From: a virus
Strand: one strand, 5' to 3'
IMG/VR virus record: IMGVR_UViG_3300027091_000001
Location: 3,711-67,710 of that record
Length of the DNA stretch: 64,000 bases
A model generated the notes under the pieces. The model worked only from the letters and a program-made list of their open reading frames with translations. It was not told the DNA's origin and ran no database searches. Within the stretch, counting starts at the first letter, position 1. Each line of letters begins with the position of its first letter. The position numbers and the translations under genes were made by a program. This document shows, in pieces, positions 1 through 64,000 of the stretch.

Positions 1-1
1 A

Positions 2-145
2 AGTGGAGGCTCATACAAACGTCCCGCTCAGGATGGGCAAGCGTACCGCCCTTCACCTCCTGCCCAGCAACCTCAAACGATTCGAACAGATGACATCACT
101 GACCCATTCGAGGACAACTACAGCGGTGGGAATCCATTTGCATGA
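2..145 (+). CDS. ssb: 3' end of probable single-stranded DNA-binding protein (partial)
   Basis: Open frame SGGSYKRPAQDGQAYRPSPPAQQPQTIRTDDITDPFEDNYSGGNPFA*: G/P/Q-rich linker plus acidic DDITDPF tail typical of SSB C-termini; OB fold lies outside the window. Confidence 0.55.
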   Translation, partial: SGGSYKRPAQDGQAYRPSPPAQQPQTIRTDDITDPFEDNYSGGNPFA

Positions 146-447
146 CAGAGTTTCGTAAAATCTACGGAGTAGCCCTTTTAAATAAGGGCTACTATCACAC
201 GGATGTACTCAAGGCATTGCGTAAAGCAGGACACGAACTCTCATACCCTGCTCTCCTAATGCGTCTCATGAGGGGCACTCCAGACAAGGACTTTACAAAA
301 GCATTATCTTCTATCATTGGTTTGCCGCATATCTACATACACGAGTTATCTCTCGTGGCTTACAACAATTGGAAGGACAAACGGAATGCCTTACGTCGTA
401 GTCGAAGGAAAAACTTGGTACGGGAAAAAGTCACGGGGAACACTTGA
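142..447 (+). CDS. hypothetical basic protein, possibly HTH-like
   Basis: 101-aa ORF, ATGA overlap with upstream stop. Confidence 0.6.
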   Translation: MTEFRKIYGVALLNKGYYHTDVLKALRKAGHELSYPALLMRLMRGTPDKDFTKALSSIIGLPHIYIHELSLVAYNNWKDKRNALRRSRRKNLVREKVTGNT

Positions 448-466
448 TTCTGACCCACATCCCAAT

Positions 467-1414
467 ATGACGGCATTAGTTGAAACGTGGATAGATGTTG
501 ATGCACAAGTTTCCTTCAACAAGGACGTTTGGGACGTATCTATACTTACCCCTGACATGTCACTTTATAGCCGACCTCGTGTAAGGTTCTTACGCAAGGT
601 AAGCACAGGTGTTCTGGATGAAGCAATATCGTCATTCACAACAACGTCGTACAAAGTGATAGGGCAAAAGGACTCCGTCATTGCTGAGGGTGAACGTGAA
701 TTGCTGGTAGATGGCGGCAATCTGTTCATTCAAGAAGAGCCAAAGCGTAACACGTACGTTCATGTAATCAACGATGGTCGTGTGCATATTGCTCAACATG
801 GGCATTGCATGATTCGTCTGAGTCAAGGTGTTCTTTTTGCAAATGAAGAGTGTCAAGTTACAGTTGACGCTTACGGTACTTCAACAATCAATGCATCGTC
901 AGGCATGTGCCGCCTTCACGAGCAATCAGAGTGCAAAGTTGATGGATTTGCTAGAGTCATTACTTATGACACAAACCTTGTCATTGCCTCGGGTCACGCC
1001 ACCGTCATTGGAAATCCGGGAGCAACAGTTCACGCAAGTGGAAATGCTGTTGTAGATGTATCTGGAACCACGTTCTCGGTCATCAGCGGTAATGCCGTAC
1101 TCAGAATCAACGGTGATGCGGAGTTTAATGAGGCTACATCTGAAACCGTTTGCCATGAGGCGGGTGTGGCGAATGTATTCATCAAGGACAAAGCAACTGT
1201 CATCACGCAAGACGGCACTCGGTACTCCAGCACTGGAATATCGTACGCTCCGTCGGTAAAGATGGTAACAACGGGCGATGCATTGAAATTAGTGACTGAT
1301 TTGAAACCTCATTCACATCAAAGAGGCAACCCAGCATTTAAGAAAAGTTCTAAGCCGAGTGTTACTACAGATGACGTAGATGTTATTGCCGACAATACAG
1401 ACAATTTGATATAA
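467..1414 (+). CDS. hypothetical protein with VxAxGxAxV beta-helix-like repeats
   Basis: ORF 317..1414, more plausible ATG at 467; repeats such as VIASGHATV, VHASGNAVV, VISGNAVL; followed by terminator. Confidence 0.7.
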   Translation: MTALVETWIDVDAQVSFNKDVWDVSILTPDMSLYSRPRVRFLRKVSTGVLDEAISSFTTTSYKVIGQKDSVIAEGERELLVDGGNLFIQEEPKRNTYVHVINDGRVHIAQHGHCMIRLSQGVLFANEECQVTVDAYGTSTINASSGMCRLHEQSECKVDGFARVITYDTNLVIASGHATVIGNPGATVHASGNAVVDVSGTTFSVISGNAVLRINGDAEFNEATSETVCHEAGVANVFIKDKATVITQDGTRYSSTGISYAPSVKMVTTGDALKLVTDLKPHSHQRGNPAFKKSSKPSVTTDDVDVIADNTDNLI

Positions 1415-1462
1415 TCAACTTAGTCTAGCCTTCTTTCTTCTCCTAGACTGGTGTCAAACCAG

Positions 1463-1490
1463 AAAGCCCCGTCTTGTCAACGGGGCTTTT
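1463..1490. terminator. bidirectional intrinsic terminator
   Basis: aaagccccgt-cttgtca-acggggctttt between convergent genes. Confidence 0.8.
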
Positions 1491-1492
1491 GT

Positions 1493-1765
1493 TTACTTAG
1501 ATTCTTCTTGGACTCTGTTGAGTTCATTAGTCAGTTCAACAGCAAACTCAACTAGGCTGACTCCTAATGCATCAACAATCCTTTTTGTAACTGCAATGCC
1601 GACCGACCGTCGTCCTAATTCAATATCTGTCATATACGTGCGGTTAATGCTTGCTTTATATGCAAGGGTTTCTTGCCCATCTCCCGTACGTTTCCTTAAC
1701 CTTAACACCGTACGCCCGTAAGCAAGTTCAACATTCCCAGCAACTAGTTTTCTGTCTCTAATCAT
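1493..1765 (-). CDS. XRE-family helix-turn-helix protein
   Basis: LRLRKR...QETLAYKASINRTYMTDIELGRRSVGI...IVDALGV; likely start ATG 1765. Confidence 0.8.
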   Translation of the reverse strand: MIRDRKLVAGNVELAYGRTVLRLRKRTGDGQETLAYKASINRTYMTDIELGRRSVGIAVTKRIVDALGVSLVEFAVELTNELNRVQEESK

Positions 1766-2012
1766 TTTTATGCTTAAAGCCTCCACAGTGCTCACACCGT
1801 CCAGCCTTGTCTAAGAATGTGTCAATTGACACATTGAAAGCAGTGCTTGCTAGTACAAGTTTTCCTATTGTCAGTGGTGTAAATGCACCACGCTCAACTT
1901 GACTCAGGTAACTAGGTGTCACTTTTAAAACCTTAGCCATCCCTCTTAGGGAGTAGCCATTAGCCTCACGGAGTTCTCTAAACCAAACTCCAAACTCATT
2001 TACTTCATTCAC
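1758..2012 (-). CDS. XRE-family HTH protein with C-terminal CxxC
   Basis: FRELREANGYSLRGMAKVLKVTPSYLSQVERG; ends RCEHCGG; likely start GTG 2012. Confidence 0.8.
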   Translation of the reverse strand: MNEVNEFGVWFRELREANGYSLRGMAKVLKVTPSYLSQVERGAFTPLTIGKLVLASTAFNVSIDTFLDKAGRCEHCGGFKHKND

Positions 2013-2142
2013 AGTTAAAATCATCCTCCTCGTCCTCTTCCTCGACATCCGGGTCATATTCAGACCCGTCGTCAAAATCCTCTCCAGCACACATCATTCC
2101 CTCTACCTGCATGTCGAACAAATCGACTTCGTCAAAATCCAT
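2005..2142 (-). CDS. 45-aa hyperacidic peptide (not in ORF track)
   Basis: MDFDEVDLFDMQVEGMMCAGEDFDDGSEYDPDVEEEDEEDDFNCE; AAGAGG RBS and own promoter upstream. Confidence 0.7.
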   Translation of the reverse strand: MDFDEVDLFDMQVEGMMCAGEDFDDGSEYDPDVEEEDEEDDFNCE

Positions 2143-2160
2143 TTTACTTACCTCTTTTCA

Positions 2161-2204
2161 AACTTGATTGTTGATAGGTTACTACATACGAAACGCAATG
2201 TCAA
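2161..2204 (-). promoter_or_regulatory. island promoter (TCAAGTT class)
   Basis: TTGACA-17-TAACCT then aaTCAAGTTTG. Confidence 0.75.
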
Positions 2205-2258
2205 TAGTGTAGGCTTAAGATAAGTAAAAAGTATTTTATAAAAGTGTTGCCAAAACAC

Positions 2259-2302
2259 TTGACAATCGTGTAAACCCTAGACTATACTATTGACATCAAG
2301 TT
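2259..2302 (+). promoter_or_regulatory. island promoter (TCAAGTT class)
   Basis: TTGACA-18-TATACT-7-TCAAGTT, then GAAAGAGG RBS. Confidence 0.85.
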
Positions 2303-2323
2303 TGGAAAGAGGAAACAAAAATC

Positions 2324-2581
2324 ATGTTAACGATAAACGAAATTAGAATCGGTCTCGAAGACCGGAAAATCTTGGTCGGGAGAGACCTTACAAACGGAAC
2401 CGAAATCAAGGCTTGCCTTGATTTGGACGAGGACATTGACAGCAACGAGGCAATCTGGATAAAGTGCCTTGAAGGAAATATCATCCAGTGGGGGAGCGTT
2501 GGCGTTACCTACTCGGAAGAGTTTGAAGGTTGTAGTTGGTTTACAAGCCCAGACTACATCTGGGAAACAATCAGCAAGTAA
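2324..2581 (+). CDS. hypothetical protein
   Basis: 85-aa ORF with RBS; N-terminus MLTINEIRI matches 59938 ORF (MYTINEIRI). Confidence 0.75.
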   Translation: MLTINEIRIGLEDRKILVGRDLTNGTEIKACLDLDEDIDSNEAIWIKCLEGNIIQWGSVGVTYSEEFEGCSWFTSPDYIWETISK

Positions 2582-2649
2582 AAAGATTCTCTAGACTCGT
2601 CACAAATTGAACGAGTCTAGAGAATGTATAAGTAAGAGAAGGAAAAACT

Positions 2650-3171
2650 ATGAACTATAACATTCCAGACATGACAACTTGGAACCGCCACCAGAAACTC
2701 CACTGGCATATGGTAAATCCAGAAATGAGCAGTTACATTCAAAGCAAAACGGCTGTATTGGAGTACATTGCACTCAAAGGGTGGTTTGTCAATGAAGAAG
2801 AAAATCGTCACATTCTGGTGAACATCATTGACGATGCGACGTTTGCTTTCAATAACTTCGTCAACTATCTTGAAAACGCTCATCCAACAGATGACTTCAA
2901 TGAGCGTGATAGTCTACTTGAAAAATGTGCATATCCAAAGGCACTTTTTGAAGAGGCTTTTGAAAACATCTGTGCTACGTTCTTTGTGCGACGTGGTGAG
3001 TTTCCAGATGAAACCCTTGGCATCACGCTGAGTGACTTACACCTGAACTTCAAATACACGTCTCAGGATGACCCGTACGACCCTCAGTGGTGGGAGTTTA
3101 GGTTCATTGACGAATACCTAAACTCCAGCGTCTGGATTGGTGAAAACCCATTCAGTCCAGAGTCGGGCTAA
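2650..3171 (+). CDS. hypothetical protein
   Basis: 173-aa ORF, AGAAGGA RBS. Confidence 0.75.
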   Translation: MNYNIPDMTTWNRHQKLHWHMVNPEMSSYIQSKTAVLEYIALKGWFVNEEENRHILVNIIDDATFAFNNFVNYLENAHPTDDFNERDSLLEKCAYPKALFEEAFENICATFFVRRGEFPDETLGITLSDLHLNFKYTSQDDPYDPQWWEFRFIDEYLNSSVWIGENPFSPESG

Positions 3172-3185
3172 AAGGAGCAACTGGC

Positions 3186-3296
3186 ATGATATTCATTACA
3201 TTGATAACAACCCTCACCTTGGGCATTCTGGGGCTTACTGGGTGGTTTTTTGACGCAATCAGTCAATACCAAGACAAGATAGACAGAGGAGAATAA
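3186..3296 (+). CDS. 36-aa single-pass membrane peptide
   Basis: GGAG RBS; MIFITLITTLTLGILGLTGWFFDAISQYQDKIDRGE. Confidence 0.55.
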   Translation: MIFITLITTLTLGILGLTGWFFDAISQYQDKIDRGE

Positions 3297-3335
3297 GTGG
3301 CTCAAAAACAAATTGAAAAATAAACAAAACTACTG

Positions 3336-3364
3336 TTGACATCTGCTTTTTTATGTTGTAATGT
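3336..3364 (+). promoter_or_regulatory. sigma70-type promoter of ncRNA 1a
   Basis: TTGACA-17-TAATGT, 6 nt before GTGGTTGAGA. Confidence 0.75.
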
Positions 3365-3370
3365 ATATAC

Positions 3371-3590
3371 GTGGTTGAGATGAACGCCTCCTCTCAATCT
3401 AGTTCTGAAACTTGGAAGCGATAGCACAGAACTCTAAGAGTTAGAAGGTAGGGTGGAAGGGCTCACCAGTATTGAAAAATTCTGGTCTGGGATTCGAATA
3501 CCAGCACACCACGGACTAACAAAAAGAGCGAGCAATCGGGCTCGTAACTGAGGCAGGGTAGTCTCCCGACTGGGCTCGGCTACCCACAAA
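3371..3590 (+). ncRNA. putative structured ncRNA, family 1 copy a (tRNA-elbow-like)
   Basis: Own promoter, no ORF, serial hairpins, TTCGA loop, homologous to 6247..6005 with compensatory changes. Confidence 0.7.
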
Positions 3591-3610
3591 AAATATATTT
3601 GAAAAAGTAC

Positions 3611-3655
3611 TTGACAACTAAGTAAAGAGTGAACTATACTCTATTCAGTCAAGTT
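3611..3655 (+). promoter_or_regulatory. island promoter (TCAAGTT class)
   Basis: TTGACA-18-TATACT-8-TCAAGTT. Confidence 0.85.
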
Positions 3656-3860
3656 ACTTGATAGGCTGAAATGCCAAACTCCACCAGCGTGACCCGGTGG
3701 TATGCGAGCCCGAGCGAGATAGGGCAAATGAACTCGCTGTCGTAGGGATAGTAAAAAGTATTCTAAATAGAGTCACTTACCAAATGTATGGGAATAGGCT
3801 GGGAAGTAGGACATACACGAAGTGTCCAGCCGTGAAATAGCCCTGATGGTAAGTGAATAA
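3645..3860 (+). ncRNA. putative structured ncRNA carrying family 2 motif copy a (3773..3856)
   Basis: Promoter, no RBS/ORF; stems ttcagtc/ggctgaa, ccacc/ggtgg, agcgag/ctcgct, tcacttacca/tggtaagtga. Confidence 0.65.
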
Positions 3861-3889
3861 TGTTTTACTAAAAATAGTTCACAAAGTAC

Positions 3890-3933
3890 TTGACAAGTGC
3901 GTAAACAGTAACCTATACTCTGTACAACAAGTT
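3890..3933 (+). promoter_or_regulatory. island promoter (CAAGTT class)
   Basis: TTGACA-18-TATACT then CAAGTTGGAAGGAGG. Confidence 0.85.
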
Positions 3934-4200
3934 GGAAGGAGGTTGTAATGCAAATAGTTCAATATGGTGGTGGGGTCGTAAAGAGAACCTGACCCCACTT
4001 AATGATTCGTAAACCGATAGCGGATATTGCACCGCAAAGACACTCTGACAAGAGTGCACCATACCGGAGTTGGAATAGACTGGGGAAGTAGGACATACAC
4101 GAAATATCCCAGTCGTGAAATAGCCAACACGGTAGGTCAAAGATAAAAATCAGTGAGTGTGTCACTGAATACGCCAATCCGAACGAGGGTTGGTTTTTTT
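3925..4200 (+). ncRNA. putative structured ncRNA carrying family 2 motif copy b (4061..4135)
   Basis: Multibranch domain tatggtg/caccata enclosing gtggggtc/gaccccac, gcgg/ccgc, cactct/agagtg; ends in terminator ccaatcc/gggttgg+T7. Confidence 0.65.
3948..3992 (+). CDS. 14-aa leader peptide MQIVQYGGGVVKRT
   Basis: GGAGG RBS 5 nt before ATG; overlaps 5' stems of the RNA. Confidence 0.4.
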   Translation: MQIVQYGGGVVKRT

Positions 4201-4258
4201 GTATTTGAACTTGCGAGTGAGTCAGGTGCTGATAAAGTCCTATTGAATCTCCTTCACT

Positions 4259-4297
4259 GAAGCCCCACGTTATCTCCTCAACGTGGGGCTTCTTTTA
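4259..4297. terminator. strong hairpin/terminator at Mom-like gene end
   Basis: gaagccccacgtt-atctcctc-aacgtggggcttc followed by tttt. Confidence 0.75.
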
Positions 4298-5278
4298 TTC
4301 ACCACGAACTGAAGGATATGGATACGCCTTATTCGCCTCTAGGAACCTCGTACGGAGGCGTTTTGTCTCAACCTTGGACTTACCTAGCACATAGGCATAC
4401 TTATGTTTCTTTGGAGCCGACACTGGAGTTGCGATTGACTGCTTTTGGCGAGACAGGGCACGAAGGCTACTCTCAATGGATGACGGCACTCGAGTCCAGT
4501 CGATACAGCCATCATGAATCCAGTTGTCATCCCACTTGATTCCAATTTCACGGGCATAGAGTCTGTACGCTGACTTCTGTCTGAAGAACCTGTCTGACAC
4601 TATCTTCCCGGTGTAAGGATTGATGTACCTCGTAGATGCTCCAAACCGATTACCAAGGTAGTAGAAGTTACAGGCTTGATAAATCGTGCCTAACTCTTTA
4701 GCGGCAGGGTCGGAATAAGCGGTGAACAGCCTGAACTCGGTGTTGGTGACCATGTCTCGGATGCACCACATCATCATCCGGCTGGCTAGGCACTTTGGTG
4801 ACCACGACACACACGCTCCTCGGCTGATGAGACGCTCAATCCGTGTGTCATCCCCAAGCATCTTAGACATAGCGTTCGGGAGATTCATCAAAATCACCCC
4901 CGCAAGGATATGCCGCCCAAACAACCCCTGACTAGGGTCGAAGTAGTACGCCCCATACCAGTGCGTCGTGTACTGAGAGATTGTCCCAAGCCACTCATGC
5001 CTCTTGATGAACTCAATCGCCTGTTCCTTCTCCTCATCAGTCCGCATTAGCCTGAACGTAAAGTCGCTAACAGCCATTGCCGCTATGATTTCAGGCTTGA
5101 TGCCAGACAAGGCTATGTCTTCAGTAAGATTGTTGTGTCTGATGTCGTATTGCCAGCAGTGAGGCTTGTCGTAAGAGCGGAGCGATGCTTCATCTAAGTC
5201 CGAATTCACAACAAGGATAGGCTCATTACTGACGGCACACTGAGGGATGTCAAAGAGTGGGAGTTGGATGTTGCTCAT
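4295..5278 (-). CDS. Mom-like GNAT-fold DNA base-modification protein
   Basis: IERLISRGAC...FTAYSDPAAKELGTIYQACNFYYLG and C-terminal KKHKYAYVLG resemble the Mu Mom family signature (xxYxD...GxIYQAxNFxYxG). Confidence 0.7.
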   Translation of the reverse strand: MSNIQLPLFDIPQCAVSNEPILVVNSDLDEASLRSYDKPHCWQYDIRHNNLTEDIALSGIKPEIIAAMAVSDFTFRLMRTDEEKEQAIEFIKRHEWLGTISQYTTHWYGAYYFDPSQGLFGRHILAGVILMNLPNAMSKMLGDDTRIERLISRGACVSWSPKCLASRMMMWCIRDMVTNTEFRLFTAYSDPAAKELGTIYQACNFYYLGNRFGASTRYINPYTGKIVSDRFFRQKSAYRLYAREIGIKWDDNWIHDGCIDWTRVPSSIESSLRALSRQKQSIATPVSAPKKHKYAYVLGKSKVETKRLRTRFLEANKAYPYPSVRGE

Positions 5279-5280
5279 AT

Positions 5281-5306
5281 AAAGAAAAACCCCGCATGAA
5301 GCGGGG
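5281..5306 (-). terminator. intrinsic terminator directly upstream of Mom-like start codon
   Basis: minus strand ccccgc-ttcat-gcgggg-tttttcttt then atATG. Confidence 0.7.
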
Positions 5307-5332
5307 TACGGAAAACACTCCGTTAGAGAAGA

Positions 5333-5698
5333 CTAGTCATCATTCTGGAGCCAAACCCAAGGCAAGTCAATACGATTCTTCATGTAATCGAGGTCGTAGT
5401 CATCAGGCTTAGACTCAAAGAATTCAAGAATGCCGCCATAGTGCAATAGGCAAGCCCCGCACAGTGCTGTTACATCCTCGCCAAGGAAGACGTTGCATCC
5501 TTGACAACGAGAGTCGTACACGCCAGCGGTGTTTAGTGCCTTTGCAATTGCGTCGTCAACAACTCCGCTACAGTCCAACTCCACGTCGTACAACTCGTAA
5601 ACCTCGGCTTTTTGAGCCCGAGTCATGTACATTGTTGCGAGAGCAAGCGAAAATCCATGTTGCCGCTCTTCATATAAAATGTCTTCATCTGTAATCAT
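5333..5698 (-). CDS. hypothetical protein with CxxC..CxxC
   Basis: 121-aa ORF, AGGAG RBS; CQGC and CGAC motifs. Confidence 0.7.
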   Translation of the reverse strand: MITDEDILYEERQHGFSLALATMYMTRAQKAEVYELYDVELDCSGVVDDAIAKALNTAGVYDSRCQGCNVFLGEDVTALCGACLLHYGGILEFFESKPDDYDLDYMKNRIDLPWVWLQNDD

Positions 5699-5704
5699 TG
5701 GAAT

Positions 5705-6000
5705 CTCCTATGGTGGGAAGTATGGCTGGCTGGATTTCAACCAGTACGGAACACAAGGGCAGTTCTTTCGATGGTCTCTACCTCCGATGGTACTCGTGTC
5801 TCGTGAGAGAGCATCGTACCCAACCTACACTTCTTACTTGGATAGATTGTCGGATTTGCGTCAATCATCTCCAAGGTTTCAGTAAAAGATTGTGGATTGA
5901 ACCACTCCAAGGTTGCTACCCTTATTTGAATCTCACAATAGATTCTAGCCGTTGTGGTCTTTTACTGGAGCAGGGATGCCTCCCTACATCAAAGTCGTAC
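5705..6000 (-). ncRNA. putative structured non-coding RNA / long leader
   Basis: Minus-strand stems cagtaaaaga/tcttttactg enclosing three hairpins incl. gtgg-ttcaat-ccac; cttgga/tccaag; ctgg-ttgaaat-ccag; no credible ORF. Confidence 0.5.
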
Positions 6001-6004
6001 TAGG

Positions 6005-6247
6005 TGACTGAGTTGAACCCCTTGGGGTAACTCAGTCGCTCCAGTCGTAAGCCCGATTGCTTACACTTTCGGCTTCGGGGTGGCGTGGAATCGAACCTAA
6101 CCGCATTCAGTCAACAAGCATTGTCAATCGGCTGGAGCCAGCGATTCAGACTGAATAAACCTTCACCTTACTAAGCCCAAGGGTACAGGAGACATTGTTC
6201 CAGCCTCTCAACCCGTGCGATTGAAACAGGAGTGTTATCTCAACCAC
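6005..6247 (-). ncRNA. putative structured ncRNA, family 1 copy b (tRNA-elbow-like)
   Basis: Starts GTGGTTGAGA 6 nt after -10; contains GGTTCGATTCC and GCAATCGGGC hairpin shared with 3371 copy. Confidence 0.7.
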
Positions 6248-6253
6248 AACAAG

Positions 6254-6282
6254 AGTATCGCACACAAAATTATCATTGTCAA
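6254..6282 (-). promoter_or_regulatory. sigma70-type promoter of ncRNA 1b
   Basis: TTGACA-17-GATACT. Confidence 0.8.
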
Positions 6283-6327
6283 TAGTATATGTTTAAAATA
6301 TATACACTATTATTATTTACAGAACAC

Positions 6328-6371
6328 TTGACAACAGTGTAAATGTGAGTCTATACTCTTTACATCAAGTT
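6328..6371 (+). promoter_or_regulatory. island promoter (TCAAGTT class)
   Basis: TTGACA-18-TATACT-7-TCAAGTT then GAAGAGG. Confidence 0.85.
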
Positions 6372-6388
6372 TGAAGAGGTAGAAACAA

Positions 6389-6649
6389 ATGAAGGCACTT
6401 ACAGCATCAGAGCAGTTCCTGCTCACAACCTTCTCCGGTTGGGGTTACACGTCAGATGACGTTCATGCGTCGTATTGCAGAATCCTGTCAACGACAACTT
6501 TCACCAAAGAGGACTGCATCCGTATGCAACAACTCCTCAATGTCCTTGAAGTATTCAAACTCGAGGAAGCCCGTGAAATCGAGGAGCGTGAAAACGCTCT
6601 TGCCTCTGAAGAAGGCACATATGTCTGGGATAGAGGGTTCGCAAAGTAA
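6389..6649 (+). CDS. hypothetical protein
   Basis: 86-aa ORF after promoter and RBS. Confidence 0.75.
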   Translation: MKALTASEQFLLTTFSGWGYTSDDVHASYCRILSTTTFTKEDCIRMQQLLNVLEVFKLEEAREIEERENALASEEGTYVWDRGFAK

Positions 6650-6900
6650 TGAAGTCTGAAATCCTTGATTCGATGAAAGCCGTGCTGATTGAGTACGGCT
6701 CACCTGAACTCAGTACGTCCTACCCAAACGTAGAACGACTGTTTGAAAGCATCAGAGTTTGGCAAAAAAAAACGGACAGTCAATCGATGCTTAAAATATT
6801 GTCTCAGTATTCTGGACGGAATACGCCACTTACTATACTGGAAGTACACGACATCCTCAGCCACATACGTCGCTGGTACAGAGAAGAATCTAGCAAATGA
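6649..6900 (+). CDS. hypothetical protein
   Basis: TAATG coupling to upstream ORF. Confidence 0.7.
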   Translation: MKSEILDSMKAVLIEYGSPELSTSYPNVERLFESIRVWQKKTDSQSMLKILSQYSGRNTPLTILEVHDILSHIRRWYREESSK

Positions 6901-7115
6901 ATACTTATCGTCTCAAGTTCCTAAGTCTCCTCAGTGAGGCTCTAGCGAGCCCACAATGGCATCCATTCAAGGGTGAATCATGTGAGGTTGATTGCCTTGG
7001 CTACAACGGCTGGGCTCCGACCTGTTATTGTGGAACCTACCGTTGTGAGATGTCTCCACAGGGTGAACTTGAAACAATGACCCTGTTCGTACAGGCACTA
7101 ATCAAAGTCAAATAA
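6897..7115 (+). CDS. hypothetical Cys-containing protein
   Basis: ATGA coupling; CYCGTYRC. Confidence 0.7.
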   Translation: MNTYRLKFLSLLSEALASPQWHPFKGESCEVDCLGYNGWAPTCYCGTYRCEMSPQGELETMTLFVQALIKVK

Positions 7116-7143
7116 GTATTTTTAAAAATAGTTTAATTTGCTA

Positions 7144-7189
7144 TTGACATAGAGTATATCGTTGCCTATACTCTATTCAGTCAAGTTCG
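7144..7189 (+). promoter_or_regulatory. island promoter (TCAAGTT class)
   Basis: TTGACA-17-TATACT-8-TCAAGTTCG. Confidence 0.85.
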
Positions 7190-7214
7190 CAATCAACCTT
7201 TGGAGGAAACAAAA

Positions 7215-7394
7215 ATGTTCACAGTCACTTTTTATACTTACTCACAAATCCTGAAGCAAGGCTTCAGCAACACAGAAGTCCACGATGACTTCTTCTCCAT
7301 CCGGATTAGGGCAATGGCCCTCAACCTTCAAGTTACGAAGGTAGTTGATGTGGAAGGCGACGAAGTCAGCCTTGACATGGTTTGGGGAAATTAA
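7215..7394 (+). CDS. hypothetical protein, paralog of 54131..54310
   Basis: MFTVTFYTYSQILKQGFSNTEVHDDFFSIRIRAMALNLQV...EVSLDMVWGN nearly identical to second copy. Confidence 0.8.
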   Translation: MFTVTFYTYSQILKQGFSNTEVHDDFFSIRIRAMALNLQVTKVVDVEGDEVSLDMVWGN

Positions 7395-7404
7395 GGAGAA
7401 TACG

Positions 7405-7662
7405 ATGACAAAAGTCATGAACCACTCGGAATACCAAGCCAAACTAATGACAGTGGAGTTCCACTCTCTAGAGTACATAGTCAAGGACTGTACCGCTGTT
7501 CTCGAAGCGTGGAAAGACCATCCAAATCACGGGTACTACTCGGACGAGATTCACTATTGTCTCGCTGAGATTCGGTATCGCAAAGACCCGAAAAACGCTC
7601 CACTCTGGTGGCGTAAAGCGATAAAGAAGTTGATGACCGAATCGGTCAGAGAGGAGGCATAA
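7405..7662 (+). CDS. hypothetical protein
   Basis: AAGGAG RBS, likely start MTKVMNH. Confidence 0.7.
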   Translation: MTKVMNHSEYQAKLMTVEFHSLEYIVKDCTAVLEAWKDHPNHGYYSDEIHYCLAEIRYRKDPKNAPLWWRKAIKKLMTESVREEA

Positions 7663-7663
7663 G

Positions 7664-8044
7664 ATGTTCAACCGTGTACCGTGGGAGATTCCACAAGACG
7701 CTACAAGCGTCGATTACTGGGCTGGTGGCGGATATCCGCTCTACTACGTTGTTGATTCGTATGTAGCCATATGTCCAGAATGCGTCAACAACAATCTCAG
7801 CCTGTGCAAAGACAAGACCAACAAGGAATGGTTTGTAATGGGTTGTGAAATCAACTGGGAAGACCCATCCCTCTATTGCGACGCTTGTTCTAAGCGAATC
7901 GAATCAGCGTACGCTGAGGACGAGTGCGACAACAACAGCGAGCCCGACGATGACTCTTCATGGGCTGATGCGAACGCTCTTGCTTCCGCTGGATTCGGGA
8001 CGGATGAAGACTACATCGGAGGGGATGGAAAAGGAGACGACTGA
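7664..8044 (+). CDS. acidic Cys-rich hypothetical protein
   Basis: GAGGAGG RBS; CPEC and CDAC motifs, acidic C-terminus. Confidence 0.75.
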   Translation: MFNRVPWEIPQDATSVDYWAGGGYPLYYVVDSYVAICPECVNNNLSLCKDKTNKEWFVMGCEINWEDPSLYCDACSKRIESAYAEDECDNNSEPDDDSSWADANALASAGFGTDEDYIGGDGKGDD

Positions 8045-8050
8045 TGAAGC

Positions 8051-8260
8051 CTAAGTCAAGACCTTCTCAATTTTTATAAAGGTACACCCGGCATTGTTAT
8101 CACAAAACATCACAGCACGTTCTCGGCGAGAATAGACTTTTATGACAGCACCAGCCTTGTTGTACACTTCAAATTCAAAACGGTTATGGTAAGCACGATT
8201 AATCAATCGCTGACTAAGACTTGTCTTATAATGCTTGCCGTCTAAAGGTATATCTGACAT
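8051..8260 (-). CDS. hypothetical protein (leaderless)
   Basis: TTGACT-18-TAGGCT-6-ATG at 8296..8260. Confidence 0.65.
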   Translation of the reverse strand: MSDIPLDGKHYKTSLSQRLINRAYHNRFEFEVYNKAGAVIKVYSRRERAVMFCDNNAGCTFIKIEKVLT

Positions 8261-8289
8261 GAAATCAGCCTAGCACACTATTAGTCTCT

Positions 8290-8800
8290 AAGTCAAATGT
8301 CTGGACAACTACTTTCTTAGTAACCGAAACATACACCCAGCAACAACCTCATCAAGGACGCACAAGAATCCGGGATTCAGTCCGTTAGGCTCGGGACAAG
8401 ATTTCAAAATCCAAAATTGCCGCTAAGAAAAACACCAGACCGCTTTTTTACCCGGCCCCTCCGTCTAACAGATGAAAATACATAGAGACCACTTCATTCA
8501 CAACACTAAATCCAAAATAAAAAATTAAACTTGCCGCCCATCTGACAACTATGGAACAATCAGACCGCTCCCTCCTTGTTAAGGACAAAATAATAAGGAA
8601 TCAGGCACGACGGGGGCAAAAGGCAACGGATTACCATTCTAGGGCAGGGGTGATACGTTGCCTTTTTTGTATGTCGGTTTCCAAAAAAACGTCTCGGGTC
8701 GAGGGGGCATGGCTAGGCTTTTTTTTTCCGGCCCCTAAATGTGGCGGCCCCCTTTTCCTGCGTAGGGGTCATACGGGTTTATTTTGTAAATGCAAGTCAA
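8290..8800. other. long divergent intergenic region with A/T tracts and short repeats (origin or packaging-site candidate)
   Basis: No credible ORF; T6-(a)(c)ccggcccct twice, agacc(g/a)c three times, inverted repeat 8618..8666. Confidence 0.4.
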
Positions 8801-8805
8801 TACAC

Positions 8806-8835
8806 TTGACAAGTGTAACACTCTCAATGTAAAAT
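8806..8835 (+). promoter_or_regulatory. sigma70-type promoter for Gam-dut-thyX operon
   Basis: TTGACA-18-TAAAAT. Confidence 0.7.
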
Positions 8836-8932
8836 GTGTATGTCAATGGCTAAGCACCTTGACAACAAGCGGGGATATTTGGTGATGCACTTATCTCCGC
8901 TTGTATCTTAATCAGGTTAGAGGAGAAGACGT

Positions 8933-9535
8933 ATGAGTTTACAGGCACGATTTGACCGCATTGAGATTGGTGACAGCACCCGTATAGGCGGGGTATACAT
9001 CAACACTGAGACAGGTGAGATAACAGGCACGGTAGATGGCTACATACCTGAGCATATCGAGACGGCTGACGACTTAGAAGTTTTCTTTGACCGAGTAAGC
9101 ACTAATCAGTACGAAGTTGACGCAATGAAGCGACGTTTGTCTGACACGGTAGCCCATATGAACGCTCTTATAGCGGATAAGCAAGCAACCATTGAGTACC
9201 TTATCGAGCGTTGGGGTGAAGAAGCCCGTGACGTAGCCAAGGCAAGCCTTGTAGAGGGTAAGACGTATCAAGGTATCCACGCCTCTATAGCATTCCGTAA
9301 GAAGAATGCATCCCTTAAGGTAACTGATGCGGATAAGTTTATGGAAACTGTTGGTAATGCTATACCTGACGCAGTGAAGGTAGTGCGTACACCGCTTATC
9401 AGTAAGTTACCTAGTCATATTGAGGCATTAGCCCTCATAAACGCTGAGTATGCGGAAAGCATTGGGTTGGCTGTACAACCAGCATCGGAAGTTGCAACGC
9501 TGAAGATAGGGGATTCAAAGATAGATGTCAGTTGA
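8933..9535 (+). CDS. Mu Gam-like host-nuclease inhibitor / DNA end-binding protein
   Basis: Coiled-coil N-half then EGKTYQGIHASIAFRKKNASLKV, resembling Gam/Gp157 families. Confidence 0.6.
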   Translation: MSLQARFDRIEIGDSTRIGGVYINTETGEITGTVDGYIPEHIETADDLEVFFDRVSTNQYEVDAMKRRLSDTVAHMNALIADKQATIEYLIERWGEEARDVAKASLVEGKTYQGIHASIAFRKKNASLKVTDADKFMETVGNAIPDAVKVVRTPLISKLPSHIEALALINAEYAESIGLAVQPASEVATLKIGDSKIDVS

Positions 9536-9968
9536 GAAGTTGGTTATAAGTGTTGAGGAGGGGGCTGTTGCTCCCTCCTACGCTACGTCTGGGTCGGCAG
9601 GGGCTGACTTACGAGCATTTACAGACAAACCTATACATCTGCTCAGCGGGTCAAAGGAAATCATCAACACTGGGATACGGATGAGAGTTCCTGAAGGATA
9701 CGAAGTCCAGATTCGCCCAAGGAGTGGATTAGCGGCAAACTATGGGATTACGGTTCTGAATAGTCCGGGGACGATTGACAGCGATTACCGTGGGGAAGTT
9801 CGAGTCATCTTGTTCAATCACGGGAAAGAAGGCAGGGTCATTCAGTCTGGGGATAAGATTGCACAGATGGTGCTTGCTCCTGTAACAAGGGCTGAGTTCG
9901 AGGTTGGCGATGTTGATGTGGACACTCAGCGTGGAACAGGCGGGTTCGGCTCAACGGGGATTCAGTAA
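9525..9968 (+). CDS. dut: trimeric dUTPase
   Basis: SAGADL, RPRSGLA, GTIDSDYRGEV, RGTGGFGSTG motifs. Confidence 0.97.
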   Translation: MSVEKLVISVEEGAVAPSYATSGSAGADLRAFTDKPIHLLSGSKEIINTGIRMRVPEGYEVQIRPRSGLAANYGITVLNSPGTIDSDYRGEVRVILFNHGKEGRVIQSGDKIAQMVLAPVTRAEFEVGDVDVDTQRGTGGFGSTGIQ

Positions 9969-10612
9969 TGGCGAAAGCAACACTTATTGACATTACGACA
10001 AACGCTGAACATCAAATGATTTACTGTGCTCGGGTTTCGAATCCGTCGAATCAGTCAAACTATGAGACGGGCGGCAAGTTGTTGAAGTATTGTCTTGACA
10101 ACAGACACTGGAGCGTCTTTGAGATGGCGTACGCAACGGTTGAGGTAGAGACTGAGCGTGACATATCAGCACAGATACTGAGACATAGGTCGTTTTGCTT
10201 TCAGGAGTTCAGCACACGATACGCCAAGACGAGTAAAGCGAAACCGTTTGAGATACGACGGCAGGACATGAAGAATAGGCAATCGAGTCATGACGACTTG
10301 CCCGATGAAGTTCGTGACGAATACACGGAGCGAGTCAATGATGTCATTGATAATGCATGGGCACTGTACGAAGACATGATTCTGAATGGAGTTGCCCGTG
10401 AGACAGCACGTCGCATTTTGCCACTCTGTACACCTACGACGTTTTATATGAGCGGCAATGTACGGAGTTGGATTCACTACATCGAGGTGAGGACGCAACC
10501 CGGGACACAGAAAGAACATCGTGATGTTGCAATCGCAATAAGAGGGGCACTTGCACCTAAGTTGCCAATCATCGCTGAAGTTCTTGGATGGGAAAACAAT
10601 GGCACGACGTAA
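9968..10612 (+). CDS. thyX: flavin-dependent thymidylate synthase
   Basis: HWSVFE, QILRHRSFCFQEFSTRY, ETARRILP motifs. Confidence 0.97.
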   Translation: MAKATLIDITTNAEHQMIYCARVSNPSNQSNYETGGKLLKYCLDNRHWSVFEMAYATVEVETERDISAQILRHRSFCFQEFSTRYAKTSKAKPFEIRRQDMKNRQSSHDDLPDEVRDEYTERVNDVIDNAWALYEDMILNGVARETARRILPLCTPTTFYMSGNVRSWIHYIEVRTQPGTQKEHRDVAIAIRGALAPKLPIIAEVLGWENNGTT

Positions 10613-11786
10613 ACCGAAGGGCATCATAAACCTTGAACACGAAGACGTTGATGTTGCACTACTGAAGCATCACCCACGTAACGTGAACACAGGTGACATA
10701 GACACGATTGTGGAGTCTATCGAACGCAACGGATTCTTTGGCAATGTGATTGTGAACAAGAGAACGAGTCACATCCTTGCTGGGAACCATAGAGTGATGG
10801 CGGCAAAGCGGTTGGGATTCCTAAAGGTTCCAGTCACTTGGATTGATGTTGATGAGGATGAGGAGTTACGCATCCTTCTGGTTGACAACAGGACTGCTCG
10901 CCTTGGCTCTGATGATACTGAGGCACTGACCGCACTACTGGAAGAGTTGGCTGAGACGGATGCAGGACTGATTGGCACGGGGTACACGGACTACGACCTT
11001 GATGACCTCTTGCTGAGCCTTGAGGAGACTGAGGAAGAAGTCGAGAAGAAGCCAAAGGAACGGCAACCCAAGGAAGCCGATGAGGAAGATGTCGAGCCTT
11101 GGCATTTCGAACACTCTATATTCCCATCTGACAACGAGTTCGGTATTCCATTATTAGACGCAAAGTTGCAAGCCCGGACACTAACCCCACCCGTCGAGAA
11201 GTGGGGATACATCAGCCGTAAGGCAAAGTTCAACGGGACGTACCAGTTCTACACTGACGACTACAAGTTCTCAGCCGTATGGACTGACCCAACCGTCATA
11301 GTCAATTCAAAGTGCATTGCCTTCACCGAGTTGAACTACTCCACTCACAATCAAATGCCAATTGCCGTCTTCCTTTTTGACCTCTACAAGAAGCGGTGGA
11401 TTTCACGGTATTGCCAGTCTTACGGTATTCAAGTTTTCGTTGACATCAATGTTGAGGAAATCTTCTACCCATATTGCCTACTCGGAGTTCCTAAAGGATG
11501 GGGAGCATACTCAGTCAGAGCGAACGTAACAGCCGACAAGGGCACAGAAGTCCTACAAGGCACAGTAGACCTAGCCCGTGAACACGCTGGAGACACACCA
11601 CTACTCATGCTTGTCTTTGGAGGTGGAAAGGTAGCCCAAGAGTTTTGCCGCAATACACCCGGATTGTTCTGGATAGCCGAGAACAGTGAAGTCAAAACAG
11701 GGCGACGTAAGTCCGATATTCATAACGACCATAAAGCATCCGAGCAAGAGAATGAAGAGGCTACTGAAGAGGTAGACGAGGATTAG
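10599..11786 (+). CDS. ParB/Srx-like domain fused to DUF4417-like domain
   Basis: N-term ILAGNHRVMAAKRLG (ParB N); C-term QFYTDDYKFSAVWTDP...YKKRWISRYCQSYGIQV; likely start 10599. Confidence 0.75.
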   Translation: MARRKPKGIINLEHEDVDVALLKHHPRNVNTGDIDTIVESIERNGFFGNVIVNKRTSHILAGNHRVMAAKRLGFLKVPVTWIDVDEDEELRILLVDNRTARLGSDDTEALTALLEELAETDAGLIGTGYTDYDLDDLLLSLEETEEEVEKKPKERQPKEADEEDVEPWHFEHSIFPSDNEFGIPLLDAKLQARTLTPPVEKWGYISRKAKFNGTYQFYTDDYKFSAVWTDPTVIVNSKCIAFTELNYSTHNQMPIAVFLFDLYKKRWISRYCQSYGIQVFVDINVEEIFYPYCLLGVPKGWGAYSVRANVTADKGTEVLQGTVDLAREHAGDTPLLMLVFGGGKVAQEFCRNTPGLFWIAENSEVKTGRRKSDIHNDHKASEQENEEATEEVDED

Positions 11787-11823
11787 ATAGGGGCTGTTAA
11801 GTGTATAGTAAAGGACATAACGT

Positions 11824-12132
11824 ATGGATAAAATAAAACCGCTTCACTACCGTAATAGCGTTATACAACCTATTGACATCTGGCGAGACTGGGGACTGGA
11901 GCCTGATGCGAGCGTTGCGACGTGCATTAAATACCTAAAGCGAGCGGGTACAAAGGCTGGCGAGTTGAGCGGTGATGACTATTTGAAAGCAGTCTGGTTT
12001 CTTGTGAATGCCGTTACCGGGACATCTCAAGTTGCTGATGAAGTTATCACTCTCGTGAAGGAGCACTCCCTCTTTGAGTTTACGAACACGCCGATAAACC
12101 TCATTGACGAACAAGAGCAGTTAATGCGATAG
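11824..12132 (+). CDS. DUF3310 (SaV-like) family protein
   Basis: KPLHY...IQPIDI...IKYLKRAGTK...YLKAVWF. Confidence 0.7.
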   Translation: MDKIKPLHYRNSVIQPIDIWRDWGLEPDASVATCIKYLKRAGTKAGELSGDDYLKAVWFLVNAVTGTSQVADEVITLVKEHSLFEFTNTPINLIDEQEQLMR

Positions 12133-12203
12133 TATGTGAATACTCTTTTCTGTAACCTGTTATTCTCCCCCAATGTTTATTCATTGGGGGATATTTTTTA
12201 GTT

Positions 12204-12599
12204 TCAGTCGCCATCGATGTAAGGTTCATCGTCTTCTTCGTTTTCGTCCAATGTGACTGGTTCACCAGTTGCCTTCGGTATGACCCTTAGGCCGGAACAA
12301 AGATTACAAGGGATGTCGTATACGCCACTCCGATAGTCTTCAAAGAATTGTTGGTCGTTGTAGAAGTCTTCCGCTGTTAACCCATTAGCGTCAATGCTTG
12401 GGTTTACGTGAGAACCATTACCGTTACACAGTGGGCAAACATTGAATTCGAATCGTACTGACTGCCGCTTTCCATCTTCGGTTCGGTCTTTGAGAATTGC
12501 AGTGTTGCCATCGAGTGTTTCCCACCAAATGTCATTCATCGCACGAATTCTGTAATCGGTGTAATAGTTCCTGTCCTCTATTGAAAAATATTCTTCCAT
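12204..12599 (-). CDS. Zn-finger hypothetical protein
   Basis: CPLCNGNG and CNLCSGL motifs. Confidence 0.75.
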   Translation of the reverse strand: MEEYFSIEDRNYYTDYRIRAMNDIWWETLDGNTAILKDRTEDGKRQSVRFEFNVCPLCNGNGSHVNPSIDANGLTAEDFYNDQQFFEDYRSGVYDIPCNLCSGLRVIPKATGEPVTLDENEEDDEPYIDGD

Positions 12600-12620
12600 T
12601 TGAATCTCCTTAGGTATGTG

Positions 12621-12887
12621 TTAGGCTGACCGCTTAGCGGGGCTGTATGAGTCTCGTAGAGACTGCTGGACTATGACAATCCCCTTGGTGTACCCGTCAA
12701 TCCATGCGTAGGTTGATTCATACGAGGATGAGGAGTAACCACCCATCCTGTCATCAACTTTGATGTCTGGAATACATCCGTTTAGGTCACAGTCGAACCA
12801 TTTCACCGTGAGTTTGAATTGCTCATTGATGAGCGGGTTAACACGGTCGATACAACCGATGATTATTTCTTTTTCTTTGGTTGTCAC
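12621..12887 (-). CDS. hypothetical protein
   Basis: 88-aa ORF in coupled minus operon. Confidence 0.65.
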   Translation of the reverse strand: MTTKEKEIIIGCIDRVNPLINEQFKLTVKWFDCDLNGCIPDIKVDDRMGGYSSSSYESTYAWIDGYTKGIVIVQQSLRDSYSPAKRSA

Positions 12888-13096
12888 TTTGTTTCTACCT
12901 TAATGCACACATCTCCGAGACCAAAGATGATTACGTCATTTTCTACCCGAATGTCCTCGTCTTCGCATTCGTTGATTGCGTCAAGGGCTTCGTCAAGGTC
13001 AATTTTGTGCAGGCCTGATGGACTGCTGAGTTGGAGCAACATGCCTTCTTCGATTGCCCAAGAGGCTGTTGCAATTGCTGATTCTTTATTTGTCAC
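12884..13096 (-). CDS. hypothetical acidic protein
   Basis: 70-aa ORF, coupled overlaps. Confidence 0.65.
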   Translation of the reverse strand: MTNKESAIATASWAIEEGMLLQLSSPSGLHKIDLDEALDAINECEDEDIRVENDVIIFGLGDVCIKVETK

Positions 13097-13335
13097 TTTG
13101 ATACCTTCTCTACCTTCTCGCCAAAGATGCTTAATTCACGGTATTCGGTGAAGCATTCCATAACCTTCTCAATGGAGGCTACACGGAATGGGAGTTCCAT
13201 GATGTGGGAGCCCTCGCCAACAAAAACTGTCTTGACTACGGAATAGTCGCCTGTAGGTGACTCGTAGACATTGAGGTGAACCTGAACGGTTTTCCCGTCC
13301 GCTTCCATGTGCCTGAACTCGTGAAATAATAACAT
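13093..13335 (-). CDS. hypothetical protein
   Basis: Likely start MLLFHE after TAGGAG RBS and island promoter. Confidence 0.7.
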   Translation of the reverse strand: MLLFHEFRHMEADGKTVQVHLNVYESPTGDYSVVKTVFVGEGSHIMELPFRVASIEKVMECFTEYRELSIFGEKVEKVSK

Positions 13336-13350
13336 TGTTTTTCTCCTACC

Positions 13351-13394
13351 AACTTGATTGATTAGAGTATCGCACATGATATACAGAATGTCAA
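13351..13394 (-). promoter_or_regulatory. island promoter (TCAAGTT class)
   Basis: TTGACA-17-GATACT-8-TCAAGTT. Confidence 0.85.
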
Positions 13395-13438
13395 TAGTGG
13401 AATCAAACTATTTTGATAAATATATTTTGTTATTATTA

Positions 13439-13483
13439 TTGACACCTGATGAAGTCTGTGCAATAATTTACGCATCAAGTTCG
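13439..13483 (+). promoter_or_regulatory. island promoter (TCAAGTT class)
   Basis: TTGACA-17-AATAAT-7-TCAAGTTCG. Confidence 0.8.
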
Positions 13484-13500
13484 GGTAGGAGAACATCGGA

Positions 13501-13761
13501 ATGGAAACAATAAACTCAGTTATAGAACTTGCCATCGAGGCTATCTCTAGTGCTGAGAAGATGAAGAAGTACGAGGTGGTGGTGTCCGTCAACGGGAACA
13601 TCGTGTCGCAAGCAGAGCCATACCACTGGGAATGGTTGGAATGCAAGTGGGATTCGGCTCGCATCGGTGTCCAGCAATTTATGGATGGTGAGACGGCAAT
13701 CGAATACATTTTTACTAAAGGCGGAATAACATTCGCTTTATTCAAAGTAAGAGGCATGTAA
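13501..13761 (+). CDS. hypothetical protein
   Basis: 86-aa ORF after promoter/RBS. Confidence 0.7.
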   Translation: METINSVIELAIEAISSAEKMKKYEVVVSVNGNIVSQAEPYHWEWLECKWDSARIGVQQFMDGETAIEYIFTKGGITFALFKVRGM

Positions 13762-14051
13762 TGGATATCACGGAAGCCAATGGACTAGTCAGTGCATACG
13801 AAATCAAGAGGCGAGCGGTTGGTCTGTTGACGCTATTCGAGGGAAAAGCATGGGGAAAAAAGTTTACGATACAACAAGCGATAAATCCTGAGGCTGGGAA
13901 ACAGGCTTGGCGAATAAAGCGGCAAGACGGGGAAGAGGTCTTCGTTACGGTTGACGGAGCGTTGTTCAGTAAGGACTACGGATACACCGCTTGGAGGGGC
14001 ATCATGAAGAATGCTATAGACACTCTTCACAGACAAGGGGAAGACTCATGA
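13761..14051 (+). CDS. hypothetical protein
   Basis: TAATG coupling. Confidence 0.7.
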   Translation: MDITEANGLVSAYEIKRRAVGLLTLFEGKAWGKKFTIQQAINPEAGKQAWRIKRQDGEEVFVTVDGALFSKDYGYTAWRGIMKNAIDTLHRQGEDS

Positions 14052-14335
14052 AACTCGTCTTAAGCATCGCTGTCAGAGCGTTAGTCATCGGACTCATTGT
14101 TGCATCAGTCTCAATGATGACAAGCCTTTGGAACGGAGTTGGATTCATCGGCGGATGGACTCTTGCACTTGCCATTTTACTTGTCGCATTCACCATCGTC
14201 TTCATCGTCCTAATGAAACAAAGTTGGGATGAATACTTTTGGATGAAAGCAAACGGCTATGACATAACAAGGTTAAGCAGGGAAGATTACTTTTATGCAA
14301 TGCAAAAAATGGAAGACGACCAGAGCCAAAAATAA
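14048..14335 (+). CDS. two-TM membrane protein
   Basis: ATGA coupling at 14048; two hydrophobic segments. Confidence 0.7.
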   Translation: MKLVLSIAVRALVIGLIVASVSMMTSLWNGVGFIGGWTLALAILLVAFTIVFIVLMKQSWDEYFWMKANGYDITRLSREDYFYAMQKMEDDQSQK

Positions 14336-14426
14336 CATTGGTTTACCCTCGTCCTAGGCTTTATGCGTCTGGCAACAAGAAAGCCCCTGTACGGGGCTTG
14401 TAGGGGCTCCTAACCTATCACCCAAC

Positions 14427-14645
14427 CTAGAGGGCTGAGCGATAAGAGCGGATTTCCATCCGCACTGCAACGTACGCATCGAACGAATCAAACTGAGTCA
14501 TCAGGTACTTGACGACTTCACCTTCGCTTCCAGCGAATACGACTTCTTCGGACATCCGGCTCGTTCCATTCTCGAGAACGATGACGAATCCGGTTTCACC
14601 CGTGTTAGGGTGAATTGCCTTTGTTGTTTCAACGAATAGTTTCAT
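14427..14645 (-). CDS. hypothetical protein (leaderless)
   Basis: TTGACA-18-GATACT-6-ATG (14681..14645). Confidence 0.7.
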   Translation of the reverse strand: MKLFVETTKAIHPNTGETGFVIVLENGTSRMSEEVVFAGSEGEVVKYLMTQFDSFDAYVAVRMEIRSYRSAL

Positions 14646-14711
14646 GTCAATAGTATCGCATACACTTTTATCTATTGTCAATAGCAAATTCAAGTATTTA
14701 TAAAAATAGTT

Positions 14712-14930
14712 TTACATGTCTATTAAACGCACACGAGTGCCCACCTCATCCGCTTTAACATAAATGCGAAACTGTCTCGACCCATAGACACGATGGTATT
14801 CGGTTACAACAAATATATAGGTGATTGTTTCATCCGACTCAAATCGATTTTTCCAGATGCCTTGGTAAACGCTATTCTTCCACTCGGATACAAACTCAAC
14901 CTGATAATGATTACCTATTATAAAGTTCAT
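14712..14930 (-). CDS. hypothetical protein
   Basis: 72-aa ORF with GTAGG RBS. Confidence 0.6.
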   Translation of the reverse strand: MNFIIGNHYQVEFVSEWKNSVYQGIWKNRFESDETITYIFVVTEYHRVYGSRQFRIYVKADEVGTRVRLIDM

Positions 14931-15027
14931 TTTTAAAACCTACCGTTGACATAAGGTATCTTGCCTGTTAGAGTCAGTGCTGAAGAATAACCAACGACCG
15001 ACACTTTGAGTACGGACGGCTGTAAGG

Positions 15028-15309
15028 ATGATAAGGACTCTCATGGTAGTGAAAAGTAAAAAGAGGCATTTCGTCATACAGTGGGGTGTGGGCGGAGTCA
15101 AGAAGTACACATCAAAACAACACGCCATGAAGTATGTGTGTGAACTCTTACAACATGGAGAGCACTCAGTTAATGTTTTTGCCATTTGGGATTGCGAAGC
15201 CGACCGCTGGTCTTATGATGACCGTAAAGTTGAACAATTTATTAAAAAAGTTACGCATAAAGACCGCACTGAGTATATAAACGGCAACAAGGCTGATTTA
15301 TTCGCATGA
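15028..15309 (+). CDS. hypothetical protein
   Basis: 93-aa ORF downstream of TTGACA-17-TAGAGT promoter (14946..14974). Confidence 0.6.
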   Translation: MIRTLMVVKSKKRHFVIQWGVGGVKKYTSKQHAMKYVCELLQHGEHSVNVFAIWDCEADRWSYDDRKVEQFIKKVTHKDRTEYINGNKADLFA

Positions 15310-15881
15310 ACTGGGAACTGCCATCAAGGACGTATGACATCGTAGTGGCTGACCCGCCTTGGAGTTACACAGGGCAACAGGACAAGTGGGGGGCGGCGGC
15401 AAAGTTCTATGACCTCCTCGACAACGAAACGCTGAAGACAATGCCTCTCCCTGACCTCATGCACAAGAACTCAATCCTATTCCTCTGGACGACATCACCA
15501 CGGCTCGATGTTGCAATCGACCTCATCAGACACTGGGGGCTCACCTACCGTGGGATTGCTTTCGTCTGGGTGAAGACACGCAAGGATGGGAAGACTCCTA
15601 TAGGGGCTCAGGGGGTTCGACCATCCATTGTAAAGCCAACTGCGGAGTATGTGTTGACCGCATCCAAACAATCAAAAGGACGACCCCTCAAACTTGCCGA
15701 CGAGTCTATCCAGAACATCGTCCTTGCTCCAAAGCGTGAGCATTCCCGCAAACCAGATGAAGTCAACGAACGAATCGACCTCATGTACCCAACCGCTTCA
15801 AAAATTGAACTCTTTGCCCGTAGACAATGGAGCGATTGGGACACATGGGGCGACGAACTTGAAAAGTTTCCTTCGGTATAG
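15306..15881 (+). CDS. MT-A70 family adenine methyltransferase
   Basis: YDIVVADPPW, LFLWTT, FVWVKT, HSRKPDE, IELFARR. Confidence 0.92.
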   Translation: MNWELPSRTYDIVVADPPWSYTGQQDKWGAAAKFYDLLDNETLKTMPLPDLMHKNSILFLWTTSPRLDVAIDLIRHWGLTYRGIAFVWVKTRKDGKTPIGAQGVRPSIVKPTAEYVLTASKQSKGRPLKLADESIQNIVLAPKREHSRKPDEVNERIDLMYPTASKIELFARRQWSDWDTWGDELEKFPSV

Positions 15882-15885
15882 CCAA

Positions 15886-16788
15886 CTACATCTCGAGTAC
15901 GTCCTTGACTACGACCTTGCCACCATTTCCACGAATGTAACGGGGGCAGTATGCGTGTAGGTTAACAATCAATCCTCCTTTTGGAAGACTAGGGACATCC
16001 CATAAAGCGGCATAAGAATCTTTTCTTCCATTCTTTATGAGTTTTTCTGAGGTGGTTGCAACATATGTGTCGAAGTATGAACCAGTCCTCAAAGTCAAGA
16101 CATCCCTCGTCAGAACCCTAGCCTCAGGATTCTCAACAGACCTATTGAAAGTCACCTTGTTGTCACGTCCCGCCTGCCGATGATGTGTGTGTCCACGCCA
16201 AATAGCGTCCACTCCTTCAATCCACATCGAAGCACGGGAAAAGGATATTGCACCTTTAGTAACAGGGGCCGCTCCTCCTGCACCATGATGATAATGCATT
16301 ACATAATGACCTATTCTATTTGGGTCACCTTCAGTAGACAGGTCAAGTTTTACATGAATAAATCCGTGATAACCGCCATACTGTATCTTCCCGTCATTGC
16401 CGTTCAACATCACAACAAGATGCTTGACTGGCTCGATGTGGTGGTATCTCGCAACACTATCATCATGGTTTCCATCGCCAATCATGACTATGTTGTCCTT
16501 GTATGGCTCCAGTATCTCGTAAGCCCAACGTAATGATTCACCAATCATGTCGTCACCAGCCTGAAACATTCTCGGGTGAAGGTTGTTGGCACGATATCGT
16601 TTGCGGTCTCCGGGCATAATCGCATCAAACACATCCCCATTGATGAATATCCGAGCGTTGCGTTTTTTAGCCAAATCCAGTTCATTTTTGATTAAATCGT
16701 AATCAACGTGAATACCACCGATGTGCAAATCACTCATCAAACACAATGTAAGTTCATTGCCGCTATGTACATACTCTATGACTGTCAT
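15886..16788 (-). CDS. calcineurin-like metallophosphoesterase
   Basis: MSDLHIG, NGDVFD, GNHDD, HHG, GHTH. Confidence 0.9.
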   Translation of the reverse strand: MTVIEYVHSGNELTLCLMSDLHIGGIHVDYDLIKNELDLAKKRNARIFINGDVFDAIMPGDRKRYRANNLHPRMFQAGDDMIGESLRWAYEILEPYKDNIVMIGDGNHDDSVARYHHIEPVKHLVVMLNGNDGKIQYGGYHGFIHVKLDLSTEGDPNRIGHYVMHYHHGAGGAAPVTKGAISFSRASMWIEGVDAIWRGHTHHRQAGRDNKVTFNRSVENPEARVLTRDVLTLRTGSYFDTYVATTSEKLIKNGRKDSYAALWDVPSLPKGGLIVNLHAYCPRYIRGNGGKVVVKDVLEM

Positions 16789-16870
16789 TTTCGTTACCCC
16801 TGAAAAATCCTACAGGCATCCGGCTATACATGTATGTATGAATGTAGTTGCCTGAAGTAACGAAAAGCCC

Positions 16871-17281
16871 CTATTTGGGGCGACTAGAGCCTTGTGCTGT
16901 ATATTTCTCCATCGCTTCTATAACCTCGTTTCGAATCAGTTCGATATCCGCTAATTTGAATGTTTCTTTTGACATCTTTAAGACAGCCGAGACGAACGGT
17001 TCGGCTTCTCCAAGTTCTGGCACTTTGGTCAAGTAATGACCAGCCATTTGATACATTTCATCCGCTAACTTCGCAATTAACAAAAGGTGAGTCTTGTAAG
17101 CACTCACCTCGACATCGGTCTTATTCATTCGGTTAGTCCCAGACGTTGGTATGTCCGCATTTATACCATGTGCAACCCTCGAACTGGTAGGTTTCTTGCC
17201 AGTATCCGACACCGTTTCCGTGGAGTGATTCATCCTGAGCCTCTTGTAAAGTCTTGTAGAATGCCCCTTTACCCTCAACAC
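16871..17281 (-). CDS. hypothetical protein
   Basis: 136-aa ORF, start uncertain. Confidence 0.55.
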   Translation of the reverse strand: MLRVKGHSTRLYKRLRMNHSTETVSDTGKKPTSSRVAHGINADIPTSGTNRMNKTDVEVSAYKTHLLLIAKLADEMYQMAGHYLTKVPELGEAEPFVSAVLKMSKETFKLADIELIRNEVIEAMEKYTAQGSSRPK

Positions 17282-17334
17282 ACAGACGACCCTTGAAAAA
17301 CCATCCTTGAGCCCCGGATGGAAGGGTGAAGGAA

Positions 17335-17589
17335 CTACTTCGCATTTGCGATGTAGCCCTTCAGTTGGTCGATGTAGAGCCCTTCAAGGCATCCACGGGA
17401 GTCGGTGCAATCGAATGCGTCAGTACCGTAGTTGTAGGCGATTGTGAAGCCCTTACCGCGACCCTTGATTTTGATTTCCGTGATTTCACGGTTGGCATCG
17501 ATTCCGAATGCGATACCACGAGCGTTGATTGGGAACTGAGTGTATCCGTACACTAGAGAGATGATTGCGTTGACTGTTTCTGTATTCAT
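17335..17589 (-). CDS. hypothetical protein
   Basis: GAAGAGG RBS after island promoter; terminator ccatcc/ggatgg+T5 downstream. Confidence 0.75.
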   Translation of the reverse strand: MNTETVNAIISLVYGYTQFPINARGIAFGIDANREITEIKIKGRGKGFTIAYNYGTDAFDCTDSRGCLEGLYIDQLKGYIANAK

Positions 17590-17607
17590 TGTGATTTGCC
17601 TCTTCCG

Positions 17608-17650
17608 AACTTGATGAATAGAGTATAAGCAACGCTTTATGAGTTGTCAA
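17608..17650 (-). promoter_or_regulatory. island promoter (TCAAGTT class)
   Basis: TTGACA-17-TATACT-7-TCAAGTTCG. Confidence 0.85.
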
Positions 17651-17700
17651 TAGCAAATTAAAGTATTTTTTGAATTACTTTTCAACCGTATACTTTGAAC

Positions 17701-19995
17701 ATGTCTTACTCATGGAATCTGAAAGTAGAAATCGATTGCCCCGAGCCTAGAATCTCAACGCCTCGCTATGTAGTAGCGGCAGAGGGCTCAACATGGGACA
17801 TTCCACAGACAACATCAACCGCTTACATCTGTGGCGTTACAGGAACAGCGATGCTTGCACCACTACCTCATACATCCGCTTGGGATTCAGCCTTTACAGG
17901 GAACTATGCACGGTATAGGAAGGTTGACTACACAACATCCGCTAACTTTGCGTTATGGGATGAAGTTAGTATCGGGTTGACGGGTGATTATTTCATTCGC
18001 TCAAAAGGCATCAACGAGTTGATGGAAGTTAACGAGACGCTACCGGCAAATCAACCGATGTTCGTGAAATTCTTTATTCATGGAACTAAGAAGTCTGATA
18101 AGAAGGCAGTTTTTACATGCGGATGGAATTACAGCGACGCAAATACACTCATAATAGAAGTGTATGCAAATGGACACGTTGGGGTTAGGGTTGGAGGAGT
18201 CCTGAAAGAAGTTTACTCAGACTCAAAGGGGGCGTTGCTTGCTGGAAGCGTCATCAAGTACCAGCCAATATCCCCGGCAAACCAGTACAACACGATGACA
18301 ATGATTCCGGGACGTAACCGTGACCTCCTTGTGTACACGTCGTGGGGAGTAAACTTTTGTCATACATTTGACAACCTTGCTGATGCTGTCGATTACGACC
18401 AGAACCCAAACGCAATATTGCCAGCGGGGAAATTCTATTGGGTCGTACCAGCACCAAACGCACCTATCGTCCAAGTAGCAAAAGTAAGGTTTGAGACATC
18501 AGGTACAGTAGTTGGAAAAAACATCACACTCAGAACTGTGCCTCCTGTAGGAACAACATGGACAGGATGGACTGGTGGATACAGCAGAATCGGCAAGAAC
18601 GTAGGAGCCATTGGAGCGGTATTCACGGTCATCAATGATGATGGAACAACGTGGAACCCAGCCGTACCTCAACAAGCCGTACGGGCTAAAGTAGTCCTAT
18701 CGGGCGATGGGACTGCAACGTGGGGCATCTACTCAATTGATATGTATTCAGCACCAGTAACAACAGTAACTGCAAATGCACCAATTGATATCACTTGTGC
18801 TATACAAAGCCTCAAAATGGGGGTTGAAGAGAATGGAACTGTCAACTGCAAGATAGAAACAAGAACAAATTTATTAAGTAACCTCTCCGTACCAAACTTC
18901 GCATATCAGTCAGACAGACCAGTAAGAATAGCAACGGCAGTTGGCGGTGGGGCATCATACTGCGACATATTCCGTGGCACTCTCAATGCTCCACAGATTA
19001 AGTATGAACCGGGCGACGCATCACTTAACATAAGTAAACTTGAGTTTGACGGACGTGACCGAAACCACGACTTTGAACTCACAACACTCCTTGACTCACT
19101 TCCGTACGACGGATTTACCCTTGCAAATTCTATTGCCGACCTACTCCTCATTGCTGGATACCAAGCATCCGATTACGTCATAGACGCTGACGCTTTCACA
19201 CTTCCGTACTCACCACTAGTTTCAACAGGGAAGTGGGCTCTTGCTCCTGAACGTGGAGACACAGTAGCAAAGTGGTTAGAGCAAATTTGGAGCACTTACG
19301 CCCAAACATACTTTAAGGGATGGTTTCCAACTCTTTCTGGATACAAGTACTTTTTTGTTAGACCAACTTATCCGTCATCTACACCAGCATTGAATATCTA
19401 TGCGTCAAGTAGCGAGGCTAGGACGGCATTACTGGCAACCGGGTTAACTGAGGCTCAGGCATCCAGCATCGTCTCATCCAGAACCTATCGTGAACTCGAA
19501 CGATTCTATGAACCAGCGGAATGTAACCATGTACAAGTCCTTGGTGCTGACCCACGCCTCGACAAACTCATCTGGAGAAACTACAACGACGTTGCCTCAC
19601 AGAATCCAACAACCGCACCTGCTTCACGACCTAGGAACTGGCGTGGAAGAATCGTTACAGTCCTCCATATCGACGAAGGCATTGTCACAGATGCCGCCGC
19701 TGACAAAGCCCTATCCGTACTTCAATCCCGACTTACAACTGGACGTGACTTAGTTGAATGGACATCCGACTTCCTCATCAGAAGCACTGACGACCGTCCA
19801 TTGTGGGTAACAGATGTCGTTAGGGTATACGAGCCAAACTGGCAATCGATTACGACTCCGGGACAAGTCTACGCCCGTGATTACCGCATCCTGTCGATTC
19901 CAAATATTGAATTCATATGGGAAGCCACTGAGAACATTAGGTCGGCAAGATACCGAGCCATAAAAATAAACGAACTGGCGGTAGCGGGAGGCTAG
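17701..19995 (+). CDS. probable minor tail / baseplate hub-like protein
   Basis: 764-766 aa, T/G/V-rich beta composition; C-terminal layout like tail-tip hub proteins; TATACT-6-ATG at 17701. Confidence 0.55.
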   Translation: MSYSWNLKVEIDCPEPRISTPRYVVAAEGSTWDIPQTTSTAYICGVTGTAMLAPLPHTSAWDSAFTGNYARYRKVDYTTSANFALWDEVSIGLTGDYFIRSKGINELMEVNETLPANQPMFVKFFIHGTKKSDKKAVFTCGWNYSDANTLIIEVYANGHVGVRVGGVLKEVYSDSKGALLAGSVIKYQPISPANQYNTMTMIPGRNRDLLVYTSWGVNFCHTFDNLADAVDYDQNPNAILPAGKFYWVVPAPNAPIVQVAKVRFETSGTVVGKNITLRTVPPVGTTWTGWTGGYSRIGKNVGAIGAVFTVINDDGTTWNPAVPQQAVRAKVVLSGDGTATWGIYSIDMYSAPVTTVTANAPIDITCAIQSLKMGVEENGTVNCKIETRTNLLSNLSVPNFAYQSDRPVRIATAVGGGASYCDIFRGTLNAPQIKYEPGDASLNISKLEFDGRDRNHDFELTTLLDSLPYDGFTLANSIADLLLIAGYQASDYVIDADAFTLPYSPLVSTGKWALAPERGDTVAKWLEQIWSTYAQTYFKGWFPTLSGYKYFFVRPTYPSSTPALNIYASSSEARTALLATGLTEAQASSIVSSRTYRELERFYEPAECNHVQVLGADPRLDKLIWRNYNDVASQNPTTAPASRPRNWRGRIVTVLHIDEGIVTDAAADKALSVLQSRLTTGRDLVEWTSDFLIRSTDDRPLWVTDVVRVYEPNWQSITTPGQVYARDYRILSIPNIEFIWEATENIRSARYRAIKINELAVAGG

Positions 19996-20252
19996 TGAAC
20001 TTGAACTGACGTGTACTTGCCTCTGATGCTCTGTAGGTAGAACTTGCCTTGTGACTCAGACTCACAGAAAGCCGTCCAAATCGAATGCGTGACATCGCTG
20101 TAGCACCATGTTGCACCATGTTTGAACGTCACTTGCATCATGCCCACCGCTTGGAATGTACCAAGGGTTGTTGGCGTAATGAACGACGCTGATAGAATCA
20201 TGTCGGATTCACACACAACCGAAACCGTAGTCAATAAATGTCTTGTTGCCAT
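19992..20252 (-). CDS. KTSC-domain protein
   Basis: MQVTFKHGATWCYSDV...FCESESQGKFYLQSIRGKY. Confidence 0.85.
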   Translation of the reverse strand: MATRHLLTTVSVVCESDMILSASFITPTTLGTFQAVGMMQVTFKHGATWCYSDVTHSIWTAFCESESQGKFYLQSIRGKYTSVQVH

Positions 20253-20319
20253 ATCTTCCCCTGAGCAAAAGAAAAACCCTCCGTATGAGGCTTGTGGAGC
20301 CCCATACCAACAGTCTCTA

Positions 20320-20493
20320 CTAGCCTTCTAGCATCGCTTCCAACCAATCGGCTTCACCGCCGAAGTCTACGAGGATGATTTGCCATACCTCATCGGTGCT
20401 GGTTTCCCAGTAGTTACGGGAGAATATCATTCCCCGTCCGCTGAAAACTTTGACGAGAACGTCGTCACCGTGCTGAATAACTTTGACTTCCAT
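20320..20493 (-). CDS. hypothetical protein
   Basis: Likely start MEVKVIQ after island promoter. Confidence 0.7.
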   Translation of the reverse strand: MEVKVIQHGDDVLVKVFSGRGMIFSRNYWETSTDEVWQIILVDFGGEADWLEAMLEG

Positions 20494-20510
20494 TTTTTTC
20501 TTCTCTATCG

Positions 20511-20553
20511 AACTTGATGTCAATAGTATCACATGTCTTTTTATTGTTGTCAA
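20511..20553 (-). promoter_or_regulatory. island promoter (TCAAGTT class)
   Basis: TTGACA-17-GATACT-7-TCAAGTTCG. Confidence 0.85.
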
Positions 20554-20608
20554 GCACGATGTAAATAATAGTGTCAAAAATATATATTTTATATAATTCA
20601 CAAAGTTG

Positions 20609-20653
20609 TTGACAAGTTGTTATTTACGTGCAATACTGTTGTCATCAAGTTCG
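20609..20653 (+). promoter_or_regulatory. island promoter (TCAAGTT class)
   Basis: TTGACA-17-AATACT-7-TCAAGTTCG. Confidence 0.85.
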
Positions 20654-20668
20654 AACAGGAGTTTTGAA

Positions 20669-20929
20669 ATGGCAATAAACGCAGGTAAGCAGTGGGAGGG
20701 TTTTATCGATGCAGTCCTACACGAGGGCTGTGAGGGATGGCTTGAAGTCCATCCAACCACCGGGCAGGGTGGATGTTCAATCTGTGTGTCACCTTCCAGC
20801 ACACACAACGCAACCTACATGGTTGCAAATCCAGACGGGTCGTACAGCAACTACAACCTTCTAGTTTGCAGTTGCTGTGAGTACAACCTCGCATACGGAG
20901 TCGAGCCTGATTATTCACATCTCGACTAA
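20669..20929 (+). CDS. Cys-rich hypothetical protein
   Basis: Start MAINAGKQW after CAGGAG; CSIC and CSCC motifs. Confidence 0.7.
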   Translation: MAINAGKQWEGFIDAVLHEGCEGWLEVHPTTGQGGCSICVSPSSTHNATYMVANPDGSYSNYNLLVCSCCEYNLAYGVEPDYSHLD

Positions 20930-20946
20930 AATGTTGTTCCACACTA

Positions 20947-20990
20947 TTGACAATGTGTTTATAGTGTGGAATACTCTAGACAATCAAGTT
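20947..20990 (+). promoter_or_regulatory. island promoter (TCAAGTT class)
   Basis: TTGACA-17-AATACT-8-TCAAGTT-GGAGG. Confidence 0.85.
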
Positions 20991-21004
20991 GGAGGACAGA
21001 AAGA

Positions 21005-21232
21005 ATGGACATCGAAATCATCGCACATTCGTCAATTGTTGAGCAGGTCACTGCTCAATTCCCCGCTGAGGAGCGGATGTACGTTCGTCAATTCATTGAC
21101 GAGTTGGTAAACAAAGAAGTCGAGAGACTTCTCAAGGAGAAGGATGGCGTGTTCATCCTGACGGGTTCTGTGCTTGAAGCACGACGACAAACCCGTAACG
21201 AGGGTAAAGCATTCGGTATCTACTTTGGTTAA
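21005..21232 (+). CDS. hypothetical protein
   Basis: Start MDIEII after GGAGG. Confidence 0.7.
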   Translation: MDIEIIAHSSIVEQVTAQFPAEERMYVRQFIDELVNKEVERLLKEKDGVFILTGSVLEARRQTRNEGKAFGIYFG

Positions 21233-21242
21233 GGAGAAGACT

Positions 21243-21512
21243 ATGAAATTAACAGACACACCACTGACGTTCCAAGGGGTTGAACTAGGTGAGCAATACC
21301 GCCCGATAAGTCACATTATCCAACACTGTGAGTTTTTCATGAATAATCCTCATGCTGGACGAGGCTTCCTTGGAGGATTCATGACCGCTGTCATTGACAA
21401 CAACTTCATGCAAGCGTGTACACGAGCGGACAACGATAACGGGCAACACCTGAAATTGATAGCGACATTCATGTATATGTACGGCGGATGTGTTATCGAG
21501 AAGCACAAGTAG
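21243..21512 (+). CDS. hypothetical protein
   Basis: Start MKLTDT after AAGGAG. Confidence 0.7.
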   Translation: MKLTDTPLTFQGVELGEQYRPISHIIQHCEFFMNNPHAGRGFLGGFMTAVIDNNFMQACTRADNDNGQHLKLIATFMYMYGGCVIEKHK

Positions 21513-21574
21513 TCAACCCGACATACAAAACCCTCCGTAAAAGGCTTCACAAGCCCCATACGGAGGGTTTTGAC

Positions 21575-23863
21575 CTACAGCCGAGTTGATGTACCCATGC
21601 CATTTTTGCCAGTCTTGCGGACAATGCCAGAGACTGCCTCTTCCAATTGAGTAGGGTATGAACGAAGCGTTGACTCCGACGGACGGCTAAAACCTTGTGA
21701 GAATCTGTTTGTGGAGTTAGTGACATTTGGCATACCGCCACTACCCAACTCAGTGCCTGTTACGCCGAGTTTTGCTAACTCGCCACCACCTAATGTCTGA
21801 GTGCGAAGAGAAAGACGGTCGGCGGTTTTGCCAGTGTTTTCGGCAATCTCTTTCAGTGTGTTTGAATCTTCTTTTCCAATCCCAGCACCGGGCGACTCTT
21901 CTGTTGGCGTGTTACCAAACTTATCTGGAATCATCTCAGGGAGTGGACTAAGTGACTTACGAGCCATCTCATACATTCTCTGAGCGTCTGTGCCTACGTT
22001 ACCAATGGCATTCTCAATACCATTTAACCCTGAGTAATCCACAAGGCCTTGCATAAAGTTTTGTATTCCAGCCCCTGCACCCGCACCTAATTCACCACTT
22101 GCTCTTTTACGTTGAAGTACAGCCATGTTAGCATCACGCTCTCTAGCGAACTTGCCTGTCCTGCCGTTCATTCCTTGTTCAAATAATCTCGTTGCTACAG
22201 CAGGAGCCAAAAACGCTTTCATAGCCCCAGTAGCAAAATCCCCTTTAGCAAGAGACTCGCCAGCCGAAATAAACGGCCTTATGCTACGCATTAACCCCCG
22301 GAACACATCTTCCATGAATAACTTGAGTACCTCAAAATAGAAAGTTATTTCATTGACTATGGTTGACCATAACTTGATGAATGTTGGAGCAAACTTGATA
22401 CCTGCTTGTTGTACTGCATCATAAATCTTAGGTATGTTTGCAACAGCGGCAGTAATAAAAGTAACTATCCTAAGTGCAATATCACGGGCGGTAGACGTAA
22501 TACTTTCAATATCAATCCCTCCCATTAAACTTTGAAGTGCATTCTGAACAATACCAGACTGACCAACGGCGTAAAATGCCTCACCAATACCAGTTGAAAT
22601 TTTAGCAAACATCTCAATCAAACTACCCATACCCGGCATTGCGGAAGCAACCATCTGAGCAATGCCTTGACCAAGAGGAGCAAAAGCCAACTTGATGTCG
22701 TCTTGAATATTCTCAAGGTTGACTGCTACTGACGCTGTAACCCCCGGAATCTTCAACAACTGGTCATTGATTTTCTCAATTACACCGTAGATAGTCATTC
22801 CAGTTTCTTCCATGACTTTAGAGATGTCTTTACCTTTGGCTGAACCAAAAGCCTTCATTAACACTTGCCTAATTTGTGGAACACGCTCGGATAACTGACG
22901 GATTTCATCGCCTTCAACCTTACCCGCAGTAACCATCTGTTGAAGAGCAAGCATAGTCCCTTTGAAGTCAGCCTTGCCTTTACCGACGGCAGAGAGAGCA
23001 CGACCTATACCAAGGATTGAGTTCCTTGTCTTTTCAGCCCCTAGTCCAGATGCTCTGAGCGACGTTGTTGCTTCCATGACTTCTTCAAGCCCAAGCCCCG
23101 GAAGTTTTGCCAACTCACGCAAGTCCTTGAATGACTTTCGATAGTCGGCGGCACTGTCTGAATACAATGCAAGACCACGACTCAACTGGTCAAGGCGAGA
23201 GAATGTACCGAATGCACTTTGCCCAACCTCTACAGCCATTTGTGCAAATGACATTCCAATTTGACCAACTGCACCTGCAACCTGACCCGCCACCTGTAAG
23301 ACAGCACCCGCAATCTCGGCTACTTTACCAACAACCTGACCAACCACGTTCGCTACTGTGCCAACAATACTGTAAAAGACTTCATTGAACTTGTGTATAA
23401 TACCGCCAACAATAGCAAATGGGAGAACAATAACGGCAACCATACCAGCCATTGCAACTGCAACCCCACCAGCGGTAGATGATGCAACTTTTGCTAGTGC
23501 CCCAAATGCACCACTAACGCCATTTATCCCAGCCATTAGATTACTTGCCATCCCCAACCCGCCTCCACTACCATGAAGAACGTTTGAAAATGATTTAAGT
23601 GGACTGAGTATGGAGTTCATAGCACCACCACCTCTGCCCCCGCCTCCACCCCCGCCTCCGCCACTAGAACTTCCTCCGCCCCCTCCTCCGCCACTAGGCA
23701 GACTAGTACTGGAGGAAAGACCATTGAATCGACGAATAGAAGCATTCAACCCATTCATTGATGTGGAAGCGGCATCAAGACGACTCTCTAGTTCACGAAT
23801 ATTTCTGATTGCTGTACGCACACCAGAGGAGTCAACATTGATTAGAAGTTCAGCGATTGTCAT
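21575..23863 (-). CDS. tail tape measure protein
   Basis: 762 aa, A/G-rich; LQQMVTAGKVEGDEIRQLSERVP tape-measure motif; follows chaperone genes. Confidence 0.92.
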   Translation of the reverse strand: MTIAELLINVDSSGVRTAIRNIRELESRLDAASTSMNGLNASIRRFNGLSSSTSLPSGGGGGGGSSSGGGGGGGGGRGGGAMNSILSPLKSFSNVLHGSGGGLGMASNLMAGINGVSGAFGALAKVASSTAGGVAVAMAGMVAVIVLPFAIVGGIIHKFNEVFYSIVGTVANVVGQVVGKVAEIAGAVLQVAGQVAGAVGQIGMSFAQMAVEVGQSAFGTFSRLDQLSRGLALYSDSAADYRKSFKDLRELAKLPGLGLEEVMEATTSLRASGLGAEKTRNSILGIGRALSAVGKGKADFKGTMLALQQMVTAGKVEGDEIRQLSERVPQIRQVLMKAFGSAKGKDISKVMEETGMTIYGVIEKINDQLLKIPGVTASVAVNLENIQDDIKLAFAPLGQGIAQMVASAMPGMGSLIEMFAKISTGIGEAFYAVGQSGIVQNALQSLMGGIDIESITSTARDIALRIVTFITAAVANIPKIYDAVQQAGIKFAPTFIKLWSTIVNEITFYFEVLKLFMEDVFRGLMRSIRPFISAGESLAKGDFATGAMKAFLAPAVATRLFEQGMNGRTGKFARERDANMAVLQRKRASGELGAGAGAGIQNFMQGLVDYSGLNGIENAIGNVGTDAQRMYEMARKSLSPLPEMIPDKFGNTPTEESPGAGIGKEDSNTLKEIAENTGKTADRLSLRTQTLGGGELAKLGVTGTELGSGGMPNVTNSTNRFSQGFSRPSESTLRSYPTQLEEAVSGIVRKTGKNGMGTSTRL

Positions 23864-24416
23864 TTCGTACCTACCAGTGCCCTTGCTGTTACCATAGCCA
23901 AGTCAACCTCGTGCTTGTCCAGAATGTCAGCGATGAATGCAACTTCAGCCATCTGGTTTAAGTCTAAGTCAATTTCACTTGGATGCCTATGAAGATACTT
24001 GACGGAGTAGTACAAGATGTGTTGTGCTACTCCGTGGAGACGTTTCCCACGTTTTTACGTAAGTGTTCAACACTACCTGTCGGGAAGGCATCCGAGAACT
24101 GAGCGGCAAGGTGAATGAAAAGGTCACGATGGTCACGACCAAACTGACCAAGAGCCCTCCAAGGTTGAATAATCTGTCCCATCTCAGCCTCTGAAGTAAC
24201 ATAACAACGCCCCATCACCATTATTTGATAAAGCATTGCATCCTTAAATTCTGGGAATGCAATTGATGCGGCCTTGCTCTCCGCACCATCAGGAAAAAGG
24301 TCTGCCGCTTTAGGCTCCCTGAATGCAAGTTCGCCGTCCGTACCAAATGGACGAAGGTCGAATACGAAGTTTCCTTTTTGTTCAGGCAGTGGAACGGACT
24401 GAAGTTTACTAAGCAT
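23860..24416 (-). CDS. tail assembly chaperone GT (-1 frameshift product)
   Basis: In-frame G GGA AAC slippery site at 24048..24042; -1 frame open to TGA at 23862..23860 overlapping tape measure ATG. Confidence 0.85.
24027..24416 (-). CDS. tail assembly chaperone G
   Basis: Position between tail tube genes and tape measure; slippery site at 3' end. Confidence 0.85.
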   Translation of the reverse strand: MLSKLQSVPLPEQKGNFVFDLRPFGTDGELAFREPKAADLFPDGAESKAASIAFPEFKDAMLYQIMVMGRCYVTSEAEMGQIIQPWRALGQFGRDHRDLFIHLAAQFSDAFPTGSVEHLRKNVGNVSTE

Positions 24417-24434
24417 GAAGAATCTCCTTGTTTA

Positions 24435-24875
24435 TTACCAACTGGAACCATGAGTTCCTAACTGGATTGTACAAGTCTCTAGTACCGTTCCGTCAAGGTC
24501 AAGTGATAAACCTGTTGATTTGATTACACCCTCATCCTCAATAAACTGAGTTGATGCGTCGCTTAATGTAATCCTAGCCCGTATCTTCACCGGAAATCGA
24601 TGAGCGTTTTGAAGCAAGTACCCACCCGTTGAAACATTATTATCAACGAGTATCTCGATGTTAATTGTTCCGCTACGACGAGTCATCTGTTGTTTCGACG
24701 ATGTATCACACAATGCCGCCAAGTCAATAGATTCAGAATCCACCGACCGCTCATAAGAACGAGCAATACACATAATTTCACGAGCCGTTCCAGAATAGGT
24801 AGGAGTGTTCCCATTCTGGATGGCAGTAGCAACCCACATTGTTAGATAGACATCCCGAGCGATTACTCTAGCCAT
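24435..24875 (-). CDS. tail tube-like protein, paralog 3
   Basis: MARVIARDV..., ALCD...RRSGT shared with next two ORFs. Confidence 0.65.
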   Translation of the reverse strand: MARVIARDVYLTMWVATAIQNGNTPTYSGTAREIMCIARSYERSVDSESIDLAALCDTSSKQQMTRRSGTINIEILVDNNVSTGGYLLQNAHRFPVKIRARITLSDASTQFIEDEGVIKSTGLSLDLDGTVLETCTIQLGTHGSSW

Positions 24876-24884
24876 TCAATGCTC

Positions 24885-25415
24885 CTAACCGAGAGCGTCA
24901 ACAGCAGATGCTATTGTTGAATATGGACTTGTGCCATTAGCACCGTCAACACCTAGCGTAATTGTAACCTGTTCAGTAATACTGCCGTCCGTCTCAGCAC
25001 TTGTACTCACAGATGCAACCAAGCCTAAGTCGTTCAAACGGGTCTGACCCAAATCAACGAGAACATTGACGTACCAGCCTTCTTTTCCTAGAAATAAACC
25101 CGCACCCGACACCGTGTTGTAGTCAAGGTTCAGTTCCATCTCAACGGTTCCACTCAGACGAGTCGGTCGATTGAATTGTTGTAAGTCGCACATTGCACCA
25201 CTCTCAACCATACCAATTTCGGTAGAACGAGAATATGACTTTGCACGACAAGCAACCGTCGTCGTTGCCGTGTACTGAGTAGACGAACCACCACCAGTTG
25301 TTGCGGACGTGTTATTGATGTATGTACTTGGAGCAATGAATGACCCCGCCGTACCAGATTGATTGCCAAGAAACGTAACGCTTATCGTAACGTCCCTACT
25401 TATTAGTCTTGCCAT
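24885..25415 (-). CDS. tail tube-like protein, paralog 2
   Basis: MARLISRDV...RAKSYSRSTEIGMVESGAMCDLQQFNRPTRLSGT. Confidence 0.7.
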   Translation of the reverse strand: MARLISRDVTISVTFLGNQSGTAGSFIAPSTYINNTSATTGGGSSTQYTATTTVACRAKSYSRSTEIGMVESGAMCDLQQFNRPTRLSGTVEMELNLDYNTVSGAGLFLGKEGWYVNVLVDLGQTRLNDLGLVASVSTSAETDGSITEQVTITLGVDGANGTSPYSTIASAVDALG

Positions 25416-25424
25416 TAATTAATC

Positions 25425-25874
25425 CTATGCTACAACAGCAGTCGTAAGGCCGGAGTCTCCATCAACGCCAAGTATAATGGTTGCTTGCTCGGCAATGCTA
25501 CCATCGGTCTCAGCACTAACACTAACACTGGAAATAATTCCAATATCCGTGATGACAGTGTGGCTCAAGTTTACAACAACACGAACAAAATAACCTTCCT
25601 TGCCAAGGAAGATGCCATTAGCACTTACCGTGTCATAAATAAGGTTCATGTCCAGTTCAATTGTGCCACTAATGCGTGTTGGGCGGTTGAATTGTTGTAG
25701 GTCACAGAGTGCCCCACTTTCAACCATTCCAATCTCAGTGCTTCTCGAATAGGACTTAGCCCTAGTACAAAACGCAGTTCCGCCGCCAAATGTCGGAGCC
25801 GTAAAACCAACAGCCCCCGCATTGTTTCCAATTGTAATCGTTAGGACAACGTCCTTAGCAATCAGCCTTGCCAT
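25425..25874 (-). CDS. tail tube-like protein, paralog 1
   Basis: MARLIAKDV...RAKSYSRSTEIGMVESGALCDLQQFNRPTRISGT; canonical position after tail terminator. Confidence 0.7.
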   Translation of the reverse strand: MARLIAKDVVLTITIGNNAGAVGFTAPTFGGGTAFCTRAKSYSRSTEIGMVESGALCDLQQFNRPTRISGTIELDMNLIYDTVSANGIFLGKEGYFVRVVVNLSHTVITDIGIISSVSVSAETDGSIAEQATIILGVDGDSGLTTAVVA

Positions 25875-25883
25875 AATTTACTC

Positions 25884-26363
25884 CTAGACATCCACACTTA
25901 TGTAGCACCTATACGTTGATGCTACGCCATATTCGACTCGAGCGTCGGCAGTGTTAGTGACAACTACTTCAGACCCATCACGAAAGAACCACCATCGGTG
26001 ATTATTCTGAGAAATCTGGTTATCGAGTAACACGTCAATTCTATTCATTATCGCCTGAAGTTTTGAGAGTGCAATCGCTCCATCTTGTCGGTGATAACCC
26101 GTAATAGTCATGACTGGATACGTCATGATTCGATTTCCACACAAGGCACGTTCATCAGTTCCAGAAGAGATAAGCGAAACAACTACCAACGGGACGACTG
26201 GAGCCCTTTGGCTGATAGGGTCTACCTGAGGAGCCATCTCCATATAAATGCCTTGTTGATGACCCGGGACACGCCCGTCACCAGCAAGCAAGTCTTGTAA
26301 TGTTGTGTCGGCAGTGAGCGTTTGATAAACCCACTGAGATACGTCAAACCATTCAACTGACAT
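25884..26363 (-). CDS. tail terminator/completion protein (DUF3168-like)
   Basis: VYQTLTADTTLQDLL...IY...AP...P.VV pattern and synteny. Confidence 0.7.
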   Translation of the reverse strand: MSVEWFDVSQWVYQTLTADTTLQDLLAGDGRVPGHQQGIYMEMAPQVDPISQRAPVVPLVVVSLISSGTDERALCGNRIMTYPVMTITGYHRQDGAIALSKLQAIMNRIDVLLDNQISQNNHRWWFFRDGSEVVVTNTADARVEYGVASTYRCYISVDV

Positions 26364-26689
26364 TACAACAACCTCCGTTTAATATCAGTTAGACCGAGAC
26401 TCATTACAACCTCAGCATCCAATGCCGCCTTCTTCATAAAGAACCTAGGTCTATTCGTTGATGAGCCATACTCAACAAACTGTGCATAATCCTGATTCGT
26501 GTATACAGAATACTTTTCCCCGCCATAAGGGCTGATATCCGAGGATATCTGGATTGACTTCTTCAAACGACCAGTATCAACAGGCACGTACTTCTTTGCT
26601 TTCACATGAGCCACTGTGGCTACCTTATGTGAAAGCATATTGACCTCCTCAAGAGCCTTGTAGACAGGGTTGAAATTCTTCTTAAGCAT
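26363..26689 (-). CDS. HK97 gp10-like neck protein
   Basis: AKKYVPVDTGRLKKSI...YAQFVEYGS...PRFFMKKA. Confidence 0.85.
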   Translation of the reverse strand: MLKKNFNPVYKALEEVNMLSHKVATVAHVKAKKYVPVDTGRLKKSIQISSDISPYGGEKYSVYTNQDYAQFVEYGSSTNRPRFFMKKAALDAEVVMSLGLTDIKRRLL

Positions 26690-28557
26690 TACAGTGCCCC
26701 TACTCTTATGTTGACAGGCCCGTAGATTCTCACCCCCGGAGACAATGTGTATCTCACCTTAAGGCGATACATGCCTGCCGTACCCCATATTGCTGGAGGA
26801 ATCACCTCAACGAAACCAATCATGTCGGAGAGGATGTTGACTTGCATACCCGTGTATCCACCAACGCCAAACGTATACTCGACACCACTGTAAGCGTTGT
26901 GGACGATGCCAACGACAGTGCCACCAGCAACGGTAAGGTCTGGGTTAGAACCGTCGGCATTGAAGAGACGGAAGTAGAGAGGCTTCCTATCGCCAACCGT
27001 CTGGTAAATCAGGTTCGGTGTATCAATGTCTTCACTTAGGTCAGTAATCACAGCACTTCTAAGAGCCGTGTTTGCATTTGCAAGGATAGCCAGTAGTTTG
27101 ATTGTGACTACAGCCCCGTTCGTTCCACTCGCACCCCGCACGACGACCGTTACATCATCAGCCCCTGAAGCAACTGCCGCATCAGGTAGGTCAAGACGAT
27201 AGATTCCGGGCATATTAACGGAATTAACCTCAGCGAATCCTCCCGCTACCCAAGCCTGTGTAATCGTACGAGCCACCAACGGAATACTCACGGATGTTGA
27301 ACGAGTTCGGTTGTATCGAGCATTCAGTCCCGCTGTTGTTGCCGTTAGCCCTGTAACACCTAGGTAGAGTTCGATTGACTGGGAGGTTGAGGTGGGAGCG
27401 ATTGTGTTGGAGGCGTTTCTTTCGCTTGGCACAAACGTACCGACAGATGAAATCGACCTATATGTAGTCGTCCCCAAGTCAGGGGATGTGCCAGACCAAG
27501 GGAATCCATAAAGGTCAGTCGTCGGGCTAGATGCACTAATACCAAATGACGTATTACGGCTATTAGGAGTCGTTCCAAATGGTATAGCACCAAATCCTTG
27601 GAGCAATGCTTGACCAAGGTCAAATCCAAGGTGGTCACTCGTGATTGTGGAAGAGTCTGAATTTACTCCAGCCAAGTTTGAACCACAAAACAACAGGTTA
27701 TTACGTTGAATGACTACAGACGCACCAGCAGGGCTGTAAATCCCAACATTAGATAGGGCAATAATACAATTTTGAACGATGTGAGGAGTAGTTGCATTTC
27801 CCCCACCTACTTGAATTGCATTGGAGGTGCTTTGCATGACGATGCAGTTTGATATCGTTACGGCATTTGATAGTGAGGAACTAGCAACATTAGTGCTTAT
27901 GAATATTGGAAAGGTATTTTGCCAACCGTTTCCTTGAATACGATTATTACTAATCACAACACCTGAGTGACCAGTCGCACCAGTTTGAGCCTGAAGGTTG
28001 ACGAAAATCCCGTAAGCACATCCAAAGATTATATTTGAATCAATTAGAATACTATTCCCAGTCGTGAGCGCAGTTGTACCAAAAAATATAGCACCACCAA
28101 CAGCACCACCAAGGTAATAACTAAATATGACGTTCTTGCGGATAGTAATGTTAGTCCCAGAAGTTGTAGATGAAATGGCATACGTTCCACCAGCGGCATT
28201 GTGTTCGATAAAGAGATTCTCTACCGTAATGTAACTTTTGACATTGAGGTTCAATCGGGTTGCACTAGCACTATAGGTGATGTCTGAAGTAGCACCTGTT
28301 AGTCGGACGTTACCAGCCGTTAGCGTGGGAAACTGAGCCGCTGTAGGGTCACCAGAAATGATTAGGCGGTTTGCACTCGTAGGAGTTATCGTAACCGTAG
28401 GACTTTCACGGTAAACGCCCGGAGCAATGTACAAGTAGTTATCACCAGCCGTCAGAACCATATTGGCTAAGGCATAGGTTATTGTTGCCCATGCCAGAGA
28501 TGGGCTCGTACCAGCGTTACCGTTACCGCCATCTTGTCGGACGTAATACGTTGCCAT
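26689..28557 (-). CDS. tail fibre/spike-like protein with beta-helix domain
   Basis: MATYYVRQDGGNGNAG...AW.TI N-terminus; parallel beta-helix-like repeats; paralog of 32268..34127. Confidence 0.7.
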   Translation of the reverse strand: MATYYVRQDGGNGNAGTSPSLAWATITYALANMVLTAGDNYLYIAPGVYRESPTVTITPTSANRLIISGDPTAAQFPTLTAGNVRLTGATSDITYSASATRLNLNVKSYITVENLFIEHNAAGGTYAISSTTSGTNITIRKNVIFSYYLGGAVGGAIFFGTTALTTGNSILIDSNIIFGCAYGIFVNLQAQTGATGHSGVVISNNRIQGNGWQNTFPIFISTNVASSSLSNAVTISNCIVMQSTSNAIQVGGGNATTPHIVQNCIIALSNVGIYSPAGASVVIQRNNLLFCGSNLAGVNSDSSTITSDHLGFDLGQALLQGFGAIPFGTTPNSRNTSFGISASSPTTDLYGFPWSGTSPDLGTTTYRSISSVGTFVPSERNASNTIAPTSTSQSIELYLGVTGLTATTAGLNARYNRTRSTSVSIPLVARTITQAWVAGGFAEVNSVNMPGIYRLDLPDAAVASGADDVTVVVRGASGTNGAVVTIKLLAILANANTALRSAVITDLSEDIDTPNLIYQTVGDRKPLYFRLFNADGSNPDLTVAGGTVVGIVHNAYSGVEYTFGVGGYTGMQVNILSDMIGFVEVIPPAIWGTAGMYRLKVRYTLSPGVRIYGPVNIRVGAL

Positions 28558-28784
28558 TACTCCGCATCCCCAGACATGATTTGCTGAGCCATCGTGACTG
28601 CAAAACTTTGTACAGTATTCATTTGGAAAAACTCGTCTTGCCTAACCCACCACTCATTAACACTCGTTCCATCTTCACCAAAGGTCGCGACAAGTATGTC
28701 GTCATCAGTAAGTATGTCACCGTATACTAGCCAGTCGGTTGAAGGTGCTGGTTGTTTCTCGATTCTGAAATTCTGTAGGTTCAT
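28557..28784 (-). CDS. small tail-associated hypothetical protein
   Basis: Coupled ORF in structural operon. Confidence 0.65.
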   Translation of the reverse strand: MNLQNFRIEKQPAPSTDWLVYGDILTDDDILVATFGEDGTSVNEWWVRQDEFFQMNTVQSFAVTMAQQIMSGDAE

Positions 28785-29116
28785 TTGTTATCCCCGACCG
28801 TTACCATTGCCGCCCCATACGTTTTCATAGCCATACCTATGGTGTACAGGATACTCACCTTGAATACCCCTATTTCACTCCAAGAAGGAGTAGGGACAAC
28901 CTCAATAAGCCCAACCAAATCAGGTAGTACATTGACAACCCAATCTGTTTCAATGCCGTCAACCAAGCACACAAGCGTTCCACCTTCAGCATATAAGTTA
29001 GGATTAGTTTCATCAGCATCAGCCAGCAAGAAATACATCGATTGATTGCTATCAAGAGGACAATACATCTTGGTATCCGATGATTCGTACTCACTTAAAT
29101 TCTTAACGATAGACAT
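28781..29116 (-). CDS. Ig/BppU-like tail-associated protein
   Basis: Similar to C-terminal domain of 26689 ORF (G.+EV+P...W...G.+++.+.YT). Confidence 0.6.
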   Translation of the reverse strand: MSIVKNLSEYESSDTKMYCPLDSNQSMYFLLADADETNPNLYAEGGTLVCLVDGIETDWVVNVLPDLVGLIEVVPTPSWSEIGVFKVSILYTIGMAMKTYGAAMVTVGDNK

Positions 29117-29165
29117 ACTCTCTCCAAACTGTTGACAAGTGAAATTTTGTGTGTTACACTTTCAC

Positions 29166-29666
29166 ATGAGGCAATTGTACGAGGTATCTTGTGACCGTGC
29201 ATTGCAAGTCGTTGTACTAGAGTACTTGCAATCAGTCGCACTGTCCAAAATGGGTGAAGAGTGGCGGGTTTCAATGACAGAGCCCAATGCTTTTTTGGAT
29301 TACATTTGGTGGAAAGATGGTGTCGGCATTCATCACGCCGAGTTGAAGAGACGCAACACCGCTCACAACACTTACCCAGACTACATGATTAGTTCGTCAA
29401 AGTTACTGAAGATTCAGTCGGAGTGTCATCGAGGTTTCTTGTTCGTCATCTTCAGTGATGGGTTGTTTTACAAGACGATTGACCGTGGAGAAGAGTTTAA
29501 CATCAAGCACGGCGGACGGACGAAGGCAGTTCGTGACAAATGGGATGCAAACGGGGAAGACTGTGCCTACATCCCTCACCAGCAACTCAAACTTGCCGCT
29601 GGCTGGAGTGAGTGGTGGCAACTCCGTGCAAGGAACGCCCTACACGGAGTCATTGACAAGCCCTAG
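29166..29666 (+). CDS. putative PD-(D/E)XK nuclease (leaderless)
   Basis: AFLDY...HAELKRRN pattern; TTGACA-17-TACACT-5-ATG. Confidence 0.55.
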   Translation: MRQLYEVSCDRALQVVVLEYLQSVALSKMGEEWRVSMTEPNAFLDYIWWKDGVGIHHAELKRRNTAHNTYPDYMISSSKLLKIQSECHRGFLFVIFSDGLFYKTIDRGEEFNIKHGGRTKAVRDKWDANGEDCAYIPHQQLKLAAGWSEWWQLRARNALHGVIDKP

Positions 29667-30376
29667 CCATCCATCAACGCCAGTTGCACACGGTCGTGAA
29701 GCATCTGTGCGATTTGCTTAAGTGACGCTTGAAATCCTCTGTCAGCAACGACCTGAATGATAGTCGGTTTCTTTGACCCCCACTCAGCAACCGTGATTGA
29801 CTTCTGACTAAACTGATACATAACAGACAATGCCGCTTCCGTATCACTTGGAAGGTTGTGGTGATAGATGAGATTCATCTCGCTTAATCCACATACCAAC
29901 ATCTGGTACTGAATTTGTGTCATCACGTAGTCGCAAGGCTTTCCGGTTTGAGCAAACTTAGTCGAGTAAGACTTTCCGCACTTCACTTCTAGTCCATGCC
30001 ACCGACCGTCAACTTCAACCAGCCCGTCGAGCGACACCCTCATAAAAGGCAGTTCAACAGACTCAGCACATACTGGTTCAAAAGCCATTCCAAGGACGTT
30101 ACTCGCATAGTCACGAGCATATGGTTCAAGGATTGTGCCGACCTCCATCGCCATTTTGACTTGATATGGAGGATTCCAAGGCTCACTCAGTCCGAGTTTG
30201 TCGTTAACTATGTCATCGAAGTTGTGCTTTGTCACAGCCGATGCAACTTCCGTTGCCGTCACGCCTTGCTTACGCCAATTGAGCCACTCTTGAGTTCCCT
30301 GTTCTAAGTCCACTGTACGAAACAATTTCATTTTAGTTTTACGTCGTCTTTCCGCAACCATCGCATCCATTGTCAA
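29663..30376 (-). CDS. YqaJ-like (lambda Exo-type) recombination exonuclease
   Basis: QGTQEWLNWRKQGVTATE, GTILEP.AR, MRVSLDGL, LEVKC, QIQYQM; start may be 30331. Confidence 0.9.
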   Translation of the reverse strand: MTMDAMVAERRRKTKMKLFRTVDLEQGTQEWLNWRKQGVTATEVASAVTKHNFDDIVNDKLGLSEPWNPPYQVKMAMEVGTILEPYARDYASNVLGMAFEPVCAESVELPFMRVSLDGLVEVDGRWHGLEVKCGKSYSTKFAQTGKPCDYVMTQIQYQMLVCGLSEMNLIYHHNLPSDTEAALSVMYQFSQKSITVAEWGSKKPTIIQVVADRGFQASLKQIAQMLHDRVQLALMDG

Positions 30377-30611
30377 TCACAAGCACTGTTACAGGCTCAG
30401 GGACGATTGGAGGCTGTACGGGCGTTGTAGAGGCTCCAGAGACTATCTCATCGATAACCGCTTGCCCCTCGGTTTCAGTTGGGTAGAACCCATCAAAAAC
30501 CTTTTCCAGTTCCGTGCCATCATTCATCATAACGCTCACGTACCAAGAGTCATTGTTCATGTCTACTAGTCGTGTCGAGTTGACCGTATACGGGAAATTA
30601 ATCATTGCCAT
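30339..30611 (-). CDS. hypothetical protein
   Basis: 90-aa ORF with GGAGG RBS. Confidence 0.65.
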   Translation of the reverse strand: MAMINFPYTVNSTRLVDMNNDSWYVSVMMNDGTELEKVFDGFYPTETEGQAVIDEIVSGASTTPVQPPIVPEPVTVLVIDNGCDGCGKTT

Positions 30612-30721
30612 AAGAGACCTCCATTTGATTGTAGCCCTGACAGACTATCCGAACACCAATACTATTGCCACGAGTTTCAATAGTATTACAAAAATATATT
30701 TACCAATGTTGTAAAAAAGAC

Positions 30722-30764
30722 TTGACAACGCTATTTACGTGTAGTAATGTATTTACATCAAGTT
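30722..30764 (+). promoter_or_regulatory. island promoter (TCAAGTT class)
   Basis: TTGACA-17-TAATGT-7-TCAAGTT. Confidence 0.85.
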
Positions 30765-30782
30765 CACGTAGGAGAAACGACA

Positions 30783-31040
30783 ATGGAAGTACTCACAAGC
30801 ATCATCAACATGAAAAAGGTTGACATCATCCTTGCAGGGAACATCGCTATTAACTGTGGTGACATCAAGGTGATGAATCGCATCCAGTCTGAGGCAATGT
30901 ATTGGAATCGACATCGTAATGACATTGACGTTGACCTCGTAATCGACCTTATCGAGGCTCAAATCGACAACCTGATGGAACGTGATTTCGATGTAGACCA
31001 CTTCGTCAAGTTAGAGTTGGAATTGGAGGCGGGACGCTAA
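30783..31040 (+). CDS. acidic hypothetical protein
   Basis: Start MEVLTS after TAGGAG. Confidence 0.7.
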   Translation: MEVLTSIINMKKVDIILAGNIAINCGDIKVMNRIQSEAMYWNRHRNDIDVDLVIDLIEAQIDNLMERDFDVDHFVKLELELEAGR

Positions 31041-31243
31041 TGTTCCTTTACACGCTAAACGGAGTGGTTGTTGAAATCACTCCCCTGACAACAGTTGACG
31101 GTTGGGACGTGTGGAACGTCAAGTCAACAGAGAATGGCACAGTCCGTGAATGGCACGGATTCAAAGCCCAGCATTTTGACCTCAGGAACCTCCCAAACGA
31201 GGCTATTGAGTTCATTATTAACGACCTTAGAACGTATTGCTAG
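31040..31243 (+). CDS. hypothetical protein
   Basis: TAATG coupling. Confidence 0.7.
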   Translation: MFLYTLNGVVVEITPLTTVDGWDVWNVKSTENGTVREWHGFKAQHFDLRNLPNEAIEFIINDLRTYC

Positions 31244-31252
31244 GAGAAGACA

Positions 31253-31543
31253 ATGACAGCACAACAAATCAACAACCTTGAGGCGGATAGAGCCGCATAC
31301 GAAATCTTCATGATGATGGGACAGGAGAAGCGACTATTCACAGACCAGTTAGTCGCCCTAGCCAAGGATATTGCCAAGGCTGGAGAGCAAATGCCAGTCT
31401 TCTACAAGTACGCCCTACACGTCCTTGACCAGTGGTACGGGTGGGAGCAAGACCCGCACGTAGGCGAAAGCAAAGAGGTTATGGAACTGAGTTTTGAGTA
31501 TGCATCCAAGTACGCCGAGGCAACCGGAATCAATTTACAATAA
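31253..31543 (+). CDS. hypothetical protein
   Basis: AGGAG RBS. Confidence 0.7.
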   Translation: MTAQQINNLEADRAAYEIFMMMGQEKRLFTDQLVALAKDIAKAGEQMPVFYKYALHVLDQWYGWEQDPHVGESKEVMELSFEYASKYAEATGINLQ

Positions 31544-31558
31544 TAGTTGACAACAAGG

Positions 31559-31604
31559 TTGACATCCAGTGTAGAGTGTGGAATACTCTAATCAATCAAG
31601 TTCG
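31559..31604 (+). promoter_or_regulatory. island promoter (TCAAGTT class)
   Basis: TTGACA-17-AATACT-8-TCAAGTTCG. Confidence 0.85.
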
Positions 31605-31616
31605 GGAGACAACACA

Positions 31617-31862
31617 ATGACATACACAAACCGCTACGAAGACACGCTGACAATACTAGGAACAGAAGTCTATTACTTCATCCCTCACCTCAAAGTACTC
31701 CCAGTGGTTTACGCCAAGGCAAAAATCATCCGCTATGACGGATACCTTCCTTCCTACATCGAGTTCCCCCTTGAAGGTCTCGACATCAAGAATCTCACCG
31801 ATGAGCAAATCAATACCATCACCGATGAGGCTGACCGCCGTGCTGGTGTGCACCTCATCTAA
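31617..31862 (+). CDS. hypothetical protein
   Basis: Start MTYTNRY after GGGAG. Confidence 0.7.
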   Translation: MTYTNRYEDTLTILGTEVYYFIPHLKVLPVVYAKAKIIRYDGYLPSYIEFPLEGLDIKNLTDEQINTITDEADRRAGVHLI

Positions 31863-31881
31863 AATATATTTATCGCACCTA

Positions 31882-31927
31882 TTGACTTCTTGTTGATAGT
31901 GTGCGATACTCTAAACAGTCAAGTTCG
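31882..31927 (+). promoter_or_regulatory. island promoter (TCAAGTT class)
   Basis: TTGACT-17-GATACT-8-TCAAGTTCG. Confidence 0.8.
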
Positions 31928-31943
31928 AAAGAGGAGAAAAACA

Positions 31944-32174
31944 ATGAACGAAATCACCATCACGACCCCGGGTCGCTACGCTGTAATCAAGGTCGCTACC
32001 GGAGTGACATCCACGTTTGTCTACATGGCGGACGCAAAGTTTGATGCTCGCAACCACGGTAGCACGAGCATTATCGTTGACTTGGAAAACCAAGTCATCG
32101 TTGACGTATACGACGGAGAATACGGACACGTCTCCATCGGAATCAACGGTCTAGAGCACGAGGAAATTGGCTAG
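31944..32174 (+). CDS. hypothetical protein
   Basis: Start MNEITIT after GAGGAG. Confidence 0.7.
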   Translation: MNEITITTPGRYAVIKVATGVTSTFVYMADAKFDARNHGSTSIIVDLENQVIVDVYDGEYGHVSIGINGLEHEEIG

Positions 32175-32188
32175 GATACCACCCACGG

Positions 32189-32217
32189 AAAAGCCCCCGA
32201 TTTGGGGGCTTTTTTAT
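32189..32217. terminator. bidirectional terminator
   Basis: aaaagccccc-gattt-gggggctttttt. Confidence 0.8.
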
Positions 32218-32267
32218 TGCATCGATTAGATATGCCAACGAAGTGTAAAAACGCCTGTACGGGCATT

Positions 32268-34127
32268 CTAGAGGCTCCTGACAACCATCCTTAGAGGGCC
32301 GAACACCTGAGTGCCATCGTCATCAGTCCGATTGACGTAAACCTTGTATGTTCCGGGCTCATTCGTGTACGCTGTTGACAATCTGAACGACAACCGACCA
32401 CCATCGACATAGAGAGGAGTCGTTGTAGCCGAGATGACTACACCGCTACTGTCAGCGATACTCACGGACGTTGTTGCACCAGTGAGAGGGATAGACACGC
32501 CGTCGGCATCTTCTAGTGCTAATTCAATGTCGTGTTCTGAACCCTGAACAATGTCAATGATATTGTCTTCAACACGGTTACCACGCATTCGAGTGACTTT
32601 GAACGTACCCATACGAACCATGAGTGGTGCTGGAGCCGAGAAGCGAATGTGCGTGATAGATATGCCAAGACCAGTAAGACCTTTACCAACGACCGCTACA
32701 CCCGTCGTACCGGAAAGAAAAGCGGCATTCGGAACATCGAGGCGATAAATCCCCGGCTGATTGACCGCATCTACTTCACAGAACCCACCACTGACCCAAG
32801 CACCAGTTACCGTCTGTGCTACCGGAGTAATCAACACAGATGCCGACCTATCCCGAGTGTATGAAAGAAGTAATCCAGTTGTCGAGTACGTTAGCCCAGA
32901 CCAACCAAGGGAAATGTAAATCGTCTGACTAGTTGTATTTTCAGGCACAAAAATCGTTGACTCAATCCGCTCAGATGGTACATACGGGACAGTAGTGACC
33001 GTTGCTGAATAGTTATTGAATGCTCCAATATGAGGAGTGCCATTACCATCCCAAGCATTTCCAAAGATGTCAGTTAGCGGAGTTCCCGTTGCACTGTATC
33101 CGGCAAGACCCGCAAGGGTTGGGATAGTTGTGCCAACGAGTGTCCCTGAGTTTTTAATGAACGGATGTGGGTCATGATAAGGATAATCGTATACTGAGCC
33201 TATTTGATAAAGCCGTGCAGGAGCATCAGGAATATTGTTATAATCAAACATGTCATCAAGGTTTGATGTAAATGTTGGCGTTACTCCAGAGAAACTCACA
33301 TTTACGTATGAATTGTTCTCTACAACATAATTAGAGCCAAGACAATTTGTGCCACCCAAACCACTTGCGGCGAAGTAATTGTTTCGTAGAATGACGTTTC
33401 CACGAGTATTAGAGACACTACCAGAAAGATTATAGTTGTTCACAAAATATATACCTTGAGGCCCAGTAAACAAATTACTAGTGTTTGTTACATAAATTGC
33501 CATCCCATAGCACCTGTCTACTGTCATGTTATAGGTATAGTTTGCGGCAGGAAGAGTGGTCTGGTTATCGTTCCAAACTGACTGCACACCTCTCCCAGCA
33601 TTGAAACACTGTGTGAATAAGATATTACGTGTGACTGATGGTGCATGAGTAACAAGAACTACATCAATCTGTTGCTGTCCAGTTGAAAGGAATATGCACT
33701 TCCTAAACGTCAGGTTCGTCCCTGTCCTTGCATGAAATACTGGCCGCTGTAAGTATGCCTGTTCAAATATTATATTTTCCCAAGTCATGAAGTTCTTAAA
33801 GTTCAGGTCAATCATTGGAGTCTGAGCACCAACACCTGTACCTGCATCACTTCCAACTCTACTGGAGATGAGGACACGAGCGGCAGTCATACCGGGAAAC
33901 TGAGATGCGGTTGGGTCACCCTTGATAAACGTCTGAGTTGTGTATGTCCCAGCAACAGTTATTGTAGACACACGTCTGATATCACCCGGAGCAATCCACA
34001 GCGTGTCACCAGAGCCAATGCCAGTCGCACCAAGAGCCTTCTCAAGTGTTTGCCAAGCAAGTGCCGTTGTATAACCTAACCCAGTGTTTGAATCATTACC
34101 ATCAAGTCTTACGTAATATGTTGCCAT
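32268..34127 (-). CDS. tail fibre/spike-like protein, paralog of 26689..28557
   Basis: MATYYVRLDGNDSNTG...AWQTL; shared middle and C-terminal modules. Confidence 0.7.
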   Translation of the reverse strand: MATYYVRLDGNDSNTGLGYTTALAWQTLEKALGATGIGSGDTLWIAPGDIRRVSTITVAGTYTTQTFIKGDPTASQFPGMTAARVLISSRVGSDAGTGVGAQTPMIDLNFKNFMTWENIIFEQAYLQRPVFHARTGTNLTFRKCIFLSTGQQQIDVVLVTHAPSVTRNILFTQCFNAGRGVQSVWNDNQTTLPAANYTYNMTVDRCYGMAIYVTNTSNLFTGPQGIYFVNNYNLSGSVSNTRGNVILRNNYFAASGLGGTNCLGSNYVVENNSYVNVSFSGVTPTFTSNLDDMFDYNNIPDAPARLYQIGSVYDYPYHDPHPFIKNSGTLVGTTIPTLAGLAGYSATGTPLTDIFGNAWDGNGTPHIGAFNNYSATVTTVPYVPSERIESTIFVPENTTSQTIYISLGWSGLTYSTTGLLLSYTRDRSASVLITPVAQTVTGAWVSGGFCEVDAVNQPGIYRLDVPNAAFLSGTTGVAVVGKGLTGLGISITHIRFSAPAPLMVRMGTFKVTRMRGNRVEDNIIDIVQGSEHDIELALEDADGVSIPLTGATTSVSIADSSGVVISATTTPLYVDGGRLSFRLSTAYTNEPGTYKVYVNRTDDDGTQVFGPLRMVVRSL

Positions 34128-34813
34128 TAGAGTGACCTTACTACCATTCGAATAGGGCCAAAGATTTGTACGTCATCTTGACCGCCATTCCGTTCAACGT
34201 AGATTTTGTATGTCCCAGCGATATTAGTGTAAGAGGTAAGGAGAGGGAAGGTGAGCCTTCCACCCGGTGCATAGACAATCGTACCTTGTGTAGGGTAGGT
34301 TGTACCAGCGGCACTGACGACACGAACCCATAGCGTGGTATTCGCAATCGAGACCTCTCCGCCTTCGCTGTCAAGAAGGATGAGTTCGATGTCATGGCTT
34401 GCTCCTTTAAAGATGTCAATAGCGACATCTTTGATGCCTACTCCTCCAGCACTGTTGAGTTTGAATGGGCCCATGCGTAAGTCATATGCTCCGATATCGC
34501 TTAGTCCCAAGTCAGATGCATCATAGGGGTCGTACAAAACAACGAGTATTTCACGGTCTGTTGGGTCAGCCCCTGTAGCCGAGGCATGAACAACCAGCGA
34601 GCCAGCCGTGTCCGTATCCGTTGCCGTCGGTGTCAGTTTGTACCATCCGTATCCAACCTCAGTCACAGTTCCACTTGGAGTAATAAAACTACCTCCATTT
34701 TTACTGACAACGACAATAGGAGTTTTGCTGATTGCTCCGGTAATGTGGTCGGTGGAATTGATAAGAAGGAATGGAATAACCTTACTTGTGCTTCCTGCTT
34801 TTATTGTCAGCAT
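34127..34813 (-). CDS. two-domain tail-associated structural protein
   Basis: C-terminus QIFGPIRMVVRSL shared with 32268 ORF. Confidence 0.65.
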   Translation of the reverse strand: MLTIKAGSTSKVIPFLLINSTDHITGAISKTPIVVVSKNGGSFITPSGTVTEVGYGWYKLTPTATDTDTAGSLVVHASATGADPTDREILVVLYDPYDASDLGLSDIGAYDLRMGPFKLNSAGGVGIKDVAIDIFKGASHDIELILLDSEGGEVSIANTTLWVRVVSAAGTTYPTQGTIVYAPGGRLTFPLLTSYTNIAGTYKIYVERNGGQDDVQIFGPIRMVVRSL

Positions 34814-37659
34814 TTATGTTCCTGCCTTGTCATAACTCTTTCTCCAAGTGTACGCCGGAAAACGATTGTAGTTGCAGTCGTGTTCGTTGCGTAAAGATTT
34901 GCTACACCAGTAATGCTGGTTTGCGGCAAGAAGAGTGGTGGCACTGTAGGTAATGACGTAGAGGCAAAATGGATTACAAGAGATGTACTTCCTACTTGAC
35001 CAACACCTACAATTGCACTTGAAATACCATTGCGTTGTACTGAACCTATAGCGGATACTTGTGCTATGCCAATAATCGAAGATGAGCCAACCCTAATGCT
35101 ACTCAATGAACCCGTAATCGATGCCACTCCAACTAACGAAGCCGTGGGGAACGTGGTCTGTGGAACAGCATCTATAGTTGCCAAACTCAAAAGACCAGCA
35201 CTACTACGAACTTCAGTTGAAGCACTCGATGACACCGAACCCACTGCCGTCATCCCTGACGATGCAACAGTTACGTTACGCCCAGTCCCAAGAACCGTAC
35301 CGACTCCAATCAACGTAGACGAAGGCTGAGCGATAATACGCCCAATCCCATCTGTTGAGGCGATTCCGTATAAGGAAGCCGAGCCTGATGTTTGTTGTCC
35401 GGGGAACCCAGTAAGGATAGCCACTGCACTTAAAGCGGCACTTGAAGACTGGACATTAGTTGAATTGGCAGTGATTGTCCCAACACCAGTTATCGAGCCG
35501 GATGCAAGTGATTGCTTTGATGCACTTGCACTTACAGTTCCAACCCCAACGAGTGACGCTACACCCGACTGAACAAAAATAGTTGATGAGGCTGACATCG
35601 TAGCGATGCCAGATAGTGATGAGGTTGCACCAATGACATCAGAACCAATGGCTGAGACAGTTGCAACACCAGACAGTGAAGATGTTGGGGACGCTATGTG
35701 TAGAGCGACGGCACTGACAGTCCCAACTCCAATGAGTGATGAGGTTGGCTGAGACACGTTTGAGCCGACCGCCGTAATGGATGCAACCCCACTGATTGAA
35801 ACAGAGTTCGCATAAACAACATTGCCTTGCCCGACGATTGTTGCTGTACCCGTAATGCTTGCTGAACCGAAGGCTCCGACGCTTCCAACTACAGATGCAT
35901 TAGCAAAAGCCGTAGCACTTGCAAGAGGAGTCATCAGTTTAGTAGCATTCGCCGTGATTGAACTGACGGCACTAATGGAGGAGGTGACCCTATGTTCGAT
36001 GCCACCGTTTTGAGTTATGGTTGCAATGCCACTCAGGGAAGATGTTGCCCTCTCTTCAACACTACTAACCGACGTGAGGGAGGCAACTCCAGTAAGGCTT
36101 GCTGTGACACCACTTTGAACAAATCCTACGGACGAGAGAGTTCCAACTCCACTGATTGAGGATGTGGTTCCATTCGTCTTCTGTGGCGTTGCCGCTATGC
36201 TTCCCACACCAGAAAGCGACGTATTCGCACCCGCAATAAGTTGACCAACACCAGCCGTTGACCCTACCCCACTAACGCTTGACGAGCCATAAACCTCAGG
36301 AATACCAACCGCACTGATTGATGCAACCCCAGTGATGGACGATGTGGCGGTAACAACATTCTGTGAGACTACAGTGCCAACGGCACTAACAGAGGCGACA
36401 CCCGTAAGAGGTGAAGAAGCCCCTATGACATTCTGTGAAACCGCACTGATAGTAACCAGACCCGTGATTGAATCAGCATTAGCATAGGTGACGTTACCGA
36501 CAGCCGTGACCGTTCCAACACCGGATATTGATGAAGCCCCATAAACCTCAGGGATTCCGACCGCTGATATGGTTCCAACTCCAGACAGTCCGGATGTTGC
36601 ACCATAGATGTAAAGAGCAGTTCCAGAGGTCGAAGCAACACCCGACAACGATGCCGCACTGTTTTGCTGTCGTATTCCAGCACTAGTAAGCGTTGCTATT
36701 CCAGATAGTGAAGAGGTTGTTCCTGCAATGTATGTTGAGGAAGCCACAACTGTAGCCACCCCTGACATCGACGATGATGGCTGATGATTGTTACTTCCAG
36801 CCCCCGTGAGCGTAGCCACACCAGTTATGCTAGAAACGCCTAGTGCCACACCCGATGTTTGACCCACAACGGTAGCCACACCAGTTAGCGATGATGTGGT
36901 TCCGGCAAGGTATGTGGACAGACCTGTTGTAGTCGCAACACCAGTTATTGATGCAGTCGGTTGAATAAAGTTATTTGCAGTAGATGATAATGAGCCAATC
37001 CCTGCTAGTGTTGGTGCTGATGCAAAGATAGCGTTACCAACACCGGATATTGATGCAACTCCAGACAGAGACGCTGATGACCTAAGTTCGGTAGTTGCAA
37101 CAAATACAGCACTACTGAATGCAGTTGCAGTACCTGATGTGGTTAACAAATTTGTGCTATTTGCTGTAAGTGTGCTAACGGCAGTTAGAGAAGCCTGTCC
37201 AAGTGTCAGCGAAGATGCAACAGCACTGACAGTACCAACCCCTGAGACGGACGACGATACGAGTCTTAGTCCAAGCGATACCCCCGTGATGGTTCCAACA
37301 CCAGAGATTGAAGATGTCGGTTGAGCAATAACTTGCCCTACTGGAGTGACCGAGCCAACGCCTGACAAAGACGACGTAGGCTGAGCAATGAAGTTTGCTG
37401 TAGCCGTAACAGTCCCAAATCCAGTAAGCGGTGAGGTTGGCGTATGTAAAACACTAGCCGAGGCTGAAACAGATGCAACCGCTGAAGAAGGAGATGAGCC
37501 GACAACCAACAGGCTCGACACTGCCGCAACCGTAGCCACGCCACTGATACTTGCGGACGAAGTGTGAACCGTGCCTCCACCACTGGCTCCGAATGAACGA
37601 AGGAACCATCGGAAGTACGAGTAAAAAGACGGGCCTACAACTGGGTCTAACGCTGGCAT
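34807..37659 (-). CDS. 950-aa S/T/G/V/A repeat protein (probable fibre)
   Basis: Tandem imperfect ~19-20 aa repeats SS(L/I)(S/T)GV(G/A)(T/S)(V/I)xAxG. Confidence 0.75.
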   Translation of the reverse strand: MPALDPVVGPSFYSYFRWFLRSFGASGGGTVHTSSASISGVATVAAVSSLLVVGSSPSSAVASVSASASVLHTPTSPLTGFGTVTATANFIAQPTSSLSGVGSVTPVGQVIAQPTSSISGVGTITGVSLGLRLVSSSVSGVGTVSAVASSLTLGQASLTAVSTLTANSTNLLTTSGTATAFSSAVFVATTELRSSASLSGVASISGVGNAIFASAPTLAGIGSLSSTANNFIQPTASITGVATTTGLSTYLAGTTSSLTGVATVVGQTSGVALGVSSITGVATLTGAGSNNHQPSSSMSGVATVVASSTYIAGTTSSLSGIATLTSAGIRQQNSAASLSGVASTSGTALYIYGATSGLSGVGTISAVGIPEVYGASSISGVGTVTAVGNVTYANADSITGLVTISAVSQNVIGASSPLTGVASVSAVGTVVSQNVVTATSSITGVASISAVGIPEVYGSSSVSGVGSTAGVGQLIAGANTSLSGVGSIAATPQKTNGTTSSISGVGTLSSVGFVQSGVTASLTGVASLTSVSSVEERATSSLSGIATITQNGGIEHRVTSSISAVSSITANATKLMTPLASATAFANASVVGSVGAFGSASITGTATIVGQGNVVYANSVSISGVASITAVGSNVSQPTSSLIGVGTVSAVALHIASPTSSLSGVATVSAIGSDVIGATSSLSGIATMSASSTIFVQSGVASLVGVGTVSASASKQSLASGSITGVGTITANSTNVQSSSAALSAVAILTGFPGQQTSGSASLYGIASTDGIGRIIAQPSSTLIGVGTVLGTGRNVTVASSGMTAVGSVSSSASTEVRSSAGLLSLATIDAVPQTTFPTASLVGVASITGSLSSIRVGSSSIIGIAQVSAIGSVQRNGISSAIVGVGQVGSTSLVIHFASTSLPTVPPLFLPQTSITGVANLYATNTTATTIVFRRTLGERVMTRQEHKC

Positions 37660-37885
37660 GACTCAGTGTAATCCGAACTTTGGATAAGTGGTATATCTTA
37701 CTTTAAGACGGAAGCCGGGACAATATCAAACAAGCCCCTTAAACGACGCAGGGGCATCGCCCCGAAAGGTTTTGCCCCTAACGCCAATCAAGTTCCGCAC
37801 GGGGAGAGTACAAGTACCCTCAGCAAATTTAAACCAGTTTTTTTAATAACTAGTATTTACGGTGAATCACCCGTGCTAGGAGGTT

Positions 37886-37925
37886 CACTTGACTTTATTT
37901 TACTACGCAGAATTACGCTTGTCAA
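37886..37925 (-). promoter_or_regulatory. promoter with TCAAGTG variant and ~230-nt structured leader
   Basis: TTGACA-17-TAAAAT then aaagTCAAGTG. Confidence 0.65.
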
Positions 37926-38265
37926 GTGTTCTTTTTGTTTTACTTCTGACATCTGAACGATGAAGTCGTTCAAGTTCATGTATGTAGGCAAGTTTCCAAG
38001 CCCGTGTCACGAAGTAGATGGGCATTTCCTCATCATCATGAACAATGATATTCACAGTGAAGATGACTTTTGATTGAAGTTCAATGGTGGCAAGTTCAAT
38101 GGTTATGACTGCCGTCTGACCCTTCGGACACCAAGTCACGGCGATGAGTTCATTTTCAACTATAGACTCAGCCGTAACTTTGGAGCAATTGCCTTTGAAA
38201 GCCGATAAGACAAGAGCCTTTCGGACTAGATTCTCTATAAGCGGCAGTATAGATTGGTCAAACAT
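37903..38265 (-). CDS. hypothetical protein downstream of endolysin
   Basis: Likely start MFDQ coupled to endolysin stop. Confidence 0.55.
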   Translation of the reverse strand: MFDQSILPLIENLVRKALVLSAFKGNCSKVTAESIVENELIAVTWCPKGQTAVITIELATIELQSKVIFTVNIIVHDDEEMPIYFVTRAWKLAYIHELERLHRSDVRSKTKRTLDKRNSA

Positions 38266-38807
38266 TAGAATTCTACGAGTACAAATCCGCCATACTGACC
38301 AAGTTCTGACCAATTGCGTTTCTTCTTGAAGACACCGTCTCCATCACGCTCGACAGAGTCTTCATCAGATGGCTCAGGTGATGTGTTGCCCTCAACTGTC
38401 CATACGCCCCAGTCTTGAACCTCAACAACAATTCCAATGTGTCCGATTCGCCCAAGTTGGGAGAAGTAAAACAACGCACAGTCACCAACTCGAATCTTTG
38501 ATGGATTCGCCGTAGCATCAAAAGCACTTACCCACTTGCTATTCGCCTTACCCCATTTACTCCAGTCGGGAGTGTATCCAGAGCGAGGGAAAGTTGTATC
38601 GTAAGTGATACCTAGTTCAGTAGCGGCACTTTTCATACGGAATCGAACAAAGGCCGCACACCAAGGAGAGCCGGGTGGAATTGATGGCTTACATGAAGCC
38701 TGATACAACTCGACAGACTTGCCCCTATTGTCACCTTCTTCCATTGTTCCGACATTGGCTAACGCTTTACTTGCCGCTAACAACGCAATTGCACGACTCA
38801 TATACAC
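38265..38807 (-). CDS. CHAP-domain endolysin (amidase/peptidase)
   Basis: SPWCAAFV, GDCALF, GHIGIV, VEGNT. Confidence 0.9.
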   Translation of the reverse strand: MYMSRAIALLAASKALANVGTMEEGDNRGKSVELYQASCKPSIPPGSPWCAAFVRFRMKSAATELGITYDTTFPRSGYTPDWSKWGKANSKWVSAFDATANPSKIRVGDCALFYFSQLGRIGHIGIVVEVQDWGVWTVEGNTSPEPSDEDSVERDGDGVFKKKRNWSELGQYGGFVLVEF

Positions 38808-38905
38808 CTCCTGTACTTAGTATTATAGTTGCATTATTGACAAGCATCACTTTTAGTTTTGGACATACTAAAAAACCCTCATGTTCCCATGAGGGTTAAC
38901 ATCAC

Positions 38906-39112
38906 TTAGACAACTCCGTGTTGCACACAGACCCAGTCTGTAGCAACGATGTCCTTGTACGTTAGCATCATCGTTCGCTTTGTACTGTCACTGTGATTCT
39001 CCAGAATGAATTCATCAGCAACGATATAACAAATGGCTTTCAACCCCCACCCTTGGCGATATATACCCTTGCCGCTTTTGTTTGCACTCTTAAATGCCTG
39101 ACTGAATTTCAC
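38906..39112 (-). CDS. DUF2829 / Tad2-like protein
   Basis: MKFSQAFK...GKGIYRQGW...DIVATDW matches the MxFxxA...G..xxRxGW...DxLAxDW pattern. Confidence 0.7.
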   Translation of the reverse strand: MKFSQAFKSANKSGKGIYRQGWGLKAICYIVADEFILENHSDSTKRTMMLTYKDIVATDWVCVQHGVV

Positions 39113-39384
39113 TTGCCTTGTAGTAGCCTTGTTGCATACTTGAATATGCTAGGATTAAGCATCTTCTTGTTTGCAACCTCCTTCTGAGAACGAGCGTACA
39201 TCTCAGATGCAATTTGCATTGACGACTGAATGCTTTTACGCAATTCCCGGACGTTATCGATATCGTCCATATGGAAGTCTTCCGCTATCATCGCTGACTC
39301 CAGCCGATTGACAATATTAATCGTCTCTAAGCAATATTCAAGTGCTACCCTTGTAGTACTGTTCACTGTATTCTTTTCTCTCAC
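39109..39384 (-). CDS. hypothetical helical protein
   Basis: Likely GTG start 39384 after GGAGG; promoter TTGACA-18-TAGGAT at 39479..39450. Confidence 0.65.
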   Translation of the reverse strand: MREKNTVNSTTRVALEYCLETINIVNRLESAMIAEDFHMDDIDNVRELRKSIQSSMQIASEMYARSQKEVANKKMLNPSIFKYATRLLQGK

Positions 39385-39600
39385 TGTAAGCCTCCACAAG
39401 CCCCATACAGGGGTTCTATTTGATTAACCAGCACATTACTGGTGAGACAATCCTACAACACGCTATAGAAGATTGTCAACAGTATTATAAAATAAAACAT
39501 TTTTAACTATTTTTACAAAGTGTTTATAAAGTACTTGACATACTGGAAAAGACGTGCAATACTATTGTCATCGGTAAAGAATAGGAAAGAGGAAACAAAA

Positions 39601-39825
39601 ATGACAACACGTATCAAAGACATCACAAACAACATGACTGCAACCGCCATGAAGGCAATCGCACTCAACACACTGTTCGGCGACTACGACCTCGGAGTCG
39701 TAACCCGCACCACTGAAGTTCTAATCGAATGGAACAACACCCGGGAAGATGATGAGATTGGAAAGTTGATTGAGGAACTCAACAATCGTGGATGGAAAAT
39801 GTTTGAGGCGCAAGTCACAAACTAG
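39601..39825 (+). CDS. hypothetical protein
   Basis: Promoter TTGACA-17-AATACT (39535..39563), GAGG RBS; long hairpin 39830..39867 after stop. Confidence 0.7.
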   Translation: MTTRIKDITNNMTATAMKAIALNTLFGDYDLGVVTRTTEVLIEWNNTREDDEIGKLIEELNNRGWKMFEAQVTN

Positions 39826-39871
39826 TCAAACTGAGAGACTACAGAACGCCCTCTGTAGTCTCTCAGTTTCG

Positions 39872-40045
39872 TTATACAGGCTCTTTTCCCGCAAGAGCCT
39901 TATCAACTACCGCTCTGACCTTCTGGACATCCTTTAGTGGCATCTTCAATATTGAACTGACAATAGCCTCAACGAGAGCATCTCCCTGAAGATTGATTTC
40001 AGGGATGCCAGTCTTCTTCTTAATGAAAGAACTAACCCAAGACAT
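39872..40045 (-). CDS. 57-aa hypothetical protein (not in ORF track)
   Basis: MSWVSSFIKKKTGIPEINLQGDALVEAIVSSILKMPLKDVQKVRAVVDKALAGKEPV; TAATG coupling. Confidence 0.65.
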   Translation of the reverse strand: MSWVSSFIKKKTGIPEINLQGDALVEAIVSSILKMPLKDVQKVRAVVDKALAGKEPV

Positions 40046-40458
40046 TAAGTTACACTAACCGTAAGTTGTCCAGCCAAGAACTTGAATACGTCACCAGACG
40101 AAACAACCTTGGATGGGGAAATCGCACCGTTGAAAAGCATGTTTCCCGTAGTGACCGCATCCCAAATTCCTACGTGCGTCACAGTGCCAGACCAAGTGAC
40201 CGTGCCTGACGCAGGGAACACAATATCAGCGGCATTTGTAGAGGATGCTGTACCAGCCGTAGTTGTAGTCCACCCAGAACCAGTTGTTACACTGATACGA
40301 GCGTAGTTTCCACCAGTTACTTCAGACGCACCAGTGTCAACGGGGTCAGCCGTATGCAACGATATAAATACCGCTGTGGGTGCGGCAGTTGTCCAAGTTG
40401 TTGTTTCAAAAGCCCAAGCGAGAATCTTGTCTTCAAGATAATTCGAAAATGCTGACAT
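40045..40458 (-). CDS. conserved phage tail-associated protein
   Basis: MSAFSNYLEDKIL...FISLHTADP...YARIS...HVGIWDA.T.GNMLF pattern. Confidence 0.75.
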   Translation of the reverse strand: MSAFSNYLEDKILAWAFETTTWTTAAPTAVFISLHTADPVDTGASEVTGGNYARISVTTGSGWTTTTAGTASSTNAADIVFPASGTVTWSGTVTHVGIWDAVTTGNMLFNGAISPSKVVSSGDVFKFLAGQLTVSVT

Positions 40459-40470
40459 TTACTTTCACTC

Positions 40471-41643
40471 CTAAGTTGGGTCGATACCCGTTAATGGATT
40501 CATTCCACTCGAACTTGCTACAGCCGCTGTCCAAGCGGCAGTAGTGTCATTCTCTTTATACACCGTAAGAGTGCTTCCAGAGATTGCACTAGCATTCCGC
40601 AAAACTTGCAACGCTGTCAGAACTGTTCGCTCCTCTTGCGTCCCATTACCATCGCCTGATGAATCTAGTTTACGTCTAAGTATTCCATCCGCAATCTGTG
40701 CCTGAGTCCATGCGTGACTACCAAGGACAACAAACGTGTCACCAGTAGCAGGAGTGCCCGTCAACGCATCTAAGGTTGCAAATGAACTATCACTAGTTGT
40801 GATGTAAGTATATGTACTGATTTGCATTGACTGACCAGTAAGTGCCCCAGTCACAAACACTATTATCTGATTGTTATAAAAGTTATTTACGGCAGTGTTG
40901 ACGTTAGTCCTGAAGATGGTTGTCGAGTTTGCTGGAGAACCAGTAGCAAGAACAGTGCCTTCAGTTACGAAGCAAGCCTTACGCAACAAGTCCATCAACT
41001 TACCAAACGTACCAGCGGTTAGGTGACTAGCGTATGCTTCATCCCAGACAGCACCAGCAATCTCAGTCCCGGCTGAGGCGGCAAGCACGGTAGACGTAAT
41101 TGCATCCGTCGCAAAAGAAGCCGATGTAATTCCGCCTGATGCTACAGAAGCCACTGAGCCAGACACATTTCCTGACGTGACGTTCAACTGAGCCGTGCCA
41201 GTACCACTCGTAAGGATTGCACCCGCTGAACCGGAAGCCACGTTAGGCATCGCTGTGAGTCCAAGGCGAACCGTGTCTAGTGGGTCATACGCAACAAGGT
41301 CGTACTCGAGAAGTACCGGAGCAATACCAGTCCCCTTTATCATCACAACAGCATGATTAACCCCTGCCGCAAAGATAGCGTTAGGAATACCAATCTCATA
41401 CAGACCGGGCATATCCGTCGCATTGACCTGAATGAAGCCACCAGACGACCATGTACCAAGCGTCCCCCCCGCAAGAGTAATGCTTCGACCAGTAGTTGTC
41501 GTGTCACCGGGACGGAAGTAGAAAGCCGTAATCGAAGCGTTAGTCAGTGCCGTCTTACCAGCACCAGCCGTAGAAGCACTATCAAGGATGAAGACATGTT
41601 CAAGCCTACTTGTTGCACCTGCCTTTACTGTGAGTTTAGCCAC
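40471..41643 (-). CDS. structural/fibre-associated protein
   Basis: N-terminal module GGF..V.AT.MPG.Y shared with fibre paralogs. Confidence 0.65.
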   Translation of the reverse strand: MAKLTVKAGATSRLEHVFILDSASTAGAGKTALTNASITAFYFRPGDTTTTGRSITLAGGTLGTWSSGGFIQVNATDMPGLYEIGIPNAIFAAGVNHAVVMIKGTGIAPVLLEYDLVAYDPLDTVRLGLTAMPNVASGSAGAILTSGTGTAQLNVTSGNVSGSVASVASGGITSASFATDAITSTVLAASAGTEIAGAVWDEAYASHLTAGTFGKLMDLLRKACFVTEGTVLATGSPANSTTIFRTNVNTAVNNFYNNQIIVFVTGALTGQSMQISTYTYITTSDSSFATLDALTGTPATGDTFVVLGSHAWTQAQIADGILRRKLDSSGDGNGTQEERTVLTALQVLRNASAISGSTLTVYKENDTTAAWTAAVASSSGMNPLTGIDPT

Positions 41644-42718
41644 TTATTCCCCCTGACATTCCTTGTGGTACTAGAATCCCACCACTACTTGATGCAGTGT
41701 CAACATATTCAATCTCAACACCACCACACACACGCTTTGTTGTGACCTCGGTGAACGCACCTGTGTTACCACTACGTGTTACCAGAGTAGAGGCATGTAA
41801 GCCAGCGGCATCCCAGTAGGCTACATCATTGACCGACAAAGTCCTCATATCCAAGTTTGCACCACCATTGCTCTGGACAACAAGGTAGTACTTCGTCCCA
41901 CCCGTCAGTACTGGGCAAGCATCGAAGAAGAACCTAAACGTATCTCTAACCTGAACCCCAGAACGAGTCTGGGCAAAATCTAGAGCACTTGATTCTAGGG
42001 CTGTTGTGCCGTCTGAATCGTACAGGATAAAAGAACCCGCAGTAGGAGTAGTAAAGCCGTACCTAAATGCTGAAACAACAAAACTACGAATCTTGTACGA
42101 CACACCACTCACCATCGTGAATGAGATGCCAATCTGAGTGTTTGACCCACCAGAGGCAACAGCATCATCAGCCTGAGCCTCAAATCTTGGATGTCCATAC
42201 CAAGCAGAAGAAGTCCCATAACCAAATGGAGGAACACCCTGACCCGCAGTTACACCAAGAATAGGATACACATTCCTATGTGTATTACTCCATTGATGCT
42301 GAGCAGACATAAGACGTGGGATTTGAATCGAATTTCCAGCACCCCAGTCAGCATTGGAGCCTATACGGTAATGATAAGTCACACCTTTTGTCAGTGCCGC
42401 ACTCAATCCAGTAAGGGTCTTCCAGCCAGTAGTTTGAGCGGTAGTGGCATGAGTTGATGTGCTAATAGCAGTACCGGGAGTAATTGCTGTAGTTGTGTTG
42501 TAAATTCCGTACAGGAGCGTTCCGGGAGTTCCAGTGACTGTTGCGATGTTTATTAGAAGCCTGTCAGCCGTTATAGTTGCGTCCGCAATGAATGTTCCAC
42601 CTACCGTTGAACTCGTAGCATTACCTACCGTACCATTTGTAGAAGTCCAAGTAACCGGGCCGCGGAATGGTTCATACTGAGTAAGGCTAATCCAGTGAGG
42701 AAACGTACTTGCCGCCAT
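41636..42718 (-). CDS. two-domain beta-sandwich structural protein, paralog A
   Basis: Paralog of next ORF; C-terminus GGILVPQGMSGGISG. Confidence 0.65.
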   Translation of the reverse strand: MAASTFPHWISLTQYEPFRGPVTWTSTNGTVGNATSSTVGGTFIADATITADRLLINIATVTGTPGTLLYGIYNTTTAITPGTAISTSTHATTAQTTGWKTLTGLSAALTKGVTYHYRIGSNADWGAGNSIQIPRLMSAQHQWSNTHRNVYPILGVTAGQGVPPFGYGTSSAWYGHPRFEAQADDAVASGGSNTQIGISFTMVSGVSYKIRSFVVSAFRYGFTTPTAGSFILYDSDGTTALESSALDFAQTRSGVQVRDTFRFFFDACPVLTGGTKYYLVVQSNGGANLDMRTLSVNDVAYWDAAGLHASTLVTRSGNTGAFTEVTTKRVCGGVEIEYVDTASSSGGILVPQGMSGGISG

Positions 42719-43830
42719 TACCCTCTAAGCCCCCCAGCCATCCCCGGATGAACTATCAATCCTCCAGCGGATGGCGTATCAAAGTAGTCTAGAAAGACCG
42801 TGAACTGAGGGATTTGCGTTGTTGTCTCGGTAAATGAACCAGTGGCACGGTCATTTCTTGTTACCTGTTTTGCAACAAGCCCATTGAAGATACTGTCAAA
42901 TGTAGTTGCTCCAATATTAACAACACGAAATTGATGTATATCTTTGTCAGCGTCACTGTAAACAACGTAGTACTTATTGCCACCAGTCAACACAGGGCAA
43001 GCGTCAAATGCATATTGCCTAACACCTTCAGCAAAAGCGGCTGAGTCTCTAGCCACACGCTTGTCATATGCATTTGAATCAAGAATAGTTGTGCCGTTAG
43101 TGTCATAGAGCCTTATTTCAAATGAGTCATCCCGGGTATTAGAGGGTAGGTGGCCACTGAATACGATTGACTTTATTTTGTATGATATGCCAGAAGGCAT
43201 CTGAAACGATACACCCCACTCAGTCATATTAGTAGCCTCAAACGACACTAGCGTCTGATGAGTGGTTGTCAACGAGTGATAGCCATACCAGTTTGTTCCA
43301 TCAGAAAACATTACCGCTGGATGTCCAGATGATTTTGTTACTGCCGTTGTTACACCATTGGCACAATATTCAAACTGCTGTGAAGTAGTAAGGTTACTCG
43401 TAAATGATGTCCTGAATGTAGCAGAGTTACCCGTTGCCCAGTTGTTTGCAGTGAAGCCAAACCAGTATCGAGTCCCCTTAGTAACAGAGGCACTTATACC
43501 TGACAGATTATATATACCTGTAGCACCACTGAATGTTGCGGAGCCAGTACTCCCAACAAGCCCTGACGTAAAGTCTGGTGCACCAGCCGAGGTCAAGGAG
43601 TAGACACCACCAACAATCGTTTTGTCGTTAACTGTCCCAGCCGTTGCCGTACAACACATTGCAATGTTCGTGATAGTCACCGACTCAGTTGCGTACAACA
43701 CGTTTCCCACACAGGTATTTGAGGCACTGTTACCAAGAGCAACACCAGTAGACGCAATAGCACCTCCGTCAGTTGGAGCATTCCAACCAAAAGGCACTGT
43801 TATCCATCCGTTATACGTCACTGCCGCCAT
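42718..43830 (-). CDS. two-domain beta-sandwich structural protein, paralog B
   Basis: C-terminus GGLIVHPGMAGGLRG; FDACPVLTGGxKYY shared with paralog A. Confidence 0.65.
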   Translation of the reverse strand: MAAVTYNGWITVPFGWNAPTDGGAIASTGVALGNSASNTCVGNVLYATESVTITNIAMCCTATAGTVNDKTIVGGVYSLTSAGAPDFTSGLVGSTGSATFSGATGIYNLSGISASVTKGTRYWFGFTANNWATGNSATFRTSFTSNLTTSQQFEYCANGVTTAVTKSSGHPAVMFSDGTNWYGYHSLTTTHQTLVSFEATNMTEWGVSFQMPSGISYKIKSIVFSGHLPSNTRDDSFEIRLYDTNGTTILDSNAYDKRVARDSAAFAEGVRQYAFDACPVLTGGNKYYVVYSDADKDIHQFRVVNIGATTFDSIFNGLVAKQVTRNDRATGSFTETTTQIPQFTVFLDYFDTPSAGGLIVHPGMAGGLRG

Positions 43831-43843
43831 CTACTATTCACCT

Positions 43844-44113
43844 CTATCCAGTGGTTGGCTCAACCCGAACCATTACGTCAGTTGATGGGTCTATAACGAT
43901 AGTGTTCCCTATCGCATTGCTTTGCATACGGTCAAGATAAGACGCTAGGAAGTAAATCACCCCGTCGTTACCTAGTCCATTTTCAGTAACTGGATTCTGT
44001 TGGTTGGGCTGTAAATCACCACGTTGAATGTACAGATAAGACCCGGGTTCAGTTTCGACAACCCAGTTCAAACCATCAACCCACATAGACAGAATTTTAA
44101 TCGTTTGCGTCAT
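43844..44113 (-). CDS. hypothetical protein
   Basis: 89-aa coupled ORF. Confidence 0.65.
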   Translation of the reverse strand: MTQTIKILSMWVDGLNWVVETEPGSYLYIQRGDLQPNQQNPVTENGLGNDGVIYFLASYLDRMQSNAIGNTIVIDPSTDVMVRVEPTTG

Positions 44114-44412
44114 GCTTTCAAGGTCTCATTATCAACCCACTTGAGCCTATGCCAAAAAAACGCCCATGTAAACAATAGTCCTATGCTGAAATTAAGGAGT
44201 ATGACAGACCAATGTGGAGTTGATAGGTTTATAACATTGAATAATCCAATTGCCGCTACCGCTATTAGGCTAAAACGAATCCATGACCTTACAAGAAAAC
44301 TCTTTTTTTGAATAGGCGAGTCCTCATGTTGAACAAGAAACATGAACGCCGTAACCGAGATAGTAATCATACTAGAAGGGACTAGGTTTATATATGTCAA
44401 TATACTCATCAT
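44110..44412 (-). CDS. three-TM membrane protein (holin-like)
   Basis: Three hydrophobic segments. Confidence 0.6.
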   Translation of the reverse strand: MMSILTYINLVPSSMITISVTAFMFLVQHEDSPIQKKSFLVRSWIRFSLIAVAAIGLFNVINLSTPHWSVILLNFSIGLLFTWAFFWHRLKWVDNETLKA

Positions 44413-44726
44413 GATTCCTTCTTAGGCTCAATTTTACTATTGAGTTTTGTAATACCCGTTCTATCCAAAATGAGTTCGACTCCCTTGAGTCCAAGCACAC
44501 CTAGTAGAAATGCGAATCCAAGCATATATTTTGCGTCTTTTACATGAAGCATGTCGGCAACGATAGGAGTCAGGTATGTAGCCGATGCAGTACCAGCAAC
44601 GACTGAGCCAAATGATGCCCCCAGATTCTTACTTGAATCCTTGCTTGCCATAATTAATGAACCGACAAACCCTGCAATTGCTTGCCCGATATTTATTCCA
44701 AGTTCTTCGGCTTTCATCTTACACAT
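44409..44726 (-). CDS. holin-like membrane protein
   Basis: AGFVGSL...GTASATYLTP...FAFLLGVLGLKGVE; 2-3 TM. Confidence 0.65.
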   Translation of the reverse strand: MCKMKAEELGINIGQAIAGFVGSLIMASKDSSKNLGASFGSVVAGTASATYLTPIVADMLHVKDAKYMLGFAFLLGVLGLKGVELILDRTGITKLNSKIEPKKES

Positions 44727-45060
44727 CCCTTGTTGTTGAACTAATTGTTACGTATCGCTCAGGTTCATTTTGCGATTGAGCAAGTTCATTTGCCATTTGT
44801 TTCTTTATTGACCCGACGGAGAATACAGGAGTGTCAGAGTCTTGCCTTATAAAGAAGGCTATCAGTGCCGTCATCATTGCTGGAAGACCCGCACGAATGC
44901 CTTCAATCGATGACAAAGTAAGTGATTTCATTATTGAGCCAAACGTAGCCGTATCAGCAATGTGCTGGTCTTTCCACGCTGAATCGAACTCTGGTGCGGC
45001 ACTAGCCATGAATGCACCGATTGCAATAAACAACATTCTTCCGTATGCTACATCTTTCAC
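44719..45060 (-). CDS. membrane protein (holin-like)
   Basis: Hydrophobic N- and C-terminal segments. Confidence 0.55.
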   Translation of the reverse strand: MKDVAYGRMLFIAIGAFMASAAPEFDSAWKDQHIADTATFGSIMKSLTLSSIEGIRAGLPAMMTALIAFFIRQDSDTPVFSVGSIKKQMANELAQSQNEPERYVTISSTTRDV

Positions 45061-45449
45061 AATAGGTCACCGTCCTCATCACTCATGATGTCGCAACTAA
45101 GACTCAGGAGCAATGCGTTGTCACGACCATTGTCAACGCTTTCTACGGAAAAGACACGTCCTTCAATCAATCCACTTGTTACACGGACTCTGTCTCTAGG
45201 AAGTACGTCGGTATCAAGAGGCACACGTATTGTCCAGTTGGAACGGGCTTGCATCACACCGCCCTGAATAGACTCATCGCCTGAGGACTGATTAATGCGG
45301 CACTTGCAATAGGATGAGATACGCCACTCAGTAAGAATCCCACCAACTCCGTCAGAAAGAGGAGAGTTGCGTAGGATATCAGCGGTAGTCGGTAATGCTC
45401 GACGTGCCATCTCAGCACGGATAGGTGTTAGGTGGTCTTCAGGATACAT
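45057..45449 (-). CDS. head closure / head-tail adaptor (SPP1 gp16-like)
   Basis: WTIRVPLDTDVLPRDRVRV...GRVFSVESV. Confidence 0.75.
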   Translation of the reverse strand: MYPEDHLTPIRAEMARRALPTTADILRNSPLSDGVGGILTEWRISSYCKCRINQSSGDESIQGGVMQARSNWTIRVPLDTDVLPRDRVRVTSGLIEGRVFSVESVDNGRDNALLLSLSCDIMSDEDGDLL

Positions 45450-45453
45450 GGCA

Positions 45454-45927
45454 TCAGACTATCTCCATCGGTCTATATCGGCTTGCCGCCTTCATGCACT
45501 GGTCATACAACTGACTCATACGCACATTTACGCTACCGTCTGATGCATCCGTCAACTCAACACAACGCTCCGCCTTCATAAGCCAACCACGCCAAGCGGC
45601 TCGCTTGATGTCATACAGTTCTTTGTATGTAGGCCCTACGTCTAGAAACACAACCCCATTGTCGGTTGTAAGGCTATCCCTACCTAAAGTGTTCCAGTTT
45701 GGTTCTGTAGCACTGGTTGTTCCAGCGTATTTCACCCTATATAAACGACCATTGAATGTAACTGGATATACAAAGTCTCCAATAGTGTAAGCCGTACTGG
45801 CTTCCCATAGCAAACCACGCTGTGACTCATCAACAACGGCAAGGATGTCATCCGTAGACAATTGTGGTTGTCTGTCAGACGCACACATACGTGCGACTTC
45901 AAGGGCGACTTCCTCACGAGTTTTCAT
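45454..45927 (-). CDS. head-tail connector with inserted carbohydrate-binding-like repeat
   Basis: Synteny after capsid; WEASTAYTIGDFVYP...GRLYRV...GTTSATEPNW insert. Confidence 0.65.
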   Translation of the reverse strand: MKTREEVALEVARMCASDRQPQLSTDDILAVVDESQRGLLWEASTAYTIGDFVYPVTFNGRLYRVKYAGTTSATEPNWNTLGRDSLTTDNGVVFLDVGPTYKELYDIKRAAWRGWLMKAERCVELTDASDGSVNVRMSQLYDQCMKAASRYRPMEIV

Positions 45928-46376
45928 TAGGTTACCAATACCTCTCCACCATTTGCTCCACGCAATGTAGCCGTAGATGGAATTTCTTTTGAACGGGACA
46001 AGATGGCAAATGCTGTTACAAATCCACCTGTTACCCCCGAGCCAATTGTAAGCACAAGGTCAAGATAACGCTTGCGTTTTCGCATGTCAATTTGGAACAC
46101 AAAAAACTTGTTGTCGTCTGTAGCAGTAGGGCTAAGCGAAGCAGGCCCGTTAGCACCAGTAATGTCAATGAACCCAGACCCCGATGTATCTGACTCTTGA
46201 ATCTTACAGGATGTTACCGCTACGTCAGTTGCACCAAGGTAGACATAAACTGATGCCCAGTCATACTTCACGCCATTCTGTACTGAGTCAACCTCAGCAG
46301 TAGTAAATGATGCATTATTAATGATTGCGGCAGGCGGGGTAATACTTAGAATCTTTTGGTCGAGGAAAATAATCAT
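45927..46376 (-). CDS. capsid decoration-like protein, paralog B
   Basis: 149 aa; ELD/EVD..QxGVK.D, IDMRKRKRYL shared with paralog A. Confidence 0.6.
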   Translation of the reverse strand: MIIFLDQKILSITPPAAIINNASFTTAEVDSVQNGVKYDWASVYVYLGATDVAVTSCKIQESDTSGSGFIDITGANGPASLSPTATDDNKFFVFQIDMRKRKRYLDLVLTIGSGVTGGFVTAFAILSRSKEIPSTATLRGANGGEVLVT

Positions 46377-46424
46377 TTTTTACCAAAATAGCCCCCTTGC
46401 TTGAAGGGGGCTATTCAAAGGGTG

Positions 46425-46874
46425 CTAAATCAGGAGTTCAGTACCAGTTATGCCACGAGTAGTGGCTGTAGATGGTGCTTCCTTCATTCGGTCAAGTATT
46501 GCCCATGCACAACCAAGAGTTGCGGCAGTAGCAGTACAAACAACCTTGAGATAGCGACGTGTTTTCCGAACATCTACGTTGATGGAGAAGATTTTGCCAT
46601 CATCGGTAGTTGTCGTGACAACACCAAACGTACCACCAGTTCCATTGCCAGTTGCTGGAATGTCTACAAAACCAGAACCGGATACATCGGAATGTTGAAG
46701 TTTGAAGTTGCCAGCGGTGATGTTTCCAGCACCAATTACGCCAAACATATAATAGATGACTGCGTAATCAGTCTTGACACCACTCTGAACCGTATCAAGT
46801 TCAGCGGATGCAAGTGCAGTGCTAGAAATAGGAGCCAGTAGTTTGACTACCTTTTGGTCTAAACCTTGAATCAT
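46425..46874 (-). CDS. capsid decoration-like protein, paralog A
   Basis: 149 aa, directly after major capsid gene. Confidence 0.6.
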   Translation of the reverse strand: MIQGLDQKVVKLLAPISSTALASAELDTVQSGVKTDYAVIYYMFGVIGAGNITAGNFKLQHSDVSGSGFVDIPATGNGTGGTFGVVTTTTDDGKIFSINVDVRKTRRYLKVVCTATAATLGCAWAILDRMKEAPSTATTRGITGTELLI

Positions 46875-46923
46875 GTTTGTTCTCCAGTGGGAGGTAATTT
46901 CTTACCTCCCACAAAGTTAATCA

Positions 46924-48306
46924 CTACGAGGATGCAGTGATGAGTCCGACGACTGGGCCCGGGGCACGAAGTGCCGCTGTAGCGGAAGCGTTTCCAACGT
47001 CATGAACGTTGATATCAAAACGCTGTGTTCCACGAAGCGTAAGTTCGTCCGTCGTAAAAGCGGCGTGTTCAGATAGTGCAAGAGTGACATCACGTCGGTC
47101 ACCAAGCATGGAACCCATGCGTAGGTCACCGAGAAGTGCTGTGACTTGGCTAACGGCACTATCCTTTGGAAGAACCTGTGCAAACTCCACTGGATAACCA
47201 AGGAAGTATTGACGAGCAATTCCATTGATGATTTCGACGCTAGAAGTCCCCGCCGTACCTTCAGCCAATTTCACCATGACTTCATGATAGAAAGAACGGT
47301 GTACAAACCATTTAGCATTTGGGGTGTCGGCATACTGTGGAAGACGACCAACTAACTTACGGAAGTCAGCGAGCGTAATCGAGGCGAATGACGACGCATA
47401 ACCACTACCAGTACTGACTACAAGACCAGCAATGTTGGCGATTGTTGCGTCAAGACCCTTCATCTTCTCACGGAATCCAACGATTCCACCGAAAGTAGAA
47501 GAGCCATCACCGTTGAAACCAGCACCGTCCTCAGCGAGGGCGAATGCATATGCGATTTCGTCAGCAACTGTGGATGCAAGGTCGATTGCACTGTCTTCGT
47601 TCAGTTCGACAGACAACTTCGCCAATGCCGCCAACTTCTTGGCAATCAGGCGAACTCTGTCCCACTGGAGTTCGGACTCAGTTACTGTGGATGCTTCACC
47701 AACGTAGTACGCAGTCAAGCCACCCTTACGGCGTGGACGGGTCTGAGTATCGGATGACATTGGAGTAACACGGGAGTTACGGCGGAAAACACCATACTGC
47801 TCACGAAGGTCGATGAGGTCGGAGAGGAACTCTTCAGGTACGAGGAATCCACCAGCCTCATTCTCGTTCTCGACGTGACCCTTGATTTCAATGCCACGCT
47901 CTTTGCACCAGCGTTGTGCCTTACCTTGACCAGCAGGCCCGGCAAGGAACCACATACCAAAGCGGTATGCCTTCAATGCTCGCTCAGATTTCGTTTCACC
48001 TTGGAAAGGGCCGGTCTTCTGAACAGCGGACAAAGATGCCGCCTTTATTGCGTCCGTTCTGTCGTAGTTCTTGACAGCAGGAGCCTCTTCGACTTCCTTT
48101 ACCTCAGGATAAGGGAGTGCGTTGTCTGTTGCTTGACCAGCAAGAGCCTTGAGTGACTTGATGCGAGTAATAAGAGTCTCGTTCGTTGCAATCAATTCTT
48201 GTGCGTCATCCATCGAGAGATTCGGGTCACCAAGGATTCCCTCGGCTACCTTCTTGTTCTCCACAATTTGTACTTCATAATTGCGGATTCGTGCATTAAT
48301 ATCCAT
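46924..48306 (-). CDS. major capsid protein (HK97 fold)
   Basis: N-terminal coiled delta domain; AGGFLVPEEF, AYYVGEA, KKLAALAKLSVELNEDS, FLGYPV, LLGDL. Confidence 0.95.
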   Translation of the reverse strand: MDINARIRNYEVQIVENKKVAEGILGDPNLSMDDAQELIATNETLITRIKSLKALAGQATDNALPYPEVKEVEEAPAVKNYDRTDAIKAASLSAVQKTGPFQGETKSERALKAYRFGMWFLAGPAGQGKAQRWCKERGIEIKGHVENENEAGGFLVPEEFLSDLIDLREQYGVFRRNSRVTPMSSDTQTRPRRKGGLTAYYVGEASTVTESELQWDRVRLIAKKLAALAKLSVELNEDSAIDLASTVADEIAYAFALAEDGAGFNGDGSSTFGGIVGFREKMKGLDATIANIAGLVVSTGSGYASSFASITLADFRKLVGRLPQYADTPNAKWFVHRSFYHEVMVKLAEGTAGTSSVEIINGIARQYFLGYPVEFAQVLPKDSAVSQVTALLGDLRMGSMLGDRRDVTLALSEHAAFTTDELTLRGTQRFDINVHDVGNASATAALRAPGPVVGLITASS

Positions 48307-48311
48307 CTTTA

Positions 48312-50453
48312 TTAACCTTCCTGTGATGCGAGTTGCTGGAGCATCAACTGACGCATAAGTGTGTCACGCTTTGCTCCTGAAACAGCCTTTGCTTCTTCTG
48401 ACAATTCTTCTCCGTCTACAGAGGTGTCATCGTCTTCATCAGCATCCGTATCGAGTTCAGTGACTGACTTAGCCTCTTCAACTGAAGTGGCTTCATCAAT
48501 AGATGTCTCAGCAACAGGCGTAGCAACCTGTTTTCTACGGGGTTTCTTTACAGACTGCTCGGACGTTAGTTCCGTGGCATCCTGTACTACTGGCTCTTCT
48601 ACTTGCGGAGCATCTTCCCAGATGATTGCTTTCGATTCGCTTGCGACCTCATCGGTCAGTTCGGCAACCCCTGCATCGCACAGGGCTTTCCAACCATGAG
48701 AAGCAACAGTTTTTGCTTCTCGTCTTGAGAGTCCGAATGCATCACGCACACGTTTCTCAAATTCACTTACCGTCAAAGGCTTCGACTTATTAAAAGTCGT
48801 TGGAATTGACTGAACTTCGTTTAGTGGGCGAAAACGCTCTGATAAGAATGACTTACCAGCGGCATTGAACATATCCCACTCTTTCATTAATTTACCATGA
48901 TACGAGTCGTATGCATCCCCGTCTTCACCTTCAGACATAGCCTGAATCATGTCATAGTACGCTTGCATCAGATGGCTAAGGATGGTGGATAAAACCTGTG
49001 GATTAACTTCCATATCAGGCTTCTCACGCATCATGTCGCCAACTACTTCTTCTGACTCATTACGCAATCGTGCCATCGGCATTGGAGCCGTAGGCATTTG
49101 ATAGTCATCATTCTTATGTGCCATCCCACAAGATGGACAGAACGACATACCCTTATGCATAGCACTGCCACACATCTTGCACGAAGAGAACGGAGACTGC
49201 ATTGCTTGTGAATAGTCAGGCATGTAACCTTGCATCTCAGGTCTTTGATAAGACATACGGCGACGCATCATCTCATCTTCTGACATAGGAGTGTTTGAAC
49301 GTCCGTAGCCAATCATTGGAACAGTTTGCATATATCCTTGAGGAGCAAACGGCTCACTCATGTTTTGTATTGCTGAATACTGAGTTGATGGAGACATGAT
49401 TGGCATATAGCCTTGGACGGCAGGATATGCGGTCGTATTAGGCATCACGGGCATATAGCCCTGCATCGAATCTTCTCGTGGAACCATATAACGACGACGC
49501 ATCATTTCTTCCTCCGACATAGGAACATTATTCCTCATTGTATTCATTCCTTGCACCTCCGCACGTTGGGGGAATGCATAAGTGTACGACTTTGGACGCA
49601 CAAGAGCCACTGAAGGGTTTGATTGCACAATAATAGAAGGCTTTTGCATTTCCATACCATAAAAATTGCCTTTAATAGGTTCGTCGATTTTTGCTAATGT
49701 GTCTCCACGATGCGTTACTTGTACATCCCCTAGTATGTACGAGCCATCACTTTGTTTCTCAAACAACCGTATTTTATAAACAGGCTCACTTGATGTCCCA
49801 ACCATAGGTTTGCCATTAGGGCTCGGTGTAAGTGTGCCGCTACTTGACATTGCAACAATTTGACCTTGAGCAAGCCCACCAGAAGAATTCCATTGAACAT
49901 AGTCATTAATCTTGAATTGTGCTTTAGTATTACTAAAGCCCATATTAATCATATCTTTTAACGACTTCGTATTAGCCATGTTTCTAGGTTCGGCTGGCTT
50001 AGGGGTAAGGCTTGTCTCAGCAATATTCCATCTAATGATTTGACTTGCATTCCCGACACTTTTCCTCTCAACGAGGTGACTTGCCGCTCCGCTTGAAAAC
50101 CCCAACCGACCTTCTTGCCCAAGTTTTGCAATCATCATGCGATATTCATTACTAATTTCAATCTGACCCTCGTACCAGAGACCAGCGTCTTTTACGACGA
50201 TTCTTCCAGTACCAACAGTTCCCTTACCAACAACTTCATCCATGCCGTGAGCATAGTAAAGATTCATCTTGAAGGAGTCGCCAATGTTTGTTGGTCGTCC
50301 AAAATCACATGATTGAGTAAAGAAGTCACCATCCAAGTCCGTTCCACCGAACCGAATTAGGTAACCACTGACTTTCCCACTCGACGTGACTTTGACCTCA
50401 TCACCGAATGTAACCAGTAAGTCTTTCATTGTCTTAGTTCCGTTTTTATCCAA
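48312..50453 (-). CDS. prohead protease with Tudor-like domain and long low-complexity region
   Basis: VSGYLIRFG..DLDGDFF, YAHG, GFSSGA, ETSLTPKPAEPR; VQWNSSGG.AQGQI domain; Met-rich repeats. Confidence 0.85.
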   Translation of the reverse strand: MDKNGTKTMKDLLVTFGDEVKVTSSGKVSGYLIRFGGTDLDGDFFTQSCDFGRPTNIGDSFKMNLYYAHGMDEVVGKGTVGTGRIVVKDAGLWYEGQIEISNEYRMMIAKLGQEGRLGFSSGAASHLVERKSVGNASQIIRWNIAETSLTPKPAEPRNMANTKSLKDMINMGFSNTKAQFKINDYVQWNSSGGLAQGQIVAMSSSGTLTPSPNGKPMVGTSSEPVYKIRLFEKQSDGSYILGDVQVTHRGDTLAKIDEPIKGNFYGMEMQKPSIIVQSNPSVALVRPKSYTYAFPQRAEVQGMNTMRNNVPMSEEEMMRRRYMVPREDSMQGYMPVMPNTTAYPAVQGYMPIMSPSTQYSAIQNMSEPFAPQGYMQTVPMIGYGRSNTPMSEDEMMRRRMSYQRPEMQGYMPDYSQAMQSPFSSCKMCGSAMHKGMSFCPSCGMAHKNDDYQMPTAPMPMARLRNESEEVVGDMMREKPDMEVNPQVLSTILSHLMQAYYDMIQAMSEGEDGDAYDSYHGKLMKEWDMFNAAGKSFLSERFRPLNEVQSIPTTFNKSKPLTVSEFEKRVRDAFGLSRREAKTVASHGWKALCDAGVAELTDEVASESKAIIWEDAPQVEEPVVQDATELTSEQSVKKPRRKQVATPVAETSIDEATSVEEAKSVTELDTDADEDDDTSVDGEELSEEAKAVSGAKRDTLMRQLMLQQLASQEG

Positions 50454-50529
50454 TGCTTCATCCTGTGTACCGTAAGGACTTGGACGGCACGAATCCGTCT
50501 CACTTACATTACGTCGTTTTTTTTCGTTG

Positions 50530-53214
50530 TCAACTTGACACTACAAGTTCGTTTAATGGTATCAAACGAGCAACATTGCCCCATGTGTCATCCATATACG
50601 TCGTGGCAAACGATGATAAGGGTGTGCCGCTTTCCCAGAACTCGTATCGAGTCTTTCCTAGTGTACTCTTGCGTTCGTCTGGGCTTAATCCCATGAACAG
50701 TTGCTCGGATGTCGGGATGTCAGCATCAACACTTCCATCGACGACTGGTACGGTTACACAGCGGCAACGAGGATGGACGTGAGGATGTTGAGTTACAGGA
50801 GACACAACACCATGTAACCCCCAACAAATAGCACTCGTTTTCACATCAGCCGAACATACTCGTCTGTAACCAATGAGGTTGTCCTTGTTCTTGGCGTAAG
50901 CAACCATTGCTCCCGCTCGTGAAGCATGAAGCATCTCGTTACGAATAATGTTCTCATACTGATTAAACGCATTCATACGGATGCCATTAAGGACAGCCAG
51001 TACGTAGGCTTGGTCTGATGTTTCTAGTGCGTCATTAATATTTTTCTTGAATGTGGATGACACTACATTAATCATTGACGCTATTGACTCGCCATTAGAT
51101 GCAATTCCAGACAGGTCACTGATGTCATAACTGTCAACATTGACCCACTGCGTATCTGGGTTTTGCAACAAAGCCATATCCTTGACTTCCTCGGATGATG
51201 TTTCAGCCACAGCAAATTGACCACCTTCAGTCAACTCAATTACATTTTCAGTGAACGCCTCAAGTGCCGCTATATGCTTCTTGCACAATGATGTCGCTTG
51301 ACTCTTTGTCATCCCGTCGGTCAACTCTAACGCCATCTTTTGACTTGAAGATAATAACTTACTCCACGTTTTTTGTGCGGACTCTATTACGGCTTGTTCT
51401 TGACGCAAGACATCCCGCTGAAGTTGCCTTGCACTGGAATAAAGAGGTGAGTGGAAAGACTTTGCGGCAATGCTGTCATTGGACGAAAGCACGTCTTCAG
51501 ACCTTTTTGCTAGAATGCGATTACGCATCCGCTTTGCCCACGAAAAACCTTCGTCCCCACCCCATGCGTCCCATGCTACTCGCCCCTTGGATGGGAATCC
51601 TTCTTCACCCTCATTGAAGCCTTCAGCCCTTTTATCAACCTCGTGCCTAGAGAAGAATGAGTACATACGCATGACAGTATCACTGGAAAGGTTCTCTCGA
51701 TTGACGAGTTGATTAGCCCTTGCCCAACCTACTCTTGTAGCACCCGGATTACCTTTTTCTCGCCAAGCAATTGCACGACGAGCGGCACTAGCCATTGCTG
51801 AGGTTGGAATGAATGTGTCAACAGAGCGAATCTCATACTGAACAAGTTTTATCTCTTCGTTAATTTCAAATTCGTCACTTTTGACCTCGACTGATTTGAT
51901 TGGAACCACGGCTGGCATAATGCCACCGACCATACCAATGCCCTTAGCATGGAACACTTCAGCATCCTGAGGTTGAACTAGTTCGCCAACAATCTTCCTT
52001 GCTTCAGCACGGTCAACAATGCCGCTTTCGTATAGTGATGTAGAACGAGCCACCTTAGTTGTATTGTCTTCATCAAGTGCGTTTACATTAGCATTGTCAA
52101 ACGCAACAACATCACCTTCCTGAATGTCAGTAAATAGAGGTAATATTTTCAAGGTTAGTACATCAGCAATCTGTTGCTGAAGAGGAACCATCCCATCTTC
52201 CCAAGCCGCTTTTCGAGCCTCAGCGTAGTTTGAGTAGGTGTTACGCTCAAGCCCAGCACCAAGGCTGAGAACCATACAGTTCAATCCAAGAGCGGCACTG
52301 ATTCTTTCTTCTGGCTTACGACGCAAACCATCGAGGTTCATCTCAGCGGGGCTCATAGATAGCCGACTCACGGTGTATGGAGCGGTCATCACCGCTATGC
52401 CACCAGCGTAATCAGACGTAAAGTCCTCGGACAACTTTTCCTTCATGGCACGAGCGTCATCAACTGACATCTCAACCATGTCGCCGGGAGAAGGCCCGAC
52501 TAGCAATGATGGCATTGCGTTATTTCGAACAAGTGCAAACGCAGTTGTTGAAGATTGGTTGTCAGTAGAAATCTCTTTTAGTACAGCACTAAGTTGAGTA
52601 CGCCCGAGACGGATATCTTTTGGGTCACGAAGGTAAGCCCAATGAATGATTTCTTCAGACGGAATAATGAAGCGTCGCCCATCAACCGTGTAGACAAAGT
52701 TCTCGGTGGTTGTAGTCTGATTACCCTCAGGTGAAACCATATCTGCCGGAAGATACTGGAGGTAATACTTTTGCTCACCATCTTTAGCACCCCTAATAGG
52801 CATGATGCGAGCGTAGGCATTACCAAGAATCTTGTAGTCCTGAATAATCCAGCCCCACCATCGACTTGCCGGAATGTTCGGGTATGGGTTTTTAATGACG
52901 TTCAAGCACGGATGCTCGTCAATAATCTCATACTTATCAGCACTCGTGTTTGGTGTGTTACGCCGGATGACTGGCTTTGACAGACCCCAGTTTCGAACAT
53001 ACCAGTCGATACCAATAGCAACAATTCCGTTTAAACCAAGGTCACCAGATTCTTTTGCCCAGTCACGATTAGAACTTGGGAGACGTGTCGTAATTAGACT
53101 TGTCAGTTTGCCGCTTCCATACCTTGCTACGACCCGATTCTGACGGGATAGCGGAAGTTCTCCCGCTGGGGCACTTTGCTTGAAGAACCCCTTCATCCGT
53201 TCCCAGATTGCCAT
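50530..53214 (-). CDS. portal protein fused to MuF-like head morphogenesis domain
   Basis: HK97-type portal N-half (GNAYARI, EEIIHW, NNAMPS); C-terminal C..C.GLHG...PHVHPRCRC MuF motif. Confidence 0.9.
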   Translation of the reverse strand: MAIWERMKGFFKQSAPAGELPLSRQNRVVARYGSGKLTSLITTRLPSSNRDWAKESGDLGLNGIVAIGIDWYVRNWGLSKPVIRRNTPNTSADKYEIIDEHPCLNVIKNPYPNIPASRWWGWIIQDYKILGNAYARIMPIRGAKDGEQKYYLQYLPADMVSPEGNQTTTTENFVYTVDGRRFIIPSEEIIHWAYLRDPKDIRLGRTQLSAVLKEISTDNQSSTTAFALVRNNAMPSLLVGPSPGDMVEMSVDDARAMKEKLSEDFTSDYAGGIAVMTAPYTVSRLSMSPAEMNLDGLRRKPEERISAALGLNCMVLSLGAGLERNTYSNYAEARKAAWEDGMVPLQQQIADVLTLKILPLFTDIQEGDVVAFDNANVNALDEDNTTKVARSTSLYESGIVDRAEARKIVGELVQPQDAEVFHAKGIGMVGGIMPAVVPIKSVEVKSDEFEINEEIKLVQYEIRSVDTFIPTSAMASAARRAIAWREKGNPGATRVGWARANQLVNRENLSSDTVMRMYSFFSRHEVDKRAEGFNEGEEGFPSKGRVAWDAWGGDEGFSWAKRMRNRILAKRSEDVLSSNDSIAAKSFHSPLYSSARQLQRDVLRQEQAVIESAQKTWSKLLSSSQKMALELTDGMTKSQATSLCKKHIAALEAFTENVIELTEGGQFAVAETSSEEVKDMALLQNPDTQWVNVDSYDISDLSGIASNGESIASMINVVSSTFKKNINDALETSDQAYVLAVLNGIRMNAFNQYENIIRNEMLHASRAGAMVAYAKNKDNLIGYRRVCSADVKTSAICWGLHGVVSPVTQHPHVHPRCRCVTVPVVDGSVDADIPTSEQLFMGLSPDERKSTLGKTRYEFWESGTPLSSFATTYMDDTWGNVARLIPLNELVVSS

Positions 53215-53216
53215 TT

Positions 53217-53441
53217 CTATCCCTCAATGAATTTCGTGACGTTTTTATCAGCCCACACAACATCATTTGTGTTTCTAGCCCTGATAAACATCACGTTACC
53301 ATCAGCCCCCACGAACTCAAGCCCATAGCCCTTGCCAAAACTGTAAGCGAGTCCCTTGAAGTCACACTCCGTGCCACAAGGCAACGTTGCTTTGAGACTC
53401 ACCTTCTCATCCAATAGTTGTTGGTATTTAACGATATTCAT
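53217..53441 (-). CDS. hypothetical protein
   Basis: Likely start MNIVKY (TATAGT-6-ATG). Confidence 0.6.
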   Translation of the reverse strand: MNIVKYQQLLDEKVSLKATLPCGTECDFKGLAYSFGKGYGLEFVGADGNVMFIRARNTNDVVWADKNVTKFIEG

Positions 53442-53557
53442 GCTTGTACTATATGCAAGCAACGACATATACGCCACAGAATAACCACTATAATTAGTAA
53501 ATCAAGTATCTAGCCCTTCCGTACATGAAAGTGGCTGTAAGAGCCTTGTGAAGGCTC

Positions 53558-53725
53558 TTAGTCTATATATTGAGCATTAGCCTCGATGGCGTGTGCGTTT
53601 TTCACAACCGAGTTTGCCTTTTCAGTTTCATAATCAAGTGCAATCTGAGTTGAATCAACCAACATCCACACGAATCCTACGATAAGTAGGATTCGCCCTA
53701 TCAACTGAAGTGGGCTAACCTTCAT
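53558..53725 (-). CDS. small single-TM protein
   Basis: Likely start MKVSPLQ; hydrophobic segment. Confidence 0.6.
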   Translation of the reverse strand: MKVSPLQLIGRILLIVGFVWMLVDSTQIALDYETEKANSVVKNAHAIEANAQYID

Positions 53726-53726
53726 G

Positions 53727-53873
53727 TTACCCACCTTGACCCTTCCGGGTATAAGCCTTACGGCTTTTGAATACCGTGGGTCTCGCCCACGGACGCTCCG
53801 ACGCTGGGATGCGGTTTTTGACCGACTTGCGGGCTTTTGCCATTTCCCGCTCACTGATTACGATTGTTTTCAT
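53727..53873 (-). CDS. 48-aa basic peptide (not in ORF track)
   Basis: MKTIVISEREMAKARKSVKNRIPASERPWARPTVFKSRKAYTRKGQGG; GAAGAGG RBS and island promoter. Confidence 0.75.
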   Translation of the reverse strand: MKTIVISEREMAKARKSVKNRIPASERPWARPTVFKSRKAYTRKGQGG

Positions 53874-53888
53874 TTTGTTTCCTCTTCA

Positions 53889-53933
53889 AACTTGATTACT
53901 TAGATTATTGCATACTTTACAACGATTTGTCAA
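53889..53933 (-). promoter_or_regulatory. island promoter (TCAAGTT class)
   Basis: TTGACA-18-AATAAT-8-TCAAGTT. Confidence 0.8.
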
Positions 53934-53968
53934 CCCCTTTGTAAAGTATATTTTATCTACCCTTCCGT

Positions 53969-54118
53969 TCACTTCTTTAGCCCCTTCATGAAGTCACGCA
54001 CATCTACAACCTTCGCCGGTTTACCCGGGAGACCCAACTCACGCTGAGCCTCACGGCTGTACAAACTCTTCTCAGCGTCTTGCATCCGCTTTATCTGTTC
54101 AGGTGTCATTGTGTTCAT
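53969..54118 (-). CDS. 49-aa hypothetical peptide (not in ORF track)
   Basis: MNTMTPEQIKRMQDAEKSLYSREAQRELGLPGKPAKVVDVRDFMKGLKK; AAGGAGG RBS. Confidence 0.7.
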   Translation of the reverse strand: MNTMTPEQIKRMQDAEKSLYSREAQRELGLPGKPAKVVDVRDFMKGLKK

Positions 54119-54130
54119 TTTGTTTCCTCC

Positions 54131-54310
54131 TTAATTTCCCCAAACCATGTCGAGGCTAACTTCATTGCCATTGGCATCGATTACCTCGACAACTTGAAGG
54201 TTGAGTGCCATAGCACGAACCCGAATCGAGAAGAAATCATCGTGGATTTCTGTATTGCTGAATCCTTTTTTTAGGATGTTGCTGTATGCGTAAAAAGTGA
54301 CTGTGAACAT
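54131..54310 (-). CDS. hypothetical protein, paralog of 7215..7394
   Basis: MFTVTFYAYSNILKKGFSNTEIHDDFFSIRVRAMALNLQV...EVSLDMVWGN. Confidence 0.8.
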   Translation of the reverse strand: MFTVTFYAYSNILKKGFSNTEIHDDFFSIRVRAMALNLQVVEVIDANGNEVSLDMVWGN

Positions 54311-54328
54311 GATTTCTTCCTCTTTCCG

Positions 54329-54373
54329 AACTTGATTGAATAGAGTATAGAACACTATTTATGTACTTGTCAA
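54329..54373 (-). promoter_or_regulatory. island promoter (TCAAGTT class)
   Basis: TTGACA-18-TATACT-8-TCAAGTTCG. Confidence 0.85.
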
Positions 54374-54402
54374 CCCTTTTGCAAAAAATAATCAAACTAT
54401 TT

Positions 54403-54996
54403 TTATGTATCGATAGTGACTAACCTGAAGCCTAGCCAATCATCCTTGAATAGTGGTGATTGACAGACTCTTGATTGACACATACCGTAAGTTTGTTCGG
54501 CTGAGTACCATGAACCCGTTACGAAGCATTTCTTACCCTCCTTAGAGTCTTGTAGCCATTCAGCGACATTGCCCGATACATCGAGAACTCCATAACCATT
54601 AAGATGTGTGTTATGAGTCCTTGTAACTGAAACCGTGCTGAACCGCCGTGACTTTACTGATGTCCAACTTAGACTGTCTAAGTAAATGTCACCCCAAGGA
54701 TATAGGGCTTTCGTCTTTTCTTGCCCACCACGGGCTATGAGAGTCCATTCATTGTCATATGGCAAGCGAACTGTATCTTGATAATAATTTTTTATCCAAG
54801 CACAGTAATCCTGAATGTTATGCCAGTTTAGGTTCACCATTGGGTGGTCTAAAATCCAACCAAATGCAGGGGTAGGCGGCATTGCCTTAGAATTCAATAA
54901 ACAGTAGTGCTTGTACATGGCTACGGTTACCGGGTACACGCCAACATTCATCTGTAAACCAACTTTAGTATACTTATAGTTTTCGTATGTAGTCAC
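54403..54996 (-). CDS. FGE-sulfatase (SUMF1/C-type lectin fold) domain protein
   Basis: YPVTV..Y, HPMVNLNW, RLPYDNEW..ARGG, YPWG, YGVLDVSGNVAEW, LGFRLV. Confidence 0.85.
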   Translation of the reverse strand: MTTYENYKYTKVGLQMNVGVYPVTVAMYKHYCLLNSKAMPPTPAFGWILDHPMVNLNWHNIQDYCAWIKNYYQDTVRLPYDNEWTLIARGGQEKTKALYPWGDIYLDSLSWTSVKSRRFSTVSVTRTHNTHLNGYGVLDVSGNVAEWLQDSKEGKKCFVTGSWYSAEQTYGMCQSRVCQSPLFKDDWLGFRLVTIDT

Positions 54997-55068
54997 TTAG
55001 GCATTACATCACATTTATTTATTCACAACACCGTTGACACCTATATTAGTTTATGTTACTGTATACAC

Positions 55069-55296
55069 ATGAGAAGAAAGAAAAATTGGAAGTCCAGCGA
55101 CTTCTTTTGTGTGCCAATTGTGTTCGAATGCCCTGAAAGAGCAATGCGATATTCAAAACGGATGATTGTAAAGTCCGTTGCATTTTCCGTTGATGGAAAG
55201 TGCTGGCTTCTCAATCCTGTTGATGCTCCGAAAATGAAGAAGGCGGGGTACATGATGCTTGATGAGCACATTGTGTCATTGATGCACGAGCCGTAA
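55069..55296 (+). CDS. hypothetical protein (leaderless)
   Basis: TTGACA-17-TACTGT-6-ATG. Confidence 0.6.
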   Translation: MRRKKNWKSSDFFCVPIVFECPERAMRYSKRMIVKSVAFSVDGKCWLLNPVDAPKMKKAGYMMLDEHIVSLMHEP

Positions 55297-55861
55297 GCAA
55301 CCGAGCGTCATCAACATGTGATTTGAGGCACTTGTGTGCTAGAGGACTCCACAGACGCATGATGTCAGGACAAACCTCACGATTACCATTCCACTTTCGA
55401 CTTGCTGTCATCTGAGCGTCTTCTGGGCTTAGCGGTGTCCACAGTGTTGTCAGGCAGTGAAGCGGCACACTTAGAAATTTGTTATCTACACGCACTCTGA
55501 CTGTAGATGGGGCAAGCCCATAACCCACTTTGCGGGGAGGAAACACGACTCGACATAACGTCCCACTTGGAATCGTAGTTTTTCCTCCGTAAGGCGTAAA
55601 CGAACTAGAGAACTCCATCAGGTTCCCTACCCTAATTTCGGGTTTTTCTTTTCTTGCACGGGATGTCACCTGAAGATGCATCGCCCATGCCGTTATGTAC
55701 CAGTCTCTAACAACGTGCAACTCATCTGATGAGACTACAACCGGAGTGTCTATAACTGAATCGTAATCAATCTCAATTCGATAACATTTGACGTTTAGCA
55801 ACAAGTCTTCGATGACACCGTACACGTCAATGACTTGAGCAAGAGGAACCAAGTTTCTCAT
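55211..55861 (-). CDS. hypothetical protein
   Basis: ATGA coupling to terL stop; 3' end overlaps opposite ORF. Confidence 0.55.
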   Translation of the reverse strand: MRNLVPLAQVIDVYGVIEDLLLNVKCYRIEIDYDSVIDTPVVVSSDELHVVRDWYITAWAMHLQVTSRARKEKPEIRVGNLMEFSSSFTPYGGKTTIPSGTLCRVVFPPRKVGYGLAPSTVRVRVDNKFLSVPLHCLTTLWTPLSPEDAQMTASRKWNGNREVCPDIMRLWSPLAHKCLKSHVDDARLLTARASMTQCAHQASCTPPSSFSEHQQD

Positions 55862-57294
55862 ACTGCTTGCATTGTCCTCCTTCGTATGACTTCATCGTAA
55901 GCGTCTACAACGGCATCGACAACGTCGTCGTGTCTTCCCAGTGGAAACATACGCATTTCATCAAGAACTTCGTTATTCCACTTGCCTTTAACCATGTAGA
56001 CGTTCCCGTGATTAATCTGGCTAACCAGTGCCTCTGCTCGGACAACTTTACTTCCGCTTGGCATATGAATCGACACTTTGAATCCATGCAACATCTTCAG
56101 GAGATACTTTGCCTGAGACCGTCCAGCCTGTGCTGGGTCTTGAGGTAATCGACACGTAGCCTCACGTCCATCAGCAATCGTAGTTTTTAGGATAAGGTCG
56201 TCACGCTCCTCAACATCGAACTGACCTCTAACCAAGTCTAGTATCCAGAACCGCCCCTGCTTATCGAGTGCCGCTTTGATGCCAACGGTGTAGTCACCAC
56301 TACCCTTGACTGAAGCCAAGTCCCATGCCCTTACGAGTTTAGCGATATCAGGGCCGTGTTCCATAATCGTAATCTTGTCTTGTTTGATAAACGAACCCGT
56401 CCTTTGAGTAGGTGTCTGTTGATACAAGGCAAGCCATGAGTACTCACCTTCGTTTTGCATCTGTACAGAGCGGATACGTTCGAGTGCATCAACTGGGTAT
56501 CTGTCAGGCCATAACGCTTCACCGAAGTTGCGTCCTAGAGGGTCGTCTGGTTCATCGGCAATCGCTGGGAGTTTAAGAACCGTCCAGCGATTTGGCTCCG
56601 ATTCAATAGCACGACTAATGATGTCGTCGTGATGCCATCGAGTAGCCACGATAATAATTGAACCACCGGGTTCAAGACGAGTATAAATATCGTCGGTGTA
56701 CCAGTCCCAAGCCTTTTCACGAGAGTTGGCGGACTCAGCATCTTCACGACTACGGATAGGGTCGTCGATGATGATGTGTTTAAATCCAACACCAGTTGGA
56801 GGAGAACCAACCCCACGACTCATGAACGTGCCGCCCTCAGGCATACCCCATTCATCCTGAGCCTTCGAACTCTCCATCAATGCTCGTCGCCCACTCACAA
56901 TTGAACGGGCTTTACGTGAGAAACGTCTGGCAATACGTTCATTGTAAGCAGTTACCAACACGTTTTCGTCTGGTTCACGCTCGAAACAGTACGCTCCGTA
57001 CCGCACAGTGATGGTTTCAGTCTTCCCGTGACGAGGTGGCATAGAGACGGCAAGGCGGTCTATCTCTCCACGGTCGATTGCGTCAAGGTGTTCACAGATA
57101 AGTTTGATGTGAGGGGGATTAGCATCCCATGCTTTTGGAAGTGTTAACCTGAGGTACTCGTGGTATTCACTGAGTGAGCCAACTTCAACCCCCTTGTGGT
57201 ACGGACTGAGTGGTGTCTTACCATCAGGACTCAGGTTCCTCTTCAGTGCCTCCTCCATCAGAACCTTGCGTAAGTAGGGAGATAATTTGGTCAT
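55858..57294 (-). CDS. terL: terminase large subunit
   Basis: SMPPRHGKT Walker A, IIIDDP Walker B, AWDLAS, HDDVVDA nuclease motif. Confidence 0.96.
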   Translation of the reverse strand: MTKLSPYLRKVLMEEALKRNLSPDGKTPLSPYHKGVEVGSLSEYHEYLRLTLPKAWDANPPHIKLICEHLDAIDRGEIDRLAVSMPPRHGKTETITVRYGAYCFEREPDENVLVTAYNERIARRFSRKARSIVSGRRALMESSKAQDEWGMPEGGTFMSRGVGSPPTGVGFKHIIIDDPIRSREDAESANSREKAWDWYTDDIYTRLEPGGSIIIVATRWHHDDIISRAIESEPNRWTVLKLPAIADEPDDPLGRNFGEALWPDRYPVDALERIRSVQMQNEGEYSWLALYQQTPTQRTGSFIKQDKITIMEHGPDIAKLVRAWDLASVKGSGDYTVGIKAALDKQGRFWILDLVRGQFDVEERDDLILKTTIADGREATCRLPQDPAQAGRSQAKYLLKMLHGFKVSIHMPSGSKVVRAEALVSQINHGNVYMVKGKWNNEVLDEMRMFPLGRHDDVVDAVVDAYDEVIRRRTMQAV

Positions 57295-57673
57295 TCGAAA
57301 GTTCCTTCACTGTAATCTGTTGCTTACGTCCCCAGCGTTCAGAATGACCACGTTCCAGTAGCCATGCCGCCGCCGACCAATTCTCCTCGGACGCTTTGCG
57401 AACACGGGCAATAAGCCCTACCTCACCTTTAGCCTGTGCTTGCCTTACCTTCTGGGCAAACTCGACATACTCTATGTAAGCAGGACGTTCATGTCCATGC
57501 TCACCACGAGCAATCCATTTCTTGAGCGTGTCATACGACACACCAGCCGCTTCTGCCGCTATCTTTAGTGTTGCACCAGCAGTGACCGCATCGAGTACTA
57601 ACTTTTCAGATGTCTCTGTCAACAGTGACCGTCGCCCATTCGGGCTTTTGCGTTCTTCGCCATAGCCTTCCAT
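57224..57673 (-). CDS. terS: terminase small subunit
   Basis: HTH (AAEAAGVSYDTLKKW), WSAAAWLLER; directly upstream of terL. Confidence 0.8.
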   Translation of the reverse strand: MEGYGEERKSPNGRRSLLTETSEKLVLDAVTAGATLKIAAEAAGVSYDTLKKWIARGEHGHERPAYIEYVEFAQKVRQAQAKGEVGLIARVRKASEENWSAAAWLLERGHSERWGRKQQITVKELSNDQIISLLTQGSDGGGTEEEPES

Positions 57674-58299
57674 TATTCAACTAGCCTCGCTTTTCGTCGT
57701 GTAATTTTTTCCCAGTAAGAGAGAAGTGCGTCACACACATTTGTGTCTTTGCCTACAATGAGTTCAGCATCGTCTAGTTGCCACACTTGACCGACGGCAC
57801 AACGCTCCTCGGGAGTTTCTTGCTCCGTCTTGTTGTCTTCAGATAACGATTCCGATGCATCCGTGGCTGACTTAGCAAGAAGCCCTATTAGTTCATCAAG
57901 GTCACCATCCTCAAATCCAGTTCCAGCCAAACCTTGTTCAGTCGCAATCAGCGTGGACAACAACTCGGCTAAGCCTGATTCATCGTCTATCCCAAGCCTA
58001 GTTGTTCGGTTGTCAACAAGCAACAGCCTAATCTCGTCACGTTCATCTATATCAACGTACTCAACTGGAATCTTTTCAAAACCCAACTGAACTGCCGCCA
58101 TATATCGATGGTTTCCAGCAAGAATGTGGTTGTTCCGTTTGTTGACTACAATCCGTCCATAGAATCCATTCCTTTGAATTGACTCAATGATTGCACCAAC
58201 GTCTCCTTGGTTAACATTATTCACATGGGGCTTCAGTAGTTTGACATCTACCTCTGCCGTCATCATGTTGATTGTCATGCAATGTCTTTCTTTAGCCAA
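57673..58299 (-). CDS. ParB/Srx-like domain protein
   Basis: HILAGNHRYMAAVQLG; close paralog of N-half of 10599 ORF. Confidence 0.85.
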   Translation of the reverse strand: MAKERHCMTINMMTAEVDVKLLKPHVNNVNQGDVGAIIESIQRNGFYGRIVVNKRNNHILAGNHRYMAAVQLGFEKIPVEYVDIDERDEIRLLLVDNRTTRLGIDDESGLAELLSTLIATEQGLAGTGFEDGDLDELIGLLAKSATDASESLSEDNKTEQETPEERCAVGQVWQLDDAELIVGKDTNVCDALLSYWEKITRRKARLVE

Positions 58300-58622
58300 A
58301 CTTCGTCATAACCAAGAATTTCCATATTCTCAATCCTGATAGGGAAGATGCGATGAGACTTCTTTGCTACAACTTCACCTAATTCATCGAGGTGCAATTC
58401 AATGCCACGAAGGATAACAAGAGTATGCTCGCCAACAATATCTTCTTCTATAAGTCCAAACCTATACTTGCCGTCTTTCGAACTACGGTAGCGTACTCGT
58501 GTTCCTTTTTGCGTCACGTCAAGCGATTCTCTTTTTTTAAATCGCCCTGAATTAACGCCAAGTGTATATGTAACTACATTCGTTACAAACAAGACAATTA
58601 TTGAATTGATATCTATGCCCAT
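58275..58622 (-). CDS. hypothetical protein with N-terminal TM
   Basis: 115-aa ORF. Confidence 0.6.
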   Translation of the reverse strand: MGIDINSIIVLFVTNVVTYTLGVNSGRFKKRESLDVTQKGTRVRYRSSKDGKYRFGLIEEDIVGEHTLVILRGIELHLDELGEVVAKKSHRIFPIRIENMEILGYDEVWLKKDIA

Positions 58623-59362
58623 TTTTTATTCCACCTTTCCATTCCTTCTTTGGACGTGCTTTTATTGCGACTCGCCATGTACAGTGCAACTGCTCTCTTA
58701 GCGACGCTTAGGTTCACAAAGTGCTTATTCTGTGTAAACCCACCAGCCTCCCGGACAAATTGAGCCCTAACGTCTTCAGGTATCTTATCTAACTCATCAC
58801 CAAGTTCAGCCCGATTGGTAGCATCCATAACCATGTTGGCGGACGTTAGTGTTTGTGCAACTTTTACCGCCTCATCCGCACCAGCAACATTTTCGACTCG
58901 ACTGACTATATTGGCTACAAACTCGTCACGCCCCCTATCTCCAGTTGGACGCAAGTATTCAACCCAGTCAAATAGATTATGCTGTTGATTTTGCTCACGA
59001 GCCTCAATCTGAGGAACTGGCTGGAATGTTGCTATCTGCCTAGCCTGATACGTCCCACCATCAATTCCGTAAGGGAGGTCAAGAATGCCGCAAACCTTTT
59101 TTGTTACATCTTCGTAGGTTGGTCGGAATCGTTGACTACGAATCCAATACCGTAGTTCCCAGACTTCAGGCGACTCAACACTAAATTGTTGGCGGTTCCT
59201 ATCCATTTTAGATTCACATACACGTTTGCGTAACGGTGAGAGAGTTTTAGTGTATGAATCAACATCCATCTTGTCCATCTCTACGCCCCCGATGCGTGAA
59301 ATGTCGCTCATGATGTCCCTCCAAACCTGAACCCATGCTTTTTGTCCTTCAGTAGTATTCAT
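58613..59362 (-). CDS. hypothetical protein, weak resemblance to phage helicase loader/inhibitor (G39P-like) N-terminus
   Basis: YTKTLSPL...WIRSQRFRPTYEDV; leaderless promoter TTGACA-18-TACTAT-6-ATG. Confidence 0.5.
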   Translation of the reverse strand: MNTTEGQKAWVQVWRDIMSDISRIGGVEMDKMDVDSYTKTLSPLRKRVCESKMDRNRQQFSVESPEVWELRYWIRSQRFRPTYEDVTKKVCGILDLPYGIDGGTYQARQIATFQPVPQIEAREQNQQHNLFDWVEYLRPTGDRGRDEFVANIVSRVENVAGADEAVKVAQTLTSANMVMDATNRAELGDELDKIPEDVRAQFVREAGGFTQNKHFVNLSVAKRAVALYMASRNKSTSKEGMERWNKKWA

Positions 59363-59436
59363 GTGTATATAGTACTTGCACTATATACACATTGTCAACA
59401 GGCTAAAATTATTTTAATAAATATACGACTATACTA

Positions 59437-59481
59437 TTGACAAGTTGTATTTGATGTGTAACAATCTAAGTAATCAGGTTC
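59437..59481 (+). promoter_or_regulatory. island promoter (TCAGGTT variant)
   Basis: TTGACA-17-AACAAT-7-TCAGGTTCG. Confidence 0.7.
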
Positions 59482-59495
59482 GGTTGGAGAAAATC

Positions 59496-59852
59496 ATGGA
59501 AACAATGCTCATCAACTTCATCAACGACATCGTCCTCGCTGAGGGCTACGATGTCTACCTATATGTAGAGGACACTGACCCACTGTCAGATGAAATCCAT
59601 CGATGTGAGCCTCAAACGGCTACCGTCGGTGGACTCCTTTGGGGACGCACCCGTATAGACGGGGTGTACAGCAACTTTGATGACCTGAGTGACAACTCAG
59701 TCCTAACCAGTGCAATCGCTCAGTGCATTGCATACCCAATCAGGGATGTTTATACCGAATATCAAAAACAAGGTGCATACATCCGGGTGACAACGGAGAA
59801 CCTAAACTTCTACGAATTCACCGTTTGGGCAAGATGGAAGGTCTTTGCATAA
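59496..59852 (+). CDS. acidic hypothetical protein
   Basis: Start METMLIN after GGAG. Confidence 0.7.
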   Translation: METMLINFINDIVLAEGYDVYLYVEDTDPLSDEIHRCEPQTATVGGLLWGRTRIDGVYSNFDDLSDNSVLTSAIAQCIAYPIRDVYTEYQKQGAYIRVTTENLNFYEFTVWARWKVFA

Positions 59853-59878
59853 TAAATAAAAAATACTTTACTTTGTAC

Positions 59879-59923
59879 TTGACAACTAAGTAAAGTATGT
59901 CCTATACTATAATCAATCAAGTT
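59879..59923 (+). promoter_or_regulatory. island promoter (TCAAGTT class)
   Basis: TTGACA-18-TATACT-8-TCAAGTT. Confidence 0.85.
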
Positions 59924-59937
59924 TGAAGAGGAAACAA

Positions 59938-60171
59938 ATGTACACAATCAACGAAATCAGAATCAAAAGCGGGAACGTGCAAGTGCAAGTACTTGCAATC
60001 CCAACCCACACCAACGTGTGGGTCATCGTTGACACAGACGGTGCAACTAGCCACCGTGGAACAATGAATATGGTGTTCGGTGAGTTCGAGCACACGTTCG
60101 TTGACATGATGACCCCAGCGATGGCGGTCAATCATCTCCTCCAAGAGATGGAAGGGAAAGAAGTAGTATGA
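59938..60171 (+). CDS. hypothetical protein
   Basis: Start MYTINEIRI after GAAGAGG. Confidence 0.75.
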   Translation: MYTINEIRIKSGNVQVQVLAIPTHTNVWVIVDTDGATSHRGTMNMVFGEFEHTFVDMMTPAMAVNHLLQEMEGKEVV

Positions 60172-60446
60172 CTCCCCTTTACTCGCAAAATTGCGAATCG
60201 TGCATATTCCTCGGCTCCTTTAATGAGGCTGACCTCTACCTGTGCTACGGGTATCACCAACGTGATGGAGGATGCCTCGTAGCGAGGCACTCCTCTGACT
60301 GTTCTGACAACGTATGTTGGAACTTCGCTGACATCGAGCGAATCGGATTGGCGACTATTGCCAGACCAGAAATTGCTGAGGCGTATCGCCGAGCAGTGAA
60401 TCACCCTTTGTTTACTGATACACTTGACACAAGGAGAATCAAATGA
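60168..60446 (+). CDS. Cys/His-containing hypothetical protein
   Basis: ATGA coupling; CESCIFLG..DLYLC. Confidence 0.7.
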   Translation: MTPLYSQNCESCIFLGSFNEADLYLCYGYHQRDGGCLVARHSSDCSDNVCWNFADIERIGLATIARPEIAEAYRRAVNHPLFTDTLDTRRIK

Positions 60447-60781
60447 ATCCAATTGACGCAAGTACTTACACTGATATCGAGGCGTACCGTAACGAGGTTG
60501 TAAAAGCCATCTCACAGACCTCACCAGACTTCTACAGGAACTTTAAAGTAATCGCCTTAGATAACTCAAAAGATGTTGTATGTTTCGCTGTAGAAAAAAC
60601 GGGTACAAACGTCATTGACCTCGTTGGCTCAGGAACTCTAGAAACGGTTATCAGCACATGTGCATTGTTTCAGGACGGAATCCCAAGTAACGATATCGTA
60701 GAGGCTGTTACTGAAGAGAAGGTTAAAGTACTGGCAACTAAACTTATCAAACGACTACCATTGCCAGACGTTGAACTGTAA
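60443..60781 (+). CDS. hypothetical protein
   Basis: ATGA coupling. Confidence 0.7.
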   Translation: MNPIDASTYTDIEAYRNEVVKAISQTSPDFYRNFKVIALDNSKDVVCFAVEKTGTNVIDLVGSGTLETVISTCALFQDGIPSNDIVEAVTEEKVKVLATKLIKRLPLPDVEL

Positions 60782-60848
60782 GCCCTCACAAGCCCCGTAC
60801 AGCCCCGTTTAGTTCGGGGCTTATTAGTTTTACGGGTAATAATAAACA

Positions 60849-63800
60849 ATGCCTTATTTGGACACTACTCGGACTAGCACACTGACGATGGACTACTCGT
60901 TTAGTATTGCAAACCGCATGTATCAACCCGGATACCTTATTCCTCCTGAAGACGAATACACATTTAAAAACCATAACTTGACAATGAGTGGTCACCTTGG
61001 TTTCTTAGCAACTGTCACTATCCATATAGCGGCAGTGCCAAACTCAACAGACCCGCCATACGCCGGAGGTTTTAATTTCTCAATTCCTTGGAACTGGAAA
61101 GTCTATGCAACCATCAACTGTAACAATGGACACGGTGTAAACACGACGGTTAATGTTGACTTACATACGTTTACGGGAGTGTCAACAAGCACAAACTTTA
61201 TTGACTTCGCCAGCACTATTAGTGGAAGTCTGAGTTGTACAGTCGGCACAGATGTGCTTTGGGATGTGACCGTCACAGGGCAAACGGAACCCCCTACTAT
61301 TACAACCGTTACGTGGCCTCAACCGACTGCTTATCGTTGGTATGAGCGAGCAACGGTTGGGAGCACGGCTACAACTACACTGACAGTGAATTCATCGTAT
61401 GGGGCTGGCGGTAGCGGGTCTCACACAGCAACTGGGACAGTCGCCAGCATCAGACCTCCAGCGACCTACAATGCCGCAATTGCTTCAAGTAGTACAATCA
61501 GTTCACCCATATCTACATCAACAACGATTACTGTAGCCGAAGTCAAAGTCAATGGAAAGTATGTAAAAACATACACGCATAGTCATAGTTATGGCTCACA
61601 GACAGCAAGCATGTTTTCTATGACACTTCAGTCTATTGCCGGAAGTCTGTACAGTGCAACGGGAACAATATCAACGACGAGTTACCTAACTCGACTCGTA
61701 TCCCTTCGTGGAAACTACCGAGCATGGAAGAATGCATATACCGATGTACTCCGCTTAAATGTCTATGGCTTTGATTACGAAACATCTGCTTATAGGGCTT
61801 TGACATCTAGTAGCGGTGCAATTGGTGGCGTTGAACCAACGGATACACTTGATTACTACTCAACCACAACTGTTCTCAATACAGGTTCTAGCAACACACT
61901 TACCACAGCACTCAATCAAGTGCCGCCCTTAATCTATGCGTTGACAGATACGACCGACCTCATAGCAAATGGCGAGTTGGCTACTGAGAACCGATTCCTC
62001 TTCAGGGGATGGCAGTTCGACGGGATGACTACAGTGCATGATGTCAACAAAAGCATCAGCATATCAGGGTTGAGTAATACATATGCCAATAACGTCAATA
62101 TGTCGGCATATAGGTACTTGTCAATCGACATAAATTCAGTCGGGACAACAATAGGAAGTTTAGTCATCACAAGTATGCCCGGAGCAAGAACCAAACAATG
62201 GAATATTGCTCTTGGGAACGGCAACAACGTTTTACTTATAGACCTTTGTGCCCCACCACTTGAAACTGCTAGTGTAGACTCTCAAGACGTGCCTTTGCCT
62301 CGAATAAATCCTGATATGGCTCATAACGCAACTTATGTTGGAACGGCACAACAGGATGGGCCTTATTGGGGAATCACCAGAGTCAGTAGTATCGTTTTTA
62401 CCCCTGCTAGTGGAGCATCTTGGACTCTCAACTCGTTGACACTGACAAGAAATGCAAGACCAGATACAACTCAGAACTTTGTATATACATCCAGAGACTA
62501 TAGTGTTGAGCGAATCACTAAAGCAGTTGTTTCAGAAGCGGATACTACCACTACCTTCAAATGCCGTCGCTTCTGGCAACAAGACTCAGTTGCTCGTACT
62601 GAAGAAGAGTCAGATGTTCATTGGGAAATAACAGTTGGCGGAGCAACTGGTGTCACTGTAACCACTATCTTTGGGAGAACCATTGCAAACCTTGTTGACG
62701 ATATTAATGCTACAGATGCACTCAGTGGATACGGTGGCAATGTAATACGGCACAACGGATGGACAGCAACTAAGTCTGTGGCACAACCGGGAGGGGCTAC
62801 GTGTACAGTCAGTCAGCCACCACTAAGAGATTGTTTTCTTAATGGAGATACTGGATATGCGTCTTGGGTGTACGGAGGCGGAATCCTATGCACTCCAACG
62901 ATTTCACCCGGTACTGGAACAACATTCACTTACGGCTTTAATATTGTCCCCGGATTGCATAAGGCTCAAACACTATTTGACTCCATTAATGGTGACTTTA
63001 TTCCGGATATCGATGACCCATTCAACATAAGCACTGCCGGACTTAGTAGTGGAAATCCAATTTTTGAAGGGCTTATCCTTGCAGGGGGGAACATTTTTAG
63101 AGGGCCTGCTCATGGAATCGTTTTAAACTCAGGTTCAACAGCAACGCCAAATGTTGGAGCAACCGTTGACTTGATACGTACAAGTAATGGGGCTGTAAGA
63201 GGAACGGCAATTACTGGAACGTATGGTCAATTTGAAACCGATAACCCCTTTGCCCAGAACACCATAATAAACTTTGCTCGATTTGCAACACTGAACATCA
63301 CTGGAACATATCATTCAAGTAAGAGGAATCGAAACGCATTCAGACATACAATTGCAACAGGTGATAGTTTGTCGTCACATAATCACGACTATTCACTAAT
63401 GCACTTATACTCAGAGAATTCATCCGTATTCAGCAATAGGTTGACGTTTTATATATCTCCTGACAATGGTGCAACATGGAACATCACAGACACAGGGATT
63501 TCGACCCTCAGTACAGCGAGTGGAGGCGGTCACAGTACCCGACTGCCGTTTACCGCTGATAGCCGGAAGATTTGGCTAACATATACTCCGGGCGGTAGAA
63601 CAAATCCAAACCAACTTATAACCAGATATACCGAGAACGAAGGGAGTACGTGGAGTTCAGTGATAGTTTTAGCAAACCCAGCATTTAGACCAACGACGTG
63701 TGTCGGAGCCAACGGATTTGAGTACCTGTTCTATTACACGAGCAACAGTACAGCCAGTGCCTTGTCCATTGACTCAATTACTCGTGACACGGACAGCAAC

Positions 63801-63959
63801 GTCATACAGACAGCACATACCGTAGTCACAACAGATGCGGCCTTCGACACCCTTGCCGCTTACGTTAGAGACACTGAGATTTTCCTGTTCTACAGGAAGT
63901 ACACAACAAACGCCGTTGTAGTTGTCAAAAGCATTGACATGGGGAATACATACAGTTGA
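60849..63959 (+). CDS. large virion/tail-tip protein with C-terminal Asp-box (BNR) repeats
   Basis: 1036 aa, T/S/G-rich; SPDNGATW, TENEGSTW, SIDMGNTY Asp-box motifs. Confidence 0.65.
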   Translation: MPYLDTTRTSTLTMDYSFSIANRMYQPGYLIPPEDEYTFKNHNLTMSGHLGFLATVTIHIAAVPNSTDPPYAGGFNFSIPWNWKVYATINCNNGHGVNTTVNVDLHTFTGVSTSTNFIDFASTISGSLSCTVGTDVLWDVTVTGQTEPPTITTVTWPQPTAYRWYERATVGSTATTTLTVNSSYGAGGSGSHTATGTVASIRPPATYNAAIASSSTISSPISTSTTITVAEVKVNGKYVKTYTHSHSYGSQTASMFSMTLQSIAGSLYSATGTISTTSYLTRLVSLRGNYRAWKNAYTDVLRLNVYGFDYETSAYRALTSSSGAIGGVEPTDTLDYYSTTTVLNTGSSNTLTTALNQVPPLIYALTDTTDLIANGELATENRFLFRGWQFDGMTTVHDVNKSISISGLSNTYANNVNMSAYRYLSIDINSVGTTIGSLVITSMPGARTKQWNIALGNGNNVLLIDLCAPPLETASVDSQDVPLPRINPDMAHNATYVGTAQQDGPYWGITRVSSIVFTPASGASWTLNSLTLTRNARPDTTQNFVYTSRDYSVERITKAVVSEADTTTTFKCRRFWQQDSVARTEEESDVHWEITVGGATGVTVTTIFGRTIANLVDDINATDALSGYGGNVIRHNGWTATKSVAQPGGATCTVSQPPLRDCFLNGDTGYASWVYGGGILCTPTISPGTGTTFTYGFNIVPGLHKAQTLFDSINGDFIPDIDDPFNISTAGLSSGNPIFEGLILAGGNIFRGPAHGIVLNSGSTATPNVGATVDLIRTSNGAVRGTAITGTYGQFETDNPFAQNTIINFARFATLNITGTYHSSKRNRNAFRHTIATGDSLSSHNHDYSLMHLYSENSSVFSNRLTFYISPDNGATWNITDTGISTLSTASGGGHSTRLPFTADSRKIWLTYTPGGRTNPNQLITRYTENEGSTWSSVIVLANPAFRPTTCVGANGFEYLFYYTSNSTASALSIDSITRDTDSNVIQTAHTVVTTDAAFDTLAAYVRDTEIFLFYRKYTTNAVVVVKSIDMGNTYS

Positions 63960-63965
63960 TGTAAA

Positions 63966-63987
63966 GAGCCCCGTTATTGCGGGGCTG
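63966..63987 (+). terminator. hairpin after last gene
   Basis: agccccg-ttattg-cggggct. Confidence 0.6.
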
Positions 63988-64000
63988 GTAACTCCACAAA

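Follow-up and report, generated by a model that had tools for sequence, protein, structure and literature searches.

The DNA without open reading frames (ORFs) on either side of the CxxC-Mom operon of this virus is probably an island of independent non-coding RNA cassettes, which may act as decoys or sponges, and not one Mom-linked system. In the window, that is, the whole stretch of 64,000 nucleotides analysed, the RNAs of this island (Table 1) are structured, conserved, non-coding, uncatalogued and modular and, on the RNA-X evidence, separable from Mom. A link to Mom may exist that is restricted to RNA1. The combined module of Mom and RNAs suggested in the preliminary description was not borne out, in that at least three unrelated RNA families were found to be gained, lost, fused and moved independently.

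Table 1. Positions of the RNA units, their promoters and terminators, and the adjoining operon in the window.
Feature	Position	Strand	Details
Promoter of RNA1a	3336-3364	+	TTGACA, 17 nt, TAATGT; read from sequence
RNA1a	3371-3592	+	Model R2, 228 bits
Promoter of RNA2	3611-3640	+	TTGACA-N18-TATACT, 11/12 matches
RNA2	3647-3869	+	5' part with GGC-UGAAAU-GCC hairpin; 3' part is motif-2 unit 1 (3736-3868)
Promoter of RNA3	3890-3919	+	TTGACA-N18-TATACT, 11/12 matches
RNA3	3926-4200	+	Motif-2 unit 2 (4014-4151), hairpin, intrinsic terminator 4173-4200
Terminator hairpin of RNA3	4173-4194 (element to 4200)	+	Hairpin with T-run
Bidirectional terminator hairpin, RNA cluster/3' end of Mom-like gene	4259-4292	.	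13-bp stem, then T-run
Mom-family GNAT gene, 327 aa	4295-5278	-	Pfam PF25680, PHROG 1384, fold match to Mu Mom
Terminator-like hairpin, CxxC ORF/Mom start codon	5289-5307	-	Hairpin with T-run
CxxC...CxxC protein, 121 aa	5333-5698	-	Co-transcribed upstream of Mom
RNA-X, two-domain RNA, ~270 nt	5724-5992	-	16 distinct homologs, covariation
RNA1b, paralog of RNA1a	6000-6247	-	R2, 173 bits; long branched insertion in central domain
Promoter of RNA1b	6254-6282	-	TTGACA-N17-GATACT, TG before it; 10/12 matches

The general layout given in the preliminary description, namely about 1.4 kb of largely non-coding and strongly structured sequence with four promoters and hairpin terminators, was confirmed. 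The RNA regions at 3371-4200 and 5700-6247 amount to ~1.38 kb. There was no ORF of more than 50 aa on their transcribed strands, their short ORFs were not conserved in relatives, and indels were not multiples of three; RNA3 contains a non-conserved ORF of 14 codons (3948-3992) with a strong ribosome-binding site. The fold z-scores were about -4 (-4.0 for 5700-6248 on the minus strand; -4.1 for 3926-4201, or -4.06 as RNA3), covariation was strong in all three RNA families, and T-loop-like hairpins were enriched in the RNA regions (4 observed vs 0.56 expected, Poisson P 0.0025).

The promoter scan of 2500-7500 returned 15 promoter-like sites vs 7.2 ± 2.7 in shuffles, and the promoters at 3611, 3890 and 6282 were among those listed. 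The promoter at 3336 was absent from the consensus-scan list because its -10 box is weak (its -35 box is perfect); the -35 box, a TAAnnT -10 box and the distance to the GTGG at the 5' end of the RNA are conserved in L009, L137 and L155 (L numbers are contig labels). The RNA1b promoter, too, has been kept in L138 and L139, with constant spacing to GTGG. The RNA2 promoter is a member of a promoter repeat family spread across the genome, and the TTGACA-N18-TATACT family is common to the RNAs and the neighbouring small early genes. Hairpins with T-runs were present at 4173-4194, 4259-4292 and 5307-5289 (minus), the second being conserved in L009, L137, L155 and L158. The third is missing in L139, in which the CxxC and Mom genes are 6 nt apart.

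RNA1 is a family of ~220 nt with two paralogs in the window, one on each strand. RNA1a folds into a 5' hairpin with CCUCC in its loop, a hairpin H2 (loop UGGAA) and a three-way central domain that includes a T-arm-like hairpin, as well as the hairpins H4 (loop AAUCGG) and H5 (nested). The T-arm-like hairpin, which is perfect in L009 (CUGGG-UUCAAGC-CCCAG), adjoins the closing helix GUGGU/ACCAC. The H1 loop contains CUCC in all copies, and the family carries an invariant GGGUGG element, which we take to recall a T-box sequence. In alignment A6, 92.9% of cells were paired vs 34-44% when slid, and 9 pairs had compensatory changes. Homologs of RNA1a were found in L009, L137, L145, L146, L155/156 and L158, and homologs of RNA1b, without the central-domain insertion, in L138 and L139.

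The motif-2 RNA is a family of ~135 nt, of which the two copies in the window, units 1 and 2, scored 109 and 154.5 bits with model R1. In alignment A5, 91% of cells were paired vs 30-40% when slid, and 10 pairs showed compensatory changes. A search of 185,579 species genomes with the conserved 17-nt loop core of motif 2 gave no exact complement, which fits protein binding, and the loop had no complement at up to 3 mismatches in the phage genome. RNA2 has a different 3' module in L137, L009 and L158, which in L137 and L009 follows the same 5' part as in the window.

The window copy of RNA-X could be aligned from end to end with 15 further distinct sequences and has the features that define the family: an invariant core, CGGAGGnnGAGACCAUCGAAAGA, a junction domain with a GUAGCAA loop, and a terminal CUGG-UUGAAnU-CCAG hairpin. 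Its fold begins with a 5' hairpin and a domain built on a four-way junction (M3); then come a long hairpin and a domain in the shape of a clover leaf (M4) that ends in a CUGG-UUGAAAU-CCAG hairpin; the GUAGCAA loop of M3 is left unpaired in the 16-sequence fold. Across these sequences, 96.8% of cells were paired vs 33-46% when slid, and compensatory changes occurred in 29 of 65 pairs. No conserved ORF was found on either strand of RNA-X.

RNA-X bears directly on the proposed link to Mom. In 14 other viral contigs of uncultured phages (L162-L175; 9 to 316 kb), it is a stand-alone gene from promoter to terminator. The flanks fetched from these contigs contain neither a Mom nor a CxxC gene, so that RNA-X is INDEPENDENCE from Mom; tRNA genes lay within a few kb of RNA-X in 5 of the 14 loci. 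Homologous RNAs occurring independently of Mom-like genes had been named in advance as the finding that would refute the combined module, and the 14 contigs provide it. At least one RNA1 copy was found beside the operon in each close relative of which both flanks are visible. In the window, RNA-X has neither a promoter nor a terminator of its own and continues into the CxxC ribosome-binding site. The same junction without a terminator was found in L138, L145 and L156, so that RNA-X could act in cis in all four.

In the close relatives (Mom 71-98% identical), RNA units were found in other combinations, in other orders and on other sides, or small protein genes were found in their place. L155/156 have a promoter, RNA1 and a terminator alone, L145/146 have RNA1a with a fused RNA2/3, and L147 has a new promoter with two tandem motif-2 units. 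In L139, a single side carries RNA1b, only the M3 domain of RNA-X, and two motif-2 units. L138 is without plus-strand RNAs and has five small ORFs in that place, and in G001 small ORFs come after a homolog of the 173-aa gene. The presence or absence of units thus varies among the window, L137, L138, L139, L145, L147, L156 and G001. These varying combinations, orders and sides indicate that the early region is variable and that the units in it act like cassettes running from promoter to terminator.

The RNAs were compared with known families. Searches against Rfam 15 gave no match at E ≤ 10 in 3360-4210 and 5690-6260, including ROOL, GOLLD, T-box, Y-RNA-like RNAs, riboswitches and ribozymes, and at the same threshold the tRNA model RF00005 and the tmRNA and T-box models had no match in the RNA regions. 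RNA-X had no Rfam match, stand-alone copies included; in the positive control L175, Rfam finds five tRNAs, and the RNA-X there is still without a match. The sole Rfam match at E ≤ 1 in 2500-7500 was a chance snoRNA match at 7396-7468, outside the flagged interval. ARAGORN with default settings returned 0 tRNA or tmRNA genes in 64 kb (69.9-kb genome window); when relaxed to 80% (ps80), it made four poor calls, two of them in a promoter or ORF. The RNAs have no decoding loop and no conserved CCA end. Their T-loop-like hairpins (UUCRA, UGGAA, UUGAAAU) and clover-leaf-shaped junctions are shared with tRNAs, the tRNA-like domain of tmRNA and T-box leaders. Overall, they are structured, promoter-driven RNAs in an early accessory region adjoining a Mom-family gene, and they are not tRNAs (ARAGORN, Rfam).

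The Mom-like gene and the small CxxC protein of the preliminary description were both substantiated. The Mom-like protein matched Pfam PF25680 (E 1.7e-10, 41.3 bits, cut-off 27.1) and PHROG 1384 ('Mom-like', E 1.5e-11). Its AF2 model had a pLDDT of 80.2, and the best Foldseek PDB match of this model was 8bv8_A (Mu Mom; E 3e-7; TM by target 0.54-0.63), with generic GNATs ranking behind it, so that the predicted GNAT fold is closest to Mu Mom; sequence profiles of the protein did not reach 8bv8. Judged by Pfam and the modelled fold, the product is a genuine member of the Mom family. The CxxC ORF is real and conserved in close relatives, and it lies upstream of Mom only in the close lineage. Its product had no Pfam family at E ≤ 0.01 and no PHROG family, and Mu Com was not matched. 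As in Mu com-mom, the gene of a small Cys-pair protein and, behind it, that of a Mom-family GNAT form a single operon, and a hairpin lies directly upstream of the mom start codon. However, the window enzyme differs from Mu Mom in its length of 327 aa and its N-terminal extension of ~80 aa, with ~14% identity in the structural alignment, and the CxxC protein is analogous to Mu Com, a small zinc finger and translational activator that binds the mom leader, only in its position and Cys pairs. The Mom family comprises tRNA-dependent DNA aminoacyltransferases, and the window enzyme is a putative one. Mu Mom (catalytic residues R111, S124, D149 and R151) transfers glycine from Gly-tRNA(Gly) to N6-adenine, the product being 6-NcmdA, and it is probably mainly the acceptor end that is recognised (Silva et al. 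2026, PMC13219725). This use of charged tRNA(Gly) gives a chemical reason to ask whether the adjacent tRNA-like RNAs matter.

One answer would be that RNA1 is a dedicated partner of Mom, either an aminoacyl carrier resembling a tRNA (once its 3' end has been processed and CCA added) or an RNA that binds the tRNA co-substrate as a scaffold or regulator, so that the phage supplies or controls the donor; we consider this unlikely. The glycine donor of Mu Mom (PMC13219725) and the Mom-like Pfam match and fold of the window enzyme are in its favour, as are the T-arm-like hairpin adjoining the GUGGU/ACCAC helix and the invariant GGGUGG. At least one RNA1 copy also lies within ~1 kb of the CxxC-Mom operon in 6/6 arrangement types of which both flanks can be seen (window, L137, L138, L139, L145 and L156), with the side and neighbours of RNA1 differing among them. 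However, the tRNA tests (ARAGORN default; RF00005 at E ≤ 10) were negative, the nucleotides 3' of the closing helix vary (G, C, C), CCA is not conserved (ACCU in L137), and the acceptor-like helix shows no covariation. The identity elements of GlyRS are C2:G71, U73 and an NCC anticodon in a 7-nt loop, and they are absent from RNA1 when its sequences are read against these textbook rules. Furthermore, 27 Mom genes of 51-63% identity and that of L142 (72%) had no RNA1, motif 2, tRNA or Rfam family within ~4 kb and no ORF-free gap alongside. RNA1 and motif 2 were found in one narrow lineage only, and because all RNA1-bearing contigs come from it, the adjacency to Mom may be inherited synteny. It is quite unlikely that RNA1 is a phage RNA cofactor of a Mom-type tRNA-dependent DNA aminoacyltransferase, acting as a minimal tRNA-like carrier or as a captor of the elbow and acceptor end of a host tRNA that it presents or withholds; such a role would explain why RNA1 stays beside the CxxC-Mom operon through the rearrangements seen. 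By analogy with the tight post-transcriptional control of Mu mom, the minus-strand RNA1b and RNA-X (6247-5700) might instead form a cis-acting 5' leader controlling the translation or termination of CxxC-Mom, a reading that we hold to be rather unlikely. RNA-X ends a few nt before the CxxC ribosome-binding site in the window, L138, L145 and L156, the RNAalifold result for the window and L138 has the ribosome-binding region (GGAGAUU) paired with a 5' segment (AAUC..UCC), and upstream of the Mom start codon, which itself has no Shine-Dalgarno sequence, there is a terminator-like hairpin. But this pairing has no covariation support, in 14 unrelated contexts RNA-X is a gene by itself that has a promoter and a terminator, the same operon has only a short leader with neither RNA1b nor RNA-X in L137 and L158, and the RNAs are on the other side of Mom in L139.

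Base pairing with host or phage mRNAs is an improbable mode for these RNAs. The candidate seeds would be the anti-Shine-Dalgarno-like CCUCC/CUCC of the RNA1 loop, of which CUCC recurs in the H1 loop of every copy, and the ~20-nt invariant motif-2 loop, and such single-stranded loops are invariant while the flanking stems covary. Yet the complement searches with the motif-2 loop found no site in the phage genome or, for exact matches to the core, in the species genomes, and lengths of 135-270 nt with multi-helix junctions are atypical of seed-type sRNAs. The CUCC loop of RNA1 can also pair intramolecularly with a downstream GGAG/GAGGC/GAGUG; by reading, this pairing has two compensatory changes between the window and L009, for which the column count gives partial support only. 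That the region is a decayed tRNA array or another non-functional remnant, or that it codes for small proteins, is highly improbable. T-arm-like hairpins, the four poor ps80 calls and short ORFs such as that of RNA3 would fit this reading, but it is largely refuted by covariation, with compensatory changes in dozens of pairs; the promoters are dedicated and conserved, and the ORFs are not conserved. The 'anticodon-like' GUAGCAA loop of M3 in RNA-X may pair with an upstream GCUA, which a U-A to G-C change in L138 fits, and in L156 the T-like arm of M3 gives way to a GUAA hairpin.

In the favoured reading of independent cassettes, each unit would at root be self-contained, consisting of a folded RNA behind a consensus sigma-70 promoter and, in some relatives, followed by a terminator of its own. 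The cassettes would be shuffled in a hypervariable early region by recombination at the promoters that they share and at repeated motifs, and other RNA modules or small protein genes would fill the same slots in relatives. The units would be transcribed early by the host RNA polymerase, and the RNAs would accumulate as stable trans-acting species that work via their invariant single-stranded loops and T-loop-like hairpins. The context suggests that they most likely titrate host proteins or RNAs as decoys or sponges, for takeover or counter-defence, rather than decode or catalyse. Here, RNA1b and RNA-X would in addition have been captured to form a long 5' leader on the CxxC-Mom mRNA.

The few phage RNAs for which comparative support is strong are joined by three structured families that were uncatalogued, and the RNA-X family is widespread in uncultured phages. 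Because Mu Mom draws glycine from a charged tRNA, the pairing of RNA1 with the Mom operon poses a concrete and cheap biochemical question, namely whether the enzyme needs the RNA or responds to it; even if it ignores RNA1, well-defined RNA genes with consensus E. coli-type promoters remain. The results also show that folded RNAs are exchanged, as small protein genes are, in the form of plug-in cassettes within those early accessory regions that are rich in anti-defence and takeover functions.

Several phage elements are similar to these units. The T4 RNAs rnaC and rnaD (species 1 and 2), which are stable, structured and of unknown function, have tRNA-like features and host-type promoters. Compared by description alone, they are, like the window RNAs, phage-encoded, structured and located among RNA genes; however, they sit in a tRNA cluster and are processed with the tRNAs, whereas the window has no tRNA and a promoter per unit. 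ROOL (RF03087) and GOLLD (RF01998) are large folded phage or prophage RNAs of unknown function, often near tRNAs as RNA-X also is, but with ~270 nt RNA-X is well below their size and had no Rfam match at E ≤ 10. Like phage morons, the units are self-contained transcription units between conserved genes and are variably present (RNA1 in L155, RNA-X in L162), and an own promoter and terminator, as in morons, were found for RNA1 in L155/156 and for RNA-X in L162-L175. Unlike morons, the window cassettes carry structured RNA instead of protein as their cargo, and they can fuse (6247-5700).

The DNA around the Mom-like gene consists of phage RNA cassettes. Both the Mom-like gene and the RNAs are real; the latter are structured, conserved, modular and uncatalogued. 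The preliminary description had placed promoters, terminators and ORF-poor RNA-encoding DNA around this gene, and all of these were confirmed by a promoter and terminator scan of positions 2500-7500, by ORF, tRNA and Rfam searches, and by a Pfam and fold match. The scan found 15 promoter-like sites, compared with 7.2 expected. The promoters of the region are of the consensus sigma-70 type. The spacing from the 3336 promoter to the RNA start is fixed in three relatives. There was no ORF of more than 50 aa on the transcribed strands, and no tRNA or tmRNA was found in the region. An Rfam 15 search over 5 kb gave no match in the originally flagged interval at E<=1, and the two RNA stretches gave none at E<=10.

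Features in the window and at related loci (L-numbers)
Feature	Position	Strand	Detail
Promoter	3336		-35 perfect, -10 weak
Promoter	3611	plus	TTGACA-N18-TATACT
Promoter	3890	plus	TTGACA-N18-TATACT
Promoter	6282	minus	TTGACA-N17-GATACT
Terminator	4173-4194
Terminator	4259-4292
Terminator	5307-5289		hairpin before Mom start
RNA1a	3371-3592	plus	~220 nt
RNA1b	6247-6000	minus	~220 nt
RNA2	3647..3869	plus	motif-2 unit at 3736-3868
RNA3	3926..4200	plus	motif-2 unit at 4014-4151
ORF in RNA3	3948-3992	plus	14 codons
RNA-X	5992-5724	minus	~270 nt
Clover leaf in RNA-X	5868-5980
Antisense ORF	5698-6003	plus	101 aa
CxxC gene	5333-5698	minus	121 aa
Mom-like gene	4295-5278	minus
CxxC to Mom start	5278-5698	minus
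Heptamer GUGGUUG	3371; 6247; ~5826; L147:2271
Alternative RNA2	L009:1040-1461; L137:5090-5470; L158:3740-4090	minus
ORF before RNA-X	L163:1487-1957; L168:3634-4062; L169:8823-9278; L172:562-963		133-156 aa
ThyX, dUTPase, MT-A70 and ParB-N genes	8933-11786 and elsewhere
Tad2-like matches	L137:910-1158; L138:6201-6416

Relatives were gathered via the Mom protein, the invariant loop of the motif-2 RNA and the invariant core of the minus-strand RNA. RNA-X, the structured RNA preceding the CxxC gene, is the most general result. Where the preliminary description had seen further clover-leaf and hairpin domains, the DNA is actually homologous to an RNA gene that stands alone elsewhere. Its 21-base core, CGGAGGnnGAGACCAUCGAAAGA, picked up another 14 IMG/VR contigs, which are 8.7-316 kb long. 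In those contigs RNA-X has its own promoter (a TTGACA- or TTGCAA-type -35 box and a TAATAT -10 box), followed in several by an intrinsic terminator. Among 16 distinct sequences, 96.8% of cells were paired versus 33-46% for slid partners, and 29 of the 65 pairs had compensatory changes. An open frame was kept on neither strand across the homologs. RNA-X had no Rfam match, although tRNAs of the same loci were detected, and none in GenBank phages; a 25-mer scan for M3, its four-way junction domain, found nothing.

The clover leaf within RNA-X was considered as a tRNA(Ala) mimic and rejected, because a GCUA located upstream may base-pair with its "anticodon-like" loop, GUAGCAA, and relatives swap the T-like arm of this domain for a GNRA hairpin (GUAA in L156). 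In L138, the replacement of U-A by G-C is a compensatory change consistent with the loop pairing, which appears in one fold; the loop is unpaired in the 16-sequence fold. The antisense ORF was also discarded: homologs do not keep its frame open, and its tblastn matches arise only because the underlying DNA is conserved. Stand-alone RNA-X is found, in several phages, immediately 3' of a conserved ORF that belongs to no Pfam family, has a C-terminus like GWKLVKEFLP and overlaps the RNA-X -35 box at its end.

Both RNA1 paralogs begin with GUGGYUGAG, ~6 nt past the -10 box. Homologs of the 1a type were found in L009, L137, L145/146, L155/156 and L158, and those of the 1b type in L138 and L139. The six-sequence alignment revealed 92.9% of cells paired, versus 34-44% for slid partners, and nine pairs with compensatory changes, mainly in hairpins H2, H4 (loop AAUCGG) and H5. 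The centre of RNA1 contains a T-arm-shaped hairpin, which is perfect in L009 (CUGGG-UUCAAGC-CCCAG). For the closing helix, the candidates are 5' GUGGU with ACCAC (P1) or an internal GGUG/CACC, and covariation was seen in neither. The H1 loop can also pair with the J4/5 linker in a proposed pseudoknot, whose strands are GCCUC/GAGGC in the window, CACUC/GAGUG in L009 and CUCC/GGAG in copies of the 1b type; reading of the sequences gives two compensatory changes, which the column count caught only partly because of an alignment gap. Pattern scans for RNA1 returned chance matches in coding DNA and the L009 record only, and the RNA1 search model R2 had zero matches among 50 related viral records. 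The heptamer GUGGUUG opens RNA1a and RNA1b, recurs in the L147 motif-2 transcript (GUGUGGUUGAGG) and, in most RNA-X homologs, makes up the 5' strand of the helix that closes domain 2. It may be a signal for processing or initiation that these RNAs share, or else a scar left by recombination.

The motif-2 RNA, ~135 nt long, occurs once each in RNA2 and RNA3, and as two tandem units each in L139 and L147. Its three nested helices covary (91% of cells paired, 10 compensatory pairs) and enclose single-stranded segments that do not vary (AAUA, GUGAAAUAG) and a loop with a 17-nt core identical in every copy. This loop had no complement within the phage genome, and none of 185,579 species genomes contained an exact one, only chance coding matches being obtained there; a scan of viral contigs for the loop found nothing. 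The short ORF at the 5' end of RNA3 (MQIVQYGGGVVKRT) has a strong ribosome-binding site, GGAAGGAGG; its conservation does not extend to the units of L139 or L147. An alternative RNA2 in L009, L137 and L158 is a further lineage-specific RNA module, built of a repeated hairpin module that comprises GGG-UGGRAUU-CCC, then AAACU and an ACUCCU/AGGAGU stem. It ends with a 48-aa ORF in L137, and the L158 copy has an early stop.

The arrangements in relatives are cassette behaviour within a hypervariable early region. In the window, the promoter, RNA1b, RNA-X, CxxC and Mom follow one another on the minus strand, and RNA1a, RNA2 and RNA3 converge on them from the plus strand. L145/146 (Mom 98% identical) has RNA1a and one fused RNA2/3; RNA-X without RNA1b lies upstream of CxxC in L145, and the L146 contig ends within Mom. 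L147 (98%) has no RNA1a on the visible side and a new promoter leading to its tandem units, while L137 (90%) and L158 (83%) carry RNA1a, the different RNA2 and a short leader. In L155/156 (83%), a promoter, RNA1 and a terminator stand alone after Mom, and RNA-X without RNA1b precedes CxxC. In L138 (80%), RNA1b and RNA-X precede CxxC, and Mom is followed by five small protein genes; in L139/140 (71%), RNA1b, a portion of RNA-X and two motif-2 units all lie downstream of Mom. In G001, a further related genome (capsid 89%), the place of the window's RNAs is taken by small ORFs, which come after the homolog of a 173-aa gene.

The central gene belongs to the Mom family by Pfam, and the best PDB match of its predicted fold was 8bv8, Mu Mom. 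Sequence searches of the PDB, started from the protein or from its profile, missed this entry. Residues 1-29 are predicted to be disordered (pLDDT under 50), and distant homologs align only from residue 22-36 onward. The CxxC...CxxC protein gene is followed by a terminator-like hairpin, absent in L139, and then by the Mom start codon without a Shine-Dalgarno sequence. This layout recalls Mu com-mom, but the CxxC protein matches no family.

Of the overall reading in the preliminary description, structured RNAs beside a genuine Mom-like gene stand, on covariation and on the Pfam and fold matches, whereas a single combined module of Mom and RNAs does not. RNA-X homologs occur independently of Mom-like genes, with no Mom or CxxC in the fetched flanks of the 14 contigs. 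RNA1 and motif 2 were absent from 27 Mom loci at 51-63% identity and from L142 at 72%. Beside these Mom genes there was no tRNA(Gly) (ARAGORN) and no Rfam family (17 loci searched), the only tRNAs nearby being a six-gene array without tRNA-Gly in L036, and these loci had no ORF-free flanks and no CxxC gene. In L035, what looked like a 1.9-kb gap next to Mom proved to be a 706-aa helicase-like ORF.

The putative pairing of RNA1 with Mom is the most intriguing point. Each of the six arrangement types in which both flanks can be seen has at least one RNA1 within ~1 kb of the operon. Mu Mom takes glycine from Gly-tRNA(Gly) and attaches it to N6-adenine, probably recognising the tRNA acceptor end (Silva et al. 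2026, PMC13219725), and this tRNA use counts toward such a link. However, the RNA1-bearing contigs are one lineage, and RNA1 fails every tRNA test, with neither CCA nor discriminator conserved. A specific link of RNA1 to the Mom operon is improbable.

We infer that the RNAs would be transcribed early by the host polymerase, because their promoters belong to the family of the neighbouring early genes, and would then act in trans as stable binding RNAs. They are ~seven-fold enriched in T-loop-like hairpins. RNA1b and RNA-X would also form a 550-nt leader of the CxxC-Mom mRNA in this phage; a cis role of this leader is possible and cannot be general.

The parent IMG/VR record (69,885 bp, rated complete), of which the window covers bases 3711-67710, has the terminase, portal, capsid and tape-measure genes of a tailed phage. 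It has no near relative in GenBank phages, where the RNA region had no nucleotide match and the nearest terminases are <40% identical. The public runs containing the record are all DNA and come from sediment, marine and freshwater metagenomes, with no RNA run among those listed. A genome-wide Pfam survey of 60 ORFs revealed no RNA-handling enzyme as an RNA partner, whether RNA ligase, Ro/Rsr, RtcB or CCA-adding enzyme, and no reverse transcriptase or integrase. Besides Mom, the genome encodes ThyX, dUTPase, an MT-A70 adenine methylase, YqaJ and two ParB-N proteins, one fused to DUF4417; the phage may have several DNA-modification functions. The window's own small early ORFs had no Tad2-like match (PF11195, anti-Thoeris family); weak or faint precomputed matches to this family were seen in small early ORFs of L137 and L138.

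Follow-up and report, generated by a model that had tools for sequence, protein, structure and literature searches.

A large structured RNA family with a tRNA-shaped domain in uncultured freshwater phages, with one copy lying between a promoter and a CxxC-protein/Mom-like gene pair

We analyzed a 64,000-nt stretch of viral DNA (the window; positions 3,711 to 67,710 of IMG/VR record IMGVR_UViG_3300027091_000001). The phage is a tailed one, with HK97-type capsid, portal, large terminase and tape-measure genes, and it also encodes ThyX, an MT-A70 methyltransferase and two Tad2-like proteins. The Tad2-like (Thoeris anti-defence 2) frames are found at 38927-39109 on the minus strand and, outside the window, at G000:C1:1241-1432. 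The locus described here lies on the minus strand and contains the following features, listed in the direction of transcription:

6254-6282, minus strand: sigma-70-like promoter, TTGACA-17-GATACT with a TG extension (10 of 12 matches)
6005-6247, minus strand: ncRNA 1b, an upstream RNA module of a different family, placed by alignment
5970-5987, minus strand: P0, the 5' hairpin GUAGGGA-GGCA-UCCCUGC of the family RNA (fold, alignment and covariation of the P0 columns)
5880-5967, minus strand: domain B, a four-way junction (fold and covariation)
5837-5875, minus strand: hairpin C, with the conserved loop UGACGCAAACA
5716-5834, minus strand: domain D, a tRNA-shaped four-way junction (fold and covariation, helices 9-16)
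5705-5708, minus strand: Shine-Dalgarno sequence GGAG, starting 7 nt past the end of domain D
5333-5698, minus strand: gene for a 121-aa protein with CxxC...CxxC motifs and no Pfam match
5289-5307, minus strand: intrinsic-terminator-like hairpin with a T-run, the first terminator-like site past the promoter at 6282
4295-5278, minus strand: Mom-like gene (PF25680, E 1.7e-10)

The promoter at 6282-6254 is conserved in loci L033, L034, L036 and L044 and represents the only promoter-like site upstream of the unit formed by the RNA and the CxxC ORF. About 550 nt downstream of it on the minus strand are without a credible ORF, and we found no promoter-like or terminator-like site from 6254 to 5307. 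In most other phages, an intrinsic terminator occupies the position held by the GGAG in the window. On the plus strand, 3591-3647, 3870-3926, 6308-6364 and 7144-7172 each hold a near-identical promoter (ACTTGACA...TATACTCT) flanked by conserved sequence, and one of the four stands back-to-back with the minus-strand promoter at 6282. The upstream module, ncRNA 1b, sits between the promoter and the family RNA. BLAST detected it in 10 of ~140 loci, close relatives of the window phage only, and a like restriction to close relatives (at most 10 of ~140 loci) applies to the hairpin family found in the RNA island next to it. An exact 24-mer of copy 1b had no match in IMG/VR. A 26-nt stretch of ncRNA 1b (ccagccgattgacaat..., window 6120-6145) recurs with 96% identity at about 39290-39315 (G000:C1:43000-43025), apparently in coding DNA on the other side of the genome, and this recurrence could be due to chance.

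A word-index protein search returned nine homologues of the 121-aa ORF with 55-85% identity; a peptide-pattern search of IMG/VR had no match. In all homologous loci (L033-L047), the Mom-like gene comes directly after the ORF. In phage Mu, the zinc-finger translational activator Com is encoded before mom; because no Pfam family matched the 121-aa protein, its resemblance to Com is an analogy of position only. The whole 6290-5699 stretch is present in four relatives (L033, L034, L036, L037), with an identity of 76-84%. L041-43 are devoid of ncRNA 1b and have a diverged version of 5990-5716 (~65% identity) directly between promoter and ORF, with compensatory changes in all stems of the L041 copy.

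By comparison with its homologues, the window segment 5990-5716 (minus strand) is one copy of a structured RNA family of ~275 nt. The RNA is built from four parts: the 5' hairpin, a four-way junction, a conserved-loop hairpin and a tRNA-shaped four-way junction, with P0, domain B and hairpin C making up its 5' half and domain D its 3' half. In other phages, P0 begins a few bases past a -10 box TAATAT; the corresponding box in the window copy reads TAGTAC. Domain B is formed by four helices on the minus strand:

5967-5959 with 5888-5880: P1, extended by a 10th, A-U pair in the window copy
5945-5940 with 5933-5928: P2
5924-5920 with 5912-5908: P3, with the near-invariant loop GUAGCAA
5905-5902 with 5895-5892: P4

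Compensatory changes affect three to five pairs in each of P1, P2 and P4. The domain B junction reads CCA(G/C)AACGGCUAG. Its AACGGC and AG do not vary, in part because our retrieval pattern (see below) demanded both; the conservation of the junction CCAGAACGGCUAG is also in part due to that pattern. By eye, a kissing contact may form between the loops of P2 (UUGC) and P3 (GCAA), both of which are nearly invariant. Mutual information among unpaired columns revealed no convincing pseudoknot, most of the signal coming from the two alleles of hairpin C. Across the family, the stem of this hairpin occurs as two fully compensated alleles, and its loop has a 5-nt insertion in the window copy. Domain D is closed by a helix of 12-13 bp, represented in the window copy by 13 bp and one bulged A. 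The D-arm position is taken by P6 and P6a, and the anticodon-arm position by P7 and P8, whose 15-nt loop is invariant and includes CCAUCGAAAGAA. Between these helices and P9 (CUGG-UUGAAAU-CCAG) lies a variable region, in which L041, L059 and L072 have an optional extra hairpin. P9 is invariant and T-arm-like, and stacks on the closing helix one base away. Of the 80 consensus pairs, 74 are formed in the window copy, and the remaining ones map mostly to the outer closing helix, where the register is shifted by one bulged A.

We assessed these stems by folding and by covariation. The 97-nt piece 5972-5876 alone folds into a 10-bp stem enclosing gaatct/agattc, aagg/cctt and gtgg/ccac (z -3.06; 0/200 shuffles as good). 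The hairpin at 5875-5837 is similarly distinct from its shuffles (z -4.15; 0/200), and the last domain, 5838-5712, reaches a z of -2.06 (6/200). For the whole 549 nt, the z value is -4.11 on the minus strand versus -2.32 on the plus strand. RNAalifold predicted 65 pairs from 16 sequences, 26 of them with compensatory changes. A larger alignment (A2) comprises 63 representatives less than 96% identical to each other and has a consensus of 80 pairs in 16 helices. Here, 96.3% of the cells form the pair (32-45% in slid controls), 41 of the 80 pairs are changed on both sides (7-16 in the controls) and 359 cells are changed on both sides (23-53 in the controls), values that none of 500 shuffles reached in any of the three cases. 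Because G-U pairs are frequent in the alignment, the minus strand must be the one encoding the RNA. In addition, ~80 columns are invariant among the 63 diverged copies, which together with the 41 compensated pairs argues for purifying selection on structure. A covariance model (R1), trained on the 63 copies with the window copy included, finds exactly one copy in the window phage genome, at 5711-6005 with 286 bits. The comparative data together confirm that the predicted stems of the window stretch are real, far beyond chance.

A first-pass annotation of the window, made from the sequence alone, had proposed a structured non-coding RNA on the minus strand in this segment, and folding, covariation and G-U pairs agree with this proposal. 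The stems it named are all present at their minus-strand positions, and they covary among homologues. Two of its pairings have to be revised. The element gtgg-TTCAAT-ccac, which it regarded as T-arm-like, is replaced by gtaacc-GCAA-ggttac in L041, and we consequently retain it as a hairpin with a variable loop rather than as a T-loop. The pairing of cgatg with catcg competes with P6 and P7, both of which covary, and does not recur in relatives, where the sequence is CUAUG. As for the cloverleaf-like character suggested for the domains, the last one (D) indeed has a tRNA-like layout and is no tRNA, but the loops of the first one (B) are not tRNA-like. The annotation further regarded the segment as additional domains downstream of ncRNA 1b and suggested that both could form one ~550-nt RNA or a processed series, the latter being a plausible idea. 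Continuity holds, as no terminator-like or promoter-like site separates the promoter at 6282-6254 from the ORF at 5698. The family itself is separate and self-contained, however, being found in ~130 other loci that have no copy 1b and mostly have their own promoter and terminator. Comparative evidence thus identifies the window RNA as a separate, widespread RNA gene, apparently captured into this transcript, and not as extra domains of 1b.

Many uncultured freshwater phages carry the family. Our retrieval pattern combined two strings that are conserved in the first junction (AACGGCNAG ... CAAANANGGGTNGCAACC) and recovered 20 IMG/VR contigs, ranging from 6 to 358 kb, as well as more than 119 metagenome contigs among the matches listed. 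In the GTDB species genomes it identified only L068 (DORI01000184.1, 4326 bp), a contig of a Crocinitomicaceae MAG. As R1 found no copy in 100 other Crocinitomicaceae genomes, L068 is probably a mis-binned phage fragment rather than evidence for the host. BLAST located the segment common to the window and the retrieved contigs at 5976-5717, and not in 1b. The domain D string CCATCGAAAGAAC is present downstream of the motif in 127 of the 132 loci with enough flank, at a distance of 171-184 nt in 120 loci and of 285-288 nt in seven insertion variants, which have ~110 nt between hairpin C and domain D. Copies with the ~110-nt insertion include L055:7747-8159, L063:6114-6529, L142, L174 and L185. 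A 5' half without domain D exists in L044, L050, L089 and L091, and in L051 domain D has been swapped for another domain; the 3' module of the family RNA hence appears to be exchangeable. Searching with the domain D pattern alone returned no D-only copies: 17 of 19 matches were full-length members and the other two were chance matches in GC-rich coding DNA. The replacement domain of L051 (L051:4235-4350, minus strand) is closed by GUAGUAGUAG/CUACUAC and contains a T-loop-like string, GGUUCGAGG. The RNA is absent from the Mom-adjacent IMG/VR loci L003-L030. A tailed phage of 70 kb and contigs of 300-358 kb carry versions of it that share 80-88% nucleotide identity. A search of five records with the RNA (two of 300-358 kb) for the large terminase of the window phage had no match, a weak negative since these records are incomplete.

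We compared the surroundings of the RNA in the different contigs. Elsewhere, P0 is preceded at a distance of a few bases by a -35/-10 pair, usually of the form TTGCAT or TTGACA, 17 nt, TAATAT. A simple scan located a promoter-like site directly upstream of the RNA in 111 of 131 loci and, by the same kind of scan, a terminator within ~100 nt of the RNA in 88 of 109; varied genes then follow. The window and its near relatives have TAGTAC as -10 box and no terminator after the RNA. In L110 and L082, genes for tRNA-Leu(UAA) and then tRNA-Lys(UUU) are found on the same strand, 14 nt past the RNA. There is no terminator between the RNA and the tRNAs in either case (L110:2521-2985, plus strand; L082:876-1340, minus strand), and the RNA heads the tRNA cluster. 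Within 3 kb of the RNA, most genes are small ORFs that belong to no known family. The three most frequent neighbours are a 106-aa membrane-like protein downstream of the RNA (54 loci), a divergent 122-aa ORF (51 loci) and a 150-aa phrog_1987 protein upstream of the RNA (50 loci). Also present within ~3 kb are a Tad2-like gene (40 loci) and a Dam-like methyltransferase (6 loci); HTH and TPR proteins occur near the RNA in fewer loci than the Tad2-like gene. The CxxC and Mom-like genes follow the RNA in only ~12 of ~140 loci, and in none of the 20 from IMG/VR.

We propose that the family RNA is a processed, trans-acting RNA with a tRNA-mimicking domain, which in the window has been captured into a composite transcript, and we assign this reading a probability of about 0.55. 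Most phages provide the RNA with its own strong promoter and terminator, which argues that the gene product is the RNA as such, working in trans. In the lineage of the window, the RNA gene would have lost its own -10 box and its terminator. As there is no promoter-like site from 6254 to 5700 and no terminator, the RNA would here be made from the promoter at 6282, together with 1b and the mRNA for the CxxC protein. We infer that the three are co-transcribed, forming one long transcript with ncRNA 1b in front, followed by the family RNA and then by the CxxC-protein mRNA; the Mom-like gene would lie beyond the terminator-like site that follows the CxxC ORF. RNAs of the phage T4 tRNA cluster are cut out by host RNA-processing nucleases, and by analogy such nucleases probably release the family RNA from the long transcript. 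We count the tRNA-cluster arrangement in L110 and L082 as a precedent for processing. Our guess is that a conserved factor of host or phage, one whose usual ligand is tRNA, is bound by the conserved loops together with the tRNA-shaped domain, in which case the RNA would serve host takeover or counter-defence. Counter-defence would fit with the location of the RNA among early accessory genes (Tad2-like, Mom-like, Dam-like), but the link to anti-defence genes is loose, as most neighbours are the small ORFs mentioned above. We regard a specific mimic or counter-defence role as tentative and rather doubtful. Similarly doubtful is a scenario in which the family is a dedicated tRNA mimic, whose invariant loops and tRNA-shaped domain capture a host tRNA-recognizing factor (candidates would be a defence nuclease that cleaves tRNA, a translation factor or a processing enzyme), and which in the window phage is fused with the transcript of a Mom-like anti-restriction enzyme. 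If it were true, a single early promoter would deliver both an RNA-based and a DNA-modification-based counter-defence.

Alternatively, the RNA could be a cis-acting leader of the CxxC-protein/Mom-like operon, functioning as a riboswitch-like sensor, in translational control or as a 5' stabilizer, and it would then time the expression of a DNA-modifying enzyme. In the window and in L033, L034, L036, L041-43 and L099, the RNA indeed ends 7-20 nt before the CxxC ribosome binding site, with no terminator in between. Mom expression in phage Mu is tightly controlled post-transcriptionally by the small zinc-finger protein Com, so that a regulated leader would be in character for Mom. The window group and the L041 group, two lineages that have diverged, both place the RNA right before the CxxC/Mom genes, and a cis role is for this reason possible in these two groups. 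As an account of the family, however, we consider a leader unlikely, and we rejected assignment to the cis-regulatory leaders or riboswitches, given the ~12 of ~140 loci with CxxC/Mom genes and the separate terminator in 88 of 109. About 80% of the members have a terminator of their own, and none of the 20 IMG/VR loci then carries CxxC/Mom. Moreover, CxxC/Mom pairs exist without the RNA: in L038-40 it is absent and only 182-290 nt lie between divergent genes, and in L044-47 the ORF is located 23 nt behind another gene. In L044, 1b and the RNA's first half are located elsewhere in the genome. Finally, we found no conserved pairing with the Shine-Dalgarno sequence, and a single long-range pairing seen in the minimum free energy structure is not kept in L033/L034.

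Another type of cis action is known from the put RNAs of phage HK022, which act on RNA polymerase and confer terminator resistance. A comparable role for the family, in rendering early transcription resistant to the terminator that follows, would be in line with the position of the RNA, always directly after a strong early-type promoter and usually followed by a terminator and then by same-strand genes. Yet many of the downstream genes have a promoter-like site of their own just past the terminator, the family RNA is four times the size of a put RNA and similar to no Rfam family, and the window copy is not followed by any terminator, all of which makes a put-like action very unlikely. A row of decayed tRNA genes, or a non-functional spacer with leftover hairpins, might be suspected from the tRNA-like layout of the last domain and from the tRNA clusters that related phages have a few kb away. 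The ~80 invariant columns and 41 compensated pairs in 63 copies contradict decay, neither ARAGORN nor the Rfam tRNA model has a match, and we hold this explanation to be highly improbable. The first-pass annotation had also pointed to a plus-strand frame as a possible competitor of the RNA:

5698-6003, plus strand: open frame of 101 codons antisense to the RNA, not conserved and not a gene

The frame is open in the window, but it is broken in most homologues, with a median longest stop-free stretch of 50 of ~100 codons among 67 representatives, and a frameshift would be needed already in the closest relative, L033. As the substitutions preserve base pairs and not codons, the chance that a real gene is encoded here and that the RNA structure is incidental is close to negligible.

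Large, highly conserved structured RNAs without a known function are rare and have repeatedly been a source of new biochemistry. The present family offers well over a hundred natural variants, strong covariation, a two-domain design and a tRNA-like module. It also amounts to a natural experiment, in which the same RNA occurs as a free gene, at the head of a tRNA cluster or in mid-transcript before a Mom-like operon, and thanks to these three arrangements its processing can be tested directly, as can any cis effect. Ready-made truncations for dissecting function exist in the copies with only the 5' half and in the one whose 3' domain has been swapped. To this, the window contributes the fused arrangement, with the natural truncations and swaps, the link to tRNA clusters and the family-wide counts.

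We compared the family RNA to known structured RNAs. With Rfam 15, nothing in the window stretch reached a gathering score and there was no match inside 5700-6000 at E<=10; six stand-alone copies likewise had no Rfam match at E<=1. The tRNA model RF00005 had no match at E<=10 between 3000 and 6500, while true tRNAs in related loci score 36-74 bits, and ARAGORN reported 0 tRNA or tmRNA genes in the window. A blastn search with 5650-6400 against 50,697 deposited phage genomes had no match, and a literature search for the invariant motifs retrieved chance matches only. By these searches, the family is absent from Rfam and from the deposited phage genomes searched. No Rfam 15 family, including riboswitches, ribozymes, ROOL, GOLLD, Y RNA, 6S and others, came near a threshold score. 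A tmRNA was dismissed as there is no ARAGORN or Rfam match and no tag reading frame, and a tRNA because the closing helix has 12-13 bp instead of 7, P9 has 4 bp instead of 5 and the loop UUGAAAU, and the P8 loop has 15 nt. Domain D nevertheless follows the helix order of tRNA, a 7-nt U-x-x-x-A loop occupies the T-arm position and stacks on the closing helix as in tRNA and tmRNA, and the optional hairpin of some members is placed where tRNAs have their variable arm. In contrast to tRNA, the T-arm-like loop has G or A in place of C56. Domain D is also without a CCA end, and an invariant 15-nt loop replaces the anticodon loop. It thus cannot be a decoding tRNA, and its T-loop base, 4-pair stem and 12-13-pair closing helix limit the mimicry to topology. 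Bacterial Y RNAs (YrlA) are tRNA mimics bound by Rsr/Ro60 and are sometimes phage-borne. They share with our family a non-coding nature and the combination of a long closing stem with a tRNA-like module. Unlike a Y RNA, however, the family RNA has no Rfam match, is much larger and contains an extra four-way junction, and we found no TROVE/Ro60 gene in the genome of the window phage. Candidate structured RNAs from IMG/VR, tRNA-like ones included, are described in Fremin et al. 2023 (PMC10690425); with lengths of 29-151 nt, they are shorter than the ~275-nt family RNA.

The resemblance is closer to rnaD (species 2, 119 nt) and rnaC (species 1, 139 nt), which are arranged in tandem at the end of the phage T4 tRNA cluster. 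These, too, are phage genes of the stable-RNA type with no assigned function, and the total length is ~260-280 nt in both cases. In both, a multi-stem first part is followed by a cloverleaf-like second part with a T-arm beside its 3' strand, and co-transcription with tRNAs is possible (T4 annotation; L110 and L082 in our family). The initial hairpin of rnaD has a 7-nt loop, GUCGCUA, that resembles the P3 loop GUAGCAA/GUCGCAA. At L195:2633-2667 (minus strand), the rnaD hairpin CCGGG-UCGCUA-CCGG resembles P3, with a covariance model score of only 6.7 bits, and may be a chance similarity. The end of rnaD, CAGAAACGGCG, is similar to the family J1/2 string CAGAACGGCGAG, the order relative to the hairpin being different. 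The T4 RNAs are two separate molecules, whereas the halves of the family RNA are joined by a short linker, and the rnaC T-loop is the canonical UUCGAAU, where the family has UUGAAAU. Run with filters off on the T4 rnaC/rnaD locus, R1 found no full-length match, the best being a local one of 6.7 bits over P3-P4 (model positions 90-124), and we therefore consider the two systems analogous and not demonstrably homologous. In kind, T4 rnaD and rnaC are by this comparison the closest analogue of the family RNA.
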